NCBI GenBank assembly: GCA_003695265.1 | Contig: RFII01000102.1 | Span: forward strand, 1 to 32,313 | DNA from: Candidatus Woesearchaeota archaeon | GTDB lineage: Archaea; Nanobdellota; Nanobdellia; Woesearchaeales; J072 | Reading direction: 5' to 3' | Length of the DNA: 32,313 bases | In this document: in pieces, positions 1-32,313 of the stretch | Position numbering within the stretch: the first letter of the stretch is position 1 | How the letters are laid out: each line of letters begins with the position of its first letter | The notes under the pieces: model-generated | The model's input: only the letters and a program-made list of their open reading frames with translations | What the model was told of the DNA's origin: nothing | Databases searched by the model: none | Position numbers and translations under genes: made by a program

Positions 1-49
1 ATATGAATATGTGAAAACTATTATAAAAAAGTAATGTTTTTAGGGAATT

Positions 50-67
50 CAAAGGGGCATCCCTTTG
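50..67. repeat. Perfect short hairpin CAAAGGG-GCAT-CCCTTTG downstream of the tRNA gene
   Basis: 7-bp perfect inverted repeat with a 4-nt loop in otherwise AT-rich intergenic DNA, about 30 nt past the tRNA 3' end; function unknown. Confidence 0.4.
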
Positions 68-99
68 TTAAAAATTAAATTGTTATTAAAAAAAGAATA

Positions 100-185
100 C
101 GCCTCGGGAGAGACTCGAACTCTCGACCTCGCGGTTTCTTCCAAAGAGGTAACAGCCGCGCGCTCCACCACTAAGCTACCGAGGC
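100..185 (-). tRNA. tRNA-Asn(GTT) with a 14-nt intron at the canonical 37/38 position (intron 136-149)
   Basis: Reverse complement reads GCCTCGG-TA-GCTTAGTGGTGGAGC-G-CGCGG-CT-GTT-A-[CCTCTTTGGAAGAA]-A-CCGCG-AGGTC-GAGAG-TTCGAGT-CTCTC-CCGAGGC-G; acceptor, D, anticodon and T arms all pair; CCA is not encoded. Confidence 0.95.
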
Positions 186-297
186 ATTCCGTAATGCTTC
201 ACCCTCTGAGGATTAATATTTAATTTAAATAACTTTCGAAAGAAATGTTTTAAATTTCAATAATTGCTTCCGCGTAAGAAGATGTAATGATATGAAT

Positions 298-1725
298 TCA
301 AACAACTTCTCCGACAACACTCCTTAGCATGTGGCTTTTTATTTTTACGTTAAAAAATGATTTTAGAGGAAGCCTTTTTTTAATACCAACAATTATTGGG
401 TATGTGCCAAGCTGCCTTCCAAAAGTTGTTTTCCCGTCATAAACCTCAGTCCTGACTTCTTTTAGGATTGTTCCTTCAGGGATTATTTTTCTCAGCATTG
501 GCCAGTCTATTTTCTGCCTTATCTCATTGCGCCACTTCCAGTAATATTTCCTGTTTTTCTTTAAGTACTTATTACCAGCTGTTCTTTGCAGGTCAGTTCC
601 CGGGTAAATGTTGACTTGCCTGATGTTTATTCTTCTTAGCAGAAGATTTTCTTTGTAAATCTTGTTCAGCCAGCGCATGTTCTCATTATGGGTTTCTTTT
701 GATTCTTCTTTTAGCCCGAATAATATGTTTATTCCAGGCAGGAATTTAGGCATTCCGTTACTTCCTATTTTTCTTCCATGCTTGTTTATTATGCGGATTG
801 CCTTCATGGTCTGCTCTGGCGTCGTGTTCAGGTTGTTTGCCTCAATCACTTTTGTGTCAAAGCTTTCAACGCCGAAAGCCGCAACATTGCCTGGCGTGCA
901 ATACTTAACAATAAGCTCTGTTTTCTCATCAGTAACAGAATTAGGGTTTACATTGTCAATATGAAGGACTTTTATTTCAGGGCATTCCTGCCATATCACC
1001 TTAAGCAACTCTTCAAGCCAAGGATATGAATAAAAGCAGCTTTGCTTGCCCAGCCTGAAATGCCTGCATCCTAAATTGTAGAGCTCCTTAATCTCATTTA
1101 TTATAAAATCCGGTTTTCTGAACCTGACGTATTTGTGCTTTACCGGTTCCAGGCAAAAAGAGCATTTTCCTGGGCAGCCGCGGCTTGTTTCAATCTCAAT
1201 AATCCTAAGATCGTTAATCTGCTTTATAACAGAAGCGCCTTCCCTTGCCTTAAGGTCATTAAAGTCAAAGTTATAATCTCTCATTTCATCAAACTCATTT
1301 TCATTAACCCTTTCAAAGAATTTTCCACCCTCAAGCTGGGTTCCAGAAACAGCAGGCCCGGTCAGAACCTTTTTACATTTAAAGCCTCTTGTGAGATTAA
1401 TAACCTCTCTCAGAGTTCCTGGAATTGCAGACAAATATTTTCCAGGAGTGTGAACACCCAGTATTATTATGAGCTCAGAAATGCTTTCAAGAATTTTTTG
1501 CACGTCCTGAGAATTTTTTGTGGTGTTATAAACAGAAATATCGGTTTTCTGGGATGGTTTGCTTGACTGTTTTTTCTTTTTTTTCCACGACCTCAAATCA
1601 TCTATTGTCAAGTAATAAGCCGGCTTTATACGACCGTAAATGTACCTTGGGTAAACGCCCAAATAAGGGGGAACTCCTAGGCCTGACGGCTCGTCAGTGT
1701 AGCAGTCAAGGATTGCGCGCTTCAT
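298..1725 (-). CDS. Radical SAM (Fe-S) protein with a C-terminal TRAM-like region, resembling the COG1031 family
   Basis: CxxxCxxC motif in IETSRGCPGKCSFC; N-terminal DCYTDEPSGLGVPPY and FGRQLGTYP motifs recalled from this uncharacterised archaeal family. Confidence 0.85.
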   Translation of the reverse strand: MKRAILDCYTDEPSGLGVPPYLGVYPRYIYGRIKPAYYLTIDDLRSWKKKKKQSSKPSQKTDISVYNTTKNSQDVQKILESISELIIILGVHTPGKYLSAIPGTLREVINLTRGFKCKKVLTGPAVSGTQLEGGKFFERVNENEFDEMRDYNFDFNDLKAREGASVIKQINDLRIIEIETSRGCPGKCSFCLEPVKHKYVRFRKPDFIINEIKELYNLGCRHFRLGKQSCFYSYPWLEELLKVIWQECPEIKVLHIDNVNPNSVTDEKTELIVKYCTPGNVAAFGVESFDTKVIEANNLNTTPEQTMKAIRIINKHGRKIGSNGMPKFLPGINILFGLKEESKETHNENMRWLNKIYKENLLLRRINIRQVNIYPGTDLQRTAGNKYLKKNRKYYWKWRNEIRQKIDWPMLRKIIPEGTILKEVRTEVYDGKTTFGRQLGTYPIIVGIKKRLPLKSFFNVKIKSHMLRSVVGEVV

Positions 1726-1841
1726 AAAAAAAAAGAATTTTCTAGGAGTATAAAAACCTTGGCAAACATTTCAAGAAAGTATGAATAAAATTTTAACTAA
1801 TAAAAGCAACTTTTTTAAAGTTAAGATTTATTCTCTTTTTT

Positions 1842-2777
1842 ATGAGAGCATACACTTTGAGAGACGAGAAAATCATTCGTGTTGGAATCAAGAACATTCC
1901 TAAGAAAGGTCTTGTTTGGATAAGATGCACCAGGCTTGATGAGGAATCTGTCTCAAAGCTTTCTGAACTTTCAAAAATACCGTTAGCCGAGCTTAAAGAG
2001 ACATTTGAGGAGGATGAGAGGCCAAAGCTAAGCGTCAAGAAATATCTGGAACTGATTTATCACGTGCCACACAAGGATAACGGCGAATTAATGACAGCCC
2101 CATTATATTTTTACCTGTCTGAGAATTTGATAATAACAGTTGAGAAAGAGAAAAGCCAGATTCTTAACAATCTTGAGGAATCAATGAAGAAAAACAGGCT
2201 CAAGTTCCTTTTCAAGAAGCCGTGCGGCTACTTTCTTTATTATATTATCGACAAGATAAACGATGAGTTCCTTATTAATATTGACAGAACAACGGAAAAT
2301 CTTGACATATTCAAAAGAAGCTCTGAACACACACAGGTAAATTTTAAGCAATTGTATGAATTAAGCGTTACATCAGCGTTCTTTAACAGAGCGCTAATAG
2401 CAAACATAGAGGTTTTAAACAGCCTGCGAAAAACGTATTTCAAGCATCTCACAAGCTCTGACCGCGAGCTTTATTCAGAACTTTATTTTGATGCGTTGCA
2501 AATACTTGACACAGAGAAGATTCAGCGAGAGATGATATCAAATATTTTCAATCTCGAATCCATTATGAGCCAGAACAGGCTTAACCTTCTAATAAAGCGC
2601 CTTACCTCAATAGCCCTTATAATAATGATCCCTACTTTGATAACAGGAATATACGGAATGAATGTGAGAAACATGCCTCTTGCCGATTCTGAAGCAGGAT
2701 TTTTCATGATTATGAGCTTTATGTTTTTGATTACTGTATTTCTTGCAGTTTTGTTTAAGGTTCTTGATTGGATATAA
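1842..2777 (+). CDS. corA: CorA-family Mg2+/Co2+ transporter
   Basis: Large soluble N-terminal domain followed by two C-terminal TM helices with the signature PTLITGIYGMNV...MP. Confidence 0.93.
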   Translation: MRAYTLRDEKIIRVGIKNIPKKGLVWIRCTRLDEESVSKLSELSKIPLAELKETFEEDERPKLSVKKYLELIYHVPHKDNGELMTAPLYFYLSENLIITVEKEKSQILNNLEESMKKNRLKFLFKKPCGYFLYYIIDKINDEFLINIDRTTENLDIFKRSSEHTQVNFKQLYELSVTSAFFNRALIANIEVLNSLRKTYFKHLTSSDRELYSELYFDALQILDTEKIQREMISNIFNLESIMSQNRLNLLIKRLTSIALIIMIPTLITGIYGMNVRNMPLADSEAGFFMIMSFMFLITVFLAVLFKVLDWI

Positions 2778-2871
2778 AGCAAAAGAGAACGCTTTTTAGT
2801 AAGTAAGAAAGTTGAGGAATTGTTTAAAATCAAAAGATTAATAAAAATCAAGAAGAATAGTTTTTAATTGT

Positions 2872-3327
2872 ATGGTTGCAGAACAGAACATATTCAGCAC
2901 AGGGTTATTTTGGGCAGTTTTCATATCATTTGCACTGGCAGAAACAATAAAGTTTGTGACAAAGTCAATTAAGGAAGGGAAAATAAGCATACATAACATT
3001 TTCGGGCTGGGTGGAATGCCAAGCTCGCACTCAGCCTCAGTAACGAGCGTGGTCACTTACATTTTTTTGCTTCAGGGGTTCAGCACTCTCTTCGCTGTTG
3101 CCTTTGTTTTTGCTGTCATAACAATAAATGATGCCATGGGCGTACGGTTAGTCACAGGAATCCAAAACAGAATACTTAAGAGAATCGTGCCAGAGAAAAA
3201 CCGGAGCAAAAGAACATCAAGAAAACTTGACTCATTGGTCGGCCACACACCAGTAGAGGTTTTTGTAGGCCTTGCAATAGGAATGCTGGTATCATTAGTC
3301 GTGTATTACTTCTTTTTTATTTTTTGA
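2872..3327 (+). CDS. Divergent PAP2 / DUF212 family membrane protein (acid phosphatase/haloperoxidase-related)
   Basis: GGMPSSHSA, DAMGVR and GHTPVEVFVG motifs; three hydrophobic segments. Confidence 0.88.
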   Translation: MVAEQNIFSTGLFWAVFISFALAETIKFVTKSIKEGKISIHNIFGLGGMPSSHSASVTSVVTYIFLLQGFSTLFAVAFVFAVITINDAMGVRLVTGIQNRILKRIVPEKNRSKRTSRKLDSLVGHTPVEVFVGLAIGMLVSLVVYYFFFIF

Positions 3328-3814
3328 CTAAGAGAATTATTATTATAATAAGGATAAGACCCATATTGGCGTAAAACCACTTGTCCTTGTGAAACCTTTT
3401 TGTAGGCCTCCACGCTCCTATGCCAAAGAGACGTGACTTAATATGAAAGCGTGGCCAAAACCATTTTATGCCTGTCTGGTCAAAGGAATCAATAAGCAGA
3501 TGAACTATTATCCCAACAAACATTGAGACTGCCTTGAGCTTGTCAAGAGTTGCAAAATAAGCTATAAGCGAGAATATTATCGCACCCCAAAGCGAATGAA
3601 ACCGCGAGCGGTCATAATAAAGAAGCCTTTTAAGCCAGTATATCCTCTTTTCTTCTTTCTTCCAATGCCTTCTAATACTTGTGTAAATAAAACCTAATGA
3701 ATGGTCAATGTCAATTATGACAGCACCCACTATAAAGAAAGTGAACACAAGCTTGTTCTCAAAAAAAAGCAGGTAAGACAAAACGCCAACCAAAAAATGA
3801 CCTAAAACATCCAT
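3317..3814 (-). CDS. Membrane-bound metal-dependent hydrolase (YdjM/DUF457-like)
   Basis: N-terminal His, IDIDH, FHSLW and HLLIDSF...G...FWP motifs with TM segments; ATG at 3814 preferred over the longer ORF start. Confidence 0.8.
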   Translation of the reverse strand: MDVLGHFLVGVLSYLLFFENKLVFTFFIVGAVIIDIDHSLGFIYTSIRRHWKKEEKRIYWLKRLLYYDRSRFHSLWGAIIFSLIAYFATLDKLKAVSMFVGIIVHLLIDSFDQTGIKWFWPRFHIKSRLFGIGAWRPTKRFHKDKWFYANMGLILIIIIILLVKK

Positions 3815-3898
3815 TATGAGACACAATAATCAAAGGAAGATATATAAATTTAATTGTTAGCTACTCATTATTTTTTTAGGATGTTTATATTATTAAAA

Positions 3899-6670
3899 CT
3901 AAGTTCTGCATCTACCAGCGCTACAATAATTGTATGCGTATTGAGTACAATTATACTGGAAAGAGCTTGAAGCATTGCCAGAGCATGTTTTCTCTATCAA
4001 AATATCAGAATTAAGGCACTCATCAAAAACAATGGTGTTATTTGTGTTGTTCAAAGTGCCGACACAACCACGGTTTGTTGGGTTTGAGTCGTCACTATCT
4101 TGGCAAAAATCAGGGGGGAAAGAGCCGCAGTCAGCAGCGCAATAACATGGAACAACGCCAGGATTGTTTAAGCAGTCAGGATCAGAAGGGTATTTTGATT
4201 CGCTCACGTCACAAACGCCATCACCGCAGTAAGCGCAGCACTTTGAATTCTGCTGGAAAGTGCAGTCAGGGTCAACAGAACAGTAAGGATCAGCCTCGCA
4301 TGCGTTGTTACAATAAAGGTCTTGGTCACAGTCAAGATCACAAGGAGGATTACCTTTCATCACCAAGGGGTTTCCACCCCCACATAGTAAAGAAGCCTGG
4401 CCAACATTGCCATTATCATACTGCATAAATTTAACATTGCACATCACAGCATTGCCAGTAGCACCATTCTTTGTGTCAACAACAGGCTTCATTACAAAAG
4501 GACTTCCACCACCAAAAAAAGCGCCTTCATTAACAGTGCTGTGCCAACCGCCATTAGAAGAGCCCCACTGCGCAGCCCACGGCTCAGGCCTATTGTCAAA
4601 ATAAGTTTCTAAAGACTCGCAAGAACTTCCCAAATCAACATAACAACCCTCACCTTTCTCTAAAACCAAATCGTAATCGTACAGATTACAAAGGCCGTAC
4701 AATTCACTGCAGTTAGCACAATCATTGGGACAATTTTGGGAGTTTTCCCCGCTGAATCCGTGGCAAATCCCATCACCGCAAGATGTAGGATCGCGAATAG
4801 TGGTTAAAGGGTCTCCCAAGAGGTTAAGGCCGAACCAAACCCATCTCATCCTGGCATGCCAATAAGGATTGATATGATTCTCCTTAGAAGAGACAAAAGC
4901 GCTGCCCAGGGTAAAATTCCTATCACTAAAAATTGCTTTAAAAAACGCCTCATCAAACCTCCAAGATGTGCTGCCGACAACACCAGAAGAATACCAACCT
5001 AATGCAGTGTTACCTATATAAGCAAAAGGACCATTAATATCAGTAACCATCTTCTCAGCAAAAGAATCTTCATAAGAGAAATCAGCAGTGTTGCAAGCCC
5101 AGCTGTAAACAAAGAAATAATCTGTATTAGTCAAACTGCTAATATCACCAATAGTGAAATGATCCCACCCACCAATATCTCCATGGCTCGCCTCATTAAC
5201 AATGTAAACGCCATTGTTTAAAGCATTAACTAAATCAGTCGTTCCATAATCAAGACCTTCATAAGGGCATTCATAAAGCCTTTCAACATCATAACCATCA
5301 ATGTAAGTAGAAATTAGCTCCTTACCCCAGTCAGCACAAGAGCATTCCAAACCACCCAAATCAGATCCGACAATCAACGCTTTCTTAAGGTAAGGGTCAG
5401 TATCAGGCCTAGACTCATAATTTATAATTTTATCAAGCCAGTTCTGTGCCTCATTAAGATTGCTCACAGGAACTCTTCCAATAATAACCTCACTGTAAAA
5501 GTCTGCTTCTTCACCAGCGCTCCCTCCTGCTTGTGCTGCACCGTTATAATCAGATGGGTCAGCCTCGCCATAAATGCCATCATTGTCATTATCCCATGTG
5601 CCGTCCAATCCGGAAAAGTACAGGTCAGAAGGAGCAGTATAAGTGTAACCATTCTCAGTAAAAAACCACAAATTCCTATAAGGAATCTTGTCTGTGTCTC
5701 CTGCCAACAAAACATAATCAACGCCTGAAAGGTACTGGTTAAGAATAAAGTTTCTCAGTTCCACAGCATCATCTACATCAGGATCAGTAAGTATGTCCTC
5801 AATATTAACAACACCTCTTGCATCATATCCCTGAAGATGCCTATAAACATAAAGATTATTAAAAATGAAACTGTAATCGGAAGATGCAATTATTAAATAA
5901 CCTATGTTAGAAGGGTTCTGCGCCATTATTGCATGGCCTGTAATCCTAGCAAAATCAGTGTAAGCCTTAACATCATTCTTGTTCTCAACAAATTTCTCAA
6001 CCAACTTTTTGTCCCTGTCAAGACCTCTGAAAGTCCTGGGAAGCTTCTTGCCTGGAGCATCCCTGAACTTAACATTAACTTTTAGATTAGGATAATAAAC
6101 AAGCTTTCCAGAAAGAGGATAATACCTCACAGGAAAGACGCTAATAGGTATTATTTCATAACCACGCCACACGCCTGATGGGTGTACTTTATAAAATTCC
6201 TTAGGAAAAGGATTGTTAGACATATAAATATTGGTATTTTTTACACTTGGCTTGGCCTCAACAAAATGATTGAACTCCTCCTCGCCAAACACAACGTCAA
6301 AACCAGAACCTAGCTCAACAGGCTCGCCGGGCACAACCTCAATATGATCAAAAACCTTACCAGCAGGAACAACAAATCGCAAATTCTTTACAGGCAGCAA
6401 AGGCTCGCCGGGCCTTCCAGCATTACTCAAGCCAGGAACCTGAACTATTTTATTGTTTTTTTTCTTCTTTTCTTCTATTCTCACAACAGGCTTAGCAAAA
6501 GACAGCTCAGAACTCACCTCATACAGAGGAGCCCTAACCACAGGCTGAGATGTAACAGGCTGGCGTGGTTGAATTTTATGAAAAACTGCTTTCACACCAG
6601 CTCGCTCACCATTCTCAACACAAGCGCTGAGAAAGATTAAGGTTATCAAAACAGCAAGCAAAAACCTCAT
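3899..6670 (-). CDS. Secreted gingipain-like cysteine peptidase (family C25) with propeptide and Cys-rich C-terminal repeats
   Basis: Signal peptide ending LSAC; propeptide-like GRPGEPLLPV and PVRYYP; YVLLAGD, SDLYF, GRVPV; catalytic-dyad motifs ASHG and SWAC; LLGDP at the domain end; CGDGxC repeats. Confidence 0.9.
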   Translation of the reverse strand: MRFLLAVLITLIFLSACVENGERAGVKAVFHKIQPRQPVTSQPVVRAPLYEVSSELSFAKPVVRIEEKKKKNNKIVQVPGLSNAGRPGEPLLPVKNLRFVVPAGKVFDHIEVVPGEPVELGSGFDVVFGEEEFNHFVEAKPSVKNTNIYMSNNPFPKEFYKVHPSGVWRGYEIIPISVFPVRYYPLSGKLVYYPNLKVNVKFRDAPGKKLPRTFRGLDRDKKLVEKFVENKNDVKAYTDFARITGHAIMAQNPSNIGYLIIASSDYSFIFNNLYVYRHLQGYDARGVVNIEDILTDPDVDDAVELRNFILNQYLSGVDYVLLAGDTDKIPYRNLWFFTENGYTYTAPSDLYFSGLDGTWDNDNDGIYGEADPSDYNGAAQAGGSAGEEADFYSEVIIGRVPVSNLNEAQNWLDKIINYESRPDTDPYLKKALIVGSDLGGLECSCADWGKELISTYIDGYDVERLYECPYEGLDYGTTDLVNALNNGVYIVNEASHGDIGGWDHFTIGDISSLTNTDYFFVYSWACNTADFSYEDSFAEKMVTDINGPFAYIGNTALGWYSSGVVGSTSWRFDEAFFKAIFSDRNFTLGSAFVSSKENHINPYWHARMRWVWFGLNLLGDPLTTIRDPTSCGDGICHGFSGENSQNCPNDCANCSELYGLCNLYDYDLVLEKGEGCYVDLGSSCESLETYFDNRPEPWAAQWGSSNGGWHSTVNEGAFFGGGSPFVMKPVVDTKNGATGNAVMCNVKFMQYDNGNVGQASLLCGGGNPLVMKGNPPCDLDCDQDLYCNNACEADPYCSVDPDCTFQQNSKCCAYCGDGVCDVSESKYPSDPDCLNNPGVVPCYCAADCGSFPPDFCQDSDDSNPTNRGCVGTLNNTNNTIVFDECLNSDILIEKTCSGNASSSFQYNCTQYAYNYCSAGRCRT

Positions 6671-6788
6671 TTTACACAATTATTTGATAGATTAATATAA
6701 ATAATTTACTGAAACCCAACAAAAAGCAATACTTAATATGAAATAATAAGTTAATCAGCAACGCTTAAATAAATCAATTAACATTGTT

Positions 6789-7349
6789 ATGGTTATGAAC
6801 AATTTATTGGAATTGGTGCTTAAATCAGCTTACTTTATTGCGCCCGCGGCTCTTGCAAACATAGCTCCAGTGTTCTCCCATAAGATTCTTAAAGGGAAAG
6901 CTGTTCCAGTAGATCTTGGGAAAAAATTTGGCAGAAAGCCTTTGTTCGGAAGCCATAAGACTTACAAAGGGTTTTTTGCAGGAGTAATAACAGCAATCAT
7001 TGTTGTTTTTTTGCAGAAGGAAATTTATTTTGTTGATGGATTCAAAGAGTTCAGCTTGATTGATTATTCTAGTATTAATCCGTTTTTTCTTGGCTTTCTG
7101 TTCGGATTCGGCGCAATGTTTGGAGACTTGGCTGAAAGCTTTGTGAAAAGGAGGGTAGGAAAAAAACCAGGAGAGGCATTTGTGCCTTGGGACCAATTAG
7201 ATTTTATTATAGGCGCTTTGGTGTTAACAAGCTTTGTTTACGTGCCGCCATGGCAGGTTATATTAGCTGCTCTTATTATAACATTAATATTTCACATTCT
7301 TCTTTCATTAGCTGCTTATTATTTGGGATTGAAAAAAGACAAGTTATAA
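6789..7349 (+). CDS. carS: CDP-archaeol synthase (DUF46)
   Basis: ANIAPV, PVDLG, LFGSHKTYKG, GDLAESFVKRR and DQLDF motifs; multi-pass membrane protein. Confidence 0.88.
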   Translation: MVMNNLLELVLKSAYFIAPAALANIAPVFSHKILKGKAVPVDLGKKFGRKPLFGSHKTYKGFFAGVITAIIVVFLQKEIYFVDGFKEFSLIDYSSINPFFLGFLFGFGAMFGDLAESFVKRRVGKKPGEAFVPWDQLDFIIGALVLTSFVYVPPWQVILAALIITLIFHILLSLAAYYLGLKKDKL

Positions 7350-7775
7350 GAACAGGAATAAAAAATATCCTAAGGCTATAAAGCCGAGGATTGTTAATAT
7401 AGCCTTGTTGGCAATTTCTCTTGGCTTCTTCCTTATTAAAAGCAGCGTTCCCGCAGGAATGCCGTAAATGAATATTAAAGTGGGGAGCAGATAATTCTCG
7501 CTTCTGTAAAAAGAGAAGAGAACTGCGAGGAACAGGTAAGCAAACAGCTCGTCAAATTTTAAGCGGAACAAAACTATGAAGAGAAGAATGCCTAAGATGA
7601 CAGACCAGTAAGTTGCTCCAAGAAACACAACCAGGATTAATGAGAAGAAAAGGTTTTTGAGAATGTAAAAGTATTTTTTTCCGGTCTTATGCTCGTCTCT
7701 TGTCAGCATTCCTATTATTATTCCAGCGACTAAGCCCAAAGATGCAAAAACCAATGTCAAAAGATAAGAGAGCAT
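7344..7775 (-). CDS. Hypothetical integral membrane protein
   Basis: 143-aa ORF, almost entirely hydrophobic segments; TATA-like sequence upstream. Confidence 0.7.
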   Translation of the reverse strand: MLSYLLTLVFASLGLVAGIIIGMLTRDEHKTGKKYFYILKNLFFSLILVVFLGATYWSVILGILLFIVLFRLKFDELFAYLFLAVLFSFYRSENYLLPTLIFIYGIPAGTLLLIRKKPREIANKAILTILGFIALGYFLFLFL

Positions 7776-7839
7776 TTGATGATTAAATTCAAAAAAGTAT
7801 TTATACTTTGCTAAAATACCCTCAAAGAGGTGGTGGTTT

Positions 7840-8547
7840 ATGAGAGCCTTGTATTTAGATGACAGCTATCTGAAAGAGTTTGAGTCTGTTGTGAAAGAAG
7901 TGAATCAGGACAAGTTCGTTGTTTTAGAGAACACTGCTTTTTACCCTAATGGTGGAGGGCAGCCTTATGACACTGGAAAAATTATTTCAGAGAATGGAAA
8001 AGAGTACAAAGTCGTTTTTGTGGGCAAGTTTTCTGGCCAGATAAGCCATGAGGTTGACAAGCCAGGATTAAAAGTTGGGGACAGGATAAAAGGAATAATT
8101 GACTGGGAGAGGAGGTACAGGCTTATGAGAATGCACACTGCCTCCCACATAATAGCCAACGTTTTCCATAATGATGCCGGCGCAAAAATAACAGGGAATC
8201 AGCTCGGCATTGAAAAAAGCAGGGTTGATTTCAGCCTAGAAAGATTTGACCGCGAACTCATTAATAATTATATAAAAAAGGCAAATGAGATTATTAAGAG
8301 AAACTTGGAAGTGAGCGTGGAGTTTGTGCCGCGCGAAGAAGCAGAAAAGGATCCTAGCCTTTTCAAGCTTGCAATGAGTTTTCCGCACGACTTTAAAGAG
8401 CTGCGAATAGTGTCTATTGGCGATGTTGACAGGCAGTGCGACGGTGGCACCCACGTAAAGAACACTAGCGAAATAGGAACTGTTGAGCTTGTTAAGCTTG
8501 AGAATAAGGGAAAGAACAACAGGAGGGTTTATTTCACTCTTTCTTAA
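7840..8547 (+). CDS. alaXM: Alanyl-tRNA editing protein AlaX (AlaX-M size class)
   Basis: LYLDDSYLKEF, TAFYPNGGGQPYDTG, MRMHTASH and DGGTHV motifs; GAGGTGG ribosome-binding site upstream. Confidence 0.93.
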   Translation: MRALYLDDSYLKEFESVVKEVNQDKFVVLENTAFYPNGGGQPYDTGKIISENGKEYKVVFVGKFSGQISHEVDKPGLKVGDRIKGIIDWERRYRLMRMHTASHIIANVFHNDAGAKITGNQLGIEKSRVDFSLERFDRELINNYIKKANEIIKRNLEVSVEFVPREEAEKDPSLFKLAMSFPHDFKELRIVSIGDVDRQCDGGTHVKNTSEIGTVELVKLENKGKNNRRVYFTLS

Positions 8548-8602
8548 GAACGCAAAGTATATAAATAAGCTGTTGGCCGCCACAGCACCTAAGGTGATTA
8601 AC

Positions 8603-9232
8603 ATGGTATTTAGAGATGGTTTATTAGATGTAGTGGAAAAAGAAGAGGAAGTTAGGAGAGGGCAGGTTGTTGCTGCTAGGATTTTGGAGCAAAGAAGAGT
8701 AAACTCAAACCAGTACGGCGAGAGATTATCAGGAATGATGTATTTGTCATATTCTAATGGGAAACTTATTTCTGTGTTCAGCCCTTATTTGATAGAATAT
8801 AAGAAAGGAGAAAGTTTGCCTGTGGCAATAGTTGGTGATGAGCCTGGGTTTGCCAGCCTTGCAGGGTTGTTTGTTGGCCTGCTGCCAGAAATGGTTGTTC
8901 CTGACCTAAGGCCTGTTAATTATGGAAGCGGGAACAGGCAGTTTGCGTTCACATCAGGAAGCTTTCAAATCCCATTCTTCGGCGGCTATTCAAAAAGACA
9001 GTTTTCAGGTTATAATTTTGAGAGGGAACCTGATAATAACTGTATTTATCAAGGCATTGTAATGTCAACAGGAGTGAATGATGGCTCTCGCGCTTATTTT
9101 GGTAGAATTCACACAAACCTAAGCAAGCAACCAAATGCCAGAAACTTGGAAGCCAATAATGCACATGAGATCGCTGATTTTCTCCAAAGAGGATTCGACT
9201 TTGAGTGGAGAGACAGGGTAAGCTTCAGATAG
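8603..9232 (+). CDS. Hypothetical protein (209 aa)
   Basis: Long ORF; AAGGTGAT Shine-Dalgarno before ATG 8603 removes the overlap with alaX; no family recognised. Confidence 0.65.
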   Translation: MVFRDGLLDVVEKEEEVRRGQVVAARILEQRRVNSNQYGERLSGMMYLSYSNGKLISVFSPYLIEYKKGESLPVAIVGDEPGFASLAGLFVGLLPEMVVPDLRPVNYGSGNRQFAFTSGSFQIPFFGGYSKRQFSGYNFEREPDNNCIYQGIVMSTGVNDGSRAYFGRIHTNLSKQPNARNLEANNAHEIADFLQRGFDFEWRDRVSFR

Positions 9233-9269
9233 GCCTTTTCTTTTTCCAACATTTTTAGAAAAGAAAACG

Positions 9270-9277
9270 TTTAAATA
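9270..9277 (+). promoter_or_regulatory. Archaeal TATA box with an upstream purine-rich BRE-like sequence
   Basis: AAAAGAAAACG-TTTAAATA, ending 23 nt before ATG 9301, consistent with a leaderless transcript. Confidence 0.55.
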
Positions 9278-9300
9278 GAGAACACTTTATAATATTTAGG

Positions 9301-9732
9301 ATGGTTGAGGATGTTAATAAGATAATACAAAAGAACAGGCTGGCCAAAGAGTTGAAGAGGCATGGCATTGCTGATGATTCTGCGCAAGCGTTCTCACAGG
9401 CTAATGAGATAATTGGCGGAGAGAAGATTGGATTAACTGAAAAAAATACTGAGAAGCTCCAGAACAATGATAGGAATATTATAGCAGATATTAATTCACT
9501 GCAGCGTTTTAGGGAATCTGCGCATGCAAGAATGAATGAGCTTTCAGAACAGATTTCCGGCATTAAAAGCCAGCTTAAGGAAGTATTGGATTTGATGAGT
9601 AAACTGGAAAAAAGCAATAGTCCAAAGCAAAAAATTTCTGAAGAGCCAAAGAAATCCGCGCCTATTGATAGAAACAACGTGTCTCCTGATGATGTTCAGA
9701 TAGACAAAATATTTTATTACGGGCAAAAATAA
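9301..9732 (+). CDS. Hypothetical protein with a central coiled coil
   Basis: 143-aa ORF with heptad-like central segment, C-terminal IDKIFYYG, and a TATA box at typical spacing. Confidence 0.75.
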   Translation: MVEDVNKIIQKNRLAKELKRHGIADDSAQAFSQANEIIGGEKIGLTEKNTEKLQNNDRNIIADINSLQRFRESAHARMNELSEQISGIKSQLKEVLDLMSKLEKSNSPKQKISEEPKKSAPIDRNNVSPDDVQIDKIFYYGQK

Positions 9733-9752
9733 AGAAGCAAAAATAAAGAAAT

Positions 9753-9881
9753 TCAAAAATCAAACCCGAATTCGTTGGATTTCCACTTCTCTGTTTTCTT
9801 CCACTTTTTTCCAGTTACTGTATTCTCATCTATATATGTGAAAAAAGTGGTGTTTGTCTTAGAGCGCCTTTTTCTTCCCAT
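9753..9881 (-). CDS. Putative small basic protein, 42 aa (MGRKRRSKTNTTFFTYIDENTVTGKKWKKTEKWKSNEFGFDF)
   Basis: Translated manually; ATG lies 3 nt after the stop of the 9885-10103 ORF and fills an otherwise empty gap. Confidence 0.45.
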   Translation of the reverse strand: MGRKRRSKTNTTFFTYIDENTVTGKKWKKTEKWKSNEFGFDF

Positions 9882-9884
9882 TTT

Positions 9885-10103
9885 TTATTCTAAGAAAAGT
9901 TCGTCCATCTCGAATCTGGACAGTTTTTTTTTATTGAGGACTGTTTTCAAATCTTTTGTTTCCCTTTTCTCATGGATTTTATTCAATAATTCGAAATCCT
10001 GTGTGCTGAACTCGTCGTCAAACATTGTTTTTATCCCCGACAAAATTAATTGCAACTGTGGAGTAGTATCTCTCCTATTTAAATCTTTCGATTTTGTCTT
10101 CAT
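9885..10103 (-). CDS. Hypothetical small protein (72 aa)
   Basis: ATG at 10103 inside the listed 103-aa ORF; charged, helical-looking sequence. Confidence 0.5.
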   Translation of the reverse strand: MKTKSKDLNRRDTTPQLQLILSGIKTMFDDEFSTQDFELLNKIHEKRETKDLKTVLNKKKLSRFEMDELFLE

Positions 10104-10217
10104 TTTAGAGTGATAAAATAATAAATAAAGTGATTCAGAGAGAAATTTTATGGAGTTCAATGAGCATTTTCTCATTGTAAAACATATAAGCTCCAAATTA
10201 TAAAACTATTTATAGAA

Positions 10218-10532
10218 CTATTTCTTATGAGGGTACCTCATAATATTCTTGCAGTCAAAGCAGGTAATTACTATTTTTTTATCCCTGAAGCGCACCCGGC
10301 AGTTGTCTCCTGGAAAAAGGAAATGGTGGCATTTCTTGCAGAACTTCCTCTTCAGGCTTTGGGGTATTTTGACTTTGTACTTCATAGAAATCTTTCTGGC
10401 TAATTCAACGTACCTGTGGGAAAGCTCCGGCTCTTCAGCCCATACTTTTTCTGCCTGCATGAAAAGCTCTTTTATCCTCTCCTTTGCAAGAGATGTCTGG
10501 AACTTCGGCTTTTTCCTGTAAGACCTTGCCAT
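10218..10532 (-). CDS. rnp4: Ribonuclease P protein component 4 (Rpp21/Rpr2)
   Basis: AKERIKELF, RYVELARKISMK, and zinc-ribbon pairs FCKKC and TCFDC...RYP. Confidence 0.93.
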   Translation of the reverse strand: MARSYRKKPKFQTSLAKERIKELFMQAEKVWAEEPELSHRYVELARKISMKYKVKIPQSLKRKFCKKCHHFLFPGDNCRVRFRDKKIVITCFDCKNIMRYPHKK

Positions 10533-10586
10533 TTCAGAAAGAAAAAGCTTTTGTGTTTAAAACCATTTCGCAAAAAAAGAAAGAGT

Positions 10587-10682
10587 TTAAGTCAATTCTG
10601 TTGTGTTGAGAAATTACAAATGCTTAGTCCCGCCCACACCACCCCCCCCACAAACACTAAAACATATCCCACTTAAGTTGAC
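10587..10682. repeat. Dispersed ~95-bp intergenic repeat, copy 1
   Basis: 20-bp core GTCCCGCCCACACCACCCCC (10627-10646) is identical to 30325-30344; flanks ATTACAA(A)TGCTT and TAAGTTGAC are also shared. Confidence 0.85.
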
Positions 10683-10724
10683 AGCACCCAGCAAAGGAAA
10701 AAAAATATAAATGCTGATAAAATA

Positions 10725-11987
10725 ATGAATTTAATGCTCAACTTCTTAAAAAAAATCCTGAAAGGCGAAGAAAAGCCCATTGAAGAAGAAGTGAAAATAG
10801 AAGACCTTTCTGCATGGGTCGAGGAAAAAACAAAGCCCATCTGCCAGGAGAATGATGAGATAGTTGAGTCGCTTAAAAGGGAGGCAATAGAGCTCATTGC
10901 CCGATTAGAAGAGCCATTGCAGGATCTCCTAAATGCCGAGCTAAAAAATGATAAAATTCCATTAAAGGAAATACAAATAATGGAAGGGCACAGGAACGCT
11001 TACATTCAGAAAGTAAAACAGTTTATTAATGGATTCAATGAAATGAGAGGAACTAATCCTGAGGAATTCTTAAGGGTGCTTGATGAAAAGTTTTCTTACA
11101 TGGCAAAACAGACTTACAAGAGCTTCTTTGTCCTGCAGGAGTTCTTTGGCAACGAAACAAAGCTCATGGCAAAAAAAATCAAGGAGGTAGAGGAAGCCAA
11201 GAAAAAACTCAAAGAGCAGCTGGAAGACCCGAAAATCAAAAAGATTAAGGAGATAAGGAAAAAAACGAGAGAGCTGTACGAAAAAAGGGAGAAAAAAAAC
11301 AGGCTGGAAGAAATAAAAAAACAGAAAGAGCATGAAAAAAAAGAATTAACAGAAAAAAGGAAAGAGCTTGAAAAAGAGCTTGAGTCCTTAAGGAAAGGAA
11401 AAGAGTACAAAGAGCTTGAAAGATTAAGAATGGAAAGTAAGAAAACTGAAGACGAGCTGAAAGCTGTTGAGAGAAAAATCCACGCAGACTTCGCTGTTAT
11501 TGAGCACGCACTAAAGAAATACCAGAGAATGGCCTTAGAGCAGGAAATAATTGATGATTACCTGAAGAACCCTAAAAAAGCGTTGATAACAGACACAGAA
11601 TTTAAAATAGTCAGCTGCCTAAAAAAATTAGCTGAGCTGGTAAAAGATGGAAAAATAGAAATGAAGGATAGGAGAAAAGACAAGACGCTGGAAACCATTG
11701 GGAAAATGACAAGGGATTACCTTAATGGAATTGCGCTGGAGCTGAGCAGGCTGCAGTATGAACTAAGTGAAAAAAACAAGCTTATAAAAAACATTAAGTC
11801 CCAAATTCCAGAAGACGACATTCTCTACAGGATAGAAAACACAAATAGTAGGTTGAAGAGCACAGAAAAAGAGATTTCTTCTCTTACAAGGGAACTTAAC
11901 CAGATAAATATTGAATCGGGTTTGGAAAAATTAAAGCAGAAGATTAATGAAACATTAAGGGTTGAGCTGACAATATCAATATCTTAA
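10725..11987 (+). CDS. Long coiled-coil protein (Lys/Glu-rich)
   Basis: 420-aa ORF with extensive heptad pattern, no Walker motifs, amphipathic N-terminus MLNFLKKILKG. Confidence 0.85.
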   Translation: MNLMLNFLKKILKGEEKPIEEEVKIEDLSAWVEEKTKPICQENDEIVESLKREAIELIARLEEPLQDLLNAELKNDKIPLKEIQIMEGHRNAYIQKVKQFINGFNEMRGTNPEEFLRVLDEKFSYMAKQTYKSFFVLQEFFGNETKLMAKKIKEVEEAKKKLKEQLEDPKIKKIKEIRKKTRELYEKREKKNRLEEIKKQKEHEKKELTEKRKELEKELESLRKGKEYKELERLRMESKKTEDELKAVERKIHADFAVIEHALKKYQRMALEQEIIDDYLKNPKKALITDTEFKIVSCLKKLAELVKDGKIEMKDRRKDKTLETIGKMTRDYLNGIALELSRLQYELSEKNKLIKNIKSQIPEDDILYRIENTNSRLKSTEKEISSLTRELNQINIESGLEKLKQKINETLRVELTISIS

Positions 11988-13358
11988 TCAGTTCTCATCA
12001 TCTGAAAAAACTGCCTCTATCCTGCCGTTAACGTTTCTGTACCTTATTCCTATTTCCTGGCCAGAATCTTTTTTTGGGGTTCGCGGCTTCTTTGCATTAT
12101 CATCTTTTTTGGCCTGTTTTTTCTCGGCTGGCTTTTTTTTAGTTCCCCTTTTATTTTTAGGCTTACTCGGCTCGACAAAAAACTCTTTTACAGCCTGAAA
12201 AAAACCGCTTTGCCTCTTTAAGGATTGAGAGCCTGCTTTTTGCTTTTGTGCCTTAAGCGCTGCCTTGCAAGCAACGACTTCAGAATGAAGCTTCATCATG
12301 TCGCTCTCATAATCATCAAAAAACACCACATCCTTCTCCAATTCCTTAAGCTGGGCTGATAATTTCTCCAGCTTGTCTCCATCCTTAATCTTGCTTATTT
12401 TTTTTGAGAGAAGTGAAAGCTTGCTGTTAATTTCTTCTAGCTCATTCTCAAACTGGCTTTTGGTTATGAGGTTTTCTCCGTACTCAATCAGGTTCTTCCT
12501 AAGGTTGTCGATTTCCTTAATCTCTTTTCTAAATGCTGAAAGCTTGTCATTAGTCTTCTGAATTCTTGACTTAAGCTCTTCTTTGGAAGCCTTCTCTTTC
12601 CTGACTTCTTTAATCATGTTTTGTAGTTTGTCAAAAGCACTCTCTTTTTCCTCCAGCAGGTTTTCGTATTTTTTAAGCCTGGTTTCAAACATGTTTTTTG
12701 TTATGTAATCCTTGTCCTTCAAATCCTGCAAGGCCCTTATTACCTTGTTAAGCTCAAGCTTTGTCTTGTTAAGCTCATTCGCTAAACTCGTCCAATTATC
12801 TGTGAGCTCTTTCGCTGTTTTCTGCGCTGACTCAACTCTTTTAAGCCTTGTATCGTATTTCCTAAAGAAATCAGACTCTTTTTTCAGCTCCTTGCTGTTC
12901 AGCTTTTCATCAAGCTTTTTTATGCTTTTCTCAATCATAGCTATTTTTCTAAGGAATTCTGTCCTGGGCAGCGCAGAAGAACTAAGCTCGTAAATGTCAC
13001 CTTTTATTTTCTCAACATTAAACTTGAAGTCCGAGACGTGATCCTTGGGAAGGTAATGCGCCTTTATGTAAGAAACATCATTTTTCAAGTCGTCAAACTG
13101 CTCTCTTACGCGCAAAGAATGCTCCAATTTGCTCATCAGCATGTTAAGCGCGGTCTTTGTCGCGTAGTTATCCTCTACACGCTTTGTGAGCTTCTTAAGC
13201 TCAGCGCTTATTTTTTCCAAGGACGCCTGCATGCTGGCCATTTGAGAAGAAGACCAGATGCGCCAGCGAAGATGCTCTTCATTTATGTCTTTGAAGTCCT
13301 GCTTGACTTTTGCAAAAGTCTTTTTTAACCTCTCATCAAGATCAGCTAACACCACCAA
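11988..13358 (-). CDS. Long coiled-coil protein with a Lys-rich C-terminal tail
   Basis: 456-aa ORF; GAGGGG ribosome-binding site before the GTG start; heptad repeats; no NTPase motifs. Confidence 0.85.
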   Translation of the reverse strand: MVVLADLDERLKKTFAKVKQDFKDINEEHLRWRIWSSSQMASMQASLEKISAELKKLTKRVEDNYATKTALNMLMSKLEHSLRVREQFDDLKNDVSYIKAHYLPKDHVSDFKFNVEKIKGDIYELSSSALPRTEFLRKIAMIEKSIKKLDEKLNSKELKKESDFFRKYDTRLKRVESAQKTAKELTDNWTSLANELNKTKLELNKVIRALQDLKDKDYITKNMFETRLKKYENLLEEKESAFDKLQNMIKEVRKEKASKEELKSRIQKTNDKLSAFRKEIKEIDNLRKNLIEYGENLITKSQFENELEEINSKLSLLSKKISKIKDGDKLEKLSAQLKELEKDVVFFDDYESDMMKLHSEVVACKAALKAQKQKAGSQSLKRQSGFFQAVKEFFVEPSKPKNKRGTKKKPAEKKQAKKDDNAKKPRTPKKDSGQEIGIRYRNVNGRIEAVFSDDEN

Positions 13359-13418
13359 AATCCCCTCATGTATTAACTTTAAAGAAATAAAGCCCTATAT
13401 AAACTTTGCGGTAGTGTT

Positions 13419-14576
13419 TTATTCCAAGGCTTTCAGGGCTGGCAGCTCGTTTCCAGCCAGCAACTGCAATGACGCGCCACCTCCTGTTGAGACGTGATCA
13501 ACCTTGTCCTCTAACCCATATTTCCTGATGGCTGCTGCCGAGTCTCCGCCGCCTATTATTGTTGTCGCGCTCAGCTTTGCTATGAATTCAGCGATTTCCC
13601 TTGTGCCGTTAGCAAATTTATCCCATTCAAACACGCCAATAGGACCGCCCCACACAACAGTTTTTGCTGTTTCAAGCGTTTTCTTATATTCCTCAATAGT
13701 CTTTTCGCCGATGTCAAGAATCATCCAACCCTCTGGAATTGAATCAACACCAACGTTTCTTGACTTTGCTTCTTCATCAAACTCATCAGCAACAACACAA
13801 TCTGTTGGAAGCACAATCTTGTCCTTGTGCTCGCTCAAAATTTCCTTTGCAACATCAAAGCTTTCCCTGTCACATTTTGAGCTCTGAACATCGAAGCCCT
13901 CAGCCTTAAGAAAAGTGTTGGCCAGAACACCACCAATAATCAGCTTATCAACTTTTTTCAGAAGGTTTCTTATCACGGAAATCTTGTCCGCCTTTGCACC
14001 GCCGATGATTGCCACAAAAGGCTTTCGCGGGTTCTCAAGGCTGAGCATTCTTATTTCCTTCTCAACAAGAAGGCCGACGCAGCCTGGAATGAATTTAGGT
14101 ATTCCTGTCATTGAGGCATGGTCGCGGTGGCAATTAGAAAAAGCATCATTAACGTAAACATCAGCGTAGGAAGCCAGCTCCCTCGCAAAATTCTCGTCGT
14201 TCTCTTCCTCCTCCTTGTGAAATCGCAGGTTTTCAAGAAGGATAATGTCGCCAGGCCTCATCATATCAACTGCTCTTTTCACTTCAGCCCCGATGCAATC
14301 ATCGAGCTTTTTAACTTTCCTTCCTAGAAGTTCTTCCAAGCGCTCCCCAACTTTAGTCATACTCAGCTTCTCAACAAACTTTCCCTTTGGCCTGCCGTTG
14401 TGAGAAATAATGATTACGCAAGCGTTTTTATCAAGAAGATATTTTATTGTTGGCAAACTCGCCCTTATCCTTTTATCATCAGCGATAGTGCCGTCATCAT
14501 TGAAAGGAACGTCAAAGCCAGCCCTGAGCAGGACTTTCTTGTGCGAAAAATCAAAGTCTTTTAGGGTTTTAACCAT
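13419..14576 (-). CDS. pgk: Phosphoglycerate kinase
   Basis: SHNGRPKG, LLENLRFH, YVNDAF, IGGAK, GGGDS and HVSTGGGASL motifs. Confidence 0.97.
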   Translation of the reverse strand: MVKTLKDFDFSHKKVLLRAGFDVPFNDDGTIADDKRIRASLPTIKYLLDKNACVIIISHNGRPKGKFVEKLSMTKVGERLEELLGRKVKKLDDCIGAEVKRAVDMMRPGDIILLENLRFHKEEEENDENFARELASYADVYVNDAFSNCHRDHASMTGIPKFIPGCVGLLVEKEIRMLSLENPRKPFVAIIGGAKADKISVIRNLLKKVDKLIIGGVLANTFLKAEGFDVQSSKCDRESFDVAKEILSEHKDKIVLPTDCVVADEFDEEAKSRNVGVDSIPEGWMILDIGEKTIEEYKKTLETAKTVVWGGPIGVFEWDKFANGTREIAEFIAKLSATTIIGGGDSAAAIRKYGLEDKVDHVSTGGGASLQLLAGNELPALKALE

Positions 14577-14577
14577 C

Positions 14578-15573
<996 letters not shown>

Positions 15574-15644
15574 TTATCACCTTTTTTTTACTAATTTATT
15601 GGCTGAGCATTTATATATTTTGCTGAAAAGATTAAGAAAAAAAT

Positions 15645-18053
15645 TTATTTTCTTCCAAGCTGCTTTTCCTTCTCAGAAATCCTCAGCGTAGTCCTGATAA
15701 CCGTGTCAGGGTTCAGGCTTATGCTGTCAATTCCCTGCTCGACAAGGAACTCTGCAAAGTCAGGGAAGTCGCTCGGAGCCTGGCCGCAAATCCCTATTTT
15801 CCTTTTATTCTTCTTTGCAACTGAGATAACGTGGCTTATCAGCCTTTTCACAGCCTCGTTTCTCTCGTTGTAAATGCTTGAGACGAGCTCTGAGTCGCGG
15901 TCAAGGCCAAGTGTTAATTGGGTCAAATCGTTTGAGCCTATGCTGAAGCCGTCAAATATCTTGCAGAACTCGTCAGCGAGAACAACATTGCTGGGAATTT
16001 CGCACATAACATAAACCTGCAATCCGTCCTTTCCTCTTACCAAACCATTCTTCCGCATTTCAGCCAATACTTTCTTGCCTTCCTCAACAGTCCTGCAGAA
16101 AGGAATCATTATCTTAACATTCTTCAAACCCATCTCGTTGCGCACTTTTTTTAATGCAGCGCATTCCAAGGCAAATGCCTGCCTGTACTTTGGAGAATAA
16201 TACCTTGAAGCGCCTCTCCACCCAATCATGGGGTTGTCCTCTTTCGGCTCATAAAGAGTTCCTCCAATTAGGTTTGCGTACTCATTGCTCTTAAAATCGC
16301 TCAGCCTCACAATAACATCTTTTGGATAGAAAGCGGCTGCTATCGTTGCTATGCCCTGCGCCAGCTTGTCAATAAAGAACTGTTTTTTGTCAGAATAATT
16401 GCAAGTCAGCTCGTCAATCTGCCTTTTTATGTGATGGTCTTTTATCTTTGAGTAATTAAGCAAAGCCAAGGGATGGATTTTTATGTAAGAGTTTATTATG
16501 AATTCTTCTCTTGCCAGCCCAACCCCATCATTTGGTATGAATGATTTCTCGAAAGCAGAGTCCGGCTCGCCAACGTTCATCATCACTTTTGTTTTAGTCC
16601 TTGGGAAATGAACCAAGTCGTGCTTCTTAACTTCAAAAGGTAGTATTCCCTCATAAACAAAGCCCTTCTCGCCGGAGCTGCAGTCAACAGTGACAGGCTG
16701 GCCCTGCTTAAGAACTTCAGTGGCGTTGTTAGTGCCGACAACGCAAGGAATACCCATTTCCCTTGAGATGATTGCTGCGTGGCAAGTCCTTCCGCCGCGG
16801 TTAGTTATAATAGCAGAGGCTATCTTCATTATGGGCTCCCAGTCAGGGTCTGTCATCTCAGTAACCAATACTTGGCCCTGCTTAAAATTATTAATGTCTT
16901 TCACGTCCTTTATCACGTTGACTTTGCCAGCGCCTATCTTAGAGCCGACGCTGTTGCCCTCAACCAAAACTTTGCTTTTTCTTTTCAGAACGTATTCCTC
17001 AAACCGCGTGATATCTTTTTGAGACTGTACTGTCTCAGGCCTAGCCTGCACTATGAACAGCTTTTTTGTCTTGCCATCCTTGGCCCATTCCATGTCCATC
17101 GGCATAAAACGGCCGTGCTTATGAGAGTAATGGTTTTCAATAATAACAGCCCACCTCGCAAGCTGAAGTATTTCATCATCACTTAAAACGAATTGCTTGC
17201 GATGAGCAGCGTCAACAGGCACATTCTTTGTTGTCTTGTTTCCTGACATGTCATAAATCATCTTTATGTGCTTCTCACCCACTTTCTTGCTGATTATAGG
17301 CCTGTAACCTTTCTTCAGAGTGGTTTTGAAAACGTAATACTCGTCAGGATTCACAGCGCCTTGAACGACATTCTCGCCAAGACCGTAAGCACCGGTTATG
17401 AAAACAGCCTCCCTAAAACCTGACTCAGTGTCTATTGAGAACATAACGCCTGAGCACGCGAGGTCTGACCTCACCATTTTTTGCACTCCTATTGACAATG
17501 CAACCTGAAAATGGTCGAAGTGCTTGTCTTCTCTGTAAGATATTGCTCTGTTTGTGAATAGGGAAGCGAAGCATTTCTTGCAGGCTTCAAGCAAAGCGCG
17601 CTCACCCCTAATGTTGAGGTATGTTTCCTGCTGGCCTGCGAAGCTCGCGTCAGGCAAATCCTCTGCTGTCGCGCTTGAGCGAACAGCAACGTCGGTGTTT
17701 CTGCCGTACTGCTTGCAAAGCTGCTTGTAAGCTGAAACTATTTCATCTTTAAGCTCGGGCGGAAACTCTGCACTCAGAATAAGCTCCCTAATCTTATGTC
17801 CTGTGTGCTGCAGGCTTGTAATGCTGCTCGGCTTAAGGAAGAAAAGCGCTTTCTTTATTTCCTTGTCAAGACCTGCTTTCTGAATGAAATAACGGTAGGC
17901 GTCAGCTGTTATTGCAAAGCCGTTAGGAATATTAACCCCTTTCTTGGTGAGGTTTTGGTACATCTCGCCGAGAGAAGCGTTTTTTCCGCCAACAATAGGA
18001 ACATCTTTAATAGTTAATTCCCTAAACCAGAGAACAAATTTGTGCTTTGCCAT
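15645..18053 (-). CDS. ppsA: Phosphoenolpyruvate synthase (pyruvate, water dikinase)
   Basis: VGGKNASLGEM, AVRSSATAEDLPDASFAGQQETYLN, phospho-His motif GGRTCHAAI and SIGSNDLTQ; ATG 18053 follows GGGGTTGAT. Confidence 0.96.
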   Translation of the reverse strand: MAKHKFVLWFRELTIKDVPIVGGKNASLGEMYQNLTKKGVNIPNGFAITADAYRYFIQKAGLDKEIKKALFFLKPSSITSLQHTGHKIRELILSAEFPPELKDEIVSAYKQLCKQYGRNTDVAVRSSATAEDLPDASFAGQQETYLNIRGERALLEACKKCFASLFTNRAISYREDKHFDHFQVALSIGVQKMVRSDLACSGVMFSIDTESGFREAVFITGAYGLGENVVQGAVNPDEYYVFKTTLKKGYRPIISKKVGEKHIKMIYDMSGNKTTKNVPVDAAHRKQFVLSDDEILQLARWAVIIENHYSHKHGRFMPMDMEWAKDGKTKKLFIVQARPETVQSQKDITRFEEYVLKRKSKVLVEGNSVGSKIGAGKVNVIKDVKDINNFKQGQVLVTEMTDPDWEPIMKIASAIITNRGGRTCHAAIISREMGIPCVVGTNNATEVLKQGQPVTVDCSSGEKGFVYEGILPFEVKKHDLVHFPRTKTKVMMNVGEPDSAFEKSFIPNDGVGLAREEFIINSYIKIHPLALLNYSKIKDHHIKRQIDELTCNYSDKKQFFIDKLAQGIATIAAAFYPKDVIVRLSDFKSNEYANLIGGTLYEPKEDNPMIGWRGASRYYSPKYRQAFALECAALKKVRNEMGLKNVKIMIPFCRTVEEGKKVLAEMRKNGLVRGKDGLQVYVMCEIPSNVVLADEFCKIFDGFSIGSNDLTQLTLGLDRDSELVSSIYNERNEAVKRLISHVISVAKKNKRKIGICGQAPSDFPDFAEFLVEQGIDSISLNPDTVIRTTLRISEKEKQLGRK

Positions 18054-18113
18054 ATCATCAACCCCTTTTTTTGAAAGTAATAAACTCACAGAAGAATAAA
18101 TGGTATTTAAATA

Positions 18114-19295
18114 TTATGATTTCCTCACAAAAAGGCTTTCTTTCACAATATCCTGAACTGTTTCCAAGTCATTAATGTTTGCTTTTTCGCGCAAATTCAT
18201 GCGGGCAGACGCCCTGACTAGGCGCATAATGCCGTGAACGAGCCTTGGCGAGACTTCAACAAGGAACTCTTTCTCGGAAGATTTTAAGTGGTTGACAAAG
18301 TCAGAGATTGCAGTCTTAATCTCTGAGGGTATCTCAACTTCAAGGCTTCCGGCATAATCAACGTAGCGCTTTACAAAGTCTTTGTCATTCCTGCTGACTT
18401 TTTTCTGCCTGCCCTCAAGAATCTTGTTGGTTATCCTCATGAATTTTTCCCTGTCAGGCTTTCTCATCATAAACACCAAGTGAAACCTTGAGAGCATCGC
18501 AGCATCAAAAGGAATCTGCTTTTTCAAAACCTCAACTGTCCTGCCTACGAACTGCTCGCCGGAAGGGTTTGCAGTCGCTATTATTTTCACGTTAGCATCA
18601 AGCCTGTGGTGGTGGTCTGCCTTGTCATAAGTTATAAATCCTTTTTCCATAGCATTGTAAAGAGAGGCGCGGTCAGTCGGCCTCATAAGGTTAAGCTCGT
18701 CAATAGCGCATATCCCGTTATGCGCCAAAGGCAGCAACCCTTTTATTATCTTGCCACCCTTTATTGTCATTGACAGCCCGGCTGAGCTAGTACCTGAGCC
18801 GAGGCCGAAGCTTGAGATGGGGTGAAGCTCGCTGCTTGACCTTATTATGTCTGTTTTTCCTGTTCCAGGATCGCCTAAAAGAAGTATGTGAATCGGGTCA
18901 TCAACAAAAAGCTGCAAAGCAGCTGCTTTTTTTATAAGGTCGGCGCCTATTATGTTAGGAGCTATAAGGGTTGGGATTAATTCATGGGCTTTTTTTGAGA
19001 ACAGCTTGAAAGCTTTTTCATAAGCGTTTCTTTCAATCTTCTTGTTTGTTTTTTCCACAAAGCTTTTAAGGCCGGGAACGCCTTGCCTTAACCTCAGCTG
19101 AACGTACTCCTGCTCAGAAACGAGGCTGTCAGAAACACCTATTCTAGTGTAAAAAAGGCTGATCTTGTTCTGCTTCAAGAACTTCTTTGTTTGCTTAAAG
19201 CTTTCCCTGTCAAGGCACGCTTCAAGAAAGTCAAGCATGTTAAGCTCTTCCCTGCTGAAAGGCCTTGCAAGCCTCAGGATATCCATAACTGCCAT
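18114..19295 (-). CDS. Short MCM-family AAA+ ATPase lacking the canonical MCM N-terminal domain
   Basis: IAPNIIG, Walker A HILLLGDPGTGKT, TSSAGLS, Walker B GICAIDEL, AMEKG, ATANP, arginine finger LSRF, sensor-2 SPR; only about 105 aa precede the AAA+ core; start codon uncertain (19295 or 19286). Confidence 0.85.
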   Translation of the reverse strand: MAVMDILRLARPFSREELNMLDFLEACLDRESFKQTKKFLKQNKISLFYTRIGVSDSLVSEQEYVQLRLRQGVPGLKSFVEKTNKKIERNAYEKAFKLFSKKAHELIPTLIAPNIIGADLIKKAAALQLFVDDPIHILLLGDPGTGKTDIIRSSSELHPISSFGLGSGTSSAGLSMTIKGGKIIKGLLPLAHNGICAIDELNLMRPTDRASLYNAMEKGFITYDKADHHHRLDANVKIIATANPSGEQFVGRTVEVLKKQIPFDAAMLSRFHLVFMMRKPDREKFMRITNKILEGRQKKVSRNDKDFVKRYVDYAGSLEVEIPSEIKTAISDFVNHLKSSEKEFLVEVSPRLVHGIMRLVRASARMNLREKANINDLETVQDIVKESLFVRKS

Positions 19296-19443
19296 TGATT
19301 TTGCTTTGATTCGGTTTAATTTAAAGTTTTTGGTAAAGGAAAATATAATTAACATTTTTTTACAAGAGGAGCAAACTATATTAAACCATGACTCAACGAG
19401 TTGGGTTCAAGAGGGCCGCACCCATTGTAAAAAATTAAAAAAG

Positions 19444-19451
19444 TTTATATA
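19444..19451 (+). promoter_or_regulatory. Archaeal TATA box
   Basis: AAAAAG-TTTATATA ending 23 nt before ATG 19475. Confidence 0.55.
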
Positions 19452-19474
19452 ACCAATTCACCTGCAAAATTATT

Positions 19475-20032
19475 ATGAACAAAATAATAAAAGATTCTAT
19501 TCTTACTGTTCTTCGCCGGATGAGGAAGGCATTGAAGCAGCGTGATTCCCATCTTCTTGCAAAGCTGAGCAATTTCACAATACACAACTCAAGCATATTT
19601 CAGGATGAGGACTCAATAACAACTGCTTTGGTGGCGTATGCTCTTTCAAAGATTATTGCGCGCGAGAAAGACCAGATTTCTGATTCTGACGTTGATTACA
19701 TAAGAAAAGCAATTCAAAAACTGCAGGATCACTTAAGGAAAAATCAGGAGGAACTCTTCAGGGATGATATGAACACGTTAATTGAGGACATAAAAAGATT
19801 GGACAGCAAAGTCTCAATATACTTTGATGAGATCCTGCAAAAATCAAGGATTAAGAAAGGAAGTGCGATTTACTCGCATGGCATTTCGCTGGCAAGAGTT
19901 GCAAAAATATTGGGTGTGAGCCAATGGGAATTGATGAGCTATGTTGGCAACACAAGAATAATAGATGAGGAGGAAAAGGAAAGCGTAAAGAAAAGGCTCG
20001 CTTTCGCAAGAAGCCTTTTCGAGCTTGTGTAA
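19475..20032 (+). CDS. Helical protein with a C-terminal HTH (UPF0175-like)
   Basis: GISLARVAKILGVSQWELMSYVG helix-turn-helix pattern; directly upstream of the PIN gene. Confidence 0.75.
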   Translation: MNKIIKDSILTVLRRMRKALKQRDSHLLAKLSNFTIHNSSIFQDEDSITTALVAYALSKIIAREKDQISDSDVDYIRKAIQKLQDHLRKNQEELFRDDMNTLIEDIKRLDSKVSIYFDEILQKSRIKKGSAIYSHGISLARVAKILGVSQWELMSYVGNTRIIDEEEKESVKKRLAFARSLFELV

Positions 20033-20033
20033 A

Positions 20034-20729
20034 ATGAGCCGTAATAAATCCTTGGTTTTTGATGCCGGGCCGCTTATCAGCTTGACATCAAACAACCTGT
20101 TGTGGATTCTGAAAAAGCTGAAAAAGCATTTCAAAGGGGAATTTTACATAACGTCAGAGGTCGAGCAGGAACTAGTGCATAGGCCTTTGAACAGCAAGAG
20201 GTTCAAGTTTGAGGCATTGCAAGTGATGAAGGAGATTAAGAAAGGGGTCATAAAAGTTGTTGACAACGAGCGCATAAAGAGCCTTGCTAAAGAATTAATA
20301 GGGCTTGCAAACCACTGCTTCAGCGCCCACAATAATTACATTCAAGTGGTTCATATGGGTGAGATGGAGGTTGTTGCTACAGGAATCCTGATGAACGCAT
20401 CTGCTCTTGTAATAGATGAGAGGACGATGCGCTACCTGATAGAAAACCCCATAAAAGTCAAGAGGAGGCTGCAAAGAAAGCTACACACTTATGTGCATGT
20501 TGACAAAACCGCGTTAAAAAAACTGCAAAGAAGGCTGCGCGGCTTGAAAGTAATAAGGTCAGTCGAATTAATATCTGTCGCGTATGAGATGGGATTATTG
20601 AATGAGTACATACCAGACCTGATAGAATCAAAGAGCATTCTCTTGGATGCAGTTCTTTGGGGAGTAAAGATAGACGGCTGCGCTGTTTCAGAGAAAGAGA
20701 TTGACGAGATTGAGAAGCTCATAAAGTAG
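20034..20729 (+). CDS. PIN-domain protein (DUF3368-like putative ribonuclease)
   Basis: PIN acidic residues in LVFDAGPLI, VEQEL, HMGEME and LVIDER; ATG 1 nt after the upstream stop codon. Confidence 0.8.
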   Translation: MSRNKSLVFDAGPLISLTSNNLLWILKKLKKHFKGEFYITSEVEQELVHRPLNSKRFKFEALQVMKEIKKGVIKVVDNERIKSLAKELIGLANHCFSAHNNYIQVVHMGEMEVVATGILMNASALVIDERTMRYLIENPIKVKRRLQRKLHTYVHVDKTALKKLQRRLRGLKVIRSVELISVAYEMGLLNEYIPDLIESKSILLDAVLWGVKIDGCAVSEKEIDEIEKLIK

Positions 20730-20766
20730 AAAGTATTTTATATTAAAAACAACAAGTATTAAAAAA

Positions 20767-21141
20767 ATGATTGAAAAATCAATAATCACTTTGATATCGT
20801 TTTCTGTTTTAGTTGTGGTCATATATTTTTTGAGGTTCAGGATAATCACAATAGTCCAGCCGCTTTTCAAAAAAATGGGCGAAGAATACCACTTTGTTGA
20901 GCAGGACCAAATAGTTAAAGGAGTCAATGCTTTGCTTTTATCTTTCGCGTTCTCTATGATGCTGGTGTTGTGGTTTATTTACCTCAGCTTTTTTGATTTT
21001 GATAAGAGGATTAGTTGTATAATAATATTTATTATACTCTTAGTGATAGTAGTGTTCTCGCTTTTGTCCTTTAGGCATTTTGTGAAGGCTTTTAGAATAG
21101 CGAACGAGGTGCACGCAGGCCCGAAAAGGGAACATAAGTAA
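20767..21141 (+). CDS. Hypothetical membrane protein (about 3 TM segments)
   Basis: 124-aa ORF with three hydrophobic segments. Confidence 0.65.
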   Translation: MIEKSIITLISFSVLVVVIYFLRFRIITIVQPLFKKMGEEYHFVEQDQIVKGVNALLLSFAFSMMLVLWFIYLSFFDFDKRISCIIIFIILLVIVVFSLLSFRHFVKAFRIANEVHAGPKREHK

Positions 21142-21186
21142 AGTTTATATAAATCAGGCGCATGCGAATTTCTTGAGGGGTGTGCT

Positions 21187-22704
21187 TTGCTGAAAGGCCA
21201 GATAATATCAGGAGACTTTGGAAACATAATTGTGAGGCAGAAAGCAGGCCGGGAAATCGAGCTTGGAGAGCTCTTAGTTTCTGAAGACGGCAGAATGCTG
21301 TTTGAGGTTGTTGACTTGCGCTTCGGAAGCCAGATATCAGAGCAGAACCGCGAGCTTATTTCAGGAATGGACCTTGAGGAGAACGCTGACACAGAGCTTT
21401 TTGAGAAAGAGCTCAGGAATTACACGATAGCAGTGCTGAAGCCTGTAATCAGGATTGGAGAAAAAGCTTCTCTAGTGAAGACACTTCCAGTTTTCCTTTC
21501 AAAAGTAAGGGAAGTTAAGGAAGAAGACTTGAAATTCTTAACAAAGCCAAAGAACCCGTTGTTTCTTGGAAAGCTGAGGTCAGGATCAAAAGTTATGAAT
21601 GTTGATATTTTCCTGGATGCTGCGAAAGCTCTCTCGCACCACATCCTCATCCCGGCAACAACTGGAAGGGGGAAATCTAATCTTACAATGGTCATGCTGT
21701 GGGGGCAGCTTGACAAAGACTATTGCGGTGTTTTGGTTCTTGACCCTCATGATGAGTATTTTGGAAGGCATAAACTTGGCTTAAAAGACCACCCGAAAAG
21801 CGAGAACCTTGTTTATTACACGATGCGCAGCCCGCCGCCAGGGCAGAGGACTCTTAAAATAAACGTAGAGCAGATAAAGCCTAATCATTTCAACGGCGTC
21901 GTGGAATGGAGCCAAGCACAGCACGAAGCGCTGGCAGCTTATCATAAAAAGTACAAAGAAAAATGGGTTGAAGCTATAATAAAAGAAAGGCCTGTTGACA
22001 ATTTTAACGAGGCAACGTTGAGTGTGATTAAAAGAAGAATGCTCAGCCTCCTTGACTTAGAGCTGGACAGCTCTGGAGTTTACTGCAAAGGAATATTTGA
22101 CTTCTCAGCAGGCGAAACAACAATAAGGGATATTGTGAACGAGCTAATAAAAGGAAAAACAGTTGTGATTGACACTTCGTACCTGTCAGGAGCTGTTGAG
22201 ATACTCGTCGGCTCATTAATAACAACAGAAGTCTTCAGCAAATACAAGCATTTCAAAGCGACAGGAGAGCTGAAAGACAAGCCAGTAATCAGCATTGTTC
22301 TTGAAGAGGCGCCGCGCGTCTTAGGAAAAGAAGTGCTCGAGAAAGGAAGCAATATTTTCAGCACAATCGCAAGAGAAGGAAGAAAGTTCAAGGTAGGTCT
22401 GACAGCAATAACGCAGCTGCCAAGCCTAATACCAAGGCAGATTTTAGCCAATATGAACACAAAAATAATACTCGGCTTGGAAATGGCTCCTGAAAGAAAC
22501 GCGATAATAGAATCAGCGTCCCAGGACTTGACAGAAGCTAGCAAAAGCATCGCTAGCTTAGACATAGGAGAAGCAATAATAAGCTCAAACTTCGTGAAGT
22601 TTGCAACTCCAATAAAAATCCCTTTGTTTGAGGAAATGGCAAAAAGCGCAAAAGATAAAAAACTTGAGGAAAATAGCTTTGAAGGAGTAAAACTGGGTGG
22701 GTAA
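21187..22704 (+). CDS. herA: HerA/FtsK-superfamily ATPase (HerA-like DNA translocase, DUF87)
   Basis: N-terminal HAS-barrel-like region, [14 protein letters not shown]alker A, LDPHDEY, IVLEEAP Walker [13 protein letters not shown] and TQLPS; TTG start after GAGGGG. Confidence 0.88.
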
Positions 22705-22705
22705 T

Positions 22706-23173
22706 ATGAGAAGTATGAAATCAATTGACAGCCAGATAAGGCACTTGCTTGAGCAGAAAGAAGAGATTCTGGAAAAAGTCCTTGACAAATACGTAAAAAA
22801 CGCAGTTGAGAAATCAAGAGAGATTATTGTCCTGTTAAGGCAGATTATTTTTCAAAACAGAAACTCGAAATTGGGCGAAATAAAAGGCAGGATTAAAGAG
22901 GTTCTTGACGCCTTAGACAAAATAATTCCTGAGCTGCCAGAAGGACCGTCAAAAGAAATGATTGAGAAGGACAGGGATAAATGGAATAAGAACTACGAAT
23001 ACGTTGAGGATGTAATGTCAGGAAAAGAAAGACCTGACTTAAATGACTTAAAAGTCGGGCTGGAAAGAAATTTTACAAGGCTTGGCAGAGACCTTGTTGA
23101 GCTTGCAAAAAAACTGGCCGACCGACTGGAAAGAGAAAAAGACTTACTATGGTCTGAACAACAAGAATTCTAA
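22706..23173 (+). CDS. Hypothetical all-helical protein
   Basis: ORF coupled to the herA stop codon; charged helical sequence; no family recognised. Confidence 0.7.
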   Translation: MRSMKSIDSQIRHLLEQKEEILEKVLDKYVKNAVEKSREIIVLLRQIIFQNRNSKLGEIKGRIKEVLDALDKIIPELPEGPSKEMIEKDRDKWNKNYEYVEDVMSGKERPDLNDLKVGLERNFTRLGRDLVELAKKLADRLEREKDLLWSEQQEF

Positions 23174-24651
23174 GACTTTGGCTTCCAAATCCTTGCTATT
23201 TTCTCTTTCTTATTATACTCATCTATGTACTTGCCAACCTTGTCAGGAAGTATTTTCTTCAAGCTGGCAGAGCTCTCATGAAGTTTCGCAAGTTTTTTCT
23301 CTATGTTTCTCGTTATCGCCTTGTAAAAGTCAGGGCTTGAGTAAATAAGGCCGTCAACAATCCTCTGGTAAGCGGATGTGCCGTCAAGAGCAAAGACTAT
23401 GTATCCGCGCTTTCCACCTATCAACTCTGAATAAGTGTCCATGCCGGCATAAATCTTTTTGTAATCAGCGTAATAAACTCCTCCAGCCTTTGAGCTAGGG
23501 TCAAGTATTAAAAGCTCGTCTCCATTAACGCCTAAGCACACAGAGTAATGCGCGCTTTTTGCAGAAGGGAAAAGAACTGACTTCTTGTAGTCAACAATTA
23601 TTAAGGCGTCTCCTTTCAGCCAAGATTTCACCTCTTCCTTCAGGTTTGTGATCTTGTCAACATCTATCCAGACGCCAAGAACCTTGTTGTCAGTGAGTTT
23701 TTGCACAGCTCTTATAAGGTCAGCGGGTTTTGTGCCGCCAGGCACCTGCGCGTTTGCTTTCTTGCCTATTTCCTCCTGGCTGAACTCAAAACCGAAAATG
23801 CTGAGAACAATTGAAGCTGATGCCGGGCCGCAATAGCTGGGCGTTTGAGCAACGAATTTTTCCTTAATGCTCTCAAGAGTGCTCAGCCTTGTCCTGACCT
23901 TTTTATAATACAGCCCTTTGTCAAAAAGCTCCTTGTAAGGCACAAAATAATAAAAGTTTCCACTAGGCTTGGTCAGTATTCCCTGAGCCTTGAAAGACTT
24001 GACTTTCACCAAATCAGCACCGACCTTAATGTACTCGCCAACCTTGATCATGCCGCTTGACTTGATAAACCAGCCTGCAAACAGGTTTTTTATGAAATCC
24101 TTTGCACCGAAAAACGCCAGCAACAAGACAAATAGAAGGATTGGGTAAAATATGAAGCTGAGAAATGATATGACAGCGCTTATGTTCACGCCAGCAATGT
24201 TCAAAGCAACCAAAACAAATATTATGTAAAGAATGAACTTGATGATAGCAAGCAAGTTATACGTTATGACATCCTTGCCAGACTCTTCCAGCAGTGTAAG
24301 TAGGCCGCTGCCCTCCAGAAAACGGTTTATTATCAGGAAGATGAACTGCACCACAAGAACAACAAGGACAAAGAGAAGGATTATTGAAAGGATTGTAGGA
24401 GTGTAAGAGTACAGCTCAACAAGCCAATCAGCAGTAATGCTTATCTTAAGGTAGCTTAATGATATGCTGATAAACACGAAATTTATTACGTAAAACACCA
24501 ACTTTGCGATGCCAGGCTTCTCCAAGTCAGTCCTGTAATGCTTCCTGTACGATGATGTTATGAAGCGCTCGCTTATCTTTGACAAAGAAAACCCAAACAG
24601 AACTATTACAAAACTAATTATCAGCTTAAGCGTGACAGGGTCAATAACCAT
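23170..24651 (-). CDS. MscS-like mechanosensitive channel fused to a C39-like cysteine peptidase
   Basis: About five TM helices, then FGAKDFIKNLFAGWFI...IKVGEYIKVG (MscS TM3 and beta domain); C-terminal QTPSYCGPA (Cys274), AHYSV (His368), LILDPS (Asp384). Confidence 0.82.
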   Translation of the reverse strand: MVIDPVTLKLIISFVIVLFGFSLSKISERFITSSYRKHYRTDLEKPGIAKLVFYVINFVFISISLSYLKISITADWLVELYSYTPTILSIILLFVLVVLVVQFIFLIINRFLEGSGLLTLLEESGKDVITYNLLAIIKFILYIIFVLVALNIAGVNISAVISFLSFIFYPILLFVLLLAFFGAKDFIKNLFAGWFIKSSGMIKVGEYIKVGADLVKVKSFKAQGILTKPSGNFYYFVPYKELFDKGLYYKKVRTRLSTLESIKEKFVAQTPSYCGPASASIVLSIFGFEFSQEEIGKKANAQVPGGTKPADLIRAVQKLTDNKVLGVWIDVDKITNLKEEVKSWLKGDALIIVDYKKSVLFPSAKSAHYSVCLGVNGDELLILDPSSKAGGVYYADYKKIYAGMDTYSELIGGKRGYIVFALDGTSAYQRIVDGLIYSSPDFYKAITRNIEKKLAKLHESSASLKKILPDKVGKYIDEYNKKEKIARIWKPKS

Positions 24652-24736
24652 AAAAGCAAGTAAAGTGATGATTTAGTATAAAAATTTTCTTAATTGTTAG
24701 GATAAGTTTAATAATAACTTCTGCTTCCATGCAATT

Positions 24737-25942
24737 ATGAAATTCGCGCACATGGCGGACTGCCACATAGGAAGCTGGAGGGATCCTAAGCTCAGGGACG
24801 CAAGCACAAAGGCGTTCTCAAAAGCAATTGACATTTGTTTAGAGGAAGATGTTGATTTCGTGCTAATAGCAGGAGACTTGTTCAACACTGCACTGCCCGG
24901 AGTTGACCTTCTGAAAAGCGTTGTTGCAAAGCTTAAAGAGCTCAAGGACAAAGGAATACCTGTTTACGGCATTGCAGGAAGCCATGACTTCTCGCCGAGC
25001 GGAAAAACAATGATAGACGTCTTGGAAAATGCAGGCCTTTTTGTCAATGTTTGCAGAGGAAAAGTCGAGGACAAGAAATTAGTCCTGGAGTTCACCACTA
25101 ATGAAAAAACAGGGGTGAAGATTACTGGAATGCTGGGCAAGAGGGGAATGCTGGACCGCAAGTTCTATGAGCAGCTTGATTCCAAAAGCCTTGAAAGAGA
25201 AAATGGGAGAAAGGTATTCCTTTTCCACACATTGCTGTCAGAGCTCAAGCCAAAAGACCTTCAGATGATGGACTCTTCTCCATTATCATTGCTTCCAAAA
25301 GGTTTTGATTATTATGCTGGAGGGCACCCCCATTTTGTTCTTACAAAAAAAGAGGAAGGCTATGGCGTAATAGCTTATCCTGGCCCTTTGTTCCCGAACA
25401 GCTTCAAGGAAATGGAGGATGTAAAGATTGGCGGCTTTAACATTGTTGAAGACTGGAAGATAAGGCATGTTAATGTCCAGGTTTACAACGTTCATAACAT
25501 AAGCGTTGACTGCAACCACAAAACGCCAGAGCAGGTTAAGGCGGAAATACTGGAAGGCATAAAGAATAAGGAATTCATCCACACCATTGTTACAATAAGG
25601 CTTTTCGGCGTTTTAGAGTCAGGAAAGGTTTCAGACATCGACTTCGGCGAGATAAGCAGAATGCTTTATGAGAAGAGCGCTTTCGCAGTCCTCAGAAACA
25701 CGTCCGGCTTAAGCTCAAAAGAGTTTGAAGAAGTAAAGGTATCGCAGGGAAGCGTTGACGAGATTGAGGACAGGATAATAAGGGAGCACGCAGGCCAGAT
25801 AAGCATTGGGCTGGACAGGGATAAAGAGATAACGCTGACAAAGAAACTTATTGACGCGTTGAACATGGAAAAAGCAGAGGGCGAGCGCACTTCAGACTTT
25901 GAGGCAAGGGTTTTAGAAACAGTGAGGAAAGTTCTTGAATAA
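24737..25942 (+). CDS. mre11: Mre11/SbcD-family DNA repair nuclease
   Basis: Five phosphoesterase motifs: HMADCHIG, IAGDLF, IAGSHD, FLFHT and YYAGGHPH; YPG motif and capping domain. Confidence 0.9.
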   Translation: MKFAHMADCHIGSWRDPKLRDASTKAFSKAIDICLEEDVDFVLIAGDLFNTALPGVDLLKSVVAKLKELKDKGIPVYGIAGSHDFSPSGKTMIDVLENAGLFVNVCRGKVEDKKLVLEFTTNEKTGVKITGMLGKRGMLDRKFYEQLDSKSLERENGRKVFLFHTLLSELKPKDLQMMDSSPLSLLPKGFDYYAGGHPHFVLTKKEEGYGVIAYPGPLFPNSFKEMEDVKIGGFNIVEDWKIRHVNVQVYNVHNISVDCNHKTPEQVKAEILEGIKNKEFIHTIVTIRLFGVLESGKVSDIDFGEISRMLYEKSAFAVLRNTSGLSSKEFEEVKVSQGSVDEIEDRIIREHAGQISIGLDRDKEITLTKKLIDALNMEKAEGERTSDFEARVLETVRKVLE

Positions 25943-25984
25943 TTCTGAATTTCCTTAACAAGTTCAAAAGGTTTCCTAGATTTC

Positions 25985-26009
25985 TTTGGCAAAGCTTGAC
26001 TATGCCAAA
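25985..26009. promoter_or_regulatory. Inverted repeat TTTGGCA-N11-TGCCAAA (operator or hairpin)
   Basis: Perfect 7-bp inverted repeat between mre11 and the next gene, just upstream of a TATA-like TTATTAAA. Confidence 0.35.
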
Positions 26010-26065
26010 ACATCGTAAAATTATTAAATTCGTTTCACTTACTTCTGCTTTAAGGGGGTGTACTC

Positions 26066-26323
26066 ATGGCAGAAGAGGAGGAAATAGGTGTTATAACGCA
26101 TTACTTTACAAAAATAGGTGTTGGTATTTTGGAAATAAAGAATGGAACTTTAAAGGTTGGTGACACAATTCATGTAAAAGGAGCGACTTCTGATTTTACG
26201 CAGACAGTTGATTCAATGCAGATAGAGCACAAACCAGTTGAAGAGGCAAAGGCTGGAGATGCTATTGGCCTAAAAGTCAAAGAGCACGTAAGAGAGAACG
26301 ACAAGGTTTTCTTAGTAAAATAA
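26066..26323 (+). CDS. Stand-alone translation-factor domain II-like beta-barrel protein
   Basis: IGVITHYFTKIGVG, GTLKVGDTIHVKG, VDSMQIEH and AGDAIGLKV; GGGGGTG ribosome-binding site. Confidence 0.82.
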   Translation: MAEEEEIGVITHYFTKIGVGILEIKNGTLKVGDTIHVKGATSDFTQTVDSMQIEHKPVEEAKAGDAIGLKVKEHVRENDKVFLVK

Positions 26324-26395
26324 ACGCATTTTACTATTTTTCAGTAGTCAATAATAGAAATATTTATAAATAACTATTTTAAAACCATTTTTTTT

Positions 26396-26914
26396 ATGGA
26401 TAAAGAGTATTTTACATACATTTTTGATGCTGCTTTTGTCTTTGTATTAGGTGTTTTTGGCTATGCAAAAACATATAAAAATGACTTAATTGGAATGATT
26501 TACTTTGCTGAAAGCGCAAGAAGCATTGACTTTAAAGAAACAACTTTTGCTAAGTGGAGGATAAGAACAACTGATGACGTGATTGATGTTTCAAGGCTTC
26601 AAGAAGGCATGCCTAGGCAGACTGGAAAACTATTGCAATACCCTGAAGTGTTGGAAGCAATGGGAATTGAAGTCGGCGGCCGTTCTGTTGTGGGAAAATA
26701 TGATCTTGGCATGAATTGTTTTGCCGAAACGTATAAAACAGCAGGGTTAATTGGCATAATAAACCTTATGTTTAATCCACTTATTGCTATAACAACAGGT
26801 TTGGAATCACTTCTTGGCTTAAGCATCGGAGCAGAAATAGGGTCTAGAATGGCTAGAAAGCGCTTCAATTATTACTTCTCAAAAAGAAGGCCGGAGTTTG
26901 AGCGCAAGATTTAA
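26396..26914 (+). CDS. Hypothetical membrane-associated protein
   Basis: 172-aa ORF with N- and C-terminal hydrophobic segments; TATA box upstream. Confidence 0.65.
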   Translation: MDKEYFTYIFDAAFVFVLGVFGYAKTYKNDLIGMIYFAESARSIDFKETTFAKWRIRTTDDVIDVSRLQEGMPRQTGKLLQYPEVLEAMGIEVGGRSVVGKYDLGMNCFAETYKTAGLIGIINLMFNPLIAITTGLESLLGLSIGAEIGSRMARKRFNYYFSKRRPEFERKI

Positions 26915-26992
26915 ATAAAATTTTTAATAATTTCCTTTTTTAAACAAAAAAGAGGTTCTTTTCAAAAAAATATTTTTTTACAATACTCTTAG

Positions 26993-28093
26993 ATGGGGTT
27001 GGCAATGCTTAGTTTAGAAGACAAAATAAATACTTTTATCCAGAATAATATTGATGAACTGCCTGCTTGGGTTGTAAAATTTTTTTCTTGGCCTTACATT
27101 GCTGGTGATTCACCGGAAAAAACTATTCATAAAGCAGAAAAGCTTCTTCGCGATGGAAAGCACAGTACAATTGATGTTCTTGGAGAATTCTCCAGGAGTT
27201 TACAAAATGTTGCTGAATATGTAAACCTTTATAACTCAACATTTAATCTAATTGCACAAATGAATGTGAGGCCGACAGCTTCTTTTAAGCCGTCATGCTT
27301 CACGCCAGTACGCACTGTTCAAGAAAGTCGGCATGAAAAAGTTATTATTGAGAGGACAGACCTTGAGCTTTGCGAAAACAATATCAGGGCTCAAGTTCGA
27401 AGGGCAAAAGACCTTGGAATAATGGTCACTATCGACATGGAAGACCATCACTGGACTGATTTTACTCTTAACACTTATTTCAAGCTGAGAGAGGAAGGTT
27501 TTGATAACGTGGGCAGTGTTTTGCAGGCAAGGCTGTTCAGGACTGCAGAAGACGTAAGAAGGTTTGGCGCAGGTGACCGTGTTCGCCTATGCATAGGAAT
27601 CTACAATGAGCCGCCGAGCATTGCTGTTGAACCGAATAATAAGAAAGAAATGAAAGAGCGCTTAATCAATTATTTGCCCACGCTTTTTGAGAATGACGTT
27701 TATGTTGAGATAGCAACGCACGACACCAATTTAATTGACAGAATATTCCAAGAGGTAATTTTCCCCATGGGAATACCTCCAGAAAGGTTTGAGACGCAGT
27801 TCTTGTTAGGAGTTCAATTAAACAGGTTTCAAAAAGCGCTTATATCTGGAGATTATTTTAAAAGATTTAGGAGTAGCGGATTTGATAATTCTCTTGTAGA
27901 GGAATACATTGAAAAAGGTGTGAAAGTCAGGATTTACCTTCCCTTTGCGCAGTCTTGGGATGATGCTTTGCCCTACTGTAGGAGGAGAATAAAAGCAAAC
28001 CCGAACATCGCAAGGTACGGAATAAAAAACTTCTTAAGGCGCCCGGAAGTAATGCCGAGAATCATTTATGAAATGCTAAAAGAGAGGAAATAA
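26993..28093 (+). CDS. Proline dehydrogenase family flavoprotein (monofunctional PRODH-like)
   Basis: YIAG, DVLGE, SFKPS, IDMED, VLQARLFRT, RLCIGIYNEP, IATHD, QFLLGV, RIYLPF and YCRRR motifs. Confidence 0.85.
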   Translation: MGLAMLSLEDKINTFIQNNIDELPAWVVKFFSWPYIAGDSPEKTIHKAEKLLRDGKHSTIDVLGEFSRSLQNVAEYVNLYNSTFNLIAQMNVRPTASFKPSCFTPVRTVQESRHEKVIIERTDLELCENNIRAQVRRAKDLGIMVTIDMEDHHWTDFTLNTYFKLREEGFDNVGSVLQARLFRTAEDVRRFGAGDRVRLCIGIYNEPPSIAVEPNNKKEMKERLINYLPTLFENDVYVEIATHDTNLIDRIFQEVIFPMGIPPERFETQFLLGVQLNRFQKALISGDYFKRFRSSGFDNSLVEEYIEKGVKVRIYLPFAQSWDDALPYCRRRIKANPNIARYGIKNFLRRPEVMPRIIYEMLKERK

Positions 28094-28213
28094 TCACTCT
28101 TCCTCCTTAGAAGCATTTTTCTCATTTTTATAAACATTTTCTCCAAATATTATTTTGCTTAAGTCAAGATAACCATCAACAATGTACTCCTCATATTCAG
28201 ACCAGTCGCTCAT
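28094..28213 (-). CDS. Putative small acidic protein, 39 aa (MSDWSEYEEYIVDGYLDLSKIIFGENVYKNEKNASKEEE)
   Basis: Translated manually; its start overlaps the upstream stop as ATGA and it exactly fills the gap to the PRODH stop codon. Confidence 0.55.
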   Translation of the reverse strand: MSDWSEYEEYIVDGYLDLSKIIFGENVYKNEKNASKEEE

Positions 28214-28395
28214 TTCTGCATCGCCTCAATTTTTGCTTTGAGCTCCTCATATTCCTTTCTCATAACATTAAGCTGCTCCTTTTTGGCAGGATTTATTTGG
28301 TTTCTCTTCTCATCCCACGAAAGCCTGTCTATCACGACCTTCATGTCATGCATTTTTTCATCAATTTGTTCGGCGGTTAAAGATTCTTCTGTCAT
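28210..28395 (-). CDS. Small helical-hairpin hypothetical protein (61 aa)
   Basis: GAGGTGA ribosome-binding site before ATG 28395; sequence MTEESLTAEQIDEK... Confidence 0.72.
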   Translation of the reverse strand: MTEESLTAEQIDEKMHDMKVVIDRLSWDEKRNQINPAKKEQLNVMRKEYEELKAKIEAMQK

Positions 28396-28564
28396 ATCAC
28401 TCACCTCTCGAGCGTAAGAAAAAACCGTCAATGGATAGTAATAAATCAATGTTAATATATATAGTTTTTGGTAAAAACCTTTCTTATTATTCATATTACA
28501 TGAAATACAACTCATTTTTTATATTAGCAATCTTTAAATACGAGATGATTTATAGTTTTACCTT

Positions 28565-29563
28565 ATGGAACGCAAACCAAGGCTCTTTTTTGAAGAAGGA
28601 ACTGCGCCGAGAAAAAAAGCTTCTTCAAAAAAGACAAAAAGATATGCGCCTGCCAAAAAAGTAGCAAAGAAAACGCAAAAAAAAACAAAGGGTAAGCCTT
28701 CTAAAAAAAAGGCGCTTTCCAAAAAAACCACACATCAAATAGGTGTTAAGTCCGGAAAAGTGCAAATTAAAGGAGCTTTTGATATGGGTGCTGTTAAGAA
28801 GGCAATCGAGCAAAAACTACAGAAAAGAGAACTGCAAGAATCATTTAGTGATGAAGGAGAATTTTTTATCGGTGAAAAAAGAGTAGCAACAGGCATTCCC
28901 GGGCTTGACAGGGTAATGGAAGGCGGCTTCAGAATAAACACTTCAAACCTAATCGTTGGCGGTGCTGGCTGCGGCAAGTCAATATTCTGCATGCAGTTCT
29001 TAGTTAATGGCATTGACAAATACAATGAAAACGGAATTTACATATCTTTTGAGGAGAGCGAGGACAAAATACTTAAGGATTTTGAGAAGTTTCCATGGCA
29101 CCTTAAAGAAAAAATTAAGAGCAAAAAACTTGTTATATTATCTTACACTCCGGAGCAGGTTGCCAAAGTCCTAAGCGTTGGGGGTGGCACAATAAGGGAC
29201 ACTATAGAGTCAATAGGAGCTAAAAGAATTGTTATTGACTCATTAACCGCCTTCACACTTTTGCATGAAAATGAGCTGACAAAAAGAAAAGAACTCCTAA
29301 AACTGTTCGAGTCCATATACAAATGGAATGTTACAGCGCTGTTGACTGCTGAGCATGAGCCTGACCCGGATAGGCATGAGTCAAATGTTTTAGAGTTTGA
29401 AGTTGATGGTGTTATATTATTATATAATGTTAGGAAAGGAGACATAAGGGAGCGCTCTTTAGAGGTTTTCAAGATGCGCGGAACAAAGCATTCAGCAAAG
29501 ATTTACCCAATGAAAATAACAGACAATGGAATAATAATTTACCCTGATGAAACGGTGTTTTGA
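28565..29563 (+). CDS. KaiC/RAD55-like single-domain RecA-superfamily ATPase with a Lys-rich N-terminal extension
   Basis: RVATGIPGLD, Walker A GGAGCGKS, ISFEE, RIVIDSLT and KMRGTKH; TTTAAATA ends 24 nt before the ATG. Confidence 0.9.
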   Translation: MERKPRLFFEEGTAPRKKASSKKTKRYAPAKKVAKKTQKKTKGKPSKKKALSKKTTHQIGVKSGKVQIKGAFDMGAVKKAIEQKLQKRELQESFSDEGEFFIGEKRVATGIPGLDRVMEGGFRINTSNLIVGGAGCGKSIFCMQFLVNGIDKYNENGIYISFEESEDKILKDFEKFPWHLKEKIKSKKLVILSYTPEQVAKVLSVGGGTIRDTIESIGAKRIVIDSLTAFTLLHENELTKRKELLKLFESIYKWNVTALLTAEHEPDPDRHESNVLEFEVDGVILLYNVRKGDIRERSLEVFKMRGTKHSAKIYPMKITDNGIIIYPDETVF

Positions 29564-30253
29564 ATGGAAAGGTTGCCAACAGGAATTGACGGTCTTAACA
29601 AGATTATTCAAGGGGGCTTTATAAAAAACTCTGTTAACCTTGTTGTTGGCGGGCCCGGCTCCGGAAAGACAATATTTGCCACGCAGTTCCTTATGGAAGG
29701 ATTAAGGAATAATGAGGGCTGCCTGTACATAACATTTGAGGAAAAGAAAAAGAAGTTTTATAATGACATGCTTGCCTTCGGCTGGGACCTTGCTAAATAT
29801 GAAAAGTTAGGAAGATTCGTTTTCATAGAGTACAGCCCTGAGCAGGTAAGAAACCTGATAGTAAAGGGCGGCGGCGTTATTGAGGATGTTATCAAAGATG
29901 CAAAAATTAGGCGCATAGTTATTGATTCCATAACATCTTTCTCACTGCTTTATGATGATCGTCTTTCAAAAAAAGAGGCTGCACTTGACCTTTTTGAACT
30001 CTTGGACAAGTGGGAATGCACTTCTGTAATGACTTCGCAGGATGAGAGCTTTAGTGACGAGCTCATAGCCAGTTCTCTTGAGTTTGAGGCTGACGGTATA
30101 ATACTTCTTTACCACATCAGAAAAAAAGGCCACAGGGTAAGAGCTTTAGAAATCCTAAAAATGCGTGGAACAAAGCACCCTAGTGACATCGTGAAAGTTG
30201 AGATAACACCAAAAGGAATTGTTGTTGATCCAAAAACAGTTGTTGTTTTCTGA
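29564..30253 (+). CDS. KaiC/RAD55-like single-domain ATPase (tandem paralogue)
   Basis: RLPTGIDGL, GGPGSGKT, ITFEE, RIVIDSIT and KMRGTKH; starts immediately after the previous stop codon. Confidence 0.92.
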   Translation: MERLPTGIDGLNKIIQGGFIKNSVNLVVGGPGSGKTIFATQFLMEGLRNNEGCLYITFEEKKKKFYNDMLAFGWDLAKYEKLGRFVFIEYSPEQVRNLIVKGGGVIEDVIKDAKIRRIVIDSITSFSLLYDDRLSKKEAALDLFELLDKWECTSVMTSQDESFSDELIASSLEFEADGIILLYHIRKKGHRVRALEILKMRGTKHPSDIVKVEITPKGIVVDPKTVVVF

Positions 30254-30284
30254 AACCTGCTTTTAAGCCATTCTTTTTTCTGGG

Positions 30285-30376
30285 TTAAGCCAAATTTTGT
30301 TGGTTTTGGAGATTACAATGCTTTGTCCCGCCCACACCACCCCCTCACCACCAAAACTTACCTCGCATAAGTTGAC
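30285..30376. repeat. Dispersed ~95-bp intergenic repeat, copy 2
   Basis: Same 20-bp core at 30325-30344; the last 26 nt match copy 1 at 20 of 26 positions. Confidence 0.85.
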
Positions 30377-30415
30377 TTGCCTTTTTTCGGAATTAAGTCT
30401 GGGAATTAAGAAAAG

Positions 30416-30423
30416 TTTATATT
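30416..30423 (+). promoter_or_regulatory. Archaeal TATA box for the pilin-like gene
   Basis: AAGAAAAG-TTTATATT ending 24 nt before ATG 30448. Confidence 0.5.
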
Positions 30424-30447
30424 CCAAACATATTATTATTTAATTCT

Positions 30448-32313
30448 ATGCTAAGAAAAGCGCAGAGCGGCGTTGAACTTCTTGTCCTAGTTTCCTTTTT
30501 ATTAGCAATATTTGTTTCTATATTTTTCCTTAATGAGAGGACCTCAAACAGCATTACAGGCCAGGTTTCATCAAGCCAGGCAAGCGTTGCTCTGTCAGAC
30601 CTTGGGAACGCTGCTGAATTAGTATATAACCAAGGCGTCGGCTCAAAAACAGTGGTGCGCATAACACTGCCTTTAGAAACGCGCAACATCATAATTAGTA
30701 ACCGCTCCTTAATCTTGAATCTTTCTGTAGGTAACAGCTCAGAGCAGCTGGTAAGGACTTTCGGTTTTGATGTCGCAGGCCAAATCCTTGCTGAGGAAGG
30801 AGAGCAGGAAGTTACAGTAATAGCAGCTGACGGAATCGTTTTCTTTAACCTTGATAACAAAGCACCGACCGCTTTTAACGGGAAGCCGACAGGAACAGTT
30901 TTTGATCTTCCTTTGCTGACTATGGCAACTAATGAGAACGCCATTTGCAAAGGATCTCTTAATGTTGATGAGGATTACGAAAATATGGATTTTGTATTCA
31001 ACAATTCAGGCACATACCATAACTATCAGACTTCCAGCTTGGCCTCTGCTAATTACACTGTTTATGTAAGGTGTAATGACACTTCAGGAAACGTGGCTAA
31101 TGAGAGCTACTCTTGGAGCTTTGAGCTCATACGAATGCTGAATGTTACCTTAAACACTGACAAATTATTATATGTTGAGAATGAGACAATCACTTTTTCC
31201 GGTGGAAATTACATATCCAGCGTGAAATTCTGGGTAAGCAACAGCACAGAAAACGTAACAAGCACAACATTAACAGCAAATTCCTCTGGCAACATAACGC
31301 ACCAGTGGAATACTAGCATCTGCGACCAAAACTTCACAGCTTTTGCAAGAGACCTCACAACAGGCAGCGAGGCAAACACTACATTTGAGGTTTTATGCTA
31401 TTTCAACGACACTTCACCGCCAAACATTACACTGATGCTTCCAGTGCAGAATGGTTATTCAGGAACAAACGCGACATTTATTTACAATGTGAGTGATGAG
31501 ACAAGCATTGCTAACTGCTCATTGATTATTAATAACAGCATAAATATTACAGATCCTACAATCACCCTGGGCGTAAATCAGTCGTTCAACCTCAGCATGG
31601 CTGATGGCAAATACATGTGGAGCGTTAACTGCACTGACTCTTACAACAACAAAGGCTCAAGCGTTAAAAGAAACCTGACAGTTGACTCAGTTCTTAATCT
31701 TGAGACTGTATTCAATTCCAGCCCTCCTGTCCGAGCGTATGAGGAAGACTTTGACCCAACATGGGATGTTGAAGTGCAGTTCGATGACAACACCTCTTTT
31801 GCGCACGCGACTGACGAGGGCTCGCCATCTTACCCACCCCCTGATTATGTGGAATTTGTTTTCCCTGATTTCGGCTTTTTAGATAACGGCTTTTTTGACG
31901 TTTCTGATGCGCGCTTCATGTTCAAGCACAGGGACAACCCAAAAGGAGGAACCTTCCCTGACAATGATCGTAGGCAAGTGCAGTGCTATGACGGCGTTAA
32001 TTGGAACGCAGTTGAGGTTTATGCGCTAAGCCCTGATGATGACGCTTGGGTTTATTACCAAAGCCCGGACTTGTCTGACTGCATAATATCACCTGCAGTT
32101 GCAAATAATATCAAGATGAGGGTGACGTTCGACCCGTCAAGCGATACAGGCGCAACGCAGGACATTGACTACGCTTACATCAATGTTACTCTTAAATCGG
32201 CAATTTACGCTAACCTGTGTGAGCGTGTTGAGGATGCTCCTCAGCCTGTTGATTTCAGCTCCGGCCTGAACACTTCCGGCAACACTTTTGGCCTTGGCAT
32301 GGGTGATGACTGC
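30448..32313 (+). CDS. Large type IV pilin-like surface glycoprotein with a class III signal peptide (3'-truncated, at least 622 aa)
   Basis: Not in the ORF track because it has no stop in the window; begins MLRKA|QSGVELLVLVSFLLAIFVSIFF; many N-x-S/T sequons; Ig-like repeats (YTVYVRCNDTSGN, YMWSVNCTDSYNN). Confidence 0.85.
   Translation, partial: MLRKAQSGVELLVLVSFLLAIFVSIFFLNERTSNSITGQVSSSQASVALSDLGNAAELVYNQGVGSKTVVRITLPLETRNIIISNRSLILNLSVGNSSEQLVRTFGFDVAGQILAEEGEQEVTVIAADGIVFFNLDNKAPTAFNGKPTGTVFDLPLLTMATNENAICKGSLNVDEDYENMDFVFNNSGTYHNYQTSSLASANYTVYVRCNDTSGNVANESYSWSFELIRMLNVTLNTDKLLYVENETITFSGGNYISSVKFWVSNSTENVTSTTLTANSSGNITHQWNTSICDQNFTAFARDLTTGSEANTTFEVLCYFNDTSPPNITLMLPVQNGYSGTNATFIYNVSDETSIANCSLIINNSINITDPTITLGVNQSFNLSMADGKYMWSVNCTDSYNNKGSSVKRNLTVDSVLNLETVFNSSPPVRAYEEDFDPTWDVEVQFDDNTSFAHATDEGSPSYPPPDYVEFVFPDFGFLDNGFFDVSDARFMFKHRDNPKGGTFPDNDRRQVQCYDGVNWNAVEVYALSPDDDAWVYYQSPDLSDCIISPAVANNIKMRVTFDPSSDTGATQDIDYAYINVTLKSAIYANLCERVEDAPQPVDFSSGLNTSGNTFGLGMGDDC

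Follow-up and report, generated by a model that had tools for sequence, protein, structure and literature searches.

We identified a family of archaeal proteins in which the core of an MscS-type channel is joined to a papain-fold cysteine peptidase domain, and we tentatively propose that the member studied here is a homo-oligomeric, cage-less channel whose active peptidase cleaves small substrates of glutamyl or isopeptide type instead of proteins in bulk. We regard this reading as possible rather than probable, and within it we infer the oligomeric state, ion conduction, substrate and flux direction of the fusion protein. The gene studied here lies in the window, a stretch of 32,313 nucleotides analysed as a whole, and its host is a tiny symbiotic-type archaeon. 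No account of an MscS–peptidase fusion, nor of a characterised MscS-type channel with a built-in enzyme, was found in the papers searched, in agreement with the original prediction, which knew of no characterised protein with this architecture.

The single uninterrupted 493-aa ORF predicted at 23170..24651 was confirmed on the minus strand; the plus frame over the same interval is rich in stops. The gene stands alone, with an 85-bp gap to a divergent Mre11-like gene and a 158-aa ORF convergent on the other side, and a promoter and terminator scan gave chance-level results only. The protein, modelled as an AlphaFold2 monomer (pLDDT 87), runs from a five-helix MscS-type core through a beta-domain into the papain-fold domain and a conserved 70-aa tail. 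Its features are as follows:

23170..24651, minus strand: whole gene, MscS core fused to a papain-fold peptidase (493 aa)
24190..24630, minus strand: membrane helices 1–4, about aa 8–27, 48–68, 85–108 and 131–154 (hydropathy and model)
24055..24174, minus strand: pore-helix equivalent (aa 160–183) and TM3b-like segment (aa 184–199) (family profile, model)
23902..24051, minus strand: MscS cytoplasmic beta-domain, aa 201–250 (family profile, structural alignment)
23380..23889, minus strand: papain-fold peptidase domain, aa 255–424 (Pfam, profile, fold comparison)
23845..23847, minus strand: Gln269, oxyanion-hole position, aligned to NsPCS Gln64 (profile alignment)
23830..23832, minus strand: Cys274, nucleophile position, start of helix 274–285 (alignment, model)
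23548..23550, minus strand: His368, start of strand 367–376 (alignment, model)
23500..23502, minus strand: Asp384, end of strand 379–384 (alignment, model)
23407..23409, minus strand: Arg415, aligned to the Arg of the NsPCS C-terminal RG motif (alignment)
23173..23379, minus strand: conserved C-terminal tail, aa 425–493 (conservation, model)

An assembly artefact was ruled out as the origin of the fusion. When 8000 candidates were scored, 87 proteins matched at E ≤ 1e-3, the majority of them full-length; a relative is encoded in 115 of 184 pattern-matched GTDB stretches; and a contig from run X1, which may be the source sample and so does not count as independent, covers the gene with an identical ORF. 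Most of the 24 proteins retrieved as short relatives resemble fragments of the fusion, and a metagenome scan with one catalytically dead copy as query gave no match. The fusion occurs in 26 of 250 genomes of the window's order, Woesearchaeales, and in 64 of the 70 nanohaloarchaeal genomes searched. It is an old family, widespread in DPANN archaea.

The peptidase domain sits between the C39-like, phytochelatin-synthase and Pei families. In the model it has a predicted papain fold (pLDDT 88–98) with its elements in canonical order, Cys274 at the N terminus of a helix, His368 and Asp384 on adjacent strands and Gln269 at the oxyanion position; all four residues were found where they had been predicted, and the tetrad is intact. 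The original C39-type label stood in part. Pfam Peptidase_C39_2 (PF13529; 27 bits against a cut-off of 24) and Peptidase_C39 both pass their cut-offs in the query, PF13529 is matched by 70 of 70 homologues at E ≤ 0.01, and 22 of the 23 nearest non-fusion sequences are functionally uncharacterised standalone C39 or C39_2 proteins, with no match to Phytochelatin at E ≤ 1e-5 in any of the 23. The best fold matches, on the other hand, are PeiR and NsPCS, not a PCAT-type leader peptidase. Peptidase_C39_2 is a broad family, most of it uncharacterised.

By structure, the pseudomurein endoisopeptidase PeiR (8z4h) gave the top scores (Z 17.4/17.2, rmsd 2.0, 147–148 aligned), tied within 1 Z with NsPCS (Alr0975; 2bu3, 6th5; Z 16.4–16.9), with an rmsd of 2.0–2.2 and 147–161 residues aligned across the two enzymes. 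The C39 domains of ComA and PCAT1 scored lower (Z 15.0 or less), and papain-fold toxins and broad proteases also matched (Z 11–13); a shared fold alone shows no function. NsPCS was the best match by sequence profile (E 5e-10 over the whole domain) and took Foldseek ranks 1–6, whereas the profile match to PeiR was weak (E 0.003) and that to ComA and PCAT1 covered about 50 residues (E 0.05–0.14). Unlike PeiR, the fusion has no detected pseudomurein-binding repeat, and its peptidase would be cytoplasmic, not a wall lysin. Phytochelatin synthases take gamma-Glu at P2, and Pei enzymes probably do so too.

NsPCS and the fusion align at Gln, Cys, His and Asp and share G306, M404 and the R415-G416 motif, in which Arg415 is a candidate carboxylate-binding residue. 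The second-site residues of phytochelatin synthases, as given in excerpts of PMC3855540 and PMC11314372, are replaced: NsPCS Arg173 corresponds to Lys357, Lys206 to Ala389 and Tyr207 to Gly390, and the R152K change is described as abolishing AtPCS1 activity (PMC3855540). With these residues and the His–Asp spacing of 18 not kept (16 in the fusion), and with Pfam Phytochelatin (PF05023) below its curated cut-off (21.6 against 24.9 bits in the query, although at E ≤ 0.01 it is hit by 60 of 70 homologues), we rejected a true phytochelatin synthase. NsPCS itself, according to the same excerpts, chiefly hydrolyses glutathione to gamma-Glu-Cys (PMC3855540); the fusion domain differs from it in being membrane-tethered.

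Family profiles were needed to detect the channel because single-sequence searches missed it: the 493-aa query alone had no MscS Pfam match at E ≤ 0.05 and none in NCBIfam, and a single-sequence phmmer search of the PDB returned just three chance matches. The N-terminal family profile matched E. coli MscS at E 1e-12, 52 of 70 homologues matched MS_channel_2nd (PF00924), and the model aligned with residues 19–180 of E. coli MscS (Z 11.9, rmsd 5.5, 162 aligned); against E. coli MscS and YnaI (Z 11–12) the membrane helices, TM3b and beta-domain correspond. The beta-domain and TM3b motifs are kept across 106 sequences, and G205 of the beta-domain is invariant. The protein therefore belongs to the MscS family through TM3b and the cytoplasmic beta-domain, which bears out the predicted MscS-like N-terminal half. 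The expected five or so membrane helices are seen both in hydropathy, with a positive-inside pattern that suggests cytoplasmic C-terminal domains, and in the model (long helices at 5–39, 47–67, 74–115, 127–152 and 158–199), a layout that is probably YnaI-like.

The original prediction had placed the peptidase in the position of the MscS cage. Its position and the missing cage agree with this: MS_channel_3rd (PF21082, the alpha/beta cage domain) was matched by 0 of 70 homologues, yet was detected in a canonical neighbour; the structural alignment to E. coli MscS ends at residue 180–181, the papain fold comes next, and the model leaves only about five residues between beta-domain and peptidase. 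The MscS family also includes miniature cage-less channels, among them the 171-aa entries 9sdg and 9seh and TcMscS, described in excerpts of PMC12334622 as a heptameric mechanosensitive channel and, like the fusion, without the alpha/beta cage domain. Compared with the family at large, the fusion has an additional enzyme domain (170 aa) and tail (70 aa), five membrane helices and a pore helix poor in Gly and Ala. Standalone genes for cage-less mini-MscS channels are frequent in the class, and one lies in the same genome, so the peptidase probably joined a channel that had already lost its cage instead of replacing that cage. The heptameric ring of protease sites under the pore that had been envisaged is putative.

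A Gly/Ala-rich pore-lining helix is a feature of E. coli MscS. The equivalent helix of the fusion is bulky (G/A/S fraction 0.21 ± 0.09), and the canonical pattern was not found in the family (106 homologues), so that conduction is uncertain. The MscS fold might then be non-conducting and serve as an oligomeric anchor, gathering an active peptidase, and in other clades a ligase pair as well, at the membrane; we consider this unlikely, though it accounts for several observations. Conservation in the window's clade is lowest in the channel half (0.29–0.32, about half the 0.59 of the peptidase, in the group termed DYKK), the MscS Pfam models do not pick up the query by itself, other MscS-type genes in the genome could act as valves (MscL was not found there), and two relatives (P0135 and P0137) are soluble, starting with Met and holding the peptidase region only. 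Against an anchor, TM3b and beta-domain motifs persist across the 106 sequences, nanohaloarchaea conserve the pore segment well (0.52–0.59), and the standalone mini-MscS of the same genome has an equally bulky helix, the Gly/Ala-rich stretch being visible by eye in that genome's 350-aa MscS. Cage-less TcMscS, moreover, is described as conducting (PMC12334622).

Relationships within the family, taken from FastTree trees only, separate a ligase-free clade with the tetrad intact (the DYKK type, to which the window's gene belongs) from ligase-linked clades with repeated loss of catalysis. All 98 distinct DYKK-type cores keep the QCHD tetrad, an indirect sign of hydrolysis that suggests selection on catalysis in this clade. 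By contrast, catalytic residues are lost in 45 of 101 non-DYKK cores, and in 32 of 64 nanohaloarchaea, while the domain itself persists. In the two other clades the fusion precedes a degenerate and an intact RimK-type glutamate ligase gene. All 63 nanohaloarchaeal loci with flanking sequence carry the pair 3' of the fusion, as do most loci of the basal clade. The first ligase is the degenerate one, whereas the second keeps the nine invariant anchor positions in every one of 66 rows (duplicates included); GCS2 and AstE/AspA genes also recur near the fusion in family loci.

These dead copies, with about five or six origins on the tree, retain fold core, tail and ligase pair, which would fit a reverse coupling: the papain-fold domain would stand in for the lost cage mainly as a lid that filters or gates the channel and binds a ligand or partner, either a glutamyl product or the ligase pair, with catalysis, where kept, only resetting the signal. 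We judge this improbable. No dead copy was found in the window's clade, which also lacks the ligase pair, and putative substrate-pocket residues erode in the dead copies of other clades, which speaks against continued ligand binding in them: G306, M404 and R415, common to NsPCS, disappear jointly with Gln, Cys and His, and only Asp384 of the tetrad is retained. The tail, present in active and dead relatives alike, comprises three helices and a last strand (485–489) with a near-invariant Trp489 in model and alignment, and is a candidate oligomerisation or docking element. The channel's own C terminus was rejected as a glutamylation substrate because a terminal Glu is not conserved: it occurs in 31 of 107 non-DYKK and 7 of 91 DYKK rows, counting duplicates.

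In the window's genome (94.6% complete) no orthologue of the RimK-type ligase pair was found, either beside the fusion or elsewhere, and no GCS2; its single RimK adjoins its own RimB-type protease. No in-genome substrate source was therefore found. That RimK, 54% identical to a RimK convergent with the fusion in locus L075, was rejected as a partner, as it belongs to a lineage separate from the operon ligase and sits beside the RimB-type protease. Because RimK is near-universal in the order (183 of 250 genomes), its co-occurrence (23 of 26 fusion genomes, 160 of 224 others) is uninformative. In genome G473 a ligase pair lies 7 kb from the fusion, but it groups with LysX in a lysine-biosynthesis-type operon and was discarded as a family pair.

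Pairing of an ATP-grasp glutamate ligase with a peptidase is also known from RimK–RimB and RloABC of Pseudomonas, as described in parts of PMC11957791 and PMC12239564, where RimB trims poly-Glu made by RimK (PMC11957791) and RloB, a membrane protein, contains a transglutaminase domain that is dead; these systems have a link to osmotic stress. In the systems so described the protease is a separate retropepsin, whereas here a papain-fold domain sits on an MscS core; the ligases linked to the fusion form a degenerate/intact pair and are missing beside it in the window's clade. By our preferred reading, the family may have arisen within a make-and-break glutamyl-peptide module, supplying its membrane part and its 'break' half, and the window's clade would have lost the ligase pair and retained the catalytic job. 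A simple 'break half' role is weakened by the dispensability of catalysis in ligase-linked clades. The simplest job would be hydrolysis of short glutamyl peptides at the inner pore mouth, either salvaging amino acids from incoming peptides or freeing glutamate for release upon osmotic down-shock; excerpts of PMC12541555 describe glutamate export by MscS channels. The enzyme would probably be controlled by substrate access and location, not by a membrane-tension switch.

Such a switch, in which channel opening rearranges the peptidase ring and turns on cleavage of a protein target, is distinctly unlikely. The short spacer after the beta-domain would make coupling geometrically possible, movement of the MscM helix is described as reaching the cytoplasmic domain (excerpts of PMC13591265), and plant DEK1, a parallel in concept only, is described as a multi-pass membrane protein in which a cytosolic cysteine protease is joined to a membrane domain associated with a mechanically activated current (excerpts of PMC5647327 and PMC10912778). 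No conserved target or regulator gene adjoins the fusion in the window's clade, however, the domain persists catalytically dead in non-DYKK cores, and gene context and closest folds favour small-peptide chemistry. DEK1 is eukaryotic and differs in membrane domain and protease family, and our searches gave no calpain or DEK1 match.

A PCAT-like exporter, in which the domain would cut off a leader peptide and the pore would release the product, is very improbable: the Pfam Peptidase_C39 match, the fold shared with ComA and PCAT1 (same clan, Z about 15), the His–Asp spacing of 16 as in ComA-type C39 domains and the tethering of a peptidase under a membrane transporter speak for it, but the protein has no ABC or other ATPase module and no recurring ABC neighbour, its peptidase is C-terminal rather than N-terminal, no conserved small precursor gene was seen among neighbour ORFs of at least 70 aa, and PCS and PeiR match better, so that we rejected membership of the C39 bacteriocin-processing ABC transporters.

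More ambitiously, and at rather long odds, the family may be a prokaryotic mechano-enzyme, in which tension opens the MscS-type pore and activates, or admits substrate to, a ring of cysteine-peptidase sites, so that osmotic or host-contact stress leads to cleavage of glutamyl peptides or a protein target, with the RimK pair recruited in other DPANN clades. If so, the scaffold and RimK pair of those clades would be an osmotically controlled glutamate store-and-release machine, encoded by a near-core gene of nanohaloarchaea. The always-active ligase-free clade and the ligase-linked clades with lost catalysis are ready-made controls for asking whether a mechanosensitive channel drives, or is driven by, an enzyme, and they bear on the products of archaea's many RimK-type ligases; as a small, single-gene protein, the fusion is amenable to tests in E. 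coli. Even on the conservative reading, it would represent a previously undescribed way in which host-dependent archaea handle glutamyl peptides at their membrane.

We found that the gene at 23170–24651 on the minus strand is, as originally predicted, one unbroken 493-aa ORF, and that it encodes a real and conserved fusion of two known folds. A single-sequence Pfam scan detected the peptidase (C39_2, 27 bits, cut-off 24; C39, 23.1 bits, cut-off 22; Phytochelatin below its cut-off, 21.6 against 24.9) but not the channel half. The proposed MscS likeness of the N terminus emerged from the family: among 70 aligned homologues, 52 matched the MscS beta-domain and 22 the conserved MscS helix, the alpha/beta cage domain was matched by none, and the N-terminal family profile matched Escherichia coli MscS at E 1e-12. 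An AlphaFold2 model built from 106 sequences (mean pLDDT 87, pTM 0.70) showed five long membrane helices, a beta-domain, a papain-fold domain about five residues further on and a helical tail with a final strand at 485–489. It superposed on E. coli MscS only at residues 19–180 (Z 11.9, rmsd 5.5, 162 aligned), a Z at which helical matches are weak by themselves; an Atlas model gave the same two assignments. In sequencing run X1, possibly the source sample, one contig covered the whole gene with no differences in the ORF. The gene stands alone, flanked by an Mre11-like gene on one side and a HerA-type operon on the other. The window also encodes the following:

3899–6679, minus strand: gingipain-family (C25) peptidase with propeptide, 926 aa, in a small archaeal genome
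13419–18089, minus strand: a single run encoding PEP synthase, bacterial-type class I GAPDH and PGK
18114–19355, minus strand: MCM-like AAA+ protein, 413 aa, without the usual N-terminal domain (model positions 280–590 of 682)
19475–23173, plus strand: five-gene run, a small membrane protein preceding it, ending in the HerA-type ATPase and a 158-aa helical ORF
21187–22704, plus strand: HerA-type ATPase
24737–25942: Mre11-like gene, parted from the HerA-type run by the fusion gene; no Rad50 ATPase was identified beside it
28565–30253, plus strand: tandem pair of KaiC-type ATPases (332 and 229 aa)

The fusion is not unique to this assembly. Of 8,000 candidates scored, 87 proteins passed, 50 representatives (50% clustering) reached E ≤ 1e-30, and a relative was encoded in 115 of the 184 GTDB stretches matched by pattern. 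Titles among the best 80 of these 115 named Woesearchaeota, Aenigmarchaeota, Nanohalarchaeota, Nanoarchaeota, Asbonarchaeum, unclassified archaea and several 'uncultured Methanosarcinales'; the last group inside Woesearchaeota sequences in our tree and are probably mislabelled. Profile searches across DPANN found the fusion in 64 of 70 genomes of the nanohaloarchaeal phylum, 9 of 38 of the phylum of locus L044, 26 of 250 of the window's order (one match cut at a contig end) and 8 of 61 relatives, own genome counted; the search of 200 other genomes from across the whole class gave no match. In public databases, members are named after a single domain or entered as hypothetical. The fusion is apparently undescribed: searches for it and its context, mostly outside subscription journals, found no paper on it, and the gene could be listed in supplements of papers on nanohaloarchaeal genomes. 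In nine related Woesearchaeota loci it is followed by a 476-aa protein without a Pfam family (L014:7856–9286, plus strand), a homologue of which (32–33% identity) lies elsewhere in the own genome, on contig C22.

The peptidase had been proposed to take the place of the MscS cage; this holds for its position, but the channel was probably cage-less beforehand. When the 200 class genomes were surveyed for channel-only forms, 86 matched the channel part alone, very often in open frames of ~160–220 aa, and the own genome encodes one such protein alongside a 350-aa MscS and a 226-aa helix-only relative:

Contig C86, locus L083:3578–4174, minus strand: stand-alone cage-less mini-MscS, 198 aa

PMC12334622 describes the cage-less TcMscS as a heptameric, mechanosensitive channel and presents the absence of a cage as unique; contrary to that claim, mini-MscS forms of 160–220 aa look widespread in this class. 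The stand-alone genes and the TcMscS precedent together suggest that the peptidase was probably appended to an already truncated channel. The pore-helix equivalent of the fusion is bulky (G/A/S 0.21 ± 0.09, n = 106), and conduction is therefore not assured. A non-conducting membrane anchor, which the bulky helix would suit and the TcMscS precedent would not, is somewhat unlikely.

To place active and inactive copies, we used an unrooted FastTree of 117 rows, on which the order of events is inferred. Three large groups meet at the midpoint. The group that holds the window's gene has 67 rows (support 99) and a DYKK motif as its marker; none of the 14 rows flagged dead, that is, with catalytic residues lost, falls within it. 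The set Q269, C274, H368 and D384 was kept in 98 of 98 distinct DYKK-type cores versus 56 of 101 others, a comparison for which the DYKK label is partly circular and the tree serves as check. Profile-found loci, which carry no bias to intact motifs, unlike motif-seeded ones, gave an intact set in 32 of 64 nanohaloarchaeal copies, with at least one of Q, C and H lost in the other 32 (one judged on His alone), and in 9 of 9 matches from the L044 phylum; of the 26 matches from the window's order, 24 were DYKK-type and intact, one was dead and one truncated. Dead copies keep the fold core, D384 and tail residues R430, Y437, Y443, P469 and W489, and S272, G306, G390, M404 and R415 decay along with Q, C and H. 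Because G306, M404 and R415 are also present in the Nostoc phytochelatin synthase NsPCS, we mark them as a likely substrate pocket. That the domain is a ligand-binding lid, for which the preserved fold of dead copies would speak and the uniformly intact DYKK group would not, is unlikely. A tension-gated protease, the original prediction, has a conceptual precedent in DEK1 (PMC5647327 and PMC10912778); we consider it distinctly unlikely.

The C39-type assignment clears the Pfam cut-offs, but the nearest structures are PeiR and NsPCS, ahead of ComA and PCAT1. Against the sequences of solved structures, the peptidase-domain profile matched NsPCS at E 5e-10 across the whole domain, PeiR at E 0.003 and ComA/PCAT1 at E 0.05–0.14 over ~50 residues. 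In fold comparison PeiR (Z 17.2–17.4) and NsPCS (Z 16.4–16.9) tied, with ComA and PCAT1 behind (Z ≤ 15.0); a PCAT-like exporter, to which the C39 matches might point, is highly improbable. Foldseek ranked NsPCS first, and its catalytic set aligns with that of the fusion. Phytochelatin synthase identity itself is ruled out: where NsPCS has Arg173, Lys206 and Tyr207, named second-site residues in PMC3855540, the fusion has K357, A389 and G390, and in AtPCS1 the R152K change by itself abolishes activity. Among 23 short non-fusion or peptidase-only matches, 22 are C39/C39_2 proteins of uncharacterised function and none matched Phytochelatin at E ≤ 1e-5, which counts against a special link to that family. 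Two soluble, Met-starting proteins (P0135 and P0137, 232–236 aa) carry the peptidase region without the channel, as split or stand-alone forms.

In two clades other than that of the window's gene, the fusion travels with RimK-type ligases. In 24 of 81 motif-seeded loci, all outside the DYKK group, RimK-like genes lie directly downstream on the same strand (both in 23, one cut at a contig end); 56 lack RimK and one DYKK locus has a convergent RimK. The ligase pair follows the fusion in 63 of 63 nanohaloarchaeal loci with flank, dead copies included, and also the one dead copy in the window's order. Of 17 metagenome loci seeded with the basal group, 12 have both ligases, one the first only (contig end), and one the second only; neither is present in the other three, which are a locus at a contig end, a DYKK member and a fragment. 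The first ligase is degenerate; in the second, nine anchor positions are conserved throughout 66 of 66 rows (repeats included). Genes for GCS2, a further ATP-grasp protein, a P-loop protein and AstE/AspA are recurrent neighbours of these loci. A conserved 344-aa P-loop protein (L064:9224–10258, minus strand, and 12 related loci), with weak MobB and DUF1611 matches only, is convergent with the pair, and a GCS2 gene alternates at its position. The nanohaloarchaeal run (L064:4326–12015; L060, L070) reads S6e, eIF2-gamma, fusion, ligases, one or two genes, then PIN, RpoE1 and S24e; upstream, the opposite strand carries TrkA/TrkH genes. Fusion and ligases may be co-expressed with housekeeping genes.

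No ligase pair was found flanking the 24 DYKK-type loci of the window's order (1.5–3 kb for most, contig-limited for several), nor RimK within 1.5 kb of the nine L044-phylum fusions. The own genome (94.6% complete) has no orthologue of the pair, no GCS2 and a single RimK:

Contig C31, locus L081:1168–2618, minus strand: rimB–rimK pair, in which the gene for a retropepsin-type protease (PF05618) immediately precedes that for a 363-aa RimK

Of the 250 genomes searched in the order, 183 encode RimK (23 of 26 fusion carriers versus 160 of 224 non-carriers), counts that take in six genomes flagged unpublished (G309, G328, G373, G393, G395 and G397), all RimK-positive and without the fusion; without them the figure is 177 of 244. 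With its RimK beside a RimB-type protease and RimK near-universal in the order, the own genome supports a RimK link neither way.

Analogies come from RimK/RimB as a ligase–peptidase module (PMC11957791), RloABC, with a dead membrane transglutaminase and a hypo-osmotic phenotype (PMC12239564), and glutamate export through MscS (PMC12541555). Our preferred reading, held tentatively, is that the family originated in a make-and-break module together with RimK-type ligases, and that the window's protein is a predicted active peptidase anchored in the membrane at a cage-less channel, at whose mouth it would cut short substrates of glutamyl or isopeptide type.
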